Source: an uncultured Clostridia bacterium (GTDB taxonomy: Bacteria; Bacillota; Clostridia; Christensenellales; UBA1242). Taken from it: a stretch of 64,000 nt of DNA. The first letter of the stretch is position 1. Each line of letters starts with the position of its first letter. The stretch spans positions 2,812 through 66,811 of the forward strand of contig CALVNY010000013.1 of NCBI GenBank assembly GCA_944350085.1. Direction: 5' to 3'. The notes below the pieces were generated by a model. The model did no database searches and was not told the DNA's origin. It was given only the letters and a program-made list of their open reading frames with translations. Shown piece after piece: positions 1 through 64,000 of this stretch. Position numbers and translations under genes: made by a program.

Positions 1-1
1 A

Positions 2-196
2 GAAACTGAATTAGAAGTTGGTGAGAAAGAAGTTTTGATTGCTAATTTGAATCCTGAAAATGCAACAAACAAAAATTGCTAGTTGTAAAGCAGTGATGAA
101 AGTGTTGCAACTATTTTTGAAAATGGTAATAATGCACAATTATTTACTATTGATATTAGTGGCTTAACTTTGCATAGCGAGCCAAAACAAGCATAA
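2..196 (+). pseudogene. 3' remnant of a Big_2 (bacterial Ig-like) surface-protein gene with in-frame TAG (80-82) and TAA (86-88)
   Basis: Frame 2 reads ETELEVGEKEVLIANLNPENATNKNC*L*SSDESVATIFENG.... This fits the Big_2 pattern L.vGe..L.a..P.nAtnk..W.SSd.svAt, with the stops falling inside the conserved block. Final TAA at 194-196, followed by a terminator. The window starts inside the gene. Confidence 0.4.
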
Positions 197-201
197 AATA
201 A

Positions 202-236
202 AAAACCCTTTTTATAAGGGTTTTTATTTTTTTATT
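202..236 (+). terminator. rho-independent terminator
   Basis: AAAACCCTT (202-210) pairs with AAGGGTTTT (216-224), followed by a T-run. Confidence 0.7.
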
Positions 237-250
237 AAATTAATTTAGAT

Positions 251-325
251 TGGTAGCCCTATGGGGAATCGAACCCCAGATTACACCGTGAGAGGGTGTC
301 GTCTTAACCTCTTGACCATAGGGCC
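251..325 (-). tRNA. tRNA-Glu (anticodon CUC)
   Basis: Reverse complement GGCCCTATGGTCAAGAGGTTAAGACGACACCCTCTCACGGTGTAATCTGGGGTTCGATTCCCCATAGGGCTACCA folds as a cloverleaf: anticodon stem ACACC/GGTGT, loop CT-CTC-AC, T-arm TGGGG-TTCGATT-CCCCA, encoded CCA. The layout resembles Bacillus tRNA-Glu. Confidence 0.85.
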
Positions 326-496
326 ATAAAATTATGTTTATTTAAACAAAAATAGTATACAATAAATTATAAACTTTTGCAATACAACAAAACAAAAATT
401 AAAATTTAATATAATTAAGTAAAATTAATTATTGATTTTGTTGAAAGTTAAAGAAAATTAAAAATTATAATTATTAATTGCACTAAACTTTGTATT

Positions 497-931
497 ATGC
501 TAAAATTAGGTATGGAATATTATAGAACAATGTCGTTAGACCTTGGCGATGTAAGAATTGGTATTGCAATTAGTGATATTTTGAATATTATTGCAAATGG
601 TCTTGAAACATATAATAGGCAAAGTGATGAAAAAGATGTGCAATATATTGCAAACTTGGTAAAAGAACACAATGTTAAAGTTATAGTTTTGGGATTGCCA
701 ATTAACATGGACGGTACAAAAGGCGAAAGGGTTGAAAAAACCTATGCATTTGCTGAAAAATTAAAAAAAGTGGTTGATTGTAAAATTGATTATATGGATG
801 AAAGGCTAACCACTGTTACTGCTGAAAGAGTTTTAATTGATGGAAATGTAAGGCGAGATAAAAGAAAACAAGTAATTGATAAACTTGCAGCAACAATCAT
901 ATTGCAAAGTTATTTAGATATGAAAAAATAA
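497..931 (+). CDS. ruvX: Holliday-junction resolvase-like RuvX/YqgF
   Basis: MSLDLGDVRIGIAISD N-terminal motif, plus VIVLGLPINMDGT and a DE...T..A C-terminal pattern typical of YqgF. Start is uncertain (ATG at 497, 512 or 527; none has a good RBS). Confidence 0.8.
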   Translation: MLKLGMEYYRTMSLDLGDVRIGIAISDILNIIANGLETYNRQSDEKDVQYIANLVKEHNVKVIVLGLPINMDGTKGERVEKTYAFAEKLKKVVDCKIDYMDERLTTVTAERVLIDGNVRRDKRKQVIDKLAATIILQSYLDMKK

Positions 932-943
932 GGAGTTTTAAAA

Positions 944-1375
944 ATGGCAAAAGAAATAGAAAAAGAAGAAAACAAAAATGCTGTTGAGGAAAATAAACCA
1001 ACAAAAGAGACAAAAAAAATAGAAGAAGAAAAAACTGATAATACAGTTAAGTACGAACCACCAGAATTTCTTAAAAAATTGCTTGACCCAGAAAACAAAG
1101 AGCCTATTGAGTTTGTTGATGAAAATGGCGAAAATTTAAGTTTTGAACAAGTTGCTATTATTCCAAGAGATGGAAAAGTTTACGCCATTTTAAAACCCGT
1201 TGATGAAATGGAAGGTGTAAAAGAAGACGAAGCGCTTGTTTTTGTGGTTGACTATGATGAAGATTTGATGCAAGATTATTTAAAACTTGTTGAAGATGAT
1301 GCAGATATTGAAATTGTTTTCCAAATGTATTACGATTTACTAAGAGATGCTGGCGTTGATGTTGATGGTGAATAA
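944..1375 (+). CDS. DUF1292 family protein (YrzB-like)
   Basis: Core sequence EFVDENGENLSFEQVAIIPRDGKVYAILKPVDE...EALVFVV, acidic tail, AAGGAG RBS. Its position directly after ruvX is the usual Firmicute arrangement. Confidence 0.75.
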   Translation: MAKEIEKEENKNAVEENKPTKETKKIEEEKTDNTVKYEPPEFLKKLLDPENKEPIEFVDENGENLSFEQVAIIPRDGKVYAILKPVDEMEGVKEDEALVFVVDYDEDLMQDYLKLVEDDADIEIVFQMYYDLLRDAGVDVDGE

Positions 1376-1390
1376 TTTTTAAGTATTAAA

Positions 1391-1418
1391 AAAACTCTTA
1401 AATTTAAGAGTTTTTTTT
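1391..1418 (+). terminator. rho-independent terminator
   Basis: AAACTCTTA / TAAGAGTTT hairpin followed by T8. Confidence 0.7.
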
Positions 1419-1443
1419 AATTTAATTTTAATTTATGTAAATA

Positions 1444-1578
1444 TTACATTTTTTCTAATTGTTTTTTTACGGCTTTTTTGCCTTTTTCAACAACTTGTTG
1501 TGCTTTTTTGTTTTGGCTAACATATAGTGCTCCTGCAAGTGCACCAACGGCTAAACCGACTAATAATGAATCTTTCAT
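1444..1578 (-). CDS. small YtxH-like membrane-anchored protein (44 aa), absent from the ORF track
   Basis: Reverse strand: AAGGAGGAAC RBS, then ATG (1578-1576). Translation is MKDSLLVGLAVGALAGALYVSQNKKAQQVVEKGKKAVKKQLEKM, stop at 1446-1444. A Gly/Ala-rich transmembrane (TM) helix is followed by a Lys-rich helix. Confidence 0.6.
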   Translation of the reverse strand: MKDSLLVGLAVGALAGALYVSQNKKAQQVVEKGKKAVKKQLEKM

Positions 1579-1885
1579 AAGTTCCTCCTTAAATATCTTA
1601 GTGTAAATACATATAATAATTAATTTAATAATTATTTATTTTTATTTTGTGTAGAAAGTAAATATTTATGCATGTTATGACTATTTATGCTATTTAATAA
1701 ATAGTAAAAAATTGTTAAAGATTCTTGTTGAATAAAGGTGTGTTTGTTGCTAAATTTTTAATATTTTTATACAAATTTACTTTTTTTTAATATAATGTTG
1801 CATAAAGAGACAAAAAGGTATATAATTTAGTCGTTAATTCCCTTTTGGAGTTATTAAATGTGCTTAAAAAATAAAGGAGTAGAGT

Positions 1886-2161
1886 ATGGATCAATTCGAG
1901 GAACAAAATCAACCTGTTACTGCACAAAATAAAAAAGGCAACAAGGGTTGGGGCGTTTTAGGATTCTTTATTCCATTGGCAGGTTTAATTTTGTTTTTAG
2001 TTTGGAAAAATGATAGGCCTGCTGATGCAAAATATGCTGGTATTGGTGCTCTAATTGGCTTTATTGTTAATTTTGCATTTAGCATTGTTTGGGGTATTTT
2101 AATTGCTAATGGCGCTTTTGCAGGATTATATAGCGGGTTGGGTGCAATCACATTATTATAA
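1886..2161 (+). CDS. small integral membrane protein (2-3 TM), function unknown
   Basis: AAGGAG RBS. Hydrophobic segments GWGVLGFFIPLAGLILFLVW and IGALIGFIVNFAFSIVWGILI. Terminator follows. Confidence 0.6.
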   Translation: MDQFEEQNQPVTAQNKKGNKGWGVLGFFIPLAGLILFLVWKNDRPADAKYAGIGALIGFIVNFAFSIVWGILIANGAFAGLYSGLGAITLL

Positions 2162-2172
2162 AAAATCCATTT

Positions 2173-2198
2173 GTCACTTATAGTAAGTGACTTTTTTT
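2173..2198 (+). terminator. rho-independent terminator
   Basis: GTCACTTA / TAAGTGAC hairpin followed by T7. Confidence 0.75.
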
Positions 2199-2390
2199 AT
2201 TAAATAAAGGAAAAGATTTTAAAATAAACAAATAAAAATATAGATTTAAACAAATAATTTTGTTTTTAATAAAGTAATTTAAAATTTAGTTTAATACTTG
2301 TGAAACACTTAATATATAAAAACTCTATCATTTAAGATAGAGTTTTTTGTAAATTGAAGAAACTTTATTAGTTTTTATTTTGGATTACTA

Positions 2391-3674
2391 TTAATTTTCT
2401 ATTTTTTTGATATTAAACATACTATTTAAAACTAGCCAATTTTGGTTAAAGAAATTGTTAATTGTCCAATAACTAACACCTGCCAATTTAAACTTGTCAA
2501 CCAACTTTAATCTTTCGTAAGTGCTTTCTGCGTTGTCGAACCAAACAATATGCTTTTTATTTAAATTGTCAACATAATTAAAATATGGGGCTTTTGCTGT
2601 TTTGTCAAAATAAATTGTTGCCCCTTTTTCGATTGCTAAATTTACGGCATTAACATTTGTTAATGTTGTTGCAGGATTGTTTGGAGAATATGGATAGGTC
2701 CAATCATAAGCGTAGTTTGGCATACCCATTAAAATTTTATTACTAGGAATTGCAGTTACGGCATAAGTTAACACTTGTTCAACTTGGTCATAAGGACTGA
2801 TTGCCATTGGTGGTCCATACATATATCCCCACTCGTAAGTCATAATTATTACTCTATCTGCAATTTCGCCAATTTGTTTATAATCGTGTGCTTCATACAA
2901 CAAACCTGTTTGGTTTTCTCTATATTTTGGTGCAACGGCAACACTTAAATAATAATTATTTTTCTTTAATTCGGTGTTTAATCTTTTCAAAAATTGAATA
3001 TAACTTTCTTTATCGTAAGGATAAATATATTCAAAATCAATATCAACCCCATAATAGTTTTTAGTGGATAAAGTGTTCAAGATGTTGTTAATTAGAGTTG
3101 TTTGGGCTAGTTCGTTTGTAAGTATTGAGTGTGCCACATCACTGTCAAATCCACCACTTCCACCAATATTTGTAACAACCATTAAAGGGGCAACATTTTT
3201 TGCTCTTGCTTTTTCTATTAAGTTTGTTTCATACAATAAAGACATATTTCCATCATCTTTTGCTTGATAACTAAATATTGCAAGATAAGTTAAATAAGGC
3301 AAAGTTTGATTTAAAACCTGTTCATTAATATTTGCTATTGCATAGCCATTAACTTCAATGTTTCCAAACTCTTTATTTGGCAATGGAATTACAACCACTT
3401 GCCCCACGTTAAGGGCATTTGGATTTGTAATTTCTGGATTGCTTTCAATAATATCACTTAAAGGGATATCAAACATTTTTGATATTTTGTACAATGTGTC
3501 GCCATTTTTTACTGTGTAGTTTATTTTGTCCACATCTATTACAATATTTTGACCAATAGTAAGTTTGTTAGGTGTGGAAATTTGATTGTCTAATACAAGT
3601 TTTTCAATAGGCACTCCATAAAAATTTGATATTTTATATAAAGTGTCGCCAGATTTAACTATGTGTATTACCAT
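2391..3674 (-). CDS. LysM-LysM glycoside hydrolase family 18 protein (YaaH/SleL-like peptidoglycan hydrolase)
   Basis: Two N-terminal LysM repeats (GDTLYKIS...). GH18 catalytic motif YGVDIDFEYI (DxDxE). AAGGAG RBS. Confidence 0.8.
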   Translation of the reverse strand: MVIHIVKSGDTLYKISNFYGVPIEKLVLDNQISTPNKLTIGQNIVIDVDKINYTVKNGDTLYKISKMFDIPLSDIIESNPEITNPNALNVGQVVVIPLPNKEFGNIEVNGYAIANINEQVLNQTLPYLTYLAIFSYQAKDDGNMSLLYETNLIEKARAKNVAPLMVVTNIGGSGGFDSDVAHSILTNELAQTTLINNILNTLSTKNYYGVDIDFEYIYPYDKESYIQFLKRLNTELKKNNYYLSVAVAPKYRENQTGLLYEAHDYKQIGEIADRVIIMTYEWGYMYGPPMAISPYDQVEQVLTYAVTAIPSNKILMGMPNYAYDWTYPYSPNNPATTLTNVNAVNLAIEKGATIYFDKTAKAPYFNYVDNLNKKHIVWFDNAESTYERLKLVDKFKLAGVSYWTINNFFNQNWLVLNSMFNIKKIEN

Positions 3675-3812
3675 AAAAACTCCTTTATTATTAAATATAT
3701 TTTTATATATGACAAATTATCTTTTTTGTTGTAAAACAAAAATTATTTTTACATATATATGTTAAATTGACTTTTAGTGTAATAAATTATAAAATTTTAA
3801 AGAGGTGTTTAA

Positions 3813-5309
3813 ATGGTAACATTATGTATTTTAGATGGTTTTGGAATTAATCCAAACGAATATGGTAACGCAATAAAACAACAAGGAACTCCAAACTTAA
3901 AAAAATTAGATTTGTATCCTACCGCAACAATAAAAGCCAGTGGACTTGCTGTTGGACTAAATGAAGGGCAAATGGGCAATAGCGAGGTTGGACATTTAAA
4001 TTTAGGAGCCGGACGCGTTGTTTATCAAGATTTGCCAAAAATAAATAATGAAATTTTAAATGGCAACTTTTTTAAAAATAAGGCTTTTTTAGAAGTTATG
4101 AATCATGTTTTAGAAAACAATTCAAATCTTCATTTAATGGGGTTGCTGTCTAATGGAGGAGTGCATTCGCATATTAATCATTTAAAAGCACTAGTTGATA
4201 TGGCGAATGCTATTGGAATTAAAAATATATTTATTCATGCCATATTAGATGGCAGGGACACTTTGCGTGATAGTGGTATAAACTTTATAAAGGAAATTGA
4301 ATCTTACATTAAAGACAAAGCAAAAATTGCAACAATTTCCGGTAGGGTTTACACCATGGATAGAGAAAACAGATGGGATAGAATAAAGAAGTCCTATGAT
4401 ATGCTAATAAATGGTGTTTCAACATACGAAAATAGCAGTGCTGTTGATGCAGTAAGGTTAAGTTATGAAAATGGAATATATGATGAATTTGTTGAGCCAA
4501 CAATAATTGTTAAAGATGCTTGCGTTAAGGACAACGATGGTTTTATATTCTTTAATTATAGAACCGACAGAGCACGAGAAATTACAAATGCAATAACTCA
4601 AGCTGATTTTAAAGAATTTAAGCAAATAAAAATTAAAAATTTAAAATATTGCTGTATGACAGAATATTCAAGTGATTTTAAAGGTTTGCTTGTTGCATAT
4701 CCTCCAGAAGTGATAGATGACAACTTAAGTGCTGTTTTATCAAGTAGGGGATTAAAACAATTTCATATTTCTGAAACAACAAAATATGCTCATGTTACTT
4801 TTTTCTTTAATGGTGGAATTGAAAAAGCATATAAAGGTGAGGACAGAAAACTTATTGAAAGCGTAAATGTTAAAGATTTTTCAGATTATCCAAATATGAG
4901 AGCGTACGAAATAACAGAGGAAGTTGTAAATGCAATAAAAAGCAAAAAATATGATTTTATTTTAGTTAATATTTCTAACCCAGATATGATTGGTCACACA
5001 GGTAATTTAAATGCGGCAATAGAAGCAATAAAAGCAGTAGATGAATGTGCATATAAAATTGCTATGGAAACTTTAAAAGTTAAAGGCCATTGTATAATAA
5101 CAGCCGACCACGGAAATTGTGAAGAAATGCTAGATAAAGACGGAAATGTTTTAACACAACACACAACAAACCCTGTTCCACTTTGGTTGGTTTCTGATGA
5201 ATACAAAGATGTTAAACTAAGTGATGGAAAGTTGGCAAATATTGCTCCAACAATTTTAAAACTTTTAAATCAAACAATTCCAGAAAATATGGAAAAACCA
5301 TTGTTTTAA
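3813..5309 (+). CDS. gpmI: 2,3-bisphosphoglycerate-independent phosphoglycerate mutase
   Basis: ILDGFG..., MGNSEVGHLNLGAGR, GGVHSH, ADHGN motifs. About 500 aa. Confidence 0.92.
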   Translation: MVTLCILDGFGINPNEYGNAIKQQGTPNLKKLDLYPTATIKASGLAVGLNEGQMGNSEVGHLNLGAGRVVYQDLPKINNEILNGNFFKNKAFLEVMNHVLENNSNLHLMGLLSNGGVHSHINHLKALVDMANAIGIKNIFIHAILDGRDTLRDSGINFIKEIESYIKDKAKIATISGRVYTMDRENRWDRIKKSYDMLINGVSTYENSSAVDAVRLSYENGIYDEFVEPTIIVKDACVKDNDGFIFFNYRTDRAREITNAITQADFKEFKQIKIKNLKYCCMTEYSSDFKGLLVAYPPEVIDDNLSAVLSSRGLKQFHISETTKYAHVTFFFNGGIEKAYKGEDRKLIESVNVKDFSDYPNMRAYEITEEVVNAIKSKKYDFILVNISNPDMIGHTGNLNAAIEAIKAVDECAYKIAMETLKVKGHCIITADHGNCEEMLDKDGNVLTQHTTNPVPLWLVSDEYKDVKLSDGKLANIAPTILKLLNQTIPENMEKPLF

Positions 5310-5322
5310 TTAAATTAAAAAA

Positions 5323-5348
5323 ATATGGAAATAACTCCATATTTTTTA
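5323..5348 (+). terminator. rho-independent terminator
   Basis: ATATGGA / TCCATAT hairpin followed by a T-run. Confidence 0.7.
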
Positions 5349-5470
5349 TTGTTAAAATTTATGTTTACTATTTTTTATTTTATGATATAATGTGTATGAA
5401 TAAGTGTTCATATATTTGACTTAATTTAAAAAAATTAGTTAATATTAAACAGGCAAAATAAAGGAGAAAA

Positions 5471-6181
5471 ATGATTAAATTAAAAGATGTTTCTTATTAT
5501 GTGTTAGATGAAAAAACAAACGCACAAAAAGAAATTTTAAAAGATATAAACATAGAATTTAAGAAAAACAAAATTACAGTAATAACTGGTCACAATGGAA
5601 GTGGCAAAAGCACATTAATGAAGTTGCTTATGGGAATTTCTAAGCCAACCAGTGGTGAAATTTATTACAATGGAACAAACATAACCGATTTAAGTGTAAC
5701 TGCACGAGCAAATTTAGGAATAACAATGGCATTTCAACAACCTGTTAGATTTAAAGGATTAACTGTAAAAAACTTGTTAGATGTTGCAAGTGCCAAAACC
5801 ACAAACTTAAATGATGTTTGTGAATATTTGTCTACAGTTGGTTTGTGTGCAAAGGAATATATAAACCGTGAATTAGATGGCACGCTTTCTGGAGGGGAAC
5901 TTAAAAGAATTGAACTAGCAATGGCGTTGGCAAAAGGTGGAGAAGTTTTTTTGTTTGATGAACCTGAAGCAGGAATTGACTTGTGGAGTTTTGAAGAATT
6001 GATAAAAATTTTTAAAAAACTTAAAAACAAAACTATTATTATAGTTAGCCACCAAAACAAAATATTAGAAATAGCCGACTATGTGCTTTTATTAAATAAC
6101 ATAGGCTATAAAATGGGCAAAAAAGACGAAATTTTGGGCAAAATTGAAAATTCAAAATGTGCTAGATTAAGTGAGGTGTAA
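5471..6181 (+). CDS. sufC: SufC-like Fe-S cluster assembly ABC ATPase
   Basis: Walker A GHNGSGKST, signature LSGGELKR, Walker B FLFDEPEAGID. No membrane domain. Directly followed by a SufB/D-like gene. Confidence 0.75.
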   Translation: MIKLKDVSYYVLDEKTNAQKEILKDINIEFKKNKITVITGHNGSGKSTLMKLLMGISKPTSGEIYYNGTNITDLSVTARANLGITMAFQQPVRFKGLTVKNLLDVASAKTTNLNDVCEYLSTVGLCAKEYINRELDGTLSGGELKRIELAMALAKGGEVFLFDEPEAGIDLWSFEELIKIFKKLKNKTIIIVSHQNKILEIADYVLLLNNIGYKMGKKDEILGKIENSKCARLSEV

Positions 6182-6182
6182 A

Positions 6183-7100
6183 ATGGAAAAGATTGACGAA
6201 GAACTTTTACAACAAATAGCAGATTTGCACCAAGTGCCAACGGGAAGTTATAACATTAGAAAAAATGGAAAAAGCATAGGAAGTGCAAGCACAAAAGAAA
6301 TAGAAATTGTGCCAAAAACAAATAAAAGTGGCATTGACATTATAGTAAAGCCTAATGTTAAAAACAAAAGTGTGCATATTCCTGTTATAGTAACCGAAGC
6401 AGGATTTAAAGATTTGGTTTATAATGATTTTTACATTGGAGATGGGGCAGATGTTTTTATTGTTGCAGGTTGTGGAATACACAACGACTCAACAAAGGCA
6501 TCAGGTCACGATGGAATTCACACTTTCCATATTGGAAAAAACTCAAAAGTAAAATACATTGAAAAGCACTTAGGATTAGGCAAAAATATGGGAGGTAAAA
6601 TTTTAAATCCAACCACAAACATCATAATGGAAGATGGTAGCGAGTTTGAAATGGAAACCATACAACTTGGTGGAGTTACATCGTCTAATAGACTAACCAA
6701 TGCCAAATTAAAAAAAGATGCCAAATTAATTATAAAAGAAAAAATTTTAACAACAGACAATCAAACTGCCACAACCAAGTTTAAAGTTGTGTTGGTTAAA
6801 GATGGGGCAAGTGTAAATGTAATTAGTCGAAGTGTTGCAAAAGACAATTCAAAACAAAAATTTGTTTCTAAAATTGTGGGTGATGCAAATTGTTTTGGAC
6901 ATGTTGAATGTGATGGAATTATTTTGAACAACGCAAGAATTGTAAGCATTCCTGAAATTGATGCAAAAAATGTTAATGCTAGTTTGGTTCACGAAGCTGC
7001 AATAGGGAAAATTGCAGGGGAAGAAATAACAAAACTTATGACTCTTGGACTAACTCAAACCGAAGCTGAAGATTTAATTATTAAAGGTTACTTAAATTAA
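6183..7100 (+). CDS. short SufB/SufD-family Fe-S assembly scaffold protein
   Basis: Beta-helix-type repeats and the C-terminal pattern VHEAAIGKI..E....L.TLGL...A..LI..GYL typical of SufB/D. ATG at 6183 sits 1 nt after the sufC stop, with a GAGGTG RBS. The ORF-track GTG at 6171 is less likely. Confidence 0.7.
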   Translation: MEKIDEELLQQIADLHQVPTGSYNIRKNGKSIGSASTKEIEIVPKTNKSGIDIIVKPNVKNKSVHIPVIVTEAGFKDLVYNDFYIGDGADVFIVAGCGIHNDSTKASGHDGIHTFHIGKNSKVKYIEKHLGLGKNMGGKILNPTTNIIMEDGSEFEMETIQLGGVTSSNRLTNAKLKKDAKLIIKEKILTTDNQTATTKFKVVLVKDGASVNVISRSVAKDNSKQKFVSKIVGDANCFGHVECDGIILNNARIVSIPEIDAKNVNASLVHEAAIGKIAGEEITKLMTLGLTQTEAEDLIIKGYLN

Positions 7101-7103
7101 AAA

Positions 7104-7128
7104 ATAGGTTAATTTAACCTATTTTTTT
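7104..7128 (+). terminator. rho-independent terminator
   Basis: TAGGTTA / TAACCTA hairpin followed by T7. Confidence 0.7.
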
Positions 7129-7214
7129 GTTATATTTATTTTTAACTTTTTATTTATAAATGCTATACTATATAAAATATTTAGTAATTTATTAGTTAAA
7201 TGGGGGGTGTTAAA

Positions 7215-8027
7215 ATGAAAATTATTGATTGTCACACACATTTACAAACCAAAGAATTAATTAATGAATACAACCTAAATGGCAATTATGCTATTTCAAT
7301 AAAAGCATTAAAATCACTAATTGGAAATGGAAATAAATTTTATAGAGCAGTTAACGATTTTGACAATATATTTATAGTTGAATGCATTGATGCTAATAAA
7401 AGCATTAGAAAACAACTAAACAAAATTGAAAAAAGGTTAAAAAGAACAAATAAAATAATTGGAATAAAAATTTATTTGGGATATCAAAGTATTTACGCTA
7501 ATGACGAAAAACTTTACCCTATTTATTATTTTGCATTAAAGCACAATTTAACTATTGTGTTTCATTGTGGAGTTGGTAGTGAAAACTTAAAAGATGGATT
7601 CGGTTCTGCTTATGCTGATGCAAGCAAAATTGAAGATGTAGCAAAATACTTTCCTTCTGTTAAATTTGTGGCAAGTCATTTTAATGAACCCGATTTTGAA
7701 AGTTGTGCCAACCTTGTTTTAAATTACGATAATGTGTTTACAGATATTTCTGGTGGGTTAGAAAATGTAACAAATAAGCCTAGTGACATTGTAGTTGCTG
7801 AATATGTAAATAAAATAGAGCCTTTAATAAAAAAATACAAAGACACAAATTTATACAAAAAAGTGATGTTTGGAACAGATTTTTTTGGAGCGGCTAGTGG
7901 ATTTGGATTTAAAGATGAATATGTTTTGGTTCTAAAAAAATTGTTTGACAAAGAGTGTATGGATAATTTGCTATTTATTAATTGTTTAAATGCTTATCCT
8001 AAAATTAAAGAAATAATAAAATACTAA
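7215..8027 (+). CDS. metal-dependent amidohydrolase-fold (TIM-barrel) hydrolase
   Basis: N-terminal IIDCHTHL, later FHCG, ASHF and FGTDF metal-ligand motifs. GGGGGTG RBS before the ATG at 7215. Confidence 0.55.
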   Translation: MKIIDCHTHLQTKELINEYNLNGNYAISIKALKSLIGNGNKFYRAVNDFDNIFIVECIDANKSIRKQLNKIEKRLKRTNKIIGIKIYLGYQSIYANDEKLYPIYYFALKHNLTIVFHCGVGSENLKDGFGSAYADASKIEDVAKYFPSVKFVASHFNEPDFESCANLVLNYDNVFTDISGGLENVTNKPSDIVVAEYVNKIEPLIKKYKDTNLYKKVMFGTDFFGAASGFGFKDEYVLVLKKLFDKECMDNLLFINCLNAYPKIKEIIKY

Positions 8028-8043
8028 CATAACGGGGAAAAAA

Positions 8044-8796
8044 TTGAACAAAATTGTTGTTGTCGATTGTGATGGAACTACACTAAATAAAGATGAAAAA
8101 ATTTCAAAATTTACTTACGAAACCTTAAAAGAAGTTTCAAAAACCAACACTTTAATTGTTGCCACAGGAAGAAATCTTGAAGGTGTAAAATTTGCATATA
8201 ATGGCTTCGAATTAATAGGAGATTTTATAATTGCGTGTGATGGCGCGTTGGTATATGATTTAAAAAACAACAAAACCATTTACGCAAATAAAATTGCAAA
8301 ATCATCAATTTTAAGCGTAATTAAAATCTTAAATAAATACTCATTAACAAGAATAGATATATTTCTTGGCGCAGGCTATAATAAAATAGTTGAAGACAAA
8401 GAAGTTTTACTAAATGAAGATGATGCAACTAAATTGGAAGTGTATTTTGAAAATTTTGAAGACCTTAAATGTGCTCAAAAAGAAATAAATATGTTGGACA
8501 ATTTGTCGGCACACGTTCAAAGTGTTTCAATTTCAAATGTTGTTTGGTTAACCATAATTAACAAAAACAATAGCAAAGGTTCAGCATTAATGTGGCTTGC
8601 AAATAGATTTGGTTTTAATTTTAAAGATTCAATATGTTTTGCTGATGCAGGCAACGACATTTCAATGTTTAAATTGTGCAACAAAAGAATTGCTGTTGCA
8701 AACGCCATTGACGACATAAAAAAATTGGCAACAGACATAACACTTTCGTGTAATGATGATGGCGTTGCGCATTATTTAAAAACTCATATATTATAA
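8044..8796 (+). CDS. Cof-type HAD-IIB phosphatase
   Basis: VVDCDGTTL (DxDGT), ATGR, and FADAGNDISMF motifs. TTG start with a GGGGAA RBS. Confidence 0.75.
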   Translation: MNKIVVVDCDGTTLNKDEKISKFTYETLKEVSKTNTLIVATGRNLEGVKFAYNGFELIGDFIIACDGALVYDLKNNKTIYANKIAKSSILSVIKILNKYSLTRIDIFLGAGYNKIVEDKEVLLNEDDATKLEVYFENFEDLKCAQKEINMLDNLSAHVQSVSISNVVWLTIINKNNSKGSALMWLANRFGFNFKDSICFADAGNDISMFKLCNKRIAVANAIDDIKKLATDITLSCNDDGVAHYLKTHIL

Positions 8797-8864
8797 AGTT
8801 GTTAACAAAAGATATAAATATTTTTCCATTAATTTATAACTTTTTGACAAAAAGTGGAGGGATT

Positions 8865-9398
8865 ATGTACACAAAAACCGAAGAAGCAATTATGTTTGCA
8901 ACAAGAGCTCATCAAGGGCAAAAACGAAAAGATGGAACAGATTTTATTTGCCACCCATTATGTGTTGGCTATATGATTAAAGAAATGGGATTGGACGAAA
9001 AATATGTTATAATTGGAATATTACACGACATAATTGAAGACACTAGTTATAATTATAACGACATAAAAGAAAGGTTTGGCGAAGAAATTGCAAATGCAGT
9101 TAAGTCTTTGTCGGAAGACAACAAAATAAAAGATTATAAAACCAGAAAAATGGCTTTTATGGAGCAAATAAAAAAACTTGATTCTAATTTAATTATGGTT
9201 GAGTGTGCAGACAAACTACATAACTTATTGTACGATTATAATATTAACCCCAACATTTTAAATGATTATAGCGAACATAGAAGATGGTTTTATTTTGAAA
9301 TTTTAAAAATAATAAAAAGAAAATGCAAGGGGGAAATTGTTGAAAGGTTAAAAGCAATGGTTAAATTGTTAAAGCCATTGGAAAATGTTGAAAATTAA
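8865..9398 (+). CDS. HD-domain protein of the RelA/SpoT hydrolase type (possible small alarmone hydrolase)
   Basis: AHQGQKRKDGTDFICHPLCV...GILHDIIEDT matches the (p)ppGpp-hydrolase HD motif. GGAGGG RBS before the ATG at 8865. Confidence 0.6.
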   Translation: MYTKTEEAIMFATRAHQGQKRKDGTDFICHPLCVGYMIKEMGLDEKYVIIGILHDIIEDTSYNYNDIKERFGEEIANAVKSLSEDNKIKDYKTRKMAFMEQIKKLDSNLIMVECADKLHNLLYDYNINPNILNDYSEHRRWFYFEILKIIKRKCKGEIVERLKAMVKLLKPLENVEN

Positions 9399-9475
9399 AA
9401 ATGTGATTTTTTAGAACAAGATTATAAAATAAATTTAATTGTTGACTATTGTAAAAAGGGGAAAAGAAAAAAACA

Positions 9476-10255
9476 ATGTTAAAATTAGTTTTAGGAATTT
9501 TAATTCCATTTTTTGGAACAATGCTTGGTGCTTCAATGGTGTTTTTTATGAAAAAAAACATCAATGAAAAGTTGGAAAAAGTTTTGTTAGGCTTTGCAGG
9601 TGGGGTAATGATTGCGGCATCAATTTGGTCATTAATATTGCCATCAATAGAACTTTCATCAAACATGGGCAATTTATCTTTTATTCCAGCATTGGTTGGA
9701 ATTGTTTTGGGTATGTTGTTTTTGTTACTTTTGGACAGCATAATACCACATTTGCACATTAACAGTCAAAATCCAGAGGGTATGCCTTCTAAATTAAAAA
9801 GGGCAACAATGCTAATGCTTTCAGTAACACTTCATAACATACCGGAAGGTATGGCAACTGGTATAGTGTTAGCAGGAGCGTATTTTGGTAGTGCAGAAAT
9901 ATCTATGTCAGGTGCATTAGTTTTGGCAGTTGGCATAGCAATACAAAATTTTCCAGAAGGGGCAGTTATATCAATGCCATTAAAAGGTGAAGGATTAACA
10001 AAATCAAAATCATTTTTGTATGGCTCAGCTTCTGGAATTGTTGAACCAATATTTGCAACACTAACTATATTATTTACAAAACTTGTAACTCCAATTTTGC
10101 CATATCTATTGTCGTTTTCAGCAGGAGCAATGATTTATGTTGTTGTTGAAGAATTGTTGCCAGAATCTCAAACGGGCAATCACACAAACATGGCAACGCT
10201 AAGTTTTATGTTTGGATTTGTAATAATGATGGTGCTAGATGTTGCACTAGGCTAA
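9476..10255 (+). CDS. zupT: ZIP-family divalent metal (zinc) transporter
   Basis: Multi-TM protein with HNIPEGMA and QNFPEG motifs. Confidence 0.7.
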   Translation: MLKLVLGILIPFFGTMLGASMVFFMKKNINEKLEKVLLGFAGGVMIAASIWSLILPSIELSSNMGNLSFIPALVGIVLGMLFLLLLDSIIPHLHINSQNPEGMPSKLKRATMLMLSVTLHNIPEGMATGIVLAGAYFGSAEISMSGALVLAVGIAIQNFPEGAVISMPLKGEGLTKSKSFLYGSASGIVEPIFATLTILFTKLVTPILPYLLSFSAGAMIYVVVEELLPESQTGNHTNMATLSFMFGFVIMMVLDVALG

Positions 10256-10295
10256 AAATAAAAAAACAAACAATGCTTAACAATTAATTAAAACA

Positions 10296-10323
10296 AAAAG
10301 GAGTTTTTTAAACTCCTTTTTTT
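10296..10323. terminator. bidirectional terminator between convergent genes
   Basis: AAAGGAGTTT / AAACTCCTTT hairpin flanked by an A-run and a T-run. Confidence 0.7.
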
Positions 10324-11401
10324 AGTGATTAACAATATTGTTGCAAATATCAAAAATAAATGTGTTTTTAACTTCTTCCTTTACATTTTCAAAAGAACAA
10401 TTATAGGCAAAAAGTGGAACATTGTTTGAAGAGTGTGAAGATTTAGTGTAAAGTTTATTTGATATGTCGTTTTTGGTTTTTGCTGCTTTTAGTCCACCTG
10501 TTTCGTGGTCGGCAGTAATTAAAATGGCAGTATCATTTCTATTAAAAGCAAAATCATACACAGTGTTTGCAATATCAATTAATGTTCTAACTTCAAATAG
10601 TGCGCTTAATAAATTGTTGTCGTGGCTAAACTTGTCAATATGGGCACACTCAATCATTAAAACAAAACCATTTTCATTGTCTAAAAAATCTAATGCGTAT
10701 TCTGCAATTAAATTAAAATTGGTTTGGTTTGATTCGTTTGTATTGTAAATAGATTTTAAGTTTGGTATGTTTGCAACAATTTTTGTGCTATCTTTTTTTG
10801 AGTTAAGTTCATCTAAAGAATAACACATATTGTAGCCATTAGATTCAAATTGAGATCTGTATTCTGTGTATTTGCTAGAATTTTGTCCAACAAAGAGATT
10901 AATATTGCTGTTTGCTTGGTCAATTATAATATCTTCGTAATTACTTCTTTTTTTGGTGTGGCTTGAAAAAGATGCTGGAGTTGCGCCATAAAGATTGTCG
11001 GTTGTAATAATGCCTGTTTTTTTGTTTTTGGAAATTGCAATTTCCATTATGTTTGTAAGGGTTTTACTGCCATTCATGCCAATTCTTTTGTTGTAAACAT
11101 TAACCCCAGTTGCCATTGCAGTTGCAGCAGCAGCACTATCGGTAGTACCAATAGATTTTGATGATGTGTTAACCGAACAAAGATAATCATCTTCAAAAAC
11201 CAAGTTTTCCAATTCAAAATAAGTTTTTGCATTGTTTAGGTGGTTAAACCCCATGCCATCGCCAATTATTAAAATTACATTTTTAATAGATTCGCTTGTT
11301 GTGATTGTTGGGTCAGGGATAGACTTAACACATCCAATAAAACTAAAAGAAATTAAAAGAATAATTGAAAACACCAAAATTTTATTAAAAACTTTTTTCA
11401 T
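10322..11401 (-). CDS. alkaline phosphatase, lipoprotein
   Basis: Signal peptide with lipobox SFIGC. GDGMG and TDSAAAATAMATG (active-site Ser), plus TADHETGG. Confidence 0.8.
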   Translation of the reverse strand: MKKVFNKILVFSIILLISFSFIGCVKSIPDPTITTSESIKNVILIIGDGMGFNHLNNAKTYFELENLVFEDDYLCSVNTSSKSIGTTDSAAAATAMATGVNVYNKRIGMNGSKTLTNIMEIAISKNKKTGIITTDNLYGATPASFSSHTKKRSNYEDIIIDQANSNINLFVGQNSSKYTEYRSQFESNGYNMCYSLDELNSKKDSTKIVANIPNLKSIYNTNESNQTNFNLIAEYALDFLDNENGFVLMIECAHIDKFSHDNNLLSALFEVRTLIDIANTVYDFAFNRNDTAILITADHETGGLKAAKTKNDISNKLYTKSSHSSNNVPLFAYNCSFENVKEEVKNTFIFDICNNIVNH

Positions 11402-11484
11402 TTGTCACCATAAAAAAATAGATTGTCATTTATATTTTAAACTTTGCAAAAATTAAATCAAAATGATTTTAATCATTACTAAAA

Positions 11485-11850
11485 TTATTTTTTTGTTTTA
11501 GCACAATCATCACAAATGCAGTTTATGGATAAGTTATAATCTAAAATGTTTGCATTTTCGCATTTTATCTTTTTTAAATTTACAATATTTTCAAACACAT
11601 CAATAACCTTTCCACATTTAACGCAAACCAAATGATTGTGCTTTTTAGTGGTAATGTCAAAAACATCAGGGCCATTTGATATAGAAATTTTGCTTATCTC
11701 ATTATTTTCAAGCATTAAATTTAAATTTCTATAAACTGTTCCTAATGCAATATTTGGCATGGTCAACTTTGCAAATTTATAAACATTTTCGGCTGTTAAA
11801 TGACCATACGCTTTTAAGATTTTAACAATTAATTCTTTTTGTTTTGTCAT
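11485..11850 (-). CDS. perR: Fur-family regulator, probably PerR-type
   Basis: Winged-helix N-terminus, HNHLVCVKCGKV and CxxC (CICDDC) zinc sites. Divergent from rubrerythrin. Confidence 0.65.
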   Translation of the reverse strand: MTKQKELIVKILKAYGHLTAENVYKFAKLTMPNIALGTVYRNLNLMLENNEISKISISNGPDVFDITTKKHNHLVCVKCGKVIDVFENIVNLKKIKCENANILDYNLSINCICDDCAKTKK

Positions 11851-12105
11851 ATTCTTATTCCTAATTAATTAATAGTAACATAAACACAATGTGTTGTCAA
11901 AGAGTTGACAAAACATAAAATAAACATTAACATATTAATGTATATTTTTAAGAATTGTTCTTAATTTTAAATAAGTTATTAATTTATATTGCTTATTAAT
12001 TAATATTATAGTTTATATTATTAATTTTAAATTAAACAATTTTTAAAATTTAAAATTTAACAACAAATAAAAAGTCAATTAATTATTTTTAAAAAGGAGA
12101 AAATT

Positions 12106-12642
12106 ATGAATAAATACAAAGGCACAAAAACAGAAAAAAATTTACTAGAAGCATTTGCTGGTGAAAGCCAAGCAAGGAATAAATACACATATTTTGCAAG
12201 TGTTGCAAAAAAAGAAGGATATGAACAAATTGCAGAAATCTTTACCAAAACTGCAAACAACGAAAAAGAGCATGCAGAATTATGGTTTAAAGAATTGGGT
12301 CTTTTAGGCAACACAAGTGAAAACTTATTGCACGCAGCAGAAGGCGAAAATTATGAGTGGACAGATATGTACGAAAGATTTGCAAAAGATGCTGAGGAAG
12401 AAGGATTTACAGTTTTAGCATACAAGTTTAGAGAAGTTGCAAAAATTGAAAAAGCACATGAAGATAGATATAGAAAATTATTAAACAATGTTGAAATGCA
12501 ACAAGTTTTTGAAAAGAGTGGCGAAACAATGTGGGAATGCAGAAATTGTGGACATTTAGTAATTGGCAAAAAAGCACCAGAAGTTTGTCCTGTTTGTGCA
12601 CACGCTCAAAGTTATTTTGAAGTTAGGGCTGAAAATTATTAA
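12106..12642 (+). CDS. rbr: rubrerythrin
   Basis: Ferritin-like [10 protein letters not shown] / EKEHAELW / EGENYEW / EKAHEDRY motifs, plus a C-terminal rubredoxin domain with CRNCG...CPVC. Confidence 0.9.
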
Positions 12643-12654
12643 TAGGAAAATAGT

Positions 12655-13128
12655 ATGAACTTTGGGCTTGAACCTATATATAACAAAGAAAGCAAAATTT
12701 TAATTTTGGGCAGTTTCCCTGGTATAAAAAGTAGAAATGTTCAATTTTACTATGGCAACCCACAAAATAGATTTTGGAAAATGTTGCAAGATACATTCAA
12801 AATAGATTTTAATGTGCCAGTGGGTAAAAAAATTGAAAATTTACATAAGTTAAACATTGCACTTTGGGATATTGTAAAAAACAGTAATATAAAAAATTCA
12901 AGCGACTTAAACTTATTAAAAAACACAACGCAAAAGGATATAAACAACATTGATGAATTGATAGCAAAAACAAATATTAAAAAAATATTGTGCAATGGCA
13001 AAGCAAGTTACAATTTATGTTGTAAATATGTTAAAAGTGATGTTAAAATAGTTTATGTGCCATCAACAAGCCCTGCATGTGTAAAATTTAATCAATCAAA
13101 ATGGGAAGAGGAGTTAAAAAATATATGA
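12655..13128 (+). CDS. UDG-superfamily DNA glycosylase, hypoxanthine-DNA (deoxyinosine) glycosylase type
   Basis: ILILGSFPGIKS...FYYGNPQNRFW and PSTSPA motifs. Confidence 0.6.
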   Translation: MNFGLEPIYNKESKILILGSFPGIKSRNVQFYYGNPQNRFWKMLQDTFKIDFNVPVGKKIENLHKLNIALWDIVKNSNIKNSSDLNLLKNTTQKDINNIDELIAKTNIKKILCNGKASYNLCCKYVKSDVKIVYVPSTSPACVKFNQSKWEEELKNI

Positions 13129-13508
13129 AAAAATTAGTATTTTATAGATGTTCACATTGTGGAAATGTTAGCGTTAAGTTAGTTGACAAAAAGGTTCCAA
13201 TGTTTTGTTGTGGGGAACCAATGCAAGAATTAAATGCTAACACAACAGACGCGGCACTTGAAAAACATGTTCCTGTTGTAACAGTTGATGGGCAAAATGT
13301 TGAAGTTTTAGTAGGATCAGTGGCTCACCCTATGACAGAAGAACATCACATTGCTTTTATTGTTCTTCAAACAAACTTAGGATATCAAGTTAAAGAACTA
13401 GACCACACTGGCACACCAAACGCAAGTTTTGCTTTGTTAAAAGATGAAAAATGTGTTGCAGTTTACGAATATTGCAATTTGCACGGACTTTGGGCTTATA
13501 ATATGTAA
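13125..13508 (+). CDS. dfx: desulfoferrodoxin (superoxide reductase)
   Basis: N-terminal CSHCGN...CCGEPM desulforedoxin-like site. EKHVPV, HPMTEEHHI and CNLHGLW centre-II ligands. ATG overlaps the upstream stop (ATGA). Confidence 0.85.
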   Translation: MKKLVFYRCSHCGNVSVKLVDKKVPMFCCGEPMQELNANTTDAALEKHVPVVTVDGQNVEVLVGSVAHPMTEEHHIAFIVLQTNLGYQVKELDHTGTPNASFALLKDEKCVAVYEYCNLHGLWAYNM

Positions 13509-13538
13509 TGTGTAAAAACAAAAATATCAATTAAAAAA

Positions 13539-13566
13539 AGAGCAGATTAAAATCTGTTCTTTTTTA
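13539..13566 (+). terminator. rho-independent terminator
   Basis: AGAGCAGATT / AATCTGTTCT hairpin followed by T6. Confidence 0.7.
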
Positions 13567-13701
13567 CTATTATTTAAAACTTAACATATGATTTAAGATT
13601 TAACATATGATATGAATTTTTGTTTTGAAAATTTAATTTTTAAATTTAATATTATTTTATTTTAATTAATACTGCTTAATTTTAAAATTATTAAATTTTA
13701 G

Positions 13702-15288
13702 TTAGTTTATTGTTCCGCCCAATTTTCTGTAAATGCTTTCGGCAACTTTTATTCCATCTTGTGCACTAGAAACAATACCACCAGCATATCCTGCACCTTC
13801 GCCAACTGGGTAAAGATTAAGTATGTTGCTTTCAAAATTTTCATTTCGCAAAATGGTTAGTGGGCAACTGCTTCTAGATTCAATGGCAATAAGCAAGTTT
13901 TCATCTTTTGCAAAATTTTTAAGTTTCTTATTTAAAAGTGGCAAACCAATTTTTAAACTTTCAGTTACAATCGCTGGCAAACATTTTTCAATTTCAGTAA
14001 AAGTTATGTTTGGTTTGTAGGAATAATTTATGCTGGTTTTAATGTTTTTATTATACAAAAAACTGCCAACAGTTTGAGCGGGTGCATTATAGTTTTTGCC
14101 ACCAATTTCAAAAGCAAGTTTTTCATACTTTTCTTGAAAGTAAATTCCAGCAAGTGGGTGAGTGGAGTTGTAGTCACTTGGCAAAATATTAACAAGCACG
14201 GCACTATTTGCATTTTCTTTGTTTCGTGCAAAGTTACTCATGCCGTTTGTTACAATTTCTCCTTCATTTGAAGAACTTGCAACAACCTCTCCACCCGGAC
14301 ACATACAAAATGTAAAAATTGCTCTGCCATTATTTAAATGTTCAACCAGTTTGTAGTCGGCATTAGGAAGTCCTTTTGGTTGTTCAAGCCCATATTGACT
14401 TAAATTAATGTCGCTTTGTTTTTGTTCAATCCTAACACCCATTGCAAAAGGTTTTTGCTTAATTTCAACTCCTTGGTCGAATAACATTTCAAAAGTTTCT
14501 CTTGCACTGTGTCCAACACAAAGTAGTAGGTAATCAACATTAATTGTACACTTTTTGTCAGAAACCACATCAACTAAGTCAATAGATTTAACTTTATTGT
14601 TTTTAATATTTATATTTGTTAGTTTGGTGGAAAACATAAAAGTTCCACCAAGTTGTTTTATTTCTTCTCTAATATTAAGCACAACATTTTTTAGTTTGTC
14701 GCTTCCAATGTGTGGTTTGCTTAAATAAGTAATTTCTTTTGGCGCGCCATGCAAATAAAGTTCTTGAATAACCATTTTGCAATATTCGTTGTTAAGATTA
14801 GTGTTTAATTTTCCATCACTAAAAGTGCCTGCACCACCTTCGCCAAATTGAACATTTGAGTGTTTGTTTAAAATTCTGTTGTTCCAAAAATTTAACACAT
14901 CTTTTTCCCGTTCGTCTACCATTTTGCCTTGTTCAATAATAATAGGATTTAATCCCATTTTTGCAAGTGCAAGTGCACTAAAAATTCCGCTAGGGCCAAA
15001 TCCAACTACAACAATTTTTTTGTTTAAATTCAACTTTTTGTAATTCAACTTTTTGGGGGTGTTGTTAAATTTTAAATGCTCAAATTTGTTTTCAACAAGT
15101 GTTGATAGTTCCACACCCAAGTTTGCAACATATTTTATATTTGGTTTTTTTCTGGCATCAATGGCAAGTTTTAAAAATTCATAAGCCAAAATGTTTTTTG
15201 GGTTAATATTTAGTTTTTTGCAAATTTCTTTTTTAATGTCTTTTTCGGTGTAATTGATGGGCAAAAAAATTTGTTCTACCTTAATCAT
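13702..15288 (-). CDS. FAD-dependent protein of the COG2509 type (uncharacterised flavoprotein)
   Basis: Dinucleotide-binding VVVGFGPSGIFSALALA. GTFSDGKL. C-terminal YPVGEGAGYAGGI. Confidence 0.65.
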   Translation of the reverse strand: MIKVEQIFLPINYTEKDIKKEICKKLNINPKNILAYEFLKLAIDARKKPNIKYVANLGVELSTLVENKFEHLKFNNTPKKLNYKKLNLNKKIVVVGFGPSGIFSALALAKMGLNPIIIEQGKMVDEREKDVLNFWNNRILNKHSNVQFGEGGAGTFSDGKLNTNLNNEYCKMVIQELYLHGAPKEITYLSKPHIGSDKLKNVVLNIREEIKQLGGTFMFSTKLTNINIKNNKVKSIDLVDVVSDKKCTINVDYLLLCVGHSARETFEMLFDQGVEIKQKPFAMGVRIEQKQSDINLSQYGLEQPKGLPNADYKLVEHLNNGRAIFTFCMCPGGEVVASSSNEGEIVTNGMSNFARNKENANSAVLVNILPSDYNSTHPLAGIYFQEKYEKLAFEIGGKNYNAPAQTVGSFLYNKNIKTSINYSYKPNITFTEIEKCLPAIVTESLKIGLPLLNKKLKNFAKDENLLIAIESRSSCPLTILRNENFESNILNLYPVGEGAGYAGGIVSSAQDGIKVAESIYRKLGGTIN

Positions 15289-16427
15289 AGTTGTTCCCCC
15301 ACAATGTGTCCGCTAGTCCAAGCCCATTGTAAATTGTATCCACCACATACGCCATCAACATTGCACACTTCGCCTGTAAAATACAAATTTTTTACTTTTT
15401 TGCTTTCTAGCCCCAATGTTAATTCCGACAAATCAACACCACCAGAAAAAATTTGATTATTTGAATATGCACCCACAATGTTAAATGTTAAATTTTTTAA
15501 TGTGGTTGCTAAAACATTGATTTCATTTTCAGTTAATTCTTTTGAATCAATGTTGCCATTTAATTTTGATTGCTTTAAAACTTCATCGGCAACACTATTT
15601 TGCAAAAACCCAACAAAAAATTTGTTAAGTGGAACATTTAACATTTTTCTATTTTCTAGTTTTTGTTTTAGTGTGGATAATGGAAGGGAAGGGAATATAT
15701 CAATAACAATTTTTCCATTAAAATTTTTTGCTCTAGAAAAAATGCTTGAAAGGTTAAATATTACAATTCCACTTAAACCATCTTCTTTAAACAAAACTTC
15801 TCCCATTTCGCTCTTTTTGTTGTTTTCACAAATTGCAGTAACTAATGCGTTTGATATTCTAACGCCATTTAAGTTTTTTAAATTGTTGGAACATTTTAAT
15901 GCAACTAGGCTTGGAGTAAATGATGAAGATAAAATATTTAAATTTTTAAAAAGTTCCGTGTTGCCACCAGTTGAAATTACAAGTTTTTTGCAAGAAAAAA
16001 TATTTTTGTTTGTGCTTACAACAAATTTTTCATTTTCTTTTTTTATGTTTAAAACGGTTTCATCTAAAAACATTTCAACTTTGTTTTTCAAATCTTTGCT
16101 TAAAACATCAACAACCGATTTTGCTGAGTTTGTTATAGGATAAACTCTATTTTCTTCATCGGCATACCACTCTAAACCTAGTTTTTCAAAAAACGCAAGA
16201 GTTTGCTTAACATTAAATTGGTTTAGATAGGCATCAATATTTGTGTTGTAAAATGATGAATCTAAATTTAAGTTTGTTAAATTGCACCTTCCGTTTCCTG
16301 TTACTAAAATTTTTTTGCTTGGCAAAAAATTGCAATCAATTATTGCAACATTTTTATTTTTTGTGCTTAGTGCACACATTGTGCCACTTGCACCACAACC
16401 AATTATAATTGCATCATAATCTTTCAT
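15285..16427 (-). CDS. HI0933/YhiN (BaiN-like) family flavoprotein
   Basis: DAIIIGCGASG, TGNGRCNLTN, and C-terminal LYFTGEVCNVDGVCGGYNLQWAWTSG. Confidence 0.75.
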   Translation of the reverse strand: MKDYDAIIIGCGASGTMCALSTKNKNVAIIDCNFLPSKKILVTGNGRCNLTNLNLDSSFYNTNIDAYLNQFNVKQTLAFFEKLGLEWYADEENRVYPITNSAKSVVDVLSKDLKNKVEMFLDETVLNIKKENEKFVVSTNKNIFSCKKLVISTGGNTELFKNLNILSSSFTPSLVALKCSNNLKNLNGVRISNALVTAICENNKKSEMGEVLFKEDGLSGIVIFNLSSIFSRAKNFNGKIVIDIFPSLPLSTLKQKLENRKMLNVPLNKFFVGFLQNSVADEVLKQSKLNGNIDSKELTENEINVLATTLKNLTFNIVGAYSNNQIFSGGVDLSELTLGLESKKVKNLYFTGEVCNVDGVCGGYNLQWAWTSGHIVGEQL

Positions 16428-16471
16428 ATTTAAACTCTTTGTAACCTTAAGATTTTTGATTTAAATTATTT

Positions 16472-17038
16472 TTACTTTTTATAATTTTCTTCAATATATT
16501 TAAAAATTTTAGTGTAAACAGGAATCATGTGGGGCTCAGTTGACTTCGACAAAAATTCATCAAACGGCAACCATGCAATGTTGCTGTTTTCTTCTTCTAA
16601 AATTCTAATTTTTGATTTTTCGCTTGCTTGAAACAAATAAGCAACACTTAAATGAGTGTGGCAAGAAACATATTTTCCTCGTCTTAAATGGGAAGCAACA
16701 GGCAATATTTCAAAAGAAATTGGTGTGTTTTCTAACACTTTAATTTCATTGGCATCAAGTCCTGTTTCTTCTTGTGTTTCTTTTAGTGCAACATTAAGTA
16801 AATTATGTTCGCCATCTGCGTGGCCACCAACCCACGACCACGATTTGTATATGTTGTGAAAAATCACCAAAATTTTTGTAAAATCTTCATTTACTATAAC
16901 AGCAGAACTTGTTAAATGGCATAGGGTGTTGTCCCTTGTCCAAATATCATTAAATAGATTGTGGTATTTTTCGGTTAGTTCAACATCAACTTTTTCTTGT
17001 TCGTTTTTTGGTTTAAATCCACACAAAATATCCATCAT
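16472..17038 (-). CDS. Nudix hydrolase
   Basis: Nudix box GGHADGEHNLLNVALKETQEETGL. Confidence 0.75.
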   Translation of the reverse strand: MMDILCGFKPKNEQEKVDVELTEKYHNLFNDIWTRDNTLCHLTSSAVIVNEDFTKILVIFHNIYKSWSWVGGHADGEHNLLNVALKETQEETGLDANEIKVLENTPISFEILPVASHLRRGKYVSCHTHLSVAYLFQASEKSKIRILEEENSNIAWLPFDEFLSKSTEPHMIPVYTKIFKYIEENYKK

Positions 17039-17180
17039 TTGTTTCTCCTAAATTTATTAATACTAGTAAAGTATATCATATTTATTGTAAAAAATCATAA
17101 AATTTGTTACTATAATAAATATTAAAACAAATTAGATTATTTTTAAAGTTTTACTTATAATAATCTTAAAGAGGTAATAA

Positions 17181-18710
17181 ATGCTTAAACACAAAAAATT
17201 ATTATTATTGATTTTTAGTTTAATATTTGTTTGTTTGGCAAACTTTAACAACTTGGAAGTTGCAAATGTTGTTTCGGCAAGTAATTCAAATGCTATTGAA
17301 GTAAATAATTCTGTTTTGGCAACAGATACAACAGACGATTTAAGTAAAAGATACAAAGTTAAAGAAGGTGCAGTTTTGCCAGAAGATCCACTTGCTGTGG
17401 GTGGAATTATAACCAGCGTGTCGGACAATTTACTTAGTGAAAAATTGCTTAGCATATACAAACATTATGACGATAGATACACTTCTAATTATTTAAGAAT
17501 GGATATGTTTAAAAACTTTACAATGCTAGATTTGTCTAACATTGTGCAAGGAACAAGCAATGTTATAGATTTGTCGGGCATTAAGTTTTTAAATTTTGAA
17601 AGTTTGGAAGAGCTAAATTTAAGCCATAACAACATTGAAAACTTTGATGTTACTGTGTTTCCGGGGGTAAAAACAACCACAAATGAAGATAATTCAGTAA
17701 CAATAAGTGTTGGCGACACAAGCCCTGTTAAAAACATAAAAACGCTAGATATCTCTAACAATAATTTAAGTGGAACACTAGATGTAACATATTTTACTAA
17801 GTTAACAAATTTTAATGCTGGCAGTAACAAATTTGAAAGTATTAAATTTTTAACCACGCAAGAAAGCGATTGTGTTTTAGATTATAGGAACAATAACATT
17901 TTAAATTTTAGTGATTTAACATTGCCAACTTATGCCACAACAAAACTAATTTTGTTTGGCAACCCAATTTCAACTATTGATGCAATTCCAAGCAATGTTA
18001 GCGTTGAAATAGGCTTATTAAATTTATCTGAAAATATTGATAGTTCGGTTTATTTAAAGTATATTGCTTTTGAAACTTTACCAATTGATATAAAAATTTA
18101 TACTAAATCTTATGATGAAGAAAGTGAAGAAGCAATTTATACAGAGTACAATTATAATCCACAAAACCTTTCAAACTTTATGTTTAAATTAGGCGCAAAC
18201 AATTACAAAATTGATTTTGTTGATAGAAACTCAAATGAAGTTTTGTTAAGCAAAGAAATAACTGTAACTCCACCTAATTCGTCATTTACATTTGTGGTAA
18301 AAAATAAAGACCAAGGTAGCGACTACAATAAAAACAAAATTTCACAAAAAGCATACATTTATTTTAATGTTGCTATGGAAAATGGCGAACCTAAAAAAGA
18401 TGAAAATGGCAATTTAGTTTTGATAAATCCAGACATTAAAGTGTATTTTAGATATGGAAATGTTGGCAAGTGGATTGAAGGTAACATTTGTGATGTTACA
18501 AAAGGAAAAGGAACTTACAATGTAAGTTATAAAACAGTGGAAAATGGGATTGAAAGTAGGGTAAATCAAATCCCTTTACAAGTGTCTTATAATAGAATTA
18601 TTCCAGATTTTGCAATAATTGTAATAATAATATTGGCAATAATTTTCTTGGCATTAGTTGTTGTTCCTTTAATAAAGAAGTTGTTAGACAAAATGTCAAA
18701 ACCAAACTAA
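17181..18710 (+). CDS. leucine-rich-repeat surface protein with signal peptide and C-terminal TM anchor
   Basis: Signal-like N-terminus. LRR units (LDLSNI..., LNLSHNNIENF, LDISNNNLSG). C-terminal hydrophobic IIPDFAIIVIIILAIIFLALVVVPL. Confidence 0.7.
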   Translation: MLKHKKLLLLIFSLIFVCLANFNNLEVANVVSASNSNAIEVNNSVLATDTTDDLSKRYKVKEGAVLPEDPLAVGGIITSVSDNLLSEKLLSIYKHYDDRYTSNYLRMDMFKNFTMLDLSNIVQGTSNVIDLSGIKFLNFESLEELNLSHNNIENFDVTVFPGVKTTTNEDNSVTISVGDTSPVKNIKTLDISNNNLSGTLDVTYFTKLTNFNAGSNKFESIKFLTTQESDCVLDYRNNNILNFSDLTLPTYATTKLILFGNPISTIDAIPSNVSVEIGLLNLSENIDSSVYLKYIAFETLPIDIKIYTKSYDEESEEAIYTEYNYNPQNLSNFMFKLGANNYKIDFVDRNSNEVLLSKEITVTPPNSSFTFVVKNKDQGSDYNKNKISQKAYIYFNVAMENGEPKKDENGNLVLINPDIKVYFRYGNVGKWIEGNICDVTKGKGTYNVSYKTVENGIESRVNQIPLQVSYNRIIPDFAIIVIIILAIIFLALVVVPLIKKLLDKMSKPN

Positions 18711-18864
18711 TCATTACAATGTGTTTAAAATATAGTGATAATAAGTTTGGTATAAAAGTTAACATTATAAATAGAAAGAAGTGCTGTGCACTTCTTTTTT
18801 TAACGGAATAAATTGTTTAAATTTACAAAAAATAAATAAAAACATTAATTAATAGGAGATTAAA

Positions 18865-19668
18865 ATGAAATCTAAATTGGCTTCAATAATTAGCATAGCA
18901 AGTGTTATTATGGTGGCGGTTGTGGTTAGTTTGATTATAATTTTTACAGGCATAAAAAATGGTGGTTACAATTATGTTAAATTGCAAAGTGGTTTTGAAA
19001 TAGAGTTTATAACAAATAGCAAAGACAAAGTAATAAGTTTTAAACCACTTAATGAAAAAGCAAGGCTTATTATAGCCAACGAAAATTTTGATGGAATAAG
19101 TGTTGAGGAGGCAATAAACAATGTTCTTATAGAATCATTAAAAATGGGTTACTTGAGTACAAACGATGATGATTTTAATGTTATAAAGTTAACTGTTGTT
19201 TCGGGGCTAACGCAAGCAGTTGATGTTAATGTATATAGAACAGTTAATAATTTTTTAGTAAATAACGAGGTGTTGGCGCTTATAATTGAAAATCAAAACG
19301 ATATGGAATATGTTAAAGAAGCAAAACAATTAGGAATTGGAACAAATAAATTGGCGTTAATTAATTCTGTAATTGAAAGTTCTACTAAGTTAACAAAAGA
19401 ACAATTAAAAAACAAAACAGAAGATGAGTTAATAGATATCATAAAAACTTTACAAGAAAATTATATGAAAAACAACCCAATAACAGAAGATGAAATCCAA
19501 CAAAAAGAAGATTTGATTGAACAAAATCAAGATAACTACAATTTGCATATTTCAAATATTAATAATAAAGAAAAAGGGGCATTTGTTTCAAAACTTCAAG
19601 AGTTGCAGAGTACAGAACAAAGAAAATACGAACTTAACTTTTCAAAACACTATAATTTAAATGTGTAA
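18865..19668 (+). CDS. N-terminally membrane-anchored hypothetical protein
   Basis: AGGAG RBS. A single TM (IISIASVIMVAVVVSLIIIF) followed by a soluble domain and a coiled-coil-like tail. No motif recognised. Confidence 0.5.
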   Translation: MKSKLASIISIASVIMVAVVVSLIIIFTGIKNGGYNYVKLQSGFEIEFITNSKDKVISFKPLNEKARLIIANENFDGISVEEAINNVLIESLKMGYLSTNDDDFNVIKLTVVSGLTQAVDVNVYRTVNNFLVNNEVLALIIENQNDMEYVKEAKQLGIGTNKLALINSVIESSTKLTKEQLKNKTEDELIDIIKTLQENYMKNNPITEDEIQQKEDLIEQNQDNYNLHISNINNKEKGAFVSKLQELQSTEQRKYELNFSKHYNLNV

Positions 19669-19760
19669 AGGCTAAATATTTAACAAAGCAAATATTTTAG
19701 TTGAAAAAAAAGGCATTTTTTAGTAAAATAAAATATAAGATGTTATTATATGGGGTGGAT

Positions 19761-20588
19761 ATGGCAAATAGACTAATAGCGTTTGTTTCAGGTTCTAGTG
19801 GTTCTGGTAAAAACACAGTAATAAACAAATTGGTAGAGCAAAACGAAAACTATGGATTTTTAACCTCTTACACTACAAGAGAAATGCGTCCAACTGATGT
19901 GGAAGGTAAAAATTATCACTTTATTTCCAAAGAAGAGTTTGAAAGCAAAATCAAAGAAGGGGACATGCTTGAATTTGATTTTTTTTCTAACAATTACTAC
20001 GGCATTGGGAAAGAAGCAATCACAAAAAAATTAGAACAACATCAAGTGGTGTTAAAAGATGTTACGGTTGCTGGTGTTAAAAACACCAAGGAAAAAATCA
20101 AAGATGAAAAAATAATTTCTTTCTTTTTTACTGCCGACAAAAAGGTTTTAATTGAAAGGCTTATAAATCGTGGCGAAAAAAATATAAAAAATAGAATGAA
20201 GTTTTACAAAAACGAACAAAAAAGAATGTACGATTCTGATTATGTAATTCACAACATAGATTTTGAACAAACAATGTCAAACATTAAAACTTTAATTGAA
20301 TTAGAATTGCAAGGTAAATACTTATTGCCAACTGTTTCTTGCCAACAAATTTTAGAAAAACGCATCAATAAATATGTTAATAAATTTAACAAAAATAAAA
20401 AGGTTAAGCCTGTAACAATAGCAATTCAAAATGGCAAAGTTTATATTGTTGATGGGGTATATAGATATTTGGCATCATTAAAATGTGGCAAACACATTTG
20501 TAAAATTTTGCTTAACGACAAACAAGTTGATGTTGCAAAAGATTTAGATGTTAAAGAGTGGAACAAAATTGTTAAAATGTATATTTAG
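19761..20588 (+). CDS. guanylate kinase domain fused to a C-terminal ParB/Srx-like domain
   Basis: P-loop GSSGSGKNT. GMP-binding pattern TTREMRP..VEGKNYHFIS..EF....EGDMLEF.....NYYG. C-terminal KPVTIAIQNGKVYIVDGVYRYLASLKCG resembles the ParB N-terminal fold. GGGGTGG RBS before the ATG at 19761. Confidence 0.6.
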   Translation: MANRLIAFVSGSSGSGKNTVINKLVEQNENYGFLTSYTTREMRPTDVEGKNYHFISKEEFESKIKEGDMLEFDFFSNNYYGIGKEAITKKLEQHQVVLKDVTVAGVKNTKEKIKDEKIISFFFTADKKVLIERLINRGEKNIKNRMKFYKNEQKRMYDSDYVIHNIDFEQTMSNIKTLIELELQGKYLLPTVSCQQILEKRINKYVNKFNKNKKVKPVTIAIQNGKVYIVDGVYRYLASLKCGKHICKILLNDKQVDVAKDLDVKEWNKIVKMYI

Positions 20589-20602
20589 TTAAAAATATTA
20601 AT

Positions 20603-20637
20603 TATGCTCTTAAAATTTTAATTAAGAGCATTTTTTA
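20603..20637 (+). terminator. rho-independent terminator
   Basis: ATGCTCTTAA / TTAAGAGCAT hairpin followed by a T-run. Confidence 0.75.
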
Positions 20638-20794
20638 TATATCAAAAAAATCACTTTTAGCAAGTTTTCGGTTTCTTTCGATAAAAAATTACCAATAACA
20701 AATTAATATTTTTAATATAATTTTTATCTTTAAAAAATATTTTATTGTTAAAAATTATTAATTATGTTACACTATAAGGTAAAAGGAAATATAA

Positions 20795-22318
20795 ATGAAA
20801 AAACTTTACAAGTTTTTATTTTCAACTCAATTTATGTTGGCATTAGCATTTTTTGCCAATGTTGCAATCTACATAGTATGTGCAATCTTTTTAGATTGGT
20901 GGTACTATGGCATTTTTGCTATATTTGCTTTGCTTATTGCTTTAACAATTTCAAAAAACACAATTGTTACTTTTTCAAATAGAATAGCATGGGCAGTGGT
21001 TGTTATAATTATGCCATTTTTTGGTTTGGCTTTATATTACTACACAAGAGGCAGAAACGGAACCAAAAAAGAGCGTAAAACATGGCAAGAAATTAGCAAT
21101 CAAAGTGAAGAATTTTTGGAAGTTGACAGCGAAACAGAAACTGCATTGAAAAAGAACAATGTTGAAACATACAATCAATGTAGATACATTACAAATTTTA
21201 CAGGAATGCCTGTAAACAACAATTCAAGTGTTAGATATTTTAACGAAGGCGACAAGTATTTTGATAGTATTTTAAATTCAATCAAAAAAGCAAAAAAATA
21301 TGTTTTTGTGGAATCTTATAGATACAAGCAAGGCAAGGTTTGGGACGAACTTTTTGCTGTTTTAAAACAAAAAGCAAGGGAAGGCGTTGAAATTAAATTT
21401 TTATATGATGACGAAGGAAACATTGGAACTTTTGATGACAAGCGAACATTTTTTAAGTTAGAAAACCATTTAATAATTGCAAAAGCATTTAACAAAATAA
21501 AATTGCGTTTTAATTTAAGTTCGTCAAATCGTGACCATAGGCGCATGGTTGTTATTGATGGGATGGACGCATATTTTAGTTCAATGGATTTTAGTGATGA
21601 AAGTGCAAACATTGTTCAGCCTTATGGGTATTTTAAAGATGTTGGAATAAAGGTAAGTGGAAAAGCAGTTTGGAATTTAACAGTTTTGTTTTTAACTAAT
21701 TGGAAACTAACCACAAAAGAAGAAATAGATTATGCTTCATACAAGCCAGAATATGAACCAATAAAATCAAAAGAATATATTTTGCCGTTTGGTGCAAATC
21801 CAATTACAATTGAACCTGTTACAAAAAATGTTTATATTAATGCAATAAATTCAGCAAAAGAAAGCATAATAATTACTACGCCATACTTGATTTTAGACAA
21901 CGAAATAAATAGCATAATTAAACTTGCAAGCAAAAAAGGAATTGATGTTAAAATAGTTGTTCCAAACACACCAAAAGTTAAATGGCAACATAATTTAAGT
22001 AAAACATATTTTGCAGATTTAATTCGTGCAGGCGTTCAAATTTGTGAGTATTTGCCAGGATATATACATTGTAATATGCTTGTTGTTGACAATGCAACAA
22101 CCATAATTTCAACGGCAAATATGGATTTTAGGCACATGTACAAAAATTACGAATGTAGCGTTTTAATTTATAATTCTAATGTGATTACTGATATTAGGCG
22201 AGATTTAGAAACGGCTGTTGCAAATTCGCATGTTGTAACACTTCGTGATTTAAGAAAACGAAAATGGTACGACAAGTTGCATGGGATAATTTTAAGAAAT
22301 TTAAAACCTATGATGTAA
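20795..22318 (+). CDS. cls: cardiolipin synthase-like PLD-superfamily protein with non-canonical HKD motifs
   Basis: Two N-terminal TM helices and the two-domain Cls architecture. Motif 1 is HRRMVVIDG (21536-21559) and motif 2 is HCNMLVVDN...STANMDFR (22067-22090). Both lack the conserved Lys. Confidence 0.65.
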   Translation: MKKLYKFLFSTQFMLALAFFANVAIYIVCAIFLDWWYYGIFAIFALLIALTISKNTIVTFSNRIAWAVVVIIMPFFGLALYYYTRGRNGTKKERKTWQEISNQSEEFLEVDSETETALKKNNVETYNQCRYITNFTGMPVNNNSSVRYFNEGDKYFDSILNSIKKAKKYVFVESYRYKQGKVWDELFAVLKQKAREGVEIKFLYDDEGNIGTFDDKRTFFKLENHLIIAKAFNKIKLRFNLSSSNRDHRRMVVIDGMDAYFSSMDFSDESANIVQPYGYFKDVGIKVSGKAVWNLTVLFLTNWKLTTKEEIDYASYKPEYEPIKSKEYILPFGANPITIEPVTKNVYINAINSAKESIIITTPYLILDNEINSIIKLASKKGIDVKIVVPNTPKVKWQHNLSKTYFADLIRAGVQICEYLPGYIHCNMLVVDNATTIISTANMDFRHMYKNYECSVLIYNSNVITDIRRDLETAVANSHVVTLRDLRKRKWYDKLHGIILRNLKPMM

Positions 22319-22510
22319 GATGTAATATTTCAATTAATGATTGTTTTGGTCTTTTAAACATACAACATAAATTAATATATTAAATAAAAAAACACCAAAT
22401 AACAATTTGGTGTTTTTATTTTTTATTCTCAAATTTTTTACTAATTAAAAAATTATTATATTTAATAATGTAATTTAAGATTGACAATTTTATATGATTT
22501 AAACAGAATA

Positions 22511-23197
22511 TTAAATTTTTAAAATATCTTTGCATTTATTAAATATTTCATCATTAATGTCGTCAATGCTTCGCAAGTTTCCTTCACTATCAATGCAATT
22601 TATTATTTGCCAATTGTATTTCTTGGCAACATATTTTCCTGAATTGTAAGCGTTTATTAAATGATTTGTGTCGTTTTCATAAATGTCGTTAGCATTTCCA
22701 CTTTTAAGTTCGGCTCGGGCATTTGCAAGTTTTTGACTAATTGCAACAGGAACATCTAAAAAGAACACAATAGTTGGCCTTGGCAAACCTAAAATGTTAA
22801 ACTCAAAATTGTCCACATAATCTAAAAAGTCATCTTTTTCTTTTAAGTTATCAATTAATCCTGCTTGATGTAGCATGCTAGACGAAACATATCTGTCAAA
22901 AATTATGCTACCACCATTTTCAATATGAGGCTTTAATAGTTGCATTGTGCAAAGTCTGTCTACTGCATACAAAGAATTTGCCTGCTTTGCAGTTAAACTT
23001 TTACTATCTCCAAAATCGCCATTTAAGTACATTTTAACAGGGCCACTGCTTATGCTGTCATAATTAGGAAAACTTTGCCTAATAACATTAAGCCCTAATG
23101 CTTTAAACCTTTCAAGCAATTTTTCAGACTGTGTTTTTTTGCCACAACCATCAGTGCCTTCAATAACTAAAAAAATTTGTTTGTCCATTTTGTCCAT
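22511..23197 (-). CDS. tmk: thymidylate (dTMP) kinase family protein
   Basis: FLVIEGTDGCGKKTQ P-loop, FPNY...YL.G, DRY motif, lid region. Confidence 0.7.
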   Translation of the reverse strand: MDKMDKQIFLVIEGTDGCGKKTQSEKLLERFKALGLNVIRQSFPNYDSISSGPVKMYLNGDFGDSKSLTAKQANSLYAVDRLCTMQLLKPHIENGGSIIFDRYVSSSMLHQAGLIDNLKEKDDFLDYVDNFEFNILGLPRPTIVFFLDVPVAISQKLANARAELKSGNANDIYENDTNHLINAYNSGKYVAKKYNWQIINCIDSEGNLRSIDDINDEIFNKCKDILKI

Positions 23198-23338
23198 AAT
23201 AACCTCAATTATTTTTATTAAGTATATAATTAATAAAAGTTTAAGTCAATTTATAAAAAATAATATAATATAAATTTTTTGTTTAATTAAATTATTAAAA
23301 TTGTAAGATATATGGTAAAATATTTTTAGGAGTAATTT

Positions 23339-24421
23339 ATGAAAATAATACATTGTTCTGACATACACTTAAATTCAAAAATGGAAAGTAGCCTAAGCAG
23401 TGAAAAAGCAAAACAACGCAAACAAGAACTGCTTTTAACTTTTTCCAAAATGGTTGATTATGCAAGGAGCGAAAATGTTAAAGCCATAATAATTGCAGGG
23501 GACTTGTTTGACACAGAATCAATAAATAAATCAACAAGTGAATATGTGTTGGATTTAATTAAAGGCAATAAAGAAATAAAATTTATTTATCTTTGTGGAA
23601 ATCACGAAAAATCAAGTTTTTTAAATTATATTAATGAAGTTCCACAAAATCTATTAACTTTTAATGATGATTGGAAATATTACAATATTGATGAAAATGT
23701 TGTTGTTGCAGGAATTGACATAACTAAAAGCAACTTTAAAACTTTATATTCAAATTTAAAACTTAATAAAAACAACATAAATATAGTTGTTATGCATGGA
23801 CAAGCGTCTAAATATTTTGTTGAAGACAATTTTGAAATTGTAAATTTGTCCATGCTTAAAAACAAAAATATAAATTATTTAGCACTAGGGCACATACATT
23901 CTTATTTTTTAGACAAATTAGACGACAATTCCTATTACGCATATTCTGGTTGTTTAGAAGGGCGTGGATTTGATGAATGTGGCAAAAAAGGATTTATTGA
24001 ATTGGAAGTTTTAAATGGACAAATAAATTCAAAGTTTGTTCCTTTTGCAAAACGAGAAATTGTTGAAACAGATGTGGATATTTCTAACCTTTACACTATT
24101 AAAGAAATTGACAACAAAATTGCAGAAAATGTTAAGGGCATAAATCCAACAAGTTTAATAAAAGTAAATTTGGTTGGAGAAATAGATGAAGATGCTAACA
24201 TTGACTTGCCATTTTTAGAAAACAATTTGAACGAAATTTTTTACTTTGCAAAAATTGAAAATAAAACAAAATTAAAAATTGACATTGAAAAATATTCAAA
24301 CGATGTTTCAATAAAAGGAGAATTTATAAGGCAAGTTTTAGCAAGTGATTTAAGCGATATTGAAAAAGAGCAAGTAATATTATACGGAATTAAAGCATTA
24401 AATGGCGAGGTGGATTTATGA
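23339..24421 (+). CDS. Mre11/SbcD-like metallophosphoesterase (YhaO-like DNA repair exonuclease)
   Basis: HCSDIHL, AGDLFD, GNHE, and GHIH calcineurin-fold motifs. The stop overlaps the next start (ATGA). Confidence 0.75.
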   Translation: MKIIHCSDIHLNSKMESSLSSEKAKQRKQELLLTFSKMVDYARSENVKAIIIAGDLFDTESINKSTSEYVLDLIKGNKEIKFIYLCGNHEKSSFLNYINEVPQNLLTFNDDWKYYNIDENVVVAGIDITKSNFKTLYSNLKLNKNNINIVVMHGQASKYFVEDNFEIVNLSMLKNKNINYLALGHIHSYFLDKLDDNSYYAYSGCLEGRGFDECGKKGFIELEVLNGQINSKFVPFAKREIVETDVDISNLYTIKEIDNKIAENVKGINPTSLIKVNLVGEIDEDANIDLPFLENNLNEIFYFAKIENKTKLKIDIEKYSNDVSIKGEFIRQVLASDLSDIEKEQVILYGIKALNGEVDL

Positions 24422-26628
24422 AAATACTATCGCTACATATAAAAAATTTTGGCAAATTAAAAGATTTTGATTACACTTTTAATGATGGCAAAAATGTAAT
24501 TTTAAAAGAAAATGGTTTTGGCAAAACAACTCTTGCGGTGTTTATAAAGTGTATGTTTTACGGAATCAAAGGTGGCAATAAGGGTGGTTTGAGTGATGAA
24601 AATGAAAGGCTTAAATATTTAACTTGGGAAACAACATCTTTAATTGGTGGAACTTTGGATTTTGAACACGATAACAATTCTTATAGGATAGAAAGATATT
24701 TTGGCGAAAAGCCAAGCATGGACACTTTTAAAATAATTAACTTAAAAACAAACAAAATTGAAAAAAATTTTACAGAAAATTTGGGCGAAGAACTTTTTGG
24801 GGTTGATTCTTATGGCTTTGAAAGAAGCACCTATATTCCACAAAAAATTGTTGAATTTAACAAAAAGGAAAATGCCACACTTTCAAACAAACTTGCTTCT
24901 TTAACTTACGGAATAGATGATGGCAGTTCAATAGATGATGTTATTATTAAGTTAGAAAACGAAAGCAAAAAATACTACAAACTTAGTGGCAAATCGGGAT
25001 ATATTGCTGAAAGTAAAAACAAAATTAGTAATTTAGAAATTAAAATCAATGAATGTCAAACTTTTGAATCAAACGCAAATATGATTCAAACTGAAATTGA
25101 AAGTGTTAATAAAAAGATTGAAGAACTAAATTTCAAGTTGCAAAATTTAAAGCCAAAGTTGGAACAAGCAATTTCAAGTTCGGCATATAAAGAAGAATAC
25201 GAAAGGCAAATGCAAAATGTTGAAAAAGTAAGGGTAAGATATTTGGAACTAAAAGAAATGTTTTACAATAAAGAAATCAACGAAAGTGTTTGCAACGATT
25301 TAATAACATTGTCGCAAGAACTAATTAAAATAAAAGGCAAATTAGAAGCATTAGAAAGTGCAAGTGACAACGAATTAAAAACCTATTCAAATAAGTTTAA
25401 TGGAAAAATGCCTAGCATAAATGAAATTGACACGCAAATAGCACTTTATGACAATATGTCTAGCAATAAAAACAATAATTATTCTTTTGCGTCAAACAAA
25501 ACCAAACGAATTTACCAGGTCTTGGCAAGTTTTTTGGGTGTTATTCTACTTTTTGTGTCAGTTTTTTGTTATAAGGTAAATGTTGTTTTAGGAATAGCAA
25601 CAACTGTTGTTTCAACAATAATATTGTTGTTTGGAATATTGGGTGTTTTAAACAGTAAAAACAAAAATAGCAGTACTTTTGATGAGTATGAAAAGGAAGA
25701 AAACGAACTAAAAAAATTCTTATTAAATTACGGCTATGATGAATCAAACATAAAACAATCGCTATTAGAACTTCGTGGAGATGTGTTGATTTACTTAAAG
25801 TTGTTAAAAAATAAAGAACAAGATTTTAATGAAATAAACGAATTAAAATTAAAACAACAAAAAATTGAAAAAGCAATTTTGCCATTTTTAAACAATTTTT
25901 ACGACACAATTAATGATGAATATTTTACATTATTAACTGATGTTAAAACCAACTATCTTGAATATTTGGGGCTTGAAATTAAGTTAAAAGAACTTGAAAA
26001 TAGCATAAAAGAATATAGTTTAAAGGTGGACAATAATTTAAACTTAAACGAACTAAAAGTTTTGGAAGAAAAAATAAATGCAGGTTTAAGTTTATATTTA
26101 ACCGAAAAAGAAAAATTGATTAACCAAAAAAATAATTGCGAACAAAATGCAAATTTAAAACAAGAGTATATTCAACTGCTTGAAATTGAAAAAGAAAACT
26201 TTAAAAAATATTTTAATAAATACAACACAATTTCATCAACAATTAGTTTTTTACGAAAAGCAAAAGATAGTTTGTGTAGCAAGTATTTAAAACCAATTAC
26301 CGATGCCTTTTTAAATAGGGCAAACAAAATTAATGACAGTGAAATAAAAAATATTAGTGTGGACACAGATTTAAATGTTAATGTTTTAGACAACACCAAA
26401 ACTAGAGATATAGAGTATTTTAGCAAAGGCTATAAAGATATTATTAACATTTGTTTGCGATTGGCTTTGGTTGACACAATTTTTACCAAAGCAAAACCTT
26501 GCATTATATTAGACGACCCATTTGTAAATTTGGACAATAAAAAGTTTGAAAGTGTTTCAAAAATTTTAGATGAGTTAGCACTAGACTATCAAATTTTATA
26601 TTTAACTTGCAACACAAGTAGATTATAG
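24418..26628 (+). CDS. Rad50/SbcC-like AAA ATPase with central TM hairpin (YhaN-like)
   Basis: N-terminal Walker A NGFGKTT, long coiled-coil regions, two hydrophobic helices around 25504-25665, and a C-terminal Walker B/D-loop ILDDPFVNLD. Confidence 0.7.
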   Translation: MKILSLHIKNFGKLKDFDYTFNDGKNVILKENGFGKTTLAVFIKCMFYGIKGGNKGGLSDENERLKYLTWETTSLIGGTLDFEHDNNSYRIERYFGEKPSMDTFKIINLKTNKIEKNFTENLGEELFGVDSYGFERSTYIPQKIVEFNKKENATLSNKLASLTYGIDDGSSIDDVIIKLENESKKYYKLSGKSGYIAESKNKISNLEIKINECQTFESNANMIQTEIESVNKKIEELNFKLQNLKPKLEQAISSSAYKEEYERQMQNVEKVRVRYLELKEMFYNKEINESVCNDLITLSQELIKIKGKLEALESASDNELKTYSNKFNGKMPSINEIDTQIALYDNMSSNKNNNYSFASNKTKRIYQVLASFLGVILLFVSVFCYKVNVVLGIATTVVSTIILLFGILGVLNSKNKNSSTFDEYEKEENELKKFLLNYGYDESNIKQSLLELRGDVLIYLKLLKNKEQDFNEINELKLKQQKIEKAILPFLNNFYDTINDEYFTLLTDVKTNYLEYLGLEIKLKELENSIKEYSLKVDNNLNLNELKVLEEKINAGLSLYLTEKEKLINQKNNCEQNANLKQEYIQLLEIEKENFKKYFNKYNTISSTISFLRKAKDSLCSKYLKPITDAFLNRANKINDSEIKNISVDTDLNVNVLDNTKTRDIEYFSKGYKDIINICLRLALVDTIFTKAKPCIILDDPFVNLDNKKFESVSKILDELALDYQILYLTCNTSRL

Positions 26629-26775
26629 AAAAAGTTAAATAAGATTTAAAATAACAAACAAAATTATGTTTTTGTATATTCAATTATTAATCTTTGTAAC
26701 ACAAACTAAAAAAATATAATTAAAAAAATAAAAGAGCAATTTAATTGCTCTTATTTTTAACCTTTTATGATTTAA

Positions 26776-27231
26776 TTATTTTGCATTATTTTCCAAGTTA
26801 AGTAAATATTCTTTAACATTTGTTCCATATTTGTAGCCACCAACTTTTCCATTACTTAACACAACTCTGTGGCATGGCAACAAAATTATAATATTGTTTT
26901 GTGCCAAAGCTTTTGCAACAACTCTCCAACCATTTTTTATGTGTAAAGATTGCGACAATTCTTTATAGGAAATTGTTTTTCCGTATTCAATGTTTTGCAA
27001 GTAATTTAAAACTTTTGTTTCAAAAGGTTTTGCATATATTTTTATGGGCAAATCAAAATCTTTTCTTGTTCCATTAAAATATTCAAATAGTTCACTTTCG
27101 CATTTTAAAATTAAATCGTTATTTTTTGTGTCGTTTTCAATCTCATTAACTATGCCAACAAACACAATTTCAGTGTCGGTTGCAATAATTTTAATAATTC
27201 CTATTTTTGTTTTAATATAGCCTACAAACAT
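26776..27231 (-). CDS. ogt: methylated-DNA--protein-cysteine methyltransferase
   Basis: Active-site PCHRV. The YG.T.SY.ELS helix-turn-helix (HTH) region. Confidence 0.85.
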   Translation of the reverse strand: MFVGYIKTKIGIIKIIATDTEIVFVGIVNEIENDTKNNDLILKCESELFEYFNGTRKDFDLPIKIYAKPFETKVLNYLQNIEYGKTISYKELSQSLHIKNGWRVVAKALAQNNIIILLPCHRVVLSNGKVGGYKYGTNVKEYLLNLENNAK

Positions 27232-27298
27232 AAATTTCTCACATCTCTTTTTATAATATTGTATATGGGTTTTTAAAAATTGTTAAATAATTTGAGCA

Positions 27299-27327
27299 TT
27301 GACTTGTAATTTTTTTAGATGTATAAT
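27299..27327 (+). promoter_or_regulatory. sigma-A type promoter
   Basis: TTGACT (27299-27304), a 17-nt spacer, then TATAAT (27322-27327). The ORF-track ATG at 27319 lies inside it. Confidence 0.6.
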
Positions 27328-27339
27328 TTTTATAGAACT

Positions 27340-28128
27340 ATGGAAAATATTATAAAAGAAATTGTAAAATTAAATAGTAAAGATTACTTAGAGTTTTTAA
27401 ACAAAAGGATAAAATCTTTTACTGAAGTGGAATATTTTAAGCCTAGTTACAACGAACGCAAAACCGTTGTAACAACAAAGTTTTTTGGCAAAGAAAGTAA
27501 AATAGTTTCAGGGTACGCACCATTAGTTTTAGATGATGATAGTGCATACTTTTTGTTGTTTGACAAAATAAAGCAACTTTCATCAAATTACAATTTAGAT
27601 AATCCACTTGATGTTGATAAATTAAGTGTTTTGGCAGTTCAAACTTCTGTTTTTCAATATTTTGGAAATGGAGTTCCTAATGATGTTGTTAGAACATTAT
27701 TATATAGAAATTCATTTAAAAAAGACGAGGACCTTTCAATATCCAAATTTAAAGGGTCAAATCAATCTATGTGCACAGAAAGGAGTGCTTTGGCACAAAA
27801 TTACTTTAAACTTTTGGGTTATGATTGCAGTTATCTTTCTGGAATAGTTTTTTTAAACGGACAAAAGGACTTACATGCATTTAATGTGGTTAGGTTTAGT
27901 GATGCAACTAAAATATTTGATTTGGTGTGCACTCCAATAAATTCAACAACTAAAAATTTGCCTAGTCCAATAATGTGTAATTTGAATTACGATTTAAGTT
28001 CAAAGGCTTTAACGAATGGTGAAATGGACAACCTAGATGTTCCATATATTAATTTTCAAAGCCAGTCAGGTAAATACCACTGCATAAGTTATGGAAATTT
28101 GGACAAGTTTCAAATGGCAGATGAATAA
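27340..28128 (+). CDS. transglutaminase-like (papain-fold) putative cysteine peptidase
   Basis: Spacing fits a Cys-His-Asp triad: MCTERSALAQNYFKLLGYDCSYLSG...LHAFNVVRF...KIFDL. Start moved to the ATG at 27340, because 27319 is within the promoter. Confidence 0.45.
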   Translation: MENIIKEIVKLNSKDYLEFLNKRIKSFTEVEYFKPSYNERKTVVTTKFFGKESKIVSGYAPLVLDDDSAYFLLFDKIKQLSSNYNLDNPLDVDKLSVLAVQTSVFQYFGNGVPNDVVRTLLYRNSFKKDEDLSISKFKGSNQSMCTERSALAQNYFKLLGYDCSYLSGIVFLNGQKDLHAFNVVRFSDATKIFDLVCTPINSTTKNLPSPIMCNLNYDLSSKALTNGEMDNLDVPYINFQSQSGKYHCISYGNLDKFQMADE

Positions 28129-28244
28129 TATGTAAAATACTAAAATTAAAAGGCAGGCGTGAGCTTGCTTTTTTATATTGTAAAAAAAATTTATTTTTGA
28201 TATAATTGTTTTAAAAAAGTAAAACAGTTTGGAGTAAATAAAAA

Positions 28245-30281
28245 ATGAATATTTGTTTGGTTCATGAAGAGTATCCGGAAGAAACAAATTTTGGTGGTAT
28301 TGCAACATATCAAAAGGCATGTGCTGAAGAATATGTTAGGCAAGGGCACGGGGTTTATGTTATATGCAGAGGTTTAACAAAAAATCAATCTTACATTGAA
28401 AATGGCGTAAATATTTTTAGAATTTATGTTGAAAAAACGGAAAACCAAATTGATGATTATGTTAAATACAGAAAGCTAGTTTGCGAAAAATTATTGGAAC
28501 TTCAAAACGACAACAAAATTGATATTATTGAGGTGCCAGACTGGGGAGCAGAAACAGTTTTGTTTGAGGAATTTAGAAAAATTCCTTTGGTGGCAAGGCT
28601 TCATACTCCTTTAAAAGTGTGGTTAAAATATAATAAAAACAAGTTTGGTGATGTTACAAATTTAATGTTAGATTGGGAAGACAAAATGCTAAAAAGTGCA
28701 AATCTAATTACTTGTTGTTCAAATGCATTAAAAAAATTGATAGTAAAAGATTTTAAAATTAAACCACATCTTATTAAAGTAACTCCAAACCCTGCAAATT
28801 TAGTTAATTTTTATTACGACAAATCAATTGAAAAAGAAAATGTGGTTTTGTATGTAGGCAGTTTAGAAGAAAGAAAAGGCGTTTTGGTGTTAGCAAAGGC
28901 ATTGAATAAAGTTTTTGAAAAATTCCCTAATTTTAAAGCGAGATTTATTGGCAAGGACACAACCAGAAACAATCTTAATATTTCAACAGTTGAATATATT
29001 AAACAACTTGTAGATGAAAAACATAGGGACAAATTAGAATTTTTAGGACAACTAAAAAACTTTGAATTAAATTCTTACATAAATAAAGCAAAGTGTGCAG
29101 TGTATCCATCTTTGTTTGACAATTTCCCTTATGTTGTTTTGGAAACAATGGCAACAGGAACACCTATTGTTGGAAGCAAAAATTCAGGCATGGTGGAAAT
29201 GCTGGAAGATAATACAAGCATTTATAAAACGGGAAACAGCCACGATTTAGCAATTAAAATTATAAACACATTGCAAAATAAAACTTTTGAAAAAAGAAAT
29301 ATTGACAGAGTAAATTATTTTTATAATTCAAAACAAGTTTGTGGCAATATGTTGCAAATGTATGAAACCACTATTAAGGAATATTTTGGTTCAAAAATTA
29401 CACTTGAAAATTTTGAACAAATTTTAAAACTATCACTTTCTAAGCAATCAAAAGTTTTAAATATTAGTAAGGAATATGGTGGGGTTGCAAACAAGGTTTA
29501 TAATGTGCAAACCGAATGTGGTAAAACCTACATAATTAAGCAATATATGTATGATTATGATTTTAGTTTGTCAAATATGCTTTACAATGCCTATTTAAAA
29601 AATAACATAAATGTTGTAAAGCCAATAAACGAAGAGCCAATATATATGTGCCATTGCTATTTTAATGTTTTTGAATATTTAAAAAAAGATGTGATAAATT
29701 GTATTGATGACTCTTATTTGCAAGGCTTAATTTTAACAGATAGATTGGTTGATGATAGAAACATAGAAATTGTTAATAAATGCCAAAATTACTATAATGG
29801 CATTTTGAATTTAGATGTTAACGAAAAATTTTTAAAAGAAGATTGCAAATTTGTTCAAAATGTGTTTAATCAAGTTAAGGATAAAGAAATTTTAAAAGAA
29901 AAATACTTGAATCATGGAGACATTTCTTATTCCAATATTATAAGCAACAACAATAAATTATATTTAATTGATTTTGACGAAACACTTGTTGCTCCAAAAT
30001 TATATGATTTTGCCGTTATTACAATAAAAATTTTTACAAAAAATGGTAAATTAAATAAAAGAAAATACAATCAATTTTTTGATAACTTAAAGAACAAATT
30101 AAATTATACTAACGATGATTACTTAACAATTATTAAGTTTTATTTGTGCAAAATTTTATTAGAAAAGTTTTATTTGCACTATACAAACAAAATCAATCTA
30201 AAATCTAAAACACAAAAGAAAGATTATTATTTACAATATGTTAAACTTTTAAAGTATTTTACAAGCAAAAGTGAATTATAG
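28245..30281 (+). CDS. GT4 glycosyltransferase fused to a C-terminal APH/choline-kinase-like (protein-kinase-fold) domain
   Basis: N-terminus: GGIATY, LHTP, and the EX7E region FDNFPYVVLETMATGTPIV. C-terminus: Brenner motif HGDISYSN (from 29913) and LIDFDE. Confidence 0.7.
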   Translation: MNICLVHEEYPEETNFGGIATYQKACAEEYVRQGHGVYVICRGLTKNQSYIENGVNIFRIYVEKTENQIDDYVKYRKLVCEKLLELQNDNKIDIIEVPDWGAETVLFEEFRKIPLVARLHTPLKVWLKYNKNKFGDVTNLMLDWEDKMLKSANLITCCSNALKKLIVKDFKIKPHLIKVTPNPANLVNFYYDKSIEKENVVLYVGSLEERKGVLVLAKALNKVFEKFPNFKARFIGKDTTRNNLNISTVEYIKQLVDEKHRDKLEFLGQLKNFELNSYINKAKCAVYPSLFDNFPYVVLETMATGTPIVGSKNSGMVEMLEDNTSIYKTGNSHDLAIKIINTLQNKTFEKRNIDRVNYFYNSKQVCGNMLQMYETTIKEYFGSKITLENFEQILKLSLSKQSKVLNISKEYGGVANKVYNVQTECGKTYIIKQYMYDYDFSLSNMLYNAYLKNNINVVKPINEEPIYMCHCYFNVFEYLKKDVINCIDDSYLQGLILTDRLVDDRNIEIVNKCQNYYNGILNLDVNEKFLKEDCKFVQNVFNQVKDKEILKEKYLNHGDISYSNIISNNNKLYLIDFDETLVAPKLYDFAVITIKIFTKNGKLNKRKYNQFFDNLKNKLNYTNDDYLTIIKFYLCKILLEKFYLHYTNKINLKSKTQKKDYYLQYVKLLKYFTSKSEL

Positions 30282-30292
30282 GAGAGTAAAAT

Positions 30293-30901
30293 ATGAAAAA
30301 AATAATTGCGCTTATGGGGCCAAGTGGTGCTGGCAAAACAACTCTTGGTAATTTGTTGGAAACACGAAACAATATTGTTGTTCCAAGGCATTGTACAACA
30401 CGCAGTCCAAGAAGTGATGACAAGGATGGTTTTTATAGATACTTAACGCATGATGAGTATAAAAAACTTTATGATGAAGAAAGATTTATTTTGTCTTCTG
30501 GAGACGGACCAACAGTAAAAAAAGAATATGGTAATTTTTATGGTGTTTTAATGGAAGACTGTGAAACTGCATGGAGATTAAGTGACACTATTTTGCTTTA
30601 TGTGTCTTATAAAGATTTATTTACTTTAATAGATATAAATCGAAATGGAATTAAGGTTGATATAGTAAACCTTACATTTAAAGATGTTGAGTCGGGTGTT
30701 AAAGAACGCTTGTTAAGTGACAAAACTAGAAACCACACAGAATCAGACATTGAAAGAAGGATAAATTGTGCCGTTGAATACGAAGAAAAGTACGGCAAAG
30801 CAATAGAAAGGTATGTTACTTCAAAGGTTTATACTGACATTTTTAATATTGAAGAAACTTACGACAAAGTATGTGATGATTTATGTTTAGGAGAAGATTA
30901 A
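30293..30901 (+). CDS. guanylate-kinase-like P-loop kinase
   Basis: GPSGAGKTT, CTTRSPR...DGFYRY, and YGNFYG motifs. Confidence 0.6.
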   Translation: MKKIIALMGPSGAGKTTLGNLLETRNNIVVPRHCTTRSPRSDDKDGFYRYLTHDEYKKLYDEERFILSSGDGPTVKKEYGNFYGVLMEDCETAWRLSDTILLYVSYKDLFTLIDINRNGIKVDIVNLTFKDVESGVKERLLSDKTRNHTESDIERRINCAVEYEEKYGKAIERYVTSKVYTDIFNIEETYDKVCDDLCLGED

Positions 30902-31116
30902 TGGAAAACAATGAAGAATTATCTTACAAAAACACTTTGAATCAAGTTTGTACAACGCTAGATTTGGCAATAGAAAATTCTAACATACAAAACAAGGAAT
31001 TAAGGCAAAAACTTTTTGCATTGTCATCTTTTGCCGAGTTTTTAAAAGCAGGTGCTGATGTTGAAACAAATGGAATAAACAATAATGTGGCAGAATTTAA
31101 AATAATTTTAAAATAG
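30901..31116 (+). CDS. 71-aa hypothetical protein inside the operon
   Basis: The ATG shares one base with the upstream TAA (TAATG). Predicted helical. No motif recognised. Confidence 0.4.
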   Translation: MENNEELSYKNTLNQVCTTLDLAIENSNIQNKELRQKLFALSSFAEFLKAGADVETNGINNNVAEFKIILK

Positions 31117-31126
31117 GGGTAAAAAA

Positions 31127-31621
31127 ATGGAAAAGTGGGATTTATACGACAAAAATAGAAACAAATTAAATAAAGTTGTAAATAGGGGCGACTATTTAAG
31201 TGATGACGAATATCATTTGGTTGTAAATGCATGGATCAAAAATGATAAAGATGAGTTTTTGATTACTCAAAGAAACGCAAAAAAAAGTTTTGCTTTTATG
31301 TGGGAATGCACAGGGGGTTCTGCTTTAAGTGGCGAAACGTCGCTTGATGCAGTTGCAAGAGAAGTTAAGGAAGAATTGAATATAGACATAGACAGATCAA
31401 AAGCAACTCTTTTTGATTCTACTTTAAGATATTACAAAGGTTGCCCAGACATTTTAGATGTTTGGGTTATTGTGGACAACACACCAATAGAAAATGTTAA
31501 AATTCAAGAAGAAGAAGTTATGGATGTTAAATGGGCAACAAGGCAAGAAATTATGGATTTATATAATAATGGAAAATTTGAAGCAAATGCATTTTTTAAG
31601 GAAGTAATAAGCAGAGGATAA
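31127..31621 (+). CDS. Nudix hydrolase
   Basis: Nudix box GGSALSGETSLDAVAREVKEELNI. AGGGG RBS. Confidence 0.75.
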   Translation: MEKWDLYDKNRNKLNKVVNRGDYLSDDEYHLVVNAWIKNDKDEFLITQRNAKKSFAFMWECTGGSALSGETSLDAVAREVKEELNIDIDRSKATLFDSTLRYYKGCPDILDVWVIVDNTPIENVKIQEEEVMDVKWATRQEIMDLYNNGKFEANAFFKEVISRG

Positions 31622-32736
31622 TGAAAGAAAAAGTATATTATGTGGGATTTAATGCAAATAATGCAATTTGCAACGAAAGTTTTTTTGAAGGTTCAATAAC
31701 TCTTTATCCAACAAATGAAAAGGGAAACATTCCTTTTATAAAAGATGGCTCAAAAAAAATTAATAATTTAGATTTAGAATATAAAGAATTTGTTGAAACT
31801 CAATTAAATAAGATAACAAGTGAAAATTCCAACGCAAAAATAATGTGTTTTAACGAAAAAGCAAAAAAAGTTTGTAAAAATTTTAACAATTATTTTACAT
31901 TAAGCAACAACGATGATTTAATTCTTATGTTAAACGACAAGTTTAAAACAAGAGAGTTGTTAAAAAATGAAGTTCCAATTTTAAATTATATTTGGCTAGA
32001 CGATTTAAATTTAAGTTATGATGAGATTGCAAATAGGTTGAATAGTTCAACATTTGTTGTTCAGGCAAAAGTTGGTGCTGGTGGAAACACAACTTACAAT
32101 GTAACAAGTGCTGTAGATTATTCTTTAATAAAAGAAAGAAGTGGAAAATTTTGCGTTTCAAGTTATATATCAAACACGCCACTAAATGTAACAGCAATTA
32201 TAACCAATGATAAAGATATTATTTTCCCTGTTTCTGCACAATTAATTTTGTCTCATAGTTCCAATTTTACTTATGTTGGTGGTGATTTTGTTTTTGCAAA
32301 CACTTTAAACAAAAATATAATAAGCGACATTAACAAATACACAAAAAAGATATTAGGCGTTTTAAAAAATTTAGGATATAGGGGAATAGTTGGAATAGAC
32401 TATATTTTAACTAAAAATGATGAAATTTTGTTTATGGAAATCAATCCTAGGTTTCAAGCATCTTCGTTTTTAATTAATTTAGAGTTAAAACAAAAAGGTT
32501 ATCCATGTTTAGCCGAATTAAATTATAAAGCACTAAACAATATCAAAATTGGAAAAATTGTAGATATTAATATAAATAAAAGTTTTTTAAATTGTGGAAA
32601 TTCAAATGAATTTAATGAATTTAAAGATTTTAAAATTTTACTAAACGGCTATTCAAAATTAAACAAAAATTCAGTATATAGGAAAATATTTGACTATTCA
32701 TTAATAAATAACGATATGTTTGAACATATAAAATAA
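31621..32736 (+). CDS. ATP-grasp domain ligase
   Basis: VVQAKVGAGG..., and GIVGIDYILTKNDEILFMEINPRFQAS (Mg/ATP site E-x-N). Start shares one base with the upstream stop (TAATG). Confidence 0.65.
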   Translation: MKEKVYYVGFNANNAICNESFFEGSITLYPTNEKGNIPFIKDGSKKINNLDLEYKEFVETQLNKITSENSNAKIMCFNEKAKKVCKNFNNYFTLSNNDDLILMLNDKFKTRELLKNEVPILNYIWLDDLNLSYDEIANRLNSSTFVVQAKVGAGGNTTYNVTSAVDYSLIKERSGKFCVSSYISNTPLNVTAIITNDKDIIFPVSAQLILSHSSNFTYVGGDFVFANTLNKNIISDINKYTKKILGVLKNLGYRGIVGIDYILTKNDEILFMEINPRFQASSFLINLELKQKGYPCLAELNYKALNNIKIGKIVDININKSFLNCGNSNEFNEFKDFKILLNGYSKLNKNSVYRKIFDYSLINNDMFEHIK

Positions 32737-32740
32737 AAAA

Positions 32741-32770
32741 AGTTAGCAAAATGCTAACTTTTATTTTTTT
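32741..32770. terminator. bidirectional terminator
   Basis: AGTTAGCA / TGCTAACT hairpin between an A-run and a T-run. Confidence 0.75.
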
Positions 32771-32783
32771 ATATTAAGCAATC

Positions 32784-35408
32784 TTATTCTTTAAAACATT
32801 TTGAAAGCACAGGTTTTACTAATTCTATTAGCAAAAATCCTATTATGTTAATTCCAACAACTGCAAGGAATTGCATTACAGTTATTGTTGAAAGTCCAAA
32901 CAAGACACCAACTGGGGTAAAGAATACTATTATTTGAACTAACAATAAAATTAAAATACTTATATTCATAAAACTGTTATTAAACAAACCTTTTTTAAAC
33001 GCAAAAGTTCTTAATTCTTTACAGTTGTAAGTAAATGTAAATTCAGATAATACAACTGAAAGCAATGACAATGTTTGAGCAATTTCATATCCAAAATAAT
33101 GTTTAGCAACAAAGAACACAACTAAGGAAACAGCAACCTCAATAATTGCCGAAACTACAATGGAAGAAACCATAAACCCATTGAAAATTGGTTTGTTAAG
33201 TCCGTTAGGTTCTTTTTTCATACTATCCTTGCTGTCTTTTTCAAAAGCCAATGCAATTGAAGGAATTGTGTCGGCAACAATATCAATATAAAGAATATGA
33301 AGTGCAGTAATTATATCTTGGCCAATAATCATGCCAAACAAAATTAAAAATATTTCTGCAAAGTTACTTGATAAGTTATAAAGAATTGTTCTTAAAACAT
33401 TGTTGTAAATTCGTCTGCCTTCTTCAACGGCAGTTATAATTGTTGCAAAGCTGTCGTCCATTAAAATAATGTCGGCAACACTTTTTGTAACATCGGTTCC
33501 TGCTTTTCCCATGCCTATTCCAACATGTGCTAGTTTTAAAGCAGGGGCGTCGTTTACGCCATCACCTGTCATGGCAACCACTTTTCCAGCAGCTTGAAAT
33601 GCTCTAACAATTCTAACTTTATGCTCAGGTGTTACTCTTGCAAACACTGTATATTTTTTAACAAAACTTACAAGTTCATCATCAGTTAAACCATTAATTG
33701 CGCTTCCTTCAACGCCTTGTTTGTTTGTGGTTGCAATTCCAACATCTTTTGCAACTGCCATTGCTGTTGCCAAACTATCCCCAGTAATCATTATAGGACG
33801 CATTTTTGCTTCAATACATTTTTGAACTGCTTCTTTAACGCCATCTTTTGGTGGGTCAATCATGCCAATTATTCCAACCAAAACTAAATCGTCCTCATCA
33901 TCTTCGGTGTAATTTTTCTTTTTAGAAACATTTTTATAGGCAAGAGCCAAAACTTTGTATGCTTTTCTACTCATTGAGCGTTCTTTGGAAAGAAACTTAT
34001 TTTTAACTAGTTTTGACATTTTGTATTCTTTGCCATTTTTTAGGTATTTTGTGCTTTTGTTTATAATTGCACCCAAACTACCTTTTGTAAACATTCTTAG
34101 TTTTCCATAATATTCGTTAATGGTGCTCATCATTTTTCTAGTTGAATCAAATGGTATCTCATTAACTCTTTTATGTTTTTTTCTAATAGTGTTTATATCA
34201 ATATTTTTATTATATAAATATTTACTCATTGCAATTTCAACAGGGTCGCCAATGTATTCGCCTTTTGCTTTTACATCATTTTCAGTGTCGTTGCAAAGTG
34301 CTAAAACATTGTTTAGTTGATGCAATTCATCTTTGTTTGATTTTACATCTAAATATGTTTTGCCATTTGTAAATATTTCAACCAAAGTCATTTGATTGGT
34401 GGTAATGGTTCCTGTTTTGTCGGAACAAACTATTTGAGTTGCACCCAAAGTTTCAATAGCAGCCATTTGTTTAACAATGGTTTTTCTTTTTGACATTTGG
34501 TTTACACCAATTGTTAAAGTTGCTGTGATAGATATTGGCAAAACTTCAGGAACTGATGCTAAAACCATTGAAATACATAGCATTATAATTGAAATTGCAT
34601 CTAAATTTTTAATTAAACCATAGCAAAGTGTTAATGCAATCAATACGCATGCAATAACAGTAATAAAACTGCTAACTTTTTTAACTTTCACTTGCAAAGG
34701 TGTTAATGTGTCGTCTTTTTTATTTAGTCCACCAGCAATTGCACCAATTTCTGTATTCATGCCGGTTCCAACAATCACGGCTTCAATTTTTCCATTAACA
34801 ACGCTTGTGCCACTATAAACCATATTAACTCTGTCTTGCAAAAGACAAACTTTTGATATTGGGTCAACAGACTTGTCAACAGCAAGGCTTTCACCAGTTA
34901 AAATAGATTCGTCAACTTTACCATTTATGCATTTAAAAATTCGGCAGTCGGCAGGCACTTTGTCGCCAGCATCTAGTAAAACCACATCGCCAACAACAAG
35001 TTCATTAGTGTCAAGTTCAACCCATGCACCATCTCTTTTAACTTGAATTTTTGACACTGTTAAATCTTGTAAGGCGTCAATGGCATTTTCGCTTTTTAAT
35101 TCTTGGAAAAATCCCATAAGGGAGTTAATTAAAACACATCCAAAAACCACAATAGATTCTAGCAAACTTTCGTTTGTTACTATTGAGTAAACCAACGAAA
35201 CAATACCAACTAAAATAAGCAGTAAAATCATCATATTTTTAAATTGACTTAAAAATATGGTAAAAGGGCTTTTCTTTTTTTTCTGCTCTAAAACATTTTC
35301 GCCATTAGTTTTTAAGCGTTCTGAGGCTTCAATGCTGGTAAGACCATTTTCATCACTGTCCACATCAGCAAAAACCTGTTCTATTGATTGTTGATAAAAA
35401 TTTTTCAT
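32784..35408 (-). CDS. P-type ATPase, Ca2+-transporting (P2A/P2B-like)
   Basis: TGES, CSDKTGTITTN, MITGD, and TGDGVNDAPALK motifs. 10-TM layout. 874 aa. Confidence 0.85.
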   Translation of the reverse strand: MKNFYQQSIEQVFADVDSDENGLTSIEASERLKTNGENVLEQKKKKSPFTIFLSQFKNMMILLLILVGIVSLVYSIVTNESLLESIVVFGCVLINSLMGFFQELKSENAIDALQDLTVSKIQVKRDGAWVELDTNELVVGDVVLLDAGDKVPADCRIFKCINGKVDESILTGESLAVDKSVDPISKVCLLQDRVNMVYSGTSVVNGKIEAVIVGTGMNTEIGAIAGGLNKKDDTLTPLQVKVKKVSSFITVIACVLIALTLCYGLIKNLDAISIIMLCISMVLASVPEVLPISITATLTIGVNQMSKRKTIVKQMAAIETLGATQIVCSDKTGTITTNQMTLVEIFTNGKTYLDVKSNKDELHQLNNVLALCNDTENDVKAKGEYIGDPVEIAMSKYLYNKNIDINTIRKKHKRVNEIPFDSTRKMMSTINEYYGKLRMFTKGSLGAIINKSTKYLKNGKEYKMSKLVKNKFLSKERSMSRKAYKVLALAYKNVSKKKNYTEDDEDDLVLVGIIGMIDPPKDGVKEAVQKCIEAKMRPIMITGDSLATAMAVAKDVGIATTNKQGVEGSAINGLTDDELVSFVKKYTVFARVTPEHKVRIVRAFQAAGKVVAMTGDGVNDAPALKLAHVGIGMGKAGTDVTKSVADIILMDDSFATIITAVEEGRRIYNNVLRTILYNLSSNFAEIFLILFGMIIGQDIITALHILYIDIVADTIPSIALAFEKDSKDSMKKEPNGLNKPIFNGFMVSSIVVSAIIEVAVSLVVFFVAKHYFGYEIAQTLSLLSVVLSEFTFTYNCKELRTFAFKKGLFNNSFMNISILILLLVQIIVFFTPVGVLFGLSTITVMQFLAVVGINIIGFLLIELVKPVLSKCFKE

Positions 35409-35749
35409 ACTTCTCCTTTTAATAAATTTTAAATTAACTTAAATCTTAATTAATTATTAACCTAAATTTTAATTAATTTACAATAAATATAATATCATAT
35501 ATGCCTTATATCACAAAATGTTTTTATACTTTTATACTATGTATATAGGGTTTGAATATTTTATTAAATATTTAATCTATAATATTGTAAATAACATTTT
35601 AAATGTTTGAAATTTATAAATAATGGTTGTTGCATAATTTGCTAAAAATAAAAATTATATTAAAAAATTTACAAAAATTTCCAATAAAAACTTGTTTTAG
35701 ATTGTTTATATTTATGAAAGCAGTTTAATATTGCTTACAAACACTCCTT

Positions 35750-35785
35750 AACACAAGGCTAATACTCCCTTGTGTTATTTTTTAT
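35750..35785 (+). terminator. orphan rho-independent terminator (no upstream + strand gene)
   Basis: Perfect 9-bp stem AACACAAGG (35750-58) / CCTTGTGTT (35768-76), followed by ATTTTTT. Confidence 0.6.
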
Positions 35786-35931
35786 GTTTTTATTTTATAA
35801 TTGATTTTTTGGTTGTGCAAGCTTAAAATTGCAGTTTTAAATGGAATATTTTTTGTTTTAAAATCTATTTTAGTTAATTTTTGGAAATAGGTGTGTTGTG
35901 CTTTACATCTATTTTTTTATGATATATAATT

Positions 35932-35945
35932 AGAACAGATGTTCG
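35932..35945. promoter_or_regulatory. LexA (Cheo/SOS) box overlapping the polymerase promoter
   Basis: AGAACAGATGTTCG fits the Gram-positive consensus CGAAC-N4-GTTCG (GAAC-N4-GTTC). It lies immediately after the -10-like TATATAAT (35923-35930). Confidence 0.75.
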
Positions 35946-35981
35946 ATAAATGTATTTTGTGTGTTGCAGGGGTGATTGCCT

Positions 35982-37223
35982 ATGAGATATATATTACATT
36001 CAGATTTAAACAATTTTTATGCAAGTGTGGAATGTTTGCTTAATCCAAGCATAAGGAACAAAGCTGCTGTTGTGGTTGGCGATGCTGAAAAAAGGCACGG
36101 AATTGTTTTGGCAAAAAATTATATTGCAAAAAGTTATGGTGTTAAAACAGGAGATACCATTTGGGAGGCAAAAAACAAGTGTATGGAGGAAGTGGTCACA
36201 GTTCCTGCTCATTTTGAAGTTTATAAAAAGATTAGTAAGTATGTTAAGGATATTTACAGGTCGCACAGCAATAGAGTGGAAAGTTTTGGAATTGACGAAG
36301 CGTGGATAGACATAACAGAACGAGTAAAAAATTTTAAAGAAGCTGAGGAATTGGCAAACAAAATAAGGTTGCAAGTGTTGATGGAAGTTGGAATTACAGT
36401 AAGCATAGGTGTTAGTTTTAACAAGGTGTTTGCAAAATTAGGTTCGGATTATAAAAAACCCAACGCCGTTACGGTTATTAGCGACAAAAATTACAAGGAC
36501 ATTGTTTGGCCACTCCCATGCAACGATTTAATTTTTGTTGGAGCAAAAACCAAAGCAAAATTAAACAAAAATAACATTGTTACTATTGGCGACATTGCAA
36601 ACGCAGGAAAAGATTTTATGCGAGAGTTGTTGGGCAAAAATGGTGAATCTATTTACAATTTTGCTTGTGGGTTAGATTGTAGCCCTGTTAAAATGGTGGG
36701 CGAAGAAGACAAAATAAAATCAGTTGGCAACAGCACAACTTGTCCAAAAGATTTAAAAACAGATGCCGAAGTTAAAAGTGTTATTTACATACTTGCTGAA
36801 AATGTTGCAAAAAGAATGCGTGCCAAAAATTTGTGGTGCACTGAGGTTTGTTTAACCATAAAAAATTCAAAATTGCAAAGCATTGACAGGCAAAGGAAGT
36901 TGGAAAGTCCAACCAATCTTGCGGGAGTTATTGCATCGGTTGCTTATGAAATATTTAAAAGTGAATATGCGTGGAGTGACACAATTAGATTATTAGGCGT
37001 TAGGGCAAGTGGAATATGTGACAAGCCTTTGCAGTATAATTTCTTTATAAATGAAGATAATATAATAAAAAAGCAAAGGTTAGAAGAAACTATTGATGAA
37101 TTAAGAAGTAGGTTTGGATACAAAATAATTACAAGGGCTTGTGTTAAAGGAGATATTGAACTTTCCACCATAGACCCAACCGAACCACAGCACAATATTC
37201 ATCCATTAAGTTTTTTAAAGTGA
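35982..37223 (+). CDS. dinB: Y-family DNA polymerase (Pol IV / UmuC-like)
   Basis: ILHSDLNNFYASVE, SIDEAWIDIT, and GVSFNKVFAKLGSDYKKPN motifs. AGGGGTG RBS before the ATG at 35982. Confidence 0.85.
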   Translation: MRYILHSDLNNFYASVECLLNPSIRNKAAVVVGDAEKRHGIVLAKNYIAKSYGVKTGDTIWEAKNKCMEEVVTVPAHFEVYKKISKYVKDIYRSHSNRVESFGIDEAWIDITERVKNFKEAEELANKIRLQVLMEVGITVSIGVSFNKVFAKLGSDYKKPNAVTVISDKNYKDIVWPLPCNDLIFVGAKTKAKLNKNNIVTIGDIANAGKDFMRELLGKNGESIYNFACGLDCSPVKMVGEEDKIKSVGNSTTCPKDLKTDAEVKSVIYILAENVAKRMRAKNLWCTEVCLTIKNSKLQSIDRQRKLESPTNLAGVIASVAYEIFKSEYAWSDTIRLLGVRASGICDKPLQYNFFINEDNIIKKQRLEETIDELRSRFGYKIITRACVKGDIELSTIDPTEPQHNIHPLSFLK

Positions 37224-37226
37224 TAA

Positions 37227-37460
37227 GTGCAAAAAGAGTATGTTGAAGTTGTAGTTAAATTTTTAATAGATGGAACAAAAGTTCCCCTATCAATCAAGTG
37301 GATAAACAATGAAATTTTTAAAATTGACAAAGTCGTGGAAGTAAAAAATAGAGCAAGTTTAAAAGTAGGAGGCTTTGGGGAAAGATATCTAATAAGAATC
37401 AATGGTCAAGAAACCTATTTATTTTTTGAGTTTGGCAAATGGTTTGTTGAAAGGAAATAA
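37227..37460 (+). CDS. 77-aa protein coupled to the Y-family polymerase
   Basis: GTG start 3 nt after the polymerase stop. A terminator follows directly. No motif recognised. Confidence 0.45.
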   Translation: MQKEYVEVVVKFLIDGTKVPLSIKWINNEIFKIDKVVEVKNRASLKVGGFGERYLIRINGQETYLFFEFGKWFVERK

Positions 37461-37619
37461 TTTAATTTATTTCCTTTTTTATTTAATTAAATTGCATATA
37501 ATAATCATAAACAACAAGCAAAACATGTAGAAAATAGGCTTTGTTTTTAAAATTATTTTACAAAACGCAAATTTAATTATATATTAATAATGTTTATATA
37601 AAGGATATATGGAGAACAA

Positions 37620-39977
37620 ATGAAAGACACAAAATTATTATCAAACGAATATTTAAACACACTAGACAAATATTTTAGGGCAGCAAACTATTTAACTGTT
37701 GCACAACTTTATTTATTAAAAAATCCGTTGTTAAAAACCAAACTAAAAAAAGAAGATATTAAGCAAAAATTGGTTGGACATTGGGGAACATGTGCAGGGC
37801 AAAATTTTGTTTATGCTCATTGCGATAGAGTTATAACAAAATACAATCTAGATATGATTTTAATTTCAGGCCCTGGGCATGGTGGCAACTTTTTTGTTGC
37901 AAACTCTTATTTGGAAGGAACTTATAGTGAATATTACCCTAATGTTTCGCAAGATGAAAAGGGGCTAACAAGACTTTGCAAACAATTTTCGTTTGCTGGT
38001 GGAATACCTAGCCACGTTGCACCTGAAACTCCAGGTTCAATAAACGAAGGTGGCGAACTTGGTTATTCTTTGGCTCATGGGTTTGGGGCAGTTTTTGACA
38101 ATCCTAATTTAATAGCCACAGTTATTGTGGGCGATGGTGAATCTGAAACAGGTCCGCTTGCAACATCTTGGCATTCCAACAAATTTATAAATCCCAAAAC
38201 AGATGGTGCAGTTTTGCCAATTTTGCATTTAAATGGATATAAAATTAACAATCCAACAATTTTGTCTAGAATTCCTAAAAAAGAATTAGAAAGTTTGTTT
38301 ATAGGGTATGGCTATCAACCATATTTTATTGAAGGTGATGACCCAAAAGTTATGCATAAATTGATGGCAAAAACAATGGACAAATGCATTGAACAAATTA
38401 AACAAATTCAACACAATGCTAGAAACAACATAAATTCTAAACATATTCCATGGCCAATGATTGTTCTTAGAACTCCAAAAGGCTGGACTGGACCAAAGTT
38501 TGTAGATGGCAAAATGATTGAAAATAGTTTTAGGGCACACCAAATTCCAATTAGTATGGAAAAGGAAGAACATATCAAAATTTTGGAAGATTGGCTTCTT
38601 AGTTACAAACCAGAAGAATTGTTTGATGACAACTACAAATTAAAACCAGAAATTGCAAGTATTTTGCCAAAGGGAAATAAAAGAATAAGTGCAACACCTT
38701 ATGCAAATGGTGGGCTATTGCTTAAAGAATTAAAAACGCCTGATTTAAAAAGTTGTGCATTAGATGTAAAAACTCCGGGTTTAATTAGAGCACAAGATAT
38801 GCTTGAACTTGGTGGTTATATTAAACAACTATTTGAACTAAATAAAGAAAATGGCAATTATAGAATATTTAGCCCAGATGAGGCGATGAGCAATAGATTG
38901 TACAAAGTTTTTGATGTTGAAAATAGAGATTTTAACACTAAAATACTAGATACTGACGAAAAGTTGGCACTTAATGGCAGAATTATGGATTCATACCTTT
39001 CGGAACACATGTGTGAAGGTTGGCTTGAAGGATATTTGCTAACAGGCAGACATGGTATGTTTAATAGTTATGAGGCATTTTTAAGAGTGGTTGATAGCAT
39101 GGTTGCTCAGCACACAAAATGGTTAAAAGTTACAAGAAGTTTAAAATGGAGAAAGCCTATTTCATCATTAAACTTAATTTTAACAAGCAATGTTTGGCAA
39201 CAAGACCACAATGGCTACACCCATCAAGACCCTGGCTTTATTGACCACATGATTAATAAAGCAAAAGATGTTGTTAACATTTATTTGCCTTTTGATGCAA
39301 ACACACTTATGGTTACTTTTGATGATTGCACAAAAAGTAAAAACAAAGTAAATGTTATTACTGCATCAAAACACCCATCATTTCAATGGTTAAATTTAAA
39401 ACAAGCACAAAAGCATTTTAAAGCAGGAGTTGGAGTTTTAGATTTTGCTTGTTTAAATGATAGTAAAAATCCAGACATTGTTTTGGCTTGTGCTGGCGAC
39501 ACTCCAACAATGGAAGCAATAGCAACTGTAACTTTAATTAAAAAATATTTGCCAAAATTAAATGTTAGATTTGTTAATGTTTTAAATCTTATGAAATTGT
39601 TGCAACCAAAAGATTATAGCGAAGGTTTAACCGATGAAGAATTTAATAAAATATTTACGGTTGACAAACCTATTGTGTTTAACTTCCACGGATATCCAAG
39701 AGTTATTAAAGAATTGCTTTACGACAGACAAAACAAAAATCTTTATGTTGCTGGATATGAAGAAGAAGGAACAATAACAACATCATTTGATATGAGAGTT
39801 AAAAACAAAATAGATAGATTTAATTTGTTAAAGCAAATTGCAAGTGTTGTTAAAATTCCAACCCCAACAAAAAATAAGATAATAAAAGATATGGACGCTA
39901 AACTTAAAGAGCATAAGGAATATATTTGTGAATATGGAATAGATATGCCTGAAATTTTAAATTGGAAATTTGAATAA
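37620..39977 (+). CDS. xfp: xylulose-5-phosphate/fructose-6-phosphate phosphoketolase
   Basis: GHWGT, EGGELGY, and GDGESETG thiamine-diphosphate motifs. 785 aa. Confidence 0.92.
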   Translation: MKDTKLLSNEYLNTLDKYFRAANYLTVAQLYLLKNPLLKTKLKKEDIKQKLVGHWGTCAGQNFVYAHCDRVITKYNLDMILISGPGHGGNFFVANSYLEGTYSEYYPNVSQDEKGLTRLCKQFSFAGGIPSHVAPETPGSINEGGELGYSLAHGFGAVFDNPNLIATVIVGDGESETGPLATSWHSNKFINPKTDGAVLPILHLNGYKINNPTILSRIPKKELESLFIGYGYQPYFIEGDDPKVMHKLMAKTMDKCIEQIKQIQHNARNNINSKHIPWPMIVLRTPKGWTGPKFVDGKMIENSFRAHQIPISMEKEEHIKILEDWLLSYKPEELFDDNYKLKPEIASILPKGNKRISATPYANGGLLLKELKTPDLKSCALDVKTPGLIRAQDMLELGGYIKQLFELNKENGNYRIFSPDEAMSNRLYKVFDVENRDFNTKILDTDEKLALNGRIMDSYLSEHMCEGWLEGYLLTGRHGMFNSYEAFLRVVDSMVAQHTKWLKVTRSLKWRKPISSLNLILTSNVWQQDHNGYTHQDPGFIDHMINKAKDVVNIYLPFDANTLMVTFDDCTKSKNKVNVITASKHPSFQWLNLKQAQKHFKAGVGVLDFACLNDSKNPDIVLACAGDTPTMEAIATVTLIKKYLPKLNVRFVNVLNLMKLLQPKDYSEGLTDEEFNKIFTVDKPIVFNFHGYPRVIKELLYDRQNKNLYVAGYEEEGTITTSFDMRVKNKIDRFNLLKQIASVVKIPTPTKNKIIKDMDAKLKEHKEYICEYGIDMPEILNWKFE

Positions 39978-40084
39978 GGCGTAGTATTGATTTAAGTTTG
40001 TAAAATATGTGAAAAAAATTAGTTGATTAAACAAAAAAATAACAATAATGTTAAAAAAAAATAAAAAGTGATTGTACAATAAAA

Positions 40085-40116
40085 ATCCACAAATTAAAAT
40101 TTGTGGATTTTTTATT
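40085..40116 (+). terminator. rho-independent terminator
   Basis: ATCCACAAATT / AATTTGTGGAT hairpin followed by a T-run. Confidence 0.8.
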
Positions 40117-40138
40117 TTATTTAATTTTTATATTGTAA

Positions 40139-40167
40139 TTGACAAATAAAATTAAGTGTAATATACT
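40139..40167 (+). promoter_or_regulatory. sigma-A type promoter upstream of tRNA-Arg
   Basis: TTGACA (40139-44), a 17-nt spacer, then TATACT (40162-67). Confidence 0.55.
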
Positions 40168-40253
40168 AATAACGCAATAAAAAAGACAAATAAAAAATAA
40201 ATCATAAAATAATATTTGGTTTATTATAAAGATTGCAAAACGAACAACAAAAT

Positions 40254-40330
40254 GCACCCATAGCTCAATTGGATAGAGCGTTGGTCTACGGAACCAAAGG
40301 CTAGGGGTTCGACTCCCTTTGGGTGCACCA
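40254..40330 (+). tRNA. tRNA-Arg (anticodon ACG)
   Basis: GCACCCA acceptor, D-arm GCTC-AATTGGATA-GAGC, anticodon arm TTGGT-CTACGGA-ACCAA, T-arm AGGGG-TTCGACT-CCCTT, encoded CCA. Confidence 0.9.
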
Positions 40331-40379
40331 AATAATAAGTAAAAAAAAGAAGTGCTAAAAACATTTCTTTTTTTTATTT
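40310..40379 (+). repeat. direct repeat copy 1 (tRNA-Arg 3' end plus its terminator)
   Basis: CGACTCCCTTTGGGTGCACCAAATAATAAGTAAAAAAAAGAAGTGCTAAAAACATTTCTTTTTTTTATTT. Contains the GAAGTG/CATTTC hairpin and a T-run. Confidence 0.9.
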
Positions 40380-40484
40380 AAAAATGGAGTCGAACGGGCA
40401 AGAGCGTGCCCAGTGGGCAGATGAAGCGAATTGCCCCGGCGTGATAGTGGCAATGACGGGGCGAACATGACGGGCGAAACGGAG
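40380..40484. other. GC-rich, highly self-complementary insert (candidate structured RNA or integrative-element scar)
   Basis: 62 G+C of 99 nt (40386-40484, hand count) against an AT-rich background. Multiple nested hairpins and a 14-nt tandem repeat (details in findings). Confidence 0.5.
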
Positions 40485-40552
40485 CGACTCCCTTTGGGTG
40501 CACCAAATAATAAGTAAAAAAAGAAGTGCAAAAAACATTTCTTTTTTTATTT
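40485..40552 (+). repeat. direct repeat copy 2 (tRNA 3' end fragment plus terminator)
   Basis: Identical to copy 1 except A8>A7, one T>A in the hairpin loop, and T8>T7. Confidence 0.9.
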
Positions 40553-40765
40553 TAATTTTTTTATTGTTATTTCTATTTTCATTGAAATTTAAATAATTAT
40601 GCAATAACTAATAACAACAACCAAATAGGGGTAATATAATTATATTAATGTAGTTGAAAATTTTAAAATTTAAAAAATATAAAAATTCCATATCCAAATT
40701 AATTCATTTTTATATTATTTAGTTGTGTGTTATAATTTAATGTAAAATGATTAAGAGGTTACAAA

Positions 40766-41668
40766 ATGAAATTAAAAATTTTAGAAAATGATGAAGAATT
40801 AAAAGATAATTGGAACAACAAAATAATAGTAATATCAAAATCGCAATTAAATAATGTTTTTGACAGCAAACAAAATAAAGAGATTATTGATAATTTAAGG
40901 TATATAACATCAAATAAGATTGAAACTTATGAAGACAAGTATTTGGCAACTTTTAACTTTATTTTTTCAGAACAGGCAGAAAATGGTTCAAAAGTTGAAA
41001 AAATTGGGTTGTATTCTGATTTTAAAAATTTTTCTATTTATGTTACAAACAACAAAAATTTGCTTTTAACAAGAATTGAAAATTTGTTGGCATCAGGACT
41101 AGACCATGCTGGAGTTTTTATAAACCTAATAGAAGAACTAACAGAAAATGATTACATTAAACTTGAAAATTTTGAAAATGATTTAAATGATTTTGCTGAT
41201 AGATTGATTAAAGAAAAAGATTTGGAAAGTTGCACCAAAAAAATTTCTTCTTATAGAAGGCTTTTAATAAGATACAAACACCATTATGAACAATTAAATA
41301 ACATAATAGATTTTTTCTCAACGCATTTAGATTTGTTTAGTTTAAAAGAAGACCAAAAACAATTTTTAGTTTTAAGCAAAAGAATTCCAAAATTATATAA
41401 CGAAATTTTATATTTGCGTGATGTGTTATCGCAACTTAGAGAAAGTTACCAATCACAAGTTGAAATTAAACAAAATAATTTGATGAAAACATTTACTTTA
41501 ATTACAGCAATTTTTATGCCGTTGCAGTTGATTGTTGGTTGGTATGGGATGAATTTAATTATGCCAGAATTTAAGTATGCCGTGGCATATCCTATTGTAA
41601 TTGCCGTTTGTGTAATATTTATTGTTGTTGCAATAGTTGTGTTTTATAAGAAAAAGTGGTTTAAGTAA
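40766..41668 (+). CDS. corA: CorA-family Mg2+/Co2+ transporter
   Basis: C-terminal two TM helices with the YGMNL (GMN) signature. AGAGG RBS. Confidence 0.8.
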   Translation: MKLKILENDEELKDNWNNKIIVISKSQLNNVFDSKQNKEIIDNLRYITSNKIETYEDKYLATFNFIFSEQAENGSKVEKIGLYSDFKNFSIYVTNNKNLLLTRIENLLASGLDHAGVFINLIEELTENDYIKLENFENDLNDFADRLIKEKDLESCTKKISSYRRLLIRYKHHYEQLNNIIDFFSTHLDLFSLKEDQKQFLVLSKRIPKLYNEILYLRDVLSQLRESYQSQVEIKQNNLMKTFTLITAIFMPLQLIVGWYGMNLIMPEFKYAVAYPIVIAVCVIFIVVAIVVFYKKKWFK

Positions 41669-41712
41669 AAGAGTTATTTATATTAAATAAATTTATTTAG
41701 GGGTGTTAAGTT

Positions 41713-42909
41713 ATGAAAACAATAATTTTTGAAGGCAAAATCTTAAAAATTGGAACTATCCAATTGCTAAGTAAAATTTCAAAAAAATTTTATCATAGCA
41801 AGGTTTCACCAATTAAATATTTAAAAATTAAAGATGACAAATTACCAAATGAAAATTATATAAAGGTTAAAAATATAGAATCGGGAATATGTGGTTCGGA
41901 TATGACATTTTACACTTGCAAACAAGGTCCTAGCACAGCATTTTTACCAATGCCAGCATCAAAAATTACTTATTTAGGGCATGAAACTGTTGGTGTTGTT
42001 GAAGAAATAGGCTCAAATGTTAAAAATTTTAAAGTAGGCGATAGAGTTACAATGAATAAGTATATGGCTTGTTGTGATTTAAAAGGCATTGAGCCATGTA
42101 AAGAGTGTAAAGAAGGCAATTATGCAGATTGTAGAAATTATGGTGAAGAAGGCACAGTAAAACAAATTGTAGGTGCTGGATTTGGTGATTACTACTATGC
42201 TCCAAGCGGACAGTTGTTAAAAGTTCCTGCTAAACTAACTAACGACCAAGCGGTTTTAATTGAACCTTTTGCTGTTAGTTTGCATGCAGTTTTAAAAAGA
42301 GTGCCAAAAGACAATGAAAAGGTTTTGGTTGTTGGTGCAGGAATGATAGGGCTTGGCGTTATCCAGTTTTTAAAAGTGTTAAACCCAAATTGCAAAGTTT
42401 ATGTTATGGAAAAAAATCCAAACAAATTTGAATTTGCAAAAAAACTTGGTGCTGATGAAATTTTGCAAGGCGAAAATTATGAAGCCGTAGCAAAAGCAAC
42501 AAATGGAAAATTATATAAAAAAGGCAACAACACAATGATTATGGGTGGATTTGATGTAATTTATGACACTGTTGGAAAAGGAACTTTGTTTAACGACACT
42601 TTGCGTTGGTTAAGAGCACAAGGAACATTAGTTAAAGTTGGATACCAAATGACCAAAACAAAGTTTGATGAAACTCCTATTTGGTGGCAAGGACTAAATG
42701 TTGTTGGAGTTGATAGTCATGGTATGGAAAATTATCAAGGCAAAAAGATTAGTACATTTCAAATGGTTATTGATTTAATGGAAGAAGGGAAGTTGATAAC
42801 CGACGGATTTATTACACATAGATTTAAGTTGGATGACTATAAAAAAGCATTTAAGTTGTTAATTGAAAATCCAAAAGATGTAATTAAGGTGGTTCTTGAT
42901 TGTGAATAA
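41713..42909 (+). CDS. zinc-dependent medium-chain dehydrogenase/reductase (alcohol/polyol dehydrogenase family)
   Basis: GICGSDM, LGHETVGVVEEIG, a structural-zinc Cys cluster (CCDLKGIEPCKECKEGNYADC), and the Rossmann motif VVGAGMIGLG. Confidence 0.8.
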   Translation: MKTIIFEGKILKIGTIQLLSKISKKFYHSKVSPIKYLKIKDDKLPNENYIKVKNIESGICGSDMTFYTCKQGPSTAFLPMPASKITYLGHETVGVVEEIGSNVKNFKVGDRVTMNKYMACCDLKGIEPCKECKEGNYADCRNYGEEGTVKQIVGAGFGDYYYAPSGQLLKVPAKLTNDQAVLIEPFAVSLHAVLKRVPKDNEKVLVVGAGMIGLGVIQFLKVLNPNCKVYVMEKNPNKFEFAKKLGADEILQGENYEAVAKATNGKLYKKGNNTMIMGGFDVIYDTVGKGTLFNDTLRWLRAQGTLVKVGYQMTKTKFDETPIWWQGLNVVGVDSHGMENYQGKKISTFQMVIDLMEEGKLITDGFITHRFKLDDYKKAFKLLIENPKDVIKVVLDCE

Positions 42910-42938
42910 AAAATATCGCAAAATGCGATATTTTTTTA
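42910..42938. terminator. bidirectional terminator
   Basis: TATCGCA / TGCGATA hairpin between an A-run and T7. Confidence 0.75.
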
Positions 42939-42939
42939 A

Positions 42940-43713
42940 TTAAATATTTTTCTTTTGAAATATGTTATATGTTTTGTAATCTTTATCTTTTAAATAAAAT
43001 AATTTTTGGATATTATAAATGCCATATAAAATCACACCAAATATTGCAGATAAAGATAGTGTGTAAATCCAATTAATTGTAAACCAACCATATTTTGCTC
43101 TATCTCCAATATATAAAAACTCAAAAGGAACACCCCTTGAATCATAAATATAGAAATAATTGATATTGTAACCCAAAACATCATTAAAATACGAATTTAA
43201 AATAATTGATGGAATTAAAAGTAATATTATGACAAGTATTCCCCACAAAAAAGATTTAAAATCGATTCTTACAATTTTTAAGCAAACAGAATACAATGCA
43301 CCAATTACAATAAATAAGTGTCCCCAAATGTATGCTTGTGCTCTAATGCAAAAAATTGTTTGGTATCCTTCTAGTGCATCTGCAACAATTAATGAAGAAA
43401 AAGCGGCAAGCAAATTTAGGCTCCATAAAATTGAAGTTGCAATTTTGCTTCTAAACACAAGGCTAATAAACACCATAATATTTCCAAAATGACAAACTTG
43501 CAAAGGAATAATTTCTGGGTCAAATCCATGGCTTAAATAAATATCCACATTTCTAATAATTAATATTGCAAGGGATATTACCCCAATAACCACGCCAACT
43601 ATGTAACGAGTTTTATAGGACTTATTCTTAAGAGAAAAATATAAAATTGGCATTATAATAAATGGTGACAAAATAAAAAGTATATGCCAAATGGACCACA
43701 TTTCAAATTTCAA
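42940..43713 (-). CDS. polytopic integral membrane protein (YwaF/TIGR02206-like)
   Basis: About 7 TM segments. TTG start with AAGGAG 8 nt upstream. The family call is from overall resemblance only. Confidence 0.5.
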   Translation of the reverse strand: MKFEMWSIWHILFILSPFIIMPILYFSLKNKSYKTRYIVGVVIGVISLAILIIRNVDIYLSHGFDPEIIPLQVCHFGNIMVFISLVFRSKIATSILWSLNLLAAFSSLIVADALEGYQTIFCIRAQAYIWGHLFIVIGALYSVCLKIVRIDFKSFLWGILVIILLLIPSIILNSYFNDVLGYNINYFYIYDSRGVPFEFLYIGDRAKYGWFTINWIYTLSLSAIFGVILYGIYNIQKLFYLKDKDYKTYNIFQKKNI

Positions 43714-43979
43714 GTTTAATTCTCCTTATGTATTACAATTAAAAACATTATACATTATTTAAAAAATTAACACAATTATTGAAAACAAATTAAAAAATCA
43801 TTTTGAAATTTTGGTTAATATAAAAAGCAAATAAAAAATTTTACTATTATTCTGTTCCTATTTTAAAAGTTTTTTAAGTAAAGATGATAAATAAAAAAAC
43901 CACTGTTTAGTGGTTTTTTAATTAATAAAATCTATAAGGATATTATAATATTAAGAAAGTTTTAAATTTTTAGTTTAAA

Positions 43980-44705
43980 TTATTGTTGTTCAAAAACAAC
44001 TCTTACACTTGCACAAATTTTAACTTCACCAGCACTTATGTTTGTAATATTGCTTGCGTCTTTTGCCAATGAATATGAATCAAAATAGCAATCATTATAA
44101 TAAGAATATTCTTCAATAATTTCTGTTGCAACTAAATTTTTAGCATTATTTGTAAGAGCCTCTGCTTTTGATTTTGCATTATTGATTGCTAGTGCTAAAA
44201 CTTCGTTGTATTTTGAGTTTGTGTCTTCGATGCAAAATCTAATTCCGTTAACTGAATTAACACCATTTTCTGTTAATGTTGATAAAAGAGAACTTAAGTT
44301 GTCTATATCTTTTGTTTTAAATTCAATATAGTTTGAAACTTGATTTCCCATAAATCTATCGCCAAAATGTGTGTCATATTTTTCAAATATTCTATAACTT
44401 GTTGTTTTAATATCTTCTTCTAATATATTGTTGTTTTTTAATACTTCAATTACATTATTCATAATGGTTGCATTTTCTTGTTGAGCAACTGTTACAGAAG
44501 AATTTAATGTTTCAATTCCAATTGTAACATAAGCAGTATCAGGATTGTATGTTTGTTCTCCTTTTCCAACAACAGTTATTTTGTTTGTTGTGTCAACTGC
44601 GTTGGCATAGACATAGTTATTTGCGTTAGCACTAATTAAAAATATTATTGCAACTAGCATTAATAGTGACACGCCCACAATAAAATATTTTTTTGTTTTG
44701 TTCAT
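43980..44705 (-). CDS. SIMPL/DUF541 domain secreted protein
   Basis: Signal/TM N-terminus. ITVVGKGEQTYNPDTAYVTIGIET and the C-terminal VRVVFE pattern. Confidence 0.65.
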   Translation of the reverse strand: MNKTKKYFIVGVSLLMLVAIIFLISANANNYVYANAVDTTNKITVVGKGEQTYNPDTAYVTIGIETLNSSVTVAQQENATIMNNVIEVLKNNNILEEDIKTTSYRIFEKYDTHFGDRFMGNQVSNYIEFKTKDIDNLSSLLSTLTENGVNSVNGIRFCIEDTNSKYNEVLALAINNAKSKAEALTNNAKNLVATEIIEEYSYYNDCYFDSYSLAKDASNITNISAGEVKICASVRVVFEQQ

Positions 44706-44831
44706 AAATTTCTACTCCTTTAAATGTTTTACAATTTTACATTATGTAAAAAATTGGAAATTATTATGAAAAAATTAAAAATATTTTTTAATATAATCAA
44801 AAAAACATCTCAAAATATGAGATGCTTTTTT

Positions 44832-45671
44832 TTATAAACTTACAATTAAACCTTTTTCTAGTGCATAAAAGGAACATAATCCTTTTGTTTCTTTTATTCT
44901 TATTTCTTTAAAATCACAATTTTCTTTAATCAATTTAACTAGTTGTTCGCACTCGTTGTCGGCTTTACATTTATTAATAATTAAAACTTTGTCTTTAAAA
45001 GTTTGTACGGCTTTTGAAATAAAGGTTGCCATTTTCTTAAATGCATTATTTACGCCAATTACTTTTTCAATTACTTTAATTTCGCCCTCAACACCTTTGC
45101 AAACAGGCCTAATTATTAAAGTTTTGGCAATCAATGCAACAATTTTGCTCATTCTGCCGTTTGCAATTAAATTATCAAACTTTGCAAGCGTAAAAAATAA
45201 TTGTCTTTCATCTCTAAATTTGTCAATTTCAGTAACAATGTCATTAAATTCTAAACCACTTTCAATTAATTCAACAAGTTTGTCAACAATCAATTCTTCT
45301 GCTCCCGAAACAAGTTTGCTGTCAATTACATGAATCTTAAAGTTGCTATCATTTTCAAATTCCTTTGCCCCTAAGCATGCAGCATTATAAGTTCCACTCA
45401 GTTTTGAGGAAATTGTAACAACAAAAGTGTTTTCGGCGTCAGTATAATATTTTGAAAATGCTTCTGGTGAAGGGCACGCTGTTGAAGTTTTGCCTTTGTA
45501 TTTATGTAGAGATTCAAGCATTTCATCAACATTAATGTTGTCATCATCAACATAATTTTTATCCCCAATGGTAATAGTTAGGGGAACAATCCTAAAACCT
45601 ATTTCTTTATTTTTTACATATTTAGAATCTAAATCGCTAGCACTGTCTACTATAATTTGAAATTTTTTCAT
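44832..45671 (-). CDS. DegV-family fatty-acid-binding protein
   Basis: IVDSASDL N-terminus, TSTACPSP motif, about 280 aa. Confidence 0.8.
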   Translation of the reverse strand: MKKFQIIVDSASDLDSKYVKNKEIGFRIVPLTITIGDKNYVDDDNINVDEMLESLHKYKGKTSTACPSPEAFSKYYTDAENTFVVTISSKLSGTYNAACLGAKEFENDSNFKIHVIDSKLVSGAEELIVDKLVELIESGLEFNDIVTEIDKFRDERQLFFTLAKFDNLIANGRMSKIVALIAKTLIIRPVCKGVEGEIKVIEKVIGVNNAFKKMATFISKAVQTFKDKVLIINKCKADNECEQLVKLIKENCDFKEIRIKETKGLCSFYALEKGLIVSL

Positions 45672-45674
45672 ATT

Positions 45675-46301
45675 TTACTCCATTATTTTATTTAAAACTG
45701 CTTGCATACCTTTTTGTTGGTAAAGGTCTAGCAAACTTAACTTATCTATTTTTTCCATTGTTGTGGTTAGTTCATTTTCTAAAATTTTTACATATAGTTC
45801 TATATTACTTAAAAGCACAGAATATGACAGCCACGAATAACCTTCAAATATGTCTTTATTGCAATATTTTTTTAATAATTGCTTTTTGCTATCTATTAAT
45901 TTATTTACTAAAGTGTTAAATTTATTTTTTAAATTTTCATTAGAAGTTAAATTGTTTTTTAGAATTATTAAAAGTTTATAATTTTCAATTAGGAAAGGAT
46001 AAAAAGTGTTTTTAAGCCAATCTTCTTCAAAATTTGGAACTTCTAAATTTAACTCTTTTTTTAATATTATATTAGACCTAATTTTAATAAATTCATAAAA
46101 ACTATCAAGCAAATCATCATTTAATATTGTGTTGAAAATTTCTTCTTTATTTTTAAAATAGTTATAAATGTTTCCAACAGAAATGTTTAATTTTTCAGAA
46201 ATCAATTTAATTGAAGTGTTATTATAACCATATAAATAAAAAAGGTTAATGCTTGTGTTTATTATATCCTGTTTTATTTTATCTTTTTTTACTTGTGCCA
46301 T
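45675..46301 (-). CDS. TetR/AcrR-family transcriptional regulator
   Basis: N-terminal HTH: FYLYGYNNTSIKLISEKLNISVGNIYNYFKNKEEIF. Confidence 0.8.
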   Translation of the reverse strand: MAQVKKDKIKQDIINTSINLFYLYGYNNTSIKLISEKLNISVGNIYNYFKNKEEIFNTILNDDLLDSFYEFIKIRSNIILKKELNLEVPNFEEDWLKNTFYPFLIENYKLLIILKNNLTSNENLKNKFNTLVNKLIDSKKQLLKKYCNKDIFEGYSWLSYSVLLSNIELYVKILENELTTTMEKIDKLSLLDLYQQKGMQAVLNKIME

Positions 46302-46429
46302 ATATATAAAACCAAAAATGAATTTGTATTCATTATTGTAGCATTTATTATATATATTGGCAATTAAAATAATATCTAAAGATGATTGTTTTTGTTTAAT
46401 AATGTAAAAAAAGATTAAAGTTTGTTGCT

Positions 46430-47062
46430 TTAATCTTCATCATCTTCAAACTCGCCAATTCCAAATTCTTTTTGAATTTTTCGGCTATATTTTCTTATAT
46501 GGACTTTTGCATTTAAAAGCCGATAATCTCTAATCTGTTTTCGTTTTAACTCGGCACGGTCTTCCAAAATAATTTCAATTCCGTCCCACAAAAACAACCA
46601 GCCCATAACGGCAAGAATTGTGTCAATATATAAATCCCAAAGAACACTATAAAACAATGCTTCAATAAAAGAAATTACAAGACCTAAAATGAAATAACTA
46701 ATTCCTAATATGGTTTTTCGTTTTAACTTTTTGTTAATCAAAACAACATCTTCTGCGTAATATCTTTTGATTGAAGATTTTATCCTTTTTTTCATATCAT
46801 GGGTGGTTGGTGTTTCAGTGTGGATATCAATGCTAATTTCTTCATTTAGTGGAATGCTTGATTCACACATATTTATGTAATCAACAACATTTTGGTCAAG
46901 AAGTTCATAAGTTTTATATGAAAACGGCGAAAAGAAATCGTCGGCATCTTTTAAGCCAACATTAATTTGAACCGAACCATCTTTGTTATAATCAAGTTCT
47001 GTGGCTTCTTTTATGGCGTTGCTTTTTTTAAGTTTTTTTAAAAGTTTGCGTCTGCTATTCAT
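46430..47062 (-). CDS. hypothetical membrane protein (2 TM)
   Basis: AAGGAG RBS before the ATG at 47062 (MNSRRKLLKK...). TM pair ILGISYFILGLVISFIEALFY / ILAVMGWLFLWDGIEIIL. Confidence 0.5.
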   Translation of the reverse strand: MNSRRKLLKKLKKSNAIKEATELDYNKDGSVQINVGLKDADDFFSPFSYKTYELLDQNVVDYINMCESSIPLNEEISIDIHTETPTTHDMKKRIKSSIKRYYAEDVVLINKKLKRKTILGISYFILGLVISFIEALFYSVLWDLYIDTILAVMGWLFLWDGIEIILEDRAELKRKQIRDYRLLNAKVHIRKYSRKIQKEFGIGEFEDDED

Positions 47063-47247
47063 TAATTCTCCTTTGTACCCATATATTATAGCATTAATTG
47101 AAGATGCAGTCAAATTGTAAAAATTTAACTAATTTATTTTTTAGATTTACTTTCTAAAATTAATTAAATATTTCAATTCAAATAAAAAAGCATTTATAAA
47201 ATGTTGGTTTAAAAGTTATAAAAAATCAAAGGAGTGACCTTTGATTT

Positions 47248-47484
47248 TTAAATGTCAATATCTTCAATTTTAAACAATTTACTATCAAAAAAATGTGACA
47301 ATGTTATGTCAAACCCCATACAAAGCAAAACAATGGTTTTTAAGCTTACATTATTACATTTGTTTTGCATAATAGTATTGATTGTGCTTCTTGGAATATT
47401 TGATTTAATTCTAACTTGATACATTGTTAAGTGAGTTTCGCATAATAATTCGTTAATTCTTTTTCTAACTAAATCACACAACAT
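47248..47484 (-). CDS. XRE-family helix-turn-helix regulator (78 aa)
   Basis: HTH: LTMYQVRIKSNIPRSTINTIMQNK. AGGAG RBS 8 nt before the ATG at 47484. The ORF-track start at 47511 lacks an RBS. Confidence 0.7.
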   Translation of the reverse strand: MLCDLVRKRINELLCETHLTMYQVRIKSNIPRSTINTIMQNKCNNVSLKTIVLLCMGFDITLSHFFDSKLFKIEDIDI

Positions 47485-47497
47485 ACTTAATCTCCTT

Positions 47498-47513
47498 GTA
47501 CGATATATCATAC
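47498..47513. promoter_or_regulatory. operator-like palindrome 1
   Basis: GTACGA-TATA-TCATAC (one mismatch from perfect dyad symmetry). Confidence 0.5.
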
Positions 47514-47543
47514 AAATTATATGTGATTATTATTAAAATATGT

Positions 47544-47559
47544 GTACGACATATCGTAC
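47544..47559. promoter_or_regulatory. operator-like palindrome 2
   Basis: GTACGA-CATA-TCGTAC, a perfect 6-4-6 dyad lying 10 nt upstream of TATAAT (47570-75). Confidence 0.5.
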
Positions 47560-47601
47560 ATTTAATTGCTATAATATTTTTTATGTGATAATATATTGTA
47601 T

Positions 47602-47814
47602 ATGGATAGGTGTTATTTGAAAAACAAACATTTTACAAATGTATTTAACAAGTTGATTAAAGAACAAGATATTGACAAAGAAATATTTTGTGAAGTTTTG
47701 CGAGTTTCGCCTAGCAGATTTAATGCGTGGGCAAATGGCGATTTTCCTAGCAAAAAAAATTTAATAAATATTTGTAAAATTTTAAAAATTGACCCCAACC
47801 AATTTTTGAAATAA
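47602..47814 (+). CDS. XRE-family helix-turn-helix regulator (about 70 aa)
   Basis: HTH: IDKEIFCEVLRVSPSRFNAWANGD. Start is uncertain (TTG 47596, ATG 47602 or TTG 47617). Confidence 0.6.
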   Translation: MDRCYLKNKHFTNVFNKLIKEQDIDKEIFCEVLRVSPSRFNAWANGDFPSKKNLINICKILKIDPNQFLK

Positions 47815-47904
47815 AAAACTCCAATATTTTGGAGTTTTTTTAATGTGTAAAATAATATTTTAAACAATTAAACTATAATTTTAAATGTTTTTAAGTTTAA
47901 TAGA

Positions 47905-49656
47905 TTAATTGTTATCAGTTGTGTTTGCAAATTGGCTATTATATAAGTTTGCATAAAATCCGCCTTTTGCCATTAGTTCGTTATGAGTTCCTTTTTCAAT
48001 TATGTTTCCTTTGTTCATAACTAAAATCAAGTCGGCATTTTTAATTGTTGAAAGCCTATGTGCAACAATAAAACTTGTTCTGTCTTCCATCATAATATCA
48101 AATGCTTGTTGAATTTTAATCTCGGTTCGGGTGTCTATGTTGCTAGTTGCTTCATCTAGTATTAACATAGGTGGTTTTATTAGCATAATTCTTGCAATAC
48201 ATATCAACTGTTTTTGACCTTGAGAAATATTGCTTCCACCTTCATTAATTAAGGTGTCATAGCCTTTTGGTAATTTTTCTATAAATTCATGTGCACCAGA
48301 TAGTTTAGCAGCAGTAACAATTTCGTCCATAGTTGCGTTTGGTTTGCCGTAGGCAATATTTTCTTTTACAGTTGCATTAAACATCCAACTTTCTTGCAAA
48401 ACCATTCCATATTTGCTTCGTAAACTGCTTCTTTTTACTTTTGAAATATCTGTGTCACCAAGATAAATTGCACCATCTGTTAAATCGTAAAATCTCATAA
48501 GCAAATTTATAAATGTTGTTTTTCCGCATCCAGTAGGTCCAACCAAGGCAATTTTTTGACCGGGCTTTATGTCCAAATTTAAGTCTTGCAACAATTTTTG
48601 CTTTGGAACATAACTAAAATATGCGTGTTCAACTTTAACACTTCCATCAACATAACCTAATTCTGGAAGTTCTAAATCGCTTGGTTCATCTTTAGCATCA
48701 AGCACTGCAAAAATTCTTTCAGCACTTGCAAATGCTGCTTGGATTTCGGCTACTTCGTTTGACAATTCGTTAAATGGTTTTCCAAAACTATTTGCATAAC
48801 TTAAAAATGTTGAAATTCTACCAACTGAAATTTTATTTGAAATTGCAAGTATAGCGCCTGTTACACCAACAGCAATGTAAACCATACTATTTATAAATCT
48901 TGTTATTGGCCCACTGGTGCTAGCATAATAATCAGCCTTTTCGCCAACCTTGTAATTTTTTATGTTTATATCTTCAAAATTTTGAATTGAATTTTCTTCG
49001 TGATTAAATGCTTTAACAATTCTTTGTCCACCAATAAGTTCTTCTAAGTATCCTGTCATGTCGCCCCTTGTTTTAGCATGTGCACGGAACATTTTTTCTG
49101 ATTTTTTTGCAATATAGTAGGAAATAAGTAAAGATATTGGAGTTAACAAAATAATAATTAAAGCAATAGTTGTGTTTAATGAAATCATAAAAATAAGTGT
49201 TCCAAGAATAGTTATAACTCCATTAAATATTGTGCTTATTCCTTGTAAAAATCCGTCAGTCATAACTTCTGTGTCGTTTACGACTCTTGAAAGTAAGTCG
49301 CCATGAGTGTTGCTATCCACATATCTAATAGGAACTGTTTGAATTTTGTCAAAAAATTTTTTTCTTATGATTTCTAGTGACTTGTACATATATAAACTTG
49401 TTAAGTAATTAAAAAGCCAAGTGAAAAGGGAAGTAAGTCCTACAACTGCTAATAATATTAGGCTATACTTAATTAAACTTTGAAAATCAACTTGGTCCAC
49501 TCCAATGATAAAATCAATGCAGTTACCAGAAATTACAGGAACTAAAAGTTCGCCAATGGTGCTTAGAATTATAAACAACAATGCCAACCAAAGCCAAAAG
49601 GAACAAGATTTTGTGTGCTTAAAGCATTTTTTAAGTATTTTTAAATATCCTTTCAT
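47905..49656 (-). CDS. ABC exporter, fused permease-ATPase (MDR-type half transporter)
   Basis: 6-TM domain. Walker A GPTGCGKTT, signature ISQGQKQ, Walker B LILDEATS. ATG at 49656 directly follows the upstream gene. Confidence 0.85.
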   Translation of the reverse strand: MKGYLKILKKCFKHTKSCSFWLWLALLFIILSTIGELLVPVISGNCIDFIIGVDQVDFQSLIKYSLILLAVVGLTSLFTWLFNYLTSLYMYKSLEIIRKKFFDKIQTVPIRYVDSNTHGDLLSRVVNDTEVMTDGFLQGISTIFNGVITILGTLIFMISLNTTIALIIILLTPISLLISYYIAKKSEKMFRAHAKTRGDMTGYLEELIGGQRIVKAFNHEENSIQNFEDINIKNYKVGEKADYYASTSGPITRFINSMVYIAVGVTGAILAISNKISVGRISTFLSYANSFGKPFNELSNEVAEIQAAFASAERIFAVLDAKDEPSDLELPELGYVDGSVKVEHAYFSYVPKQKLLQDLNLDIKPGQKIALVGPTGCGKTTFINLLMRFYDLTDGAIYLGDTDISKVKRSSLRSKYGMVLQESWMFNATVKENIAYGKPNATMDEIVTAAKLSGAHEFIEKLPKGYDTLINEGGSNISQGQKQLICIARIMLIKPPMLILDEATSNIDTRTEIKIQQAFDIMMEDRTSFIVAHRLSTIKNADLILVMNKGNIIEKGTHNELMAKGGFYANLYNSQFANTTDNN

Positions 49657-49657
49657 G

Positions 49658-51385
49658 CTACTTAACCCCCTTTTTATTTTGAGAGTTATAGATTTCTTTA
49701 TACACTTCGCATCGTTCAAGCAAAACATCATGTTTTGCAATGTCTACCACTTTTCCGTTGTCCATAACAATAATATTGTCGGCGTGCTTTAAAGTGTTTG
49801 CTCTTTGGCTAACCAAAAAGATTGTTGTGTCTTTAAGGCTTGTTCTAATTGCTTTTCTTAAATTAAAGTCAGTTTGAAAATCAAGGGCTGATGAACTATC
49901 ATCTAAAATTAAAATTCTTGGGCTTCCAACAAGAGCACGAGCAATACACAATCTTTGTTTTTGTCCACCAGAAAAATTTGAACCATTACGCAACACCTTT
50001 GTTTTTAAAAAATCAGGTTTTTCTCTAACAAATTCATACGCTTGTGCAATTTTTAATGCAAAAATCAAATCATCTTCTGTGGCAAATTCGTTTCTCCAAC
50101 GCAAATTTTCTTCTAATGTTCCTTCAAACAAAACATTGTTTTGTGGAACAACACTAACAAATCTACGAAGTTCTTTTAAATCATATTTTTTAACATTTTC
50201 GCCATTAATTAAAACTTCGCCTTTTGTTGCGTCATAAAATCTAGGAATTAGATTTACAATGCTACTTTTTCCGCTTCCTGTTCCACCGATTATTCCAATC
50301 ACTTGACCACTTTCAACTTTCAAATTTAAGTTTTCAACTGCATTTTTGGAATTGTTGTATGAAAAATAAACATTTTTAAATTCAACCGTGTTAGGCATAT
50401 TTAATTGGTCAATATGTTTTGGATTTTCTGGGCTAAATATGGTGTTTTTAGTGTTAAAAACTTCGGCAACTCTTTTTATGCTAGAATTGGTTCTGGTGTA
50501 TGCAACAATAATTCTTGCAACAATTACTAGTGCCATTGATATTTGAGAGAAGTAGTTAATAAATGCAATTAAATCTGCTTGGTCAACATCACCAATATTA
50601 ACTTGAATTCCACCAAAGTACATAATTGCAACAACTGCAAAGTTTATTACTAAAAATAACAATGGTTGCAATGCGCTTGAAATTTTAATTGTTTTTACGT
50701 TAATGTCTGTTAATTCTTTGTTTGATGCTACAAATCTAGCAGTTTCATTTGGTTGTTTGTTAAATGCTCTAACAACTCTTATTCCACCAAGATTGTCTCG
50801 AGTAACACTTGTTACTTTGTCGAGTTTAACTTTTGTTTGATCAAATAGTGGACTTGTTTTTTTCATTATTAAAAATATAATTAAAACAATAATTGGCAAA
50901 GCCACTATAAAAACTATGGAAAGTTTTGGATCAATAATTAAAGACATAACTATTGAGCCAATTAATAAAATTGGCGCACGAGTTATTAATCTAATAGTCA
51001 TACCAATAGCAGTTTCTATTTGGCTAACATCATGTACAGAACGATTAATAAGAGTTGTTGTGTCAAACTTGTCTAATTCGGCATGGCTTAAAGTGTTGAT
51101 GTGTGTAAACATATTTTTTCTAATGGTTTTTCCAACACCTTTGCTTGCGATTGCGGCTAATTTTTGTGCAATAAGTGCAAACAAAACAGCAACAGAGTTT
51201 ATTACAATAAGCAAAATTGTCATTTTTATAATGTAAGGTTTGTCTGCATTATTGATTCCAATTTTAATTATTTTTGTCATTAAATATGGTGTAACAATTT
51301 CGCTTGCAACTTCTAATCCTTTAAAAAACAAGCCTAAAATTATGTGCACTGAATATGGTTTTAAATAATTTTTTAGTTTAAACAT
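49658..51385 (-). CDS. ABC exporter, fused permease-ATPase (partner half transporter)
   Basis: GGTGSGKSS, FSGGQKQR, and LILDDSSSALD motifs. Confidence 0.85.
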   Translation of the reverse strand: MFKLKNYLKPYSVHIILGLFFKGLEVASEIVTPYLMTKIIKIGINNADKPYIIKMTILLIVINSVAVLFALIAQKLAAIASKGVGKTIRKNMFTHINTLSHAELDKFDTTTLINRSVHDVSQIETAIGMTIRLITRAPILLIGSIVMSLIIDPKLSIVFIVALPIIVLIIFLIMKKTSPLFDQTKVKLDKVTSVTRDNLGGIRVVRAFNKQPNETARFVASNKELTDINVKTIKISSALQPLLFLVINFAVVAIMYFGGIQVNIGDVDQADLIAFINYFSQISMALVIVARIIVAYTRTNSSIKRVAEVFNTKNTIFSPENPKHIDQLNMPNTVEFKNVYFSYNNSKNAVENLNLKVESGQVIGIIGGTGSGKSSIVNLIPRFYDATKGEVLINGENVKKYDLKELRRFVSVVPQNNVLFEGTLEENLRWRNEFATEDDLIFALKIAQAYEFVREKPDFLKTKVLRNGSNFSGGQKQRLCIARALVGSPRILILDDSSSALDFQTDFNLRKAIRTSLKDTTIFLVSQRANTLKHADNIIVMDNGKVVDIAKHDVLLERCEVYKEIYNSQNKKGVK

Positions 51386-51474
51386 TTTTTATCCTTAAAT
51401 TTTAAATATAATTTATTATAACACAAATAATCTAAGTGTAAATTAAAAACAATATTAATAATAATTTTTAACTA

Positions 51475-51511
51475 TTGTAAGTTAATATAATCTACTTGTA
51501 TTAACTTACAA
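51475..51511. promoter_or_regulatory. 13-bp-arm perfect inverted repeat upstream of the minus-strand ABC operon
   Basis: TTGTAAGTTAATA, an 11-nt spacer, then TATTAACTTACAA. Confidence 0.45.
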
Positions 51512-51723
51512 TTTTATAATACATAATATAAACTATGTGATGTTAAAATTTTATTAGCATAAAATTTTGATAAATTCTATCGAATTTGTGTGCTAACGCA
51601 CACTCATCACTTAGTATGTATAAACATCAGCCTCACCCTTGCAAGCAAGTTCGGCTTCCGATAATATAAAATTTTTAATACAATTAATTATTTATTTTTT
51701 TACTTATTTTGCAAATTAAATTG

Positions 51724-51752
51724 TTGACAATTCAACTATTTTTGATTAAAAT
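51724..51752 (+). promoter_or_regulatory. sigma-A type promoter for the MacB-like ABC gene
   Basis: TTGACA (51724-29), a 17-nt spacer, then TAAAAT (51747-52). Confidence 0.55.
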
Positions 51753-51867
51753 CGTGTAGTATATTTCATATATATTTTTTACCAACAAAAAGATATATTA
51801 AAAAATAAGCGATCAAAGATTTTAATTTTTTAATAAAATATATTGCGTTTATAAAAGGGGAAATATA

Positions 51868-54486
51868 GTGATTGAATTAAAAGACATAGTTAAAATATAT
51901 GGAGATGGCGAAAATAAAGTTGAAGCACTTAAAGGGGTTTCAATAAACTTTAGAGAGCACGAACTAGTTTCTATTTTGGGGCCTAGTGGGTGTGGAAAAA
52001 CAACTCTACTAAATATACTTGGTGGATTAGACAAATATTCAAATGGTGATTTAATTATAAATGGAAAATCAACTAAGCAATTTAAAAGTGGAGATTGGGA
52101 CACATATAGAAACCAAAGAGTTGGTTTTGTTTTTCAAAACTACAACTTAATTCCACATTTAAGCGTTTTAAGAAATGTTGAATTGTCTTTAACGCTAGCA
52201 GGTGTTACAAGTTCTGAAAGGCGTGCTAGGTCATTAAAAGCGTTGGAAGTTGTGGGGCTTAGTGACCAAGTAAAAAAACGACCAAACCAATTAAGTGGTG
52301 GACAAATGCAAAGAGTTGCCATTGCAAGGGCTATTGTAAATAATCCAGACATTATTTTGGCAGATGAGCCAACAGGGGCACTAGATAGTGTTACAAGTGT
52401 TCAAGTTATGGATATATTGCAAAACTTGGCAAAAGAAAGGCTAGTTGTTATGGTTACACACAACAAAGAATTGGCAAGCACTTATAGCACAAGAATTATT
52501 GAATTTTTAGATGGCAAAGTTATAAATGATTCTAAGCCATTTAAACCTACACATATAAAAGATGATGCTGAAATTAAAGAAAAAACAGATTTAATTAAAC
52601 AAGCAGTTGTTTATGATTTGGAAAATGATATTGATAACAATAATCAAGATATTGTCAACAACACTACTAATATTGACAAAAATAGTAATAATAAAAAAAG
52701 AAAATCAAAAAAATCTGCAATGTCGTTTTTCACTGCGTTTAATTTAAGTTTAAAAAATTTATTTACAAAAAAAGCAAGGACAATTCTTACTAGTTTTGCA
52801 GGTTCAATAGGAATTATTGGTGTTGCATTGGTGTTGGCAGTTTCAAACGGGTTTACAAAATATATTAATAAAATGCAATCAGACACGCTTAGTGGTTATC
52901 CAATTTCAATAACAACCATAACGGCAGATTTAAATTCAATTTCAAATGCTTTTTCTGGAGGTGGACAAAATAAGCTAGAAAAATTTCCAGATGAAGATGA
53001 AATTTATATTTACGACAACACGGCAAATTGGGCTGGCCTTAGTAAATATAATTTTATAAGTCCAGAATTTATTGATTACATAAAAGAGTTTGAAAATGGC
53101 GATGGGCAAAACTATTTAAATGATGTTTCATATTCCTATGCTTCTCCATTTACAGTAATTGGCAAGCAGGGTTCAACTTACAAAAAGATTAACACAGAAT
53201 TGTCGTCTAGTGTTATTGGAGCTTCTTCTTCTGGAATATTTTATGAAGGATTGCCAAGTGAAGAATTTGTTAAAAGTCAGTATGATGTAATTTACGGGGC
53301 TTATCCAAAAGAAGCAAACGAACTTGCGTTGGTAATTAGTTCAACTAACACCTTGTCAAAATCATTGCTTGATAGTTTAGCAATTGAATACACAGTAAAT
53401 GATGATGCTTCATTTGAAAACATAAAATTTGAAGACTTAGTTACAACAAGCACTCATCAAGGCAAAGAATATAAATTAATATATAATGACTATTATTATA
53501 TTCCAACATTTGATAGTGATGGCTCAACCATTACAGGTTTTACAAAAAATCAAGACCTTGAAGCAATGTACAATTATGATGAGTCAAAATCATTAACTTT
53601 AAAAATAACAGGCATTTTAAGGGTTAATCCTGATAGCCCACTTTCAATTTATAGTCAAGGAATAGTTTACACTCCAAAACTTACTGAACTTTTTAAACAA
53701 AATGCGTTGCAATCTCAAATTGTTAAAATGCAAAAACAAAATTTAACTAGTTTTTATTTTCCTTATGTTTTAAATGTTGCTGAGTTGGGGGATAGATTTA
53801 AAGACGGGTTTTCAACTCCACAAGAATTGCAGTTGTTTGCAAAAATCAATTACGGCGTGGATATTAGTGTGGAAAATGCAATTGAATATAATTTACAACA
53901 ATATGGCGCAAGTTCTATTCCTAATTCAATTTGTTTATATCCAAAAGATTTTGAATCAAAAGACAAAATAACTTCATATATAGATGCGTGGAACAATGAT
54001 GAAGAGCATTCAAACAATAAAATTTACTATGCAGATGCAACATCTCTTTTAAGTAACACATTGGGTCAGTTAGTAAATATAATTAGTTATGTGTTAATTG
54101 CGTTTGCAAGCATTAGTTTGGTGGTTTCATCAATTATGATAGGGATAATAACTTATGTTTCGGTTGTTGAAAGAACAAAAGAAATTGGTGTGCTTAGAGC
54201 ACTTGGGGCAAGAAAGAAGGATATAAGAAGAGTGTTTAATGCTGAAACATTAATAATTGGTTTTAGTGCAGGACTAATTGGTGTTCTAGCATCGGCACTT
54301 TTAACAATTCCAATAAATTTAATTATTAATAGTTTGTCGCAAGGAATTGGAAATATTGCAATATTAAATATTTGGCACGCAGTTGCGCTTGTGTTAATTT
54401 CAATGGGTTTAACATTAATTTCTGGATTAATTCCTGCTCATATTGCAAGCAAAAAAGACCCTGTTGTGGCACTACGAACAGAATAA
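51868..54486 (+). CDS. fused ABC ATPase + FtsX/MacB-type permease
   Basis: GTG start with an [26 protein letters not shown], and [11 protein letters not shown], then a large extracytoplasmic region and the C-terminal FtsX motif [14 protein letters not shown]. Confidence 0.85.
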
Positions 54487-54635
54487 TATAATTATTAAAT
54501 TGTTATGTTAAAACAATTATTTACTTTTTAGTAAGTTAAAATATGATAAAGTTTATTTCATATTTGTATATTGAATAATTAACCTTAAATTTATATTTGA
54601 TATATTTTAATTTAAAAATAAAAAGGGGGGAAAAC

Positions 54636-56351
54636 ATGTTAAAAAACTTAAAATGGTACGACTATTTTATAATTGCACTTATTTTTGGAATTATTGTTTT
54701 GCAAGTTTATTTTGAAATGGAACTTATTGACTACATGGCAGAATTGATATCAAAAGTACAAAATCGAAATAGTGTTTCGGCGATTTGGCAATCGGGTCAA
54801 AAAATGCTATTAACAGCTTGTGGAAGTATGCTTTGTGTAATAATTTCAAGTATATTATCGGGCGTGTTGTCTGCAAAATTTGCTGAAAGATTAAGACAAA
54901 GTATATTTAAAAAAGTTAATTCCTTCTCGCAGGGGGAAATTAATAAATTTTCAACTGCAAGTTTAATTACTCGTAGCACAAACGATGTAACTCGTGTTCA
55001 AAACACAATGCAGATGGCTTTAAGAATGTTAATTATGGCACCAACAATGGCTATATTTTCCATTGTTAAAATTGTAAATAGCAGTGTTCAATTAACATGG
55101 GCGACTGCAGTTGCAGTAATTTTTATGTTTGCAGCATTTGCATTTTTGTTTATGTTGGTTGTTCCTGCATTTCAAAAAATGCAAAAGAAAACCGACAAGA
55201 TTAACCTTGTTGCAAGAGAAAATTTAACAGGGCTAAGAGTAATAAAAGCATACAACACAGAAGAATTCCAAGAAAATAAATTCAATGTTGTAAATGAAGA
55301 TTTAACAAAAATCAACTACTTTATTGGTAAAGCAATGAGTTTAATGAATCCTATAATGAACATCATTTTTAATGGATTAACATTAACAATTTATTGGTTA
55401 GGAGCATACTTAATAAATTCTTCATTGTTGGCTTATCCGGACCTTGTTGCATTTACGCAGTATGGAATGCATATATTGATGAGTTTTATGTTTTTGTCGG
55501 CTGTAATTATTATGCTTCCAAGAGGAATTGTTAGTGCAAAAAGAATTAATGAAGTTTTAAAAACAAAAACTAAAATTGTTGATGGAACATTTGATGGCAA
55601 CACAGAGTTAAAAGGCAAGTTGGAGTTTAGAAATGTTTCGTTTAGATACCCAGATGCTGAAATGAATGTTTTAGAAAACATAAATTTTGTTGCAAATCCC
55701 GGCGAAACTGTTGCATTTATTGGTTCAACAGGCTCAGGGAAATCGACTTTAATTAATTTAATACCTAGATTTTTTGACGCAACATTTGGTGAAGTTTTAG
55801 TTGATGGAGTTAATGTTAAGGAATACAAAAAGGAAAAATTAAACAAAAAAATAGGTTTTGTTCCGCAAAAAGGAGTTTTGCTTAGTGGAACCGTTGAAGA
55901 AAATGTAAAGTACGGAAATGAAAGTATAACAGAAGAAAAAGTAGAAGAATGTTTAAAAATTGCACAGGCTAGTTTTGTAAAAAGATTAGATGGCGGAATT
56001 AAATATGAAATTGCAAGAGAAGGAAGCAATGTTTCTGGTGGACAAAGACAAAGGCTTTGTATTGCTCGTGCAATTGCTTTGGATCCCGAAATTTATGTGT
56101 TTGATGATAGTTTTTCAGCACTTGATTATAAAACAGACAAGGCTTTAAGGAAAGCACTTGCAAAGCACACAAAAGATGCAACTAAAATAATTGTTGCACA
56201 GCGTGTTGGAACAATTATGGATGCAGACAAAATTATAGTTTTAGACAATGGTAGAATGGTTGGCGAGGGCACACACAAAGAATTACTAAAAAATTGCAAA
56301 GTTTACCAAGAAATAGCATTGTCACAACTATCAAAGGAGGAATTAGAATAA
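54636..56351 (+). CDS. ABC exporter, fused permease-ATPase
   Basis: GGGGGG RBS. GSTGSGKST, VSGGQRQR, and YVFDDSFSALD motifs. Confidence 0.85.
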   Translation: MLKNLKWYDYFIIALIFGIIVLQVYFEMELIDYMAELISKVQNRNSVSAIWQSGQKMLLTACGSMLCVIISSILSGVLSAKFAERLRQSIFKKVNSFSQGEINKFSTASLITRSTNDVTRVQNTMQMALRMLIMAPTMAIFSIVKIVNSSVQLTWATAVAVIFMFAAFAFLFMLVVPAFQKMQKKTDKINLVARENLTGLRVIKAYNTEEFQENKFNVVNEDLTKINYFIGKAMSLMNPIMNIIFNGLTLTIYWLGAYLINSSLLAYPDLVAFTQYGMHILMSFMFLSAVIIMLPRGIVSAKRINEVLKTKTKIVDGTFDGNTELKGKLEFRNVSFRYPDAEMNVLENINFVANPGETVAFIGSTGSGKSTLINLIPRFFDATFGEVLVDGVNVKEYKKEKLNKKIGFVPQKGVLLSGTVEENVKYGNESITEEKVEECLKIAQASFVKRLDGGIKYEIAREGSNVSGGQRQRLCIARAIALDPEIYVFDDSFSALDYKTDKALRKALAKHTKDATKIIVAQRVGTIMDADKIIVLDNGRMVGEGTHKELLKNCKVYQEIALSQLSKEELE

Positions 56352-58180
56352 TGGCAAACAATCACAAAACAAATGTTTCTCCTAAAAAACCAATGGGCAG
56401 AGGCCCAATGGGTATGGGCATGGGTGCAGGTGAAAAACCTAAAAATTTTAAAAAGAGTGTTAAAAATTTGATTGCATCATTTAAAGGACATTATTTTGTT
56501 ATAATTTTGGCACTTGCGTTTGCAGTTGCAAGCACAACCTTTAATATTGTTGCTCCAAACATAATAAAACAAATGGGCGAATTGATTGTAATAGGTGGGC
56601 TAAACATTAACTTGGGCAAAATTTCTTATTATGGAATTATACTTGTTTGTATGTACGGATTAAGTGCAATTTTAAATTATGTTCAAGGAATTATTATGGC
56701 TAGAATTTCTTCTAGAATTTCACAAAAATATAGAAGCGACATAATTAAAAAAATAAACAAATTGCCACTTAAATATTTTGACAACAATAGTTATGGCGAC
56801 ACACTTTCTAGAATAACCAATGATGTTGACACATTGGGGCAAAGTTTAAATGATAGTTTAAGCACAACAATTTCAAGTGTTACAATGATTTTGGGTGCAG
56901 TTATAATGATGTTGGCTAATAGCCCACTTTTAACTCTTGTTATGGTTGTTATGATACCAATTTCAATTGGATTAATTATGTTGATAGTTAAAATGTCACA
57001 AAAATATTTTTTAAAGCAACAACAAGAACTTGGCGAAATTAATGGACAAATTGAAGAAATTTACTCAGCACACACAGTTGTAACAGTGTTTAACGGGCAA
57101 AAGAAAGCACAAGAAAAATTTGACAAAACAAATAACGAGTTATATAAGGCAGGTTACAAAGCACAAATTCTTAGTGGATTAATGCACCCTATAATGAATT
57201 TTATAGGCAATTTAACTTATGTTGCTGTTTGTGTTGTTGGGGCTTATATTGCAATAAAAAACAACAACCCTGTGTTTGCAGTAACAATAGTTACATTTAT
57301 TACCTATATGAGAACATTCAACAACCAAATAGGGAACATTGCTAATATTTCTAGCACCCTACAATCAACAGTTGCGGCAGGGGAAAGAATTTTTGAATTT
57401 TTGGAAGAAGAAGAACAAATTGATGAAGATAAGCCAAAAATGTTAAATAAAGTGGTTGGTAATGTTGAATTTAAAAATGTATGCTTTGGCTACAACAAGG
57501 ATAAAACAATAATTCATAATTTTAGTGCATCTATAAAGGCTGGACAAAAAGTTGCAATAGTTGGGCCAACAGGAGCAGGAAAAACAACTTTGGTTAATCT
57601 ACTTATGCGTTTTTATGACATTGACAGCGGGGATATTTTAATTGATGGCGTTTCAATAAAAGATATGAGTAGAAAGGAAGTTAGAAGTTTGTTTGGAATG
57701 GTGTTGCAAGATACTTGGCTTTTTGAGGGCACTATTAGAGAAAACATTTCCTATGGAACAACAGGTTTAACAAATGAGCAAATAGAATCTGCTTGCAGTT
57801 TTGCACATATTGACCATTTTATTAGGTCGCTTCCAAATGGGTACGAAATGATTATAGATGAAAAGGCAAATATTAGTCAGGGTCAAAAGCAGTTACTAAC
57901 TATTGCTCGTGCTATGGTCCAAAATAGTCCAATGTTAATTTTAGATGAGGCAACAAGTTCGGTTGACACCAGAACTGAAATTCAAATTCAAGAAGCAATG
58001 GATAAATTAATGGCAAATAGAACAAGTTTTGTTATTGCTCATAGGCTTTCCACAATTAAAAATGCCGATTTAATTTTATTATTAAGAAATGGAAACATTG
58101 TTGAACAAGGCACTCATGAAGAATTGTTAAAACTAAATGGTTATTATAGTGAACTTTATAATAGTCAATTTGATGAATAA
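56351..58180 (+). CDS. ABC exporter, fused permease-ATPase (partner)
   Basis: GGAGG RBS; the ATG shares one base with the upstream TAA. GPTGAGKTT, ISQGQKQ, and LILDEATSSVD motifs. Confidence 0.85.
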   Translation: MANNHKTNVSPKKPMGRGPMGMGMGAGEKPKNFKKSVKNLIASFKGHYFVIILALAFAVASTTFNIVAPNIIKQMGELIVIGGLNINLGKISYYGIILVCMYGLSAILNYVQGIIMARISSRISQKYRSDIIKKINKLPLKYFDNNSYGDTLSRITNDVDTLGQSLNDSLSTTISSVTMILGAVIMMLANSPLLTLVMVVMIPISIGLIMLIVKMSQKYFLKQQQELGEINGQIEEIYSAHTVVTVFNGQKKAQEKFDKTNNELYKAGYKAQILSGLMHPIMNFIGNLTYVAVCVVGAYIAIKNNNPVFAVTIVTFITYMRTFNNQIGNIANISSTLQSTVAAGERIFEFLEEEEQIDEDKPKMLNKVVGNVEFKNVCFGYNKDKTIIHNFSASIKAGQKVAIVGPTGAGKTTLVNLLMRFYDIDSGDILIDGVSIKDMSRKEVRSLFGMVLQDTWLFEGTIRENISYGTTGLTNEQIESACSFAHIDHFIRSLPNGYEMIIDEKANISQGQKQLLTIARAMVQNSPMLILDEATSSVDTRTEIQIQEAMDKLMANRTSFVIAHRLSTIKNADLILLLRNGNIVEQGTHEELLKLNGYYSELYNSQFDE

Positions 58181-58192
58181 TAAGGAGAAAAA

Positions 58193-58615
58193 ATGGAAGG
58201 GATATTTACTCCAACTAAAGTGCAACAAATAAAAAAACATATTGACAAGTTTTTGGATAATGAATTATTAAACACTGGCATTTCAAGGCTAGAAGCAGTT
58301 TACATTGGTTGCCTTAAAGATAACAATGGAATAAGTTTAATTGAATTAACAAATCTTGTGCATTTTGATAAAGCAAACACAACCCGAGTTATTAGTGAAT
58401 TAGAATTAAAAGGGTTGGTAACAAGAAAAGTTAATGAAAAGGACACTAGGAAATATAAAATTTATTTAACCGAAAAAGCAAAAGAATTAGAAAAATTTAT
58501 TTTAAATAGTAAGTTAAAACTTAACAAAATTGCTTTTGAAGGCGTGTCAAATAAAGAAAAAGAAGTTTTTGAACAAACACTTGAAAAAATTATTGAAAAC
58601 TTAAATAATATTTAA
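58193..58615 (+). CDS. MarR-family transcriptional regulator
   Basis: Winged HTH: ISLIELTNLVHFDKANTTRVISELELKGLVTRK...DTRKYKIYLT. Confidence 0.8.
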   Translation: MEGIFTPTKVQQIKKHIDKFLDNELLNTGISRLEAVYIGCLKDNNGISLIELTNLVHFDKANTTRVISELELKGLVTRKVNEKDTRKYKIYLTEKAKELEKFILNSKLKLNKIAFEGVSNKEKEVFEQTLEKIIENLNNI

Positions 58616-58640
58616 TTGCAATTTCAATTTAATAAAAAAT

Positions 58641-58675
58641 AAAAGTCATAGATTTACTACGACTTTTATTTTTTC
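58641..58675. terminator. terminator between convergent genes
   Basis: AAAAGTC / GACTTTT stem with a 13-nt loop, followed by a T-run. Confidence 0.6.
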
Positions 58676-58720
58676 ATTAATTATATGTTTAACTAGTTTT
58701 TTTAAAGTTATTATACAAAA

Positions 58721-61654
58721 TTAATTATTTTCAGGCGTGTCATCATTTTGTTCAAATAAATTAACTGCTTGGTACTCATCACTATTTACTTCGTCTTCAT
58801 AAGGATCATATTTTTGATTGCTTATAGGCTTACTATTGTATTCGGCATCATCTTCTTCCTCTAGATAGTCTTCATAAGAATAGTTTTTAAGTTGATGTTT
58901 TGCTTTCATTGCATCTCTGTTGCTCTTTGCTTTTATTCTGCTTTTCTTAGAATATTCTTGTGCTTCTTCTTGTTCAATATCGCCTGCAACATTTTGATTT
59001 TTCAATTCTTTAATTGCTTTTCTAGAGCCATATTGGGAATTCTCTTCTTCCAATTTTCTATATTTGTTCTTATCATATTGATTTTTCTCGTGTCTATTTG
59101 CACTGTATTGTTCTGCAAAAATAACCTTTGCATTCTCTTGCATTTCTTGCATGTCTTTTACAAAACTTGTTTTAGTAAAGTCTTTAATCATATTTGTGCT
59201 TGCAAAACATTCTCTTGTAACTCTATTAGATTCAGCAATTTTAAATTCTATTTCATCACAAAGTGTAACCAACGCATTTCCACCAACTTTGTTTATGATG
59301 GCACTTCCAAATTGCGACAATCCAATATTTTTTGCATTTGCAATTTTGCTTCCTAAAACTTCGATTGCAGGAATTTGAACTCTAATGCCTTTTTCTTCGT
59401 TTTCAACAATAACCATTATATTTTCGATGCCAACATTTTTGCCTTCAACCAAATATTTAAAAGCACAAATTCTTCCTTTCATAACTTCATTAATATGATT
59501 TTCGCAATATATTGCAGAATTTAATTCATCAAATTCTCTTTCGGCAAGTGTGTTTTCATCTTCCATTTGGTTTGCCCAAATTGAAATTTCACGCACTGTG
59601 TCGGCAGGGATCATTTCTGTTCCGTTTAAAAAAGCTTTAATGTTGTAATGTGTAACATAGTCGGTAATTCTTCTAATTGGGCTAGTTGTGTGTGAATAAT
59701 GTTTGCTTTGTAATCCGTAATGGCTTATCATTTCATTTTCAGCATCTTTAATTTTGTCAATTAGTTTTTTCAATGCCAAGTTTTGTTTTGCTCTTGGTAA
59801 ATTTTTTAGTGATTTTGATGCGTTGTGACCATTGTTTGTTGCTTTCCTTTGAAGTTTTTGCCCTACAAATTCAACATCTCTTGGGTCTGGGGTTATGGAG
59901 TATTTTGCTTTGCTTTGCAAACGAACAAGGAAATTATTAACAACTTTTTCTTTACTTGTTCCTTTAACTTGTTGCAATAATTGCTTAATGTATGGAGCAC
60001 TCAAATCTCCTTCAAAAGGAATTTTTAAATAACTGAAAAATTCGTATGCTTGGTCTATTCTGTCTTCACTTGGTTCGTCATGAACTCTATAAATTATAGG
60101 AATGTTTCGTTCCATAGCAAATTTTGCTGAAGCTTCATTTGCAGTAACCATAAATGCTTCAATAACTTTGTGATATGCACAACTGTCTTGTGGAACAATG
60201 TCAATTATATTGCTGTAATCTTTTGAAAATACTACATCATATTCATTGTTTGTGTTAAATTCAATTTGGTTTCTAGATTTAAAGCCTTTCCATAAGGTGT
60301 CAGCTGCAAGTTTGTTTGCTACAACTTGTTCTTCTCTTGTTAATTCTTTTCCTTCACCAATTTTTGTAACAATGCTTTCCCTTGTAATTTCAGGGTGAGA
60401 ATCTGTAATTTCTTGTGCTTGTTCGTAACTAAATTTTTCTTTGCTTTCAATTACGGCTTCCATAAATGTACTTTCAATAGGCTCGCCTGTTTTAACATCT
60501 ATTACGCTTTTAACAACAAACGCAAGCCTATCAACATTAGGGTTAAGCGAACAAATGCCAGTTGAAAGTTCTGGTGGCAAAATGTTGTATGCTTTGTTTG
60601 GAGCATAAGTAGTAAAACCACCTTTTATGTATCTTCTGCCAATTTCACTGTTTAAGTCAACATATCTTGAAACATCGGCAACTGCAGTGTAAACAATCAA
60701 ATTTCCATTTTTGTCGTATGTGGAATATATTGCATCGTCCATGTCTTTACATGTTGCAGGGTCGGTTGTTGTAAAGTTCAATTTCCTTAAATCAACAATT
60801 TTTCTTGCACTTTTATTGTCAACTAATATTTTGCCATCTTCATCAACTAAATTAAATTCACTCAAATCAACAGAGGTTGGAATTTTTTCAATTTCTCTTA
60901 ATATTAGTTCATCACTCCACGACATATTAGCCCCATGGCTTTCAGCAATAACATCATACTCATGAATTGGGTTTCCTGCGTCGCCTTTAATTTCTTTAAT
61001 ATAACCCATATTAGGAGCGCCATCAGTTGAAGGGATTAATTCAAGTGTACAAATTTTATCTTGATATTTTGCCCAAGTTTTTCTGTCGTTTAAAATCATT
61101 ATATTATCTTTAAATCTTTTCTTATCGTTTGGGATAAAAACAAGATTATTTTGTTCGGACTTCATAACCCTACCATAAACTAGGTTAGGATTTTCACTAG
61201 TCATAAATGAAGTTTTTTTAGGGATTAGTTCGGTTTCTTCATTTCTAGCATAAGTTTTTTGTTTTGCCGCAACAATAAAAGGCATAGGTTGGTTTGAATT
61301 GTACATAGAAAATCCAACACTTACTCTGTCGCCAGAGTGTGCGTTTTGAGTTTCATTTCTATTAATTGCAAATTGTTTATTTCCATCATCTAAAACAACA
61401 TAACATTTGTTTCCAGATTGGAAAAATGTTCCAGTTTTTAAGTTGGATGGATTTGGAGCAACTGTCTTTCCTGTAACAACAATTCTGCCATCTTTTTTTA
61501 AATCTTCAATTGCAGTGTCAAATTTGTTGCCACTATCAATTATATGATTTTTAACAAGTCTTGTGCGCAACACAAAAAGATCCTCTTTTCCATAGTTTAC
61601 AATTGCTCTGTAAACTCTTTCACGGTTTCTAATTCTTTTATCATTATTCCCCAT
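58721..61654 (-). CDS. rnr: ribonuclease R (RNB-family 3'-5' exoribonuclease)
   Basis: RNB motifs DPATCKDMDDAIY and HYGL....YSHTTSPIRRITDY. An S1-like region and a long charged C-terminal tail. Confidence 0.88.
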   Translation of the reverse strand: MGNNDKRIRNRERVYRAIVNYGKEDLFVLRTRLVKNHIIDSGNKFDTAIEDLKKDGRIVVTGKTVAPNPSNLKTGTFFQSGNKCYVVLDDGNKQFAINRNETQNAHSGDRVSVGFSMYNSNQPMPFIVAAKQKTYARNEETELIPKKTSFMTSENPNLVYGRVMKSEQNNLVFIPNDKKRFKDNIMILNDRKTWAKYQDKICTLELIPSTDGAPNMGYIKEIKGDAGNPIHEYDVIAESHGANMSWSDELILREIEKIPTSVDLSEFNLVDEDGKILVDNKSARKIVDLRKLNFTTTDPATCKDMDDAIYSTYDKNGNLIVYTAVADVSRYVDLNSEIGRRYIKGGFTTYAPNKAYNILPPELSTGICSLNPNVDRLAFVVKSVIDVKTGEPIESTFMEAVIESKEKFSYEQAQEITDSHPEITRESIVTKIGEGKELTREEQVVANKLAADTLWKGFKSRNQIEFNTNNEYDVVFSKDYSNIIDIVPQDSCAYHKVIEAFMVTANEASAKFAMERNIPIIYRVHDEPSEDRIDQAYEFFSYLKIPFEGDLSAPYIKQLLQQVKGTSKEKVVNNFLVRLQSKAKYSITPDPRDVEFVGQKLQRKATNNGHNASKSLKNLPRAKQNLALKKLIDKIKDAENEMISHYGLQSKHYSHTTSPIRRITDYVTHYNIKAFLNGTEMIPADTVREISIWANQMEDENTLAEREFDELNSAIYCENHINEVMKGRICAFKYLVEGKNVGIENIMVIVENEEKGIRVQIPAIEVLGSKIANAKNIGLSQFGSAIINKVGGNALVTLCDEIEFKIAESNRVTRECFASTNMIKDFTKTSFVKDMQEMQENAKVIFAEQYSANRHEKNQYDKNKYRKLEEENSQYGSRKAIKELKNQNVAGDIEQEEAQEYSKKSRIKAKSNRDAMKAKHQLKNYSYEDYLEEEDDAEYNSKPISNQKYDPYEDEVNSDEYQAVNLFEQNDDTPENN

Positions 61655-62018
61655 AACACACCAACCTTATATTTAATTTTCAATTATATGATACCATATA
61701 AATCTTTAATTTTCAATAGGGTATTGTTTTAAAAAGTATAAAAAGGTTATTTATTACAAATAAAATTTTAAGAAATTCGTTAAAATGTACAAACTTCAAA
61801 TAATTGTTTATTTTTTCTTATTTTAATTTTGTAAATGTTTAAATAATAATGTATAATATTAAGCACGATTAATTTGCATTTTGCTATTATTAAATTTTAT
61901 AATCATCTGTGCAAAGTTTTAGATATTATAAATTAAATTATGGCAAAATATAAATATAGATATTATTAAATAGACAAATTTAATAAATAATTAAGCTAAG
62001 CAAGATAAGGAGGAATAT

Positions 62019-64000
62019 ATGAAATACAAATATAATGAAGATAAAAATATTAATGTTAGAGATTTTATTGTAAAAAACTATACACCATATAATGGTGATG
62101 AAAGTTTTCTTTGCGGACCAACAAAAAACACAACAAAACTTTGGGAAGAATTGGGCGAATTAATGAAAGAAGAGCGTGCTCGTGGTGGTGTTTATGATAT
62201 TGACACAAAAACTATTTCAACAATTACTTCTCATGCTCCGGGATATATAGACAAAAAATTAGAAAAAATCGTTGGGCTTCAAACTGATGCACCACTTAAA
62301 AGAGCAATAATGCCTTTTGGTGGAATTAGGTTAGTTTATAAAGAAATGGAAGAATACGGCAGAGAAATGGACAAAGATGTTGCCAATGTTTTTAAATATC
62401 GCAAAACGCACAACGATGGGGTTTTTGATGTTTATACTGAGGAAATGAGAACAGCAAGGCACACTCACATTATAACAGGGCTTCCAGATGCTTATGGCAG
62501 AGGAAGAATAATTGGCGATTATAGAAGAGTTCCTTTGTACGGAGTTGACTACTTAATTGAACAAAAAGCAAATAGTTTAAAAGAAACTGAAAATTTAACA
62601 TTTGATGAAGAATTAATTCGTGATAGGGAAGAAATTCAAGAGCAAATAAAAGCCTTAAAAGAATTAAAAGTTATGGCACAAAGTTATGGCTTTGACATTT
62701 CAAAACCAGCAAATGATGTTAAAGAAGCAATTCAATGGTTGTACTTTGCATATTTGTCTGCTGTTAAAGAACAAAATGGTGCTGCTATGAGTATTGGTAG
62801 AATTAGCACTTTCTTAGATATCTATGCAGAAAAGGATTTAAAATCAGGCAAATATAAAGAAAGTGAAATTCAAGAGTTTGTTGATCATTTTATTATGAAA
62901 TTAAGAATTGTAAGATTTTTAAGAACAGGTGAATACGACAAACTTTTCTCAGGCGATCCAACCTGGGTTACAGAATCTATTGGTGGTATGTGCAATGATG
63001 GAAGGCACATGGTAACAAAAATGAGTTATAGATTTTTGCACACACTAACAAATTTAGGCCCTGCACCAGAACCAAATATGACAATTTTGTGGAGCGAAAA
63101 TTTGCCAAGCAATTTCAAAAAATTCTGTGCAAAAACTTCAATTAAAACAAGTTCTATTCAATATGAAAATGATGACATAATGCGTCCAAAGTTTGGCGAT
63201 GACTATGGAATTGCTTGTTGTGTTTCAGCAATGAGAATTGGAAAACAAATGCAATTTTTTGGAGCAAGAGCAAACTTGGCAAAAGCATTGTTATATGCAA
63301 TAAATGGTGGTGTTGATGAAATTACAAAAACCAAAGTTGTAAACATAGTTGAACCAATTAAAAGTGAGTATTTAGATTATAAAGAAGTTGCAAAAAATTA
63401 TGATAAAGTGTTAGATTGGTTGGCTAATCTTTATGTTAACACATTAAACTGCATACATTTTATGCATGATAAATATTGTTATGAAAAAGTTGAAATGGCA
63501 TTGCACGACAACAAAATTGTTAGAACAATGGCTGGTGGAATTGCAGGGTTAAGCGTTGTTGTTGATAGTTTGTCGGCAATAAAATACGCAAAAGTTAAAC
63601 CAATTAGAGATGAAGATGGTGTTGTTGTTGATTTCCAAATTGAAGGCGACTATCCAAAATACGGAAACAATGATGATAGAGTTGATTCTATTGCTGTTAA
63701 TCTAGTTAAAACATTTATGAAAAAGTTGAGAAAACAAACAACTTACAGAAAAAGTATTCCAACACTTTCTGTATTAACAATAACAAGCAATGTTGTTTAT
63801 GGAAAACACACAGGATCTACTCCTGACGGTAGGAAAAAGGGTGAACCTTTTGCACCAGGAGCAAACCCAATGCATGGTAGGGATAGCCACGGCTGTATTG
63901 CATCATTAAAATCTGTTTCAAAATTGCCATACGATTACGCAGAAGATGGCATAAGCAACACATTTTCAATAGTGCCAACAGCACTTGGTAAAAATGATGA
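62019..64000 (+). CDS. pflB: formate C-acetyltransferase (pyruvate formate-lyase), 5' part, runs off the window
   Basis: [41 protein letters not shown]...TSHAPGYID...[23 protein letters not shown]. Open to base 64000, so it is absent from the ORF track. Confidence 0.9.

Follow-up and report, generated by a model that had tools for sequence, protein, structure and literature searches.

A possible integration scar at the T-loop of a tRNA-Arg gene, variable among strains of an uncultured Clostridia bacterium

When an integrase targets a tRNA gene, the crossover falls in the anticodon loop, in the T-loop or at the 3' end of the gene, and the attP of the incoming DNA holds the 3' part of the tRNA. 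Decayed remnants flanked by att sites, as well as tandem accretion, have been documented at tRNA genes (PMC5704250; bioRxiv 10.1101/2020.12.28.424599), and in "tRNA-dependent lysogeny" the element replaces the host tRNA destroyed by its insertion (PMC10865867). Here we describe a tRNA-Arg gene of an uncultured Clostridia bacterium whose 3' end and terminator are repeated on the far side of a short GC-rich block, and we compare this arrangement with the closest described systems.

Among these are the cis-mobilizable elements (CIMEs) and the tandem accretions at the att sites of ICEs and IMEs (Pavlovic et al. 2004, reviewed in PMC5704250). Like the locus studied here, they lack integrase and transfer genes, are bounded by att-like repeats containing the target gene's 3' end, stand in tandem with other acquired DNA at one site and depend on the strain for their content; unlike it, they are far larger than 105 nt, whereas the remnant here is GC-rich in an AT-rich host and has no known cognate integrase or parent. 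In the tycheposons of Prochlorococcus (bioRxiv 10.1101/2020.12.28.424599), partial tRNA copies likewise separate successive or degenerated insertions beside a full-length tRNA, and the islands, as does our locus, vary between closely related cells, but they belong to another phylum, carry hallmark genes and have att sites of about 40 nt, in contrast with the present repeat, which reaches 49 nt past the tRNA and through its terminator. In T-loop-targeting integrative elements and prophages the identity likewise starts within the T-loop, the tRNA is restored and a similar imperfect T-arm dyad is seen. These elements carry an integrase, an excisionase and cargo, however, and here all of these are missing and the identity continues through the terminator. 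Finally, tRNA-like small RNAs and tmRNA share with our locus a GC-rich body followed by a genuine acceptor 3' strand, CCA and then a terminator, but the block described here has no D, anticodon or T arm, and its possible 5' acceptor strand needs two G-U pairs.

The window, by which we mean the whole 64-kb stretch of DNA that was analysed, has 28.8% GC and is ordinary chromosomal DNA of a very AT-rich organism; the closest named relatives of its proteins come from uncultured Clostridia MAGs. The genes around the locus encode a P-type ATPase, a Y-family polymerase, a phosphoketolase (XFP), a CorA-family transporter, a zinc alcohol dehydrogenase and other housekeeping functions. XFP (37620-39977) lies 5' of the tRNA-Arg gene, and is followed on the + strand by a promoter-like site for the tRNA at 40139-40167 (TTGACA, 17 nt, TATACT), which agrees with 11 of 12 consensus positions, a consensus match only, and is the sole strong promoter-like site on that strand 5' of the whole array. 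The tRNA-Arg(ACG) itself (40254-40330, + strand) is intact and has an encoded CCA, as found by ARAGORN and by Rfam (RF00005, 68.5 bits). The first gene 3' of the array is that of the CorA-family transporter (40766-41668, + strand; Pfam PF01544, 3.2e-33), and the 130 nt 5' of it, which contain its own promoter-like site, are shared whether or not a strain has the block. Within 20 kb on either side there are no integrase or other mobility genes, and a tblastn search of the window with a phage-type integrase returned zero matches, in agreement with the absence of an integrase noted from the letters alone. The window holds a second tRNA gene, tRNA-Glu(CTC) at 251-325 (- strand), in unremarkable surroundings.

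The last 21 nt of the tRNA, together with a 49-nt terminator region, form a direct repeat with copies at 40310-40379 and 40485-40552. The sequence-only reading had reported this repeat with three differences, and its coordinates and differences proved exact: the copies agree over 38 nt, and then differ in an A-run (A8/A7), by one T>A change in the hairpin loop and in a T-run (T8/T7). Copy 1 (attL-like, + strand) starts at C56 in the T-loop and comprises the acceptor 3' strand, CCA, a 9-nt spacer and a terminator made of A-run, hairpin and T-run. Copy 2 (attR-like, + strand) is a tRNA 3' fragment with its terminator, without the 5' part of a tRNA ahead of it, and ARAGORN found no second tRNA or tmRNA there. 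The junction before copy 2, AACGG-AGCGACT-CCCTT, forms an imperfect T-arm-like dyad in which four of the five T-stem pairs are kept. Both terminator hairpins are predicted to be far more stable than shuffled sequences on both strands (40336-40380: dG -16.7 kcal/mol, z = -6.9 on the + strand and -4.1 on the - strand; 40512-40552: dG -14.2 kcal/mol, z = -5.5 and -3.8, respectively), and therefore look like bidirectional terminators. In each copy the stable hairpin stands between an A-run and a T-run, as in an intrinsic terminator that works in both directions. A simple terminator scan overlooked the two hairpins, since each has just two G-C pairs.

Between the copies lies a block of 105 nt (40380-40484) with 59% GC. 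The count of 62 G+C in the 99 nt from 40386 to 40484 (63%), given earlier without any database search, was confirmed against the low GC of the window, and the block is the sole stretch of the 64 kb in which any 100-nt segment reaches 52% GC. No local donor for its sequence was found within the window. At the start of the block, GGAGTCGAAC (40386-40395, + strand) is an exact inverted copy of the T-loop/T-stem sequence GTTCGACTCC (40307-40316), a 10-nt inverted match to the T-arm that was reached by 25 of 5000 shuffles. The first 7 nt of GGAGTCGAAC pair with CGACTCC at 40485-40491, with a predicted pairing probability of 0.93-0.995 for the stem. This pair (GGAGTCG at 40386 and CGACTCC at 40485) is one of the complementary motifs that the sequence-only reading had listed, all of which occur where it placed them: GGGCA/TGCCC at 40396, 40407, 40415 and 40432, CCCCG at 40434 with CGGGG at 40457, and tandem 14-mers at 40453-40480 that overlap the right end of the block. 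The two parts of the block differ in their distribution among strains. The left 77 nt (40380-40456, + strand) recur in some strains as a second, truncated copy in front of a captured NUDIX gene, with 91% identity over 77 nt to L019:5437-5513, and the same part is carried by L045. The right 28 nt, CGGGGCGAACATGACGGGCGAAACGGAG (40457-40484, + strand), which overlap the tandem 14-mers, are found solely where the block adjoins a repeat copy.

We compared the locus among strains by anchoring on the flanking proteins XFP and CorA, taking as strains of the same species those with about 98% nucleotide identity in XFP. The number and completeness of the units differ from strain to strain. In allele A (the window, L001/L018 and L002) the order is tRNA, repeat, 105-nt block, repeat and CorA. 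In allele B (L019, L020 and 15 similar places, L021 and L024) the tRNA and repeat are followed by a block of 104 nt (98%), another repeat, a block cut at 77 nt, the NUDIX gene and CorA. Allele B0 (L045 and 3 similar places) has the tRNA, one repeat, the 77-nt block, NUDIX and CorA, and lacks an intact block-plus-repeat unit. Allele C (L023 and L027-L029) has a tRNA-Arg broken in the anticodon loop and is described below. An AT-rich spacer (40553-40635, + strand) is particular to allele A and is missing in alleles B and D; beyond it, homology restarts at about 40636 for allele D and about 40657 for allele B. The T/A variant in the hairpin loop (window 40364 and 40537; L019:5249 and L019:5422) is swapped between copies 1 and 2 when alleles A and B are compared, which points to gene conversion, or to independent recombination events, between the two copies.

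The blocks of alleles A and B differ at 2 of 105 positions (98.1% identity), while XFP is 98.3%, the XFP-tRNA spacer 98.2% and CorA 97.9% identical. The divergence of the block is thus the same as that of its neighbours and gives no sign of extra constraint; the unit thus predates the split of the allele A and B strains and has drifted as its surroundings have. No empty allele, that is, a tRNA without the block, was seen within the species among the XFP-anchored loci. In a sister species (L032, XFP 87%) the tRNA is followed by a different, single terminator with no block, and the genes downstream are not syntenic; relatives of CorA with 82-84% identity have no tRNA upstream. One contig (L004:1-990, compared with window 40553-40765) encodes a 98% identical CorA with an LRR_5-domain gene upstream in place of XFP, tRNA and block, its homology to the window upstream of CorA being restricted to the last ~130 nt; from this alignment we take the junction to be a further breakpoint at this hot spot. 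Many of the species' short contigs end exactly in the anticodon loop or at the repeat, which is the behaviour expected of an assembly graph at branch points. On these comparisons the locus is a hot spot of within-species variation.

In allele B the truncated second copy of the block passes without a gap into a 134-aa NUDIX gene at its ribosome-binding site and ATG, and the same is seen in B0. The captured segment (L019:5509-6035; L045:5335-5860) includes the ribosome-binding site and about 100 nt of 3' flank. Elsewhere, homologues of this NUDIX gene with 88% and 63% identity belong to different operons, where they follow a 96-aa ORF or a radical-SAM gene and are not accompanied by the block; the donor-type operon in relatives runs radical-SAM (or the 96-aa ORF), NUDIX, dNK and aminotransferase. 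Homology between them and allele B extends from about 14 nt before the ATG to about 100 nt past the stop, and ends at short shared motifs. A local alignment of the block with the native region upstream of NUDIX scored no better than shuffles. Since the homologues lack the block and the upstream regions are no more like it than shuffles are, the NUDIX gene came later and the block is not its leader; judged from these alignments, it was clearly captured into a pre-existing array of repeat plus block, by illegitimate recombination at short homologies. The left NUDIX junction is a mosaic in which a CTATGG patch matches the native upstream sequence at an equal distance from the ATG and the next 14 nt match the block. 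The window encodes another NUDIX protein (164 aa, 31127-31621, + strand), unrelated to the captured one.

Allele C shows that the same tRNA-Arg gene has received an element with an integrase. At L028:5136-7358, and also in L027, L029 and L023, the tRNA-Arg is identical up to ...ctacggaa, and is then followed by unrelated sequence that allows no tRNA fold. About 40 nt beyond the break there is a complete, different tRNA-Arg(ACG), followed by genes for a 419-aa phage-type tyrosine integrase and an HTH_17 protein. The element thus resembles the tRNA-dependent lysogeny mentioned above (PMC10865867), in that it supplies a replacement for the host tRNA it destroys. Its insertion point is the anticodon loop, and its visible part shares zero sequence with the block and the repeat.

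The explanation that we favour, and to which we give an even chance, is that DNA once integrated at the T-loop of the tRNA and decayed here to a scar without an integrase, the two repeats being its attL and attR. In this scenario a circular molecule bearing a second tRNA 3' end, from position 56 in the T-loop through CCA, together with a terminator, would have entered by a Campbell-type crossover in the T-loop region of tRNA-Arg(ACG). The incoming copy would then complete the tRNA and supply its terminator (40310-40379), while the original 3' end and terminator would have been displaced downstream (40485-40552). The 105-nt GC-rich block would be the residue of the element, and later recombination between the repeated units may have given rise to the strain differences in unit number and completeness. 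We infer that the crossover was the work of a T-loop-specific tyrosine integrase and not of homologous recombination, and that the block is what survives of a larger element. As it varies between strains, such a scar is probably an ordinary one; the terminology used for integrative elements would class it as a minimal cis-mobilizable element or an integration scar. Most likely the block is now inert DNA, without a promoter of its own, between two copies of a symmetric terminator.

Several observations support a scar. The direct repeat begins inside the T-loop, at position 56, a canonical position for crossover, and restores an intact tRNA, and direct repeats of the 3' part of a tRNA flank foreign-looking DNA, as they do in CIMEs. 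The dyad at the junction is what an attP core with imperfect inverted half-sites would show. Other alleles of the same species, including the element with an integrase, occupy the same tRNA, and the sister species, whose downstream genes are not syntenic, is without the block. Tandem units, truncated units, the capture of unrelated DNA and the integrase element together fit a tRNA-seeded hot spot with a decayed remnant, of the sort documented for CIMEs and for arrays of partial tRNAs. The neutral-like divergence of the block speaks for a scar too, as do the negative results with Rfam, with folding stability and in the search for a promoter-like site between the terminators. Against a scar stands the identity that runs 49 nt past CCA, which the sequence-only reading had called atypical and which we agree is long for an att core. 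Of the two origins put forward in that reading, the scar of a tRNA-targeting element is better supported than an unannotated small RNA, through the start in the T-loop, the hot spot, the integrase element in the same tRNA and the variation in units, but it is unproven, for neither a parent element nor a T-loop integrase nor an empty site within the species has come to light. The 63% GC in a 29% GC host and the inverted T-arm copy at the start of the block are oddities that integration leaves unexplained.

We looked for further copies of the block and for its parent element in several collections. Exact-pattern scans with three pieces of the block against viral contigs, and with one piece against the JGI metagenomes, gave zero matches; BLAST of the block against phage and plasmid records returned chance fragments only, and the one match to a 20-mer of the block in species-representative genomes, 21 nt within a Pseudomonas gene, is due to chance. 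Two versions of the tRNA 3' end, a candidate attP, had zero matches in viral contigs, and the 21-mer of this end was found in 11 contigs of the JGI metagenomes, all of them ordinary single tRNAs without the block. Viral contigs, phages, plasmids and JGI metagenomes thus yielded no parent element carrying an integrase and ends or att sites like these, and neither the window nor the strain alleles examined yielded an integrase with T-loop specificity.

A different origin, which we consider unlikely, is a rearrangement without any site-specific step. Under this view, a template switch during replication, or the repair of a break, would have doubled the 69 nt of tRNA 3' end and terminator and brought in 105 nt of functionless filler; unequal crossing-over between the repeats would later have altered the number of units. 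This would agree with the searches, which found no matching integrase or full-length element, with the reach of the repeat far beyond the tRNA and with the neutral-like divergence of the block. The 10-nt inverted T-arm copy at its start would be the inverted microhomology typical of template switching, and the capture of NUDIX at the same spot in allele B clearly proceeded by illegitimate recombination at short homologies. A random break would seldom, however, place the left boundary exactly in the 7-nt T-loop and leave a T-arm-like dyad at the junction, and no donor of the filler was found in the window. We attach negligible weight to an assembly artefact, that is, a mis-joined or falsely duplicated repeat. 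Short contigs do break at the repeat (L002 begins at window 40375), but the two copies differ at three positions, with a longest exact repeat of 38 nt, and the block with its junctions is present in contigs from at least nine loci in several unrelated ENA assemblies, including scaffolds of up to 380 kb. The duplication, for which an artefact had been named as a possible refutation, is accordingly upheld by independent assemblies.

Whether the block is a small RNA was approached with Rfam and with folding predictions. Such an RNA would have about 126 nt, made of the block and the acceptor 3' strand and CCA of tRNA-Arg. Read-through from the tRNA promoter across the first terminator would produce it, with the copied terminator as its end, and its role might be that of a tRNA-like mimic or of a competitor of the tRNA's own 3' half for the 5' half. 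We regard this as quite unlikely. In its favour are the sole GC island in 64 kb of 29% GC DNA, the closing 7-bp stem with its high predicted pairing, a terminator copy of its own, a strong tRNA promoter followed by a weak first terminator with two G-C pairs, and a predicted fold of the read-through transcript in which the 5' half of the tRNA pairs with the second acceptor copy. Against it, the covariance models of Rfam 15 found nothing in the block at E<=10 (551 nt, and 133 nt alone) and likewise nothing in allele B; both the gathering threshold and permissive ones were used, for the whole window, for the block by itself and for allele B, and the tRNA was the sole match. ARAGORN saw no tRNA or tmRNA in it. 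The insert had been called densely structured, but the minimum free energy of the block with the tRNA 3' end is no better than that of dinucleotide-shuffled sequences for either strand (z = -0.03 for + and +0.37 for -); what stands of the proposed structure is the closing 7-bp stem, predicted with high probability, and two features that exceed chance, the terminator hairpins and the inverted T-arm copy, and what fails is overall folding stability. No promoter-like site occurs on the + strand from the first terminator to 40610, and because the block has no promoter of its own and lies between two terminators, its transcription is possible solely by read-through from the tRNA promoter. Neither of the two differences between alleles A and B in the block is compensatory, one of them shortens a predicted stem, and the block diverges as its neutral neighbours do. 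The allele B0 strains live without an intact unit, and no homologues were found outside the species in the collections searched. Stability beyond composition, a mark of structured RNA, is missing from the block, and the small RNA proposed earlier has no positive support, although transcription past the weak first terminator could still yield one. A leader or riboswitch in cis, for NUDIX in allele B or for CorA in the window, has a very slight probability. The first 77 nt of the block do adjoin the ribosome-binding site and ATG of NUDIX in alleles B and B0, and in the window a terminator and then CorA come after the block, but the NUDIX homologues are without the block and their native upstream regions are no more block-like than shuffles, a strain with a 98% identical CorA lacks the block, and Rfam shows no M-box or other riboswitch. 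The block is not conserved upstream of the orthologues of either gene, and a leader is largely refuted.

There is also a small chance, which we rate as improbable, that the 175-bp unit is functional. In one version it would be a miniature, non-autonomous element that a T-loop-specific integrase moves in trans, the GC-rich block and the inverted T-arm copy serving as the structure to be recognised. In the other it would be a read-through RNA that uses its acceptor/CCA end and its 10-nt anti-T-arm to compete with the 5' half of tRNA-Arg or to re-pair that half. Because of the 63% GC and the inverted T-arm copy, which is non-random, we allow a slight probability of something more interesting than a scar. 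If the integration scar is the true explanation, the locus is a textbook-style footprint of tRNA integration in an uncultured, very AT-rich species of gut Bacillota and a marker for a strain-variable hot spot, with little wider consequence. The block also gives a caution for screens that use GC islands to find structured RNAs in AT-rich genomes, as this island passes on composition and fails the tests of structure.

Some minor candidates and observations complete the description of the block. A tRNA-like fold closed by GTGCCCA:TGGGTGC was rejected, as it needs two G-U pairs, is 3.6 kcal/mol worse than the best fold and lacks the other arms. The best fold predicted for the read-through transcript (40254-40560) joins the tRNA 5' acceptor strand to the downstream one of the two acceptor copies, and the first T-arm to GGAGUCGAAC in the block. 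A protein-coding fragment was likewise discarded: the five open translations of the block gave zero Pfam matches, and a phmmer search of the + frame translation against 1.84 billion proteins returned only a spurious 43-aa ORF of allele B and one match inflated by repeats. The latter, P0248 of the protein representative library (766 aa), consists of at least 12 tandem repeats of 61 aa (183 nt), each scoring 21.9 bits to the block translation, and its summed E-value is an artefact of the repetition of these weak units. Judged on the translated sequences, its similarity to the block is probably due to chance; the repeat unit contains VFEP, which could be read from a T-loop-like GTTCGAGCC.
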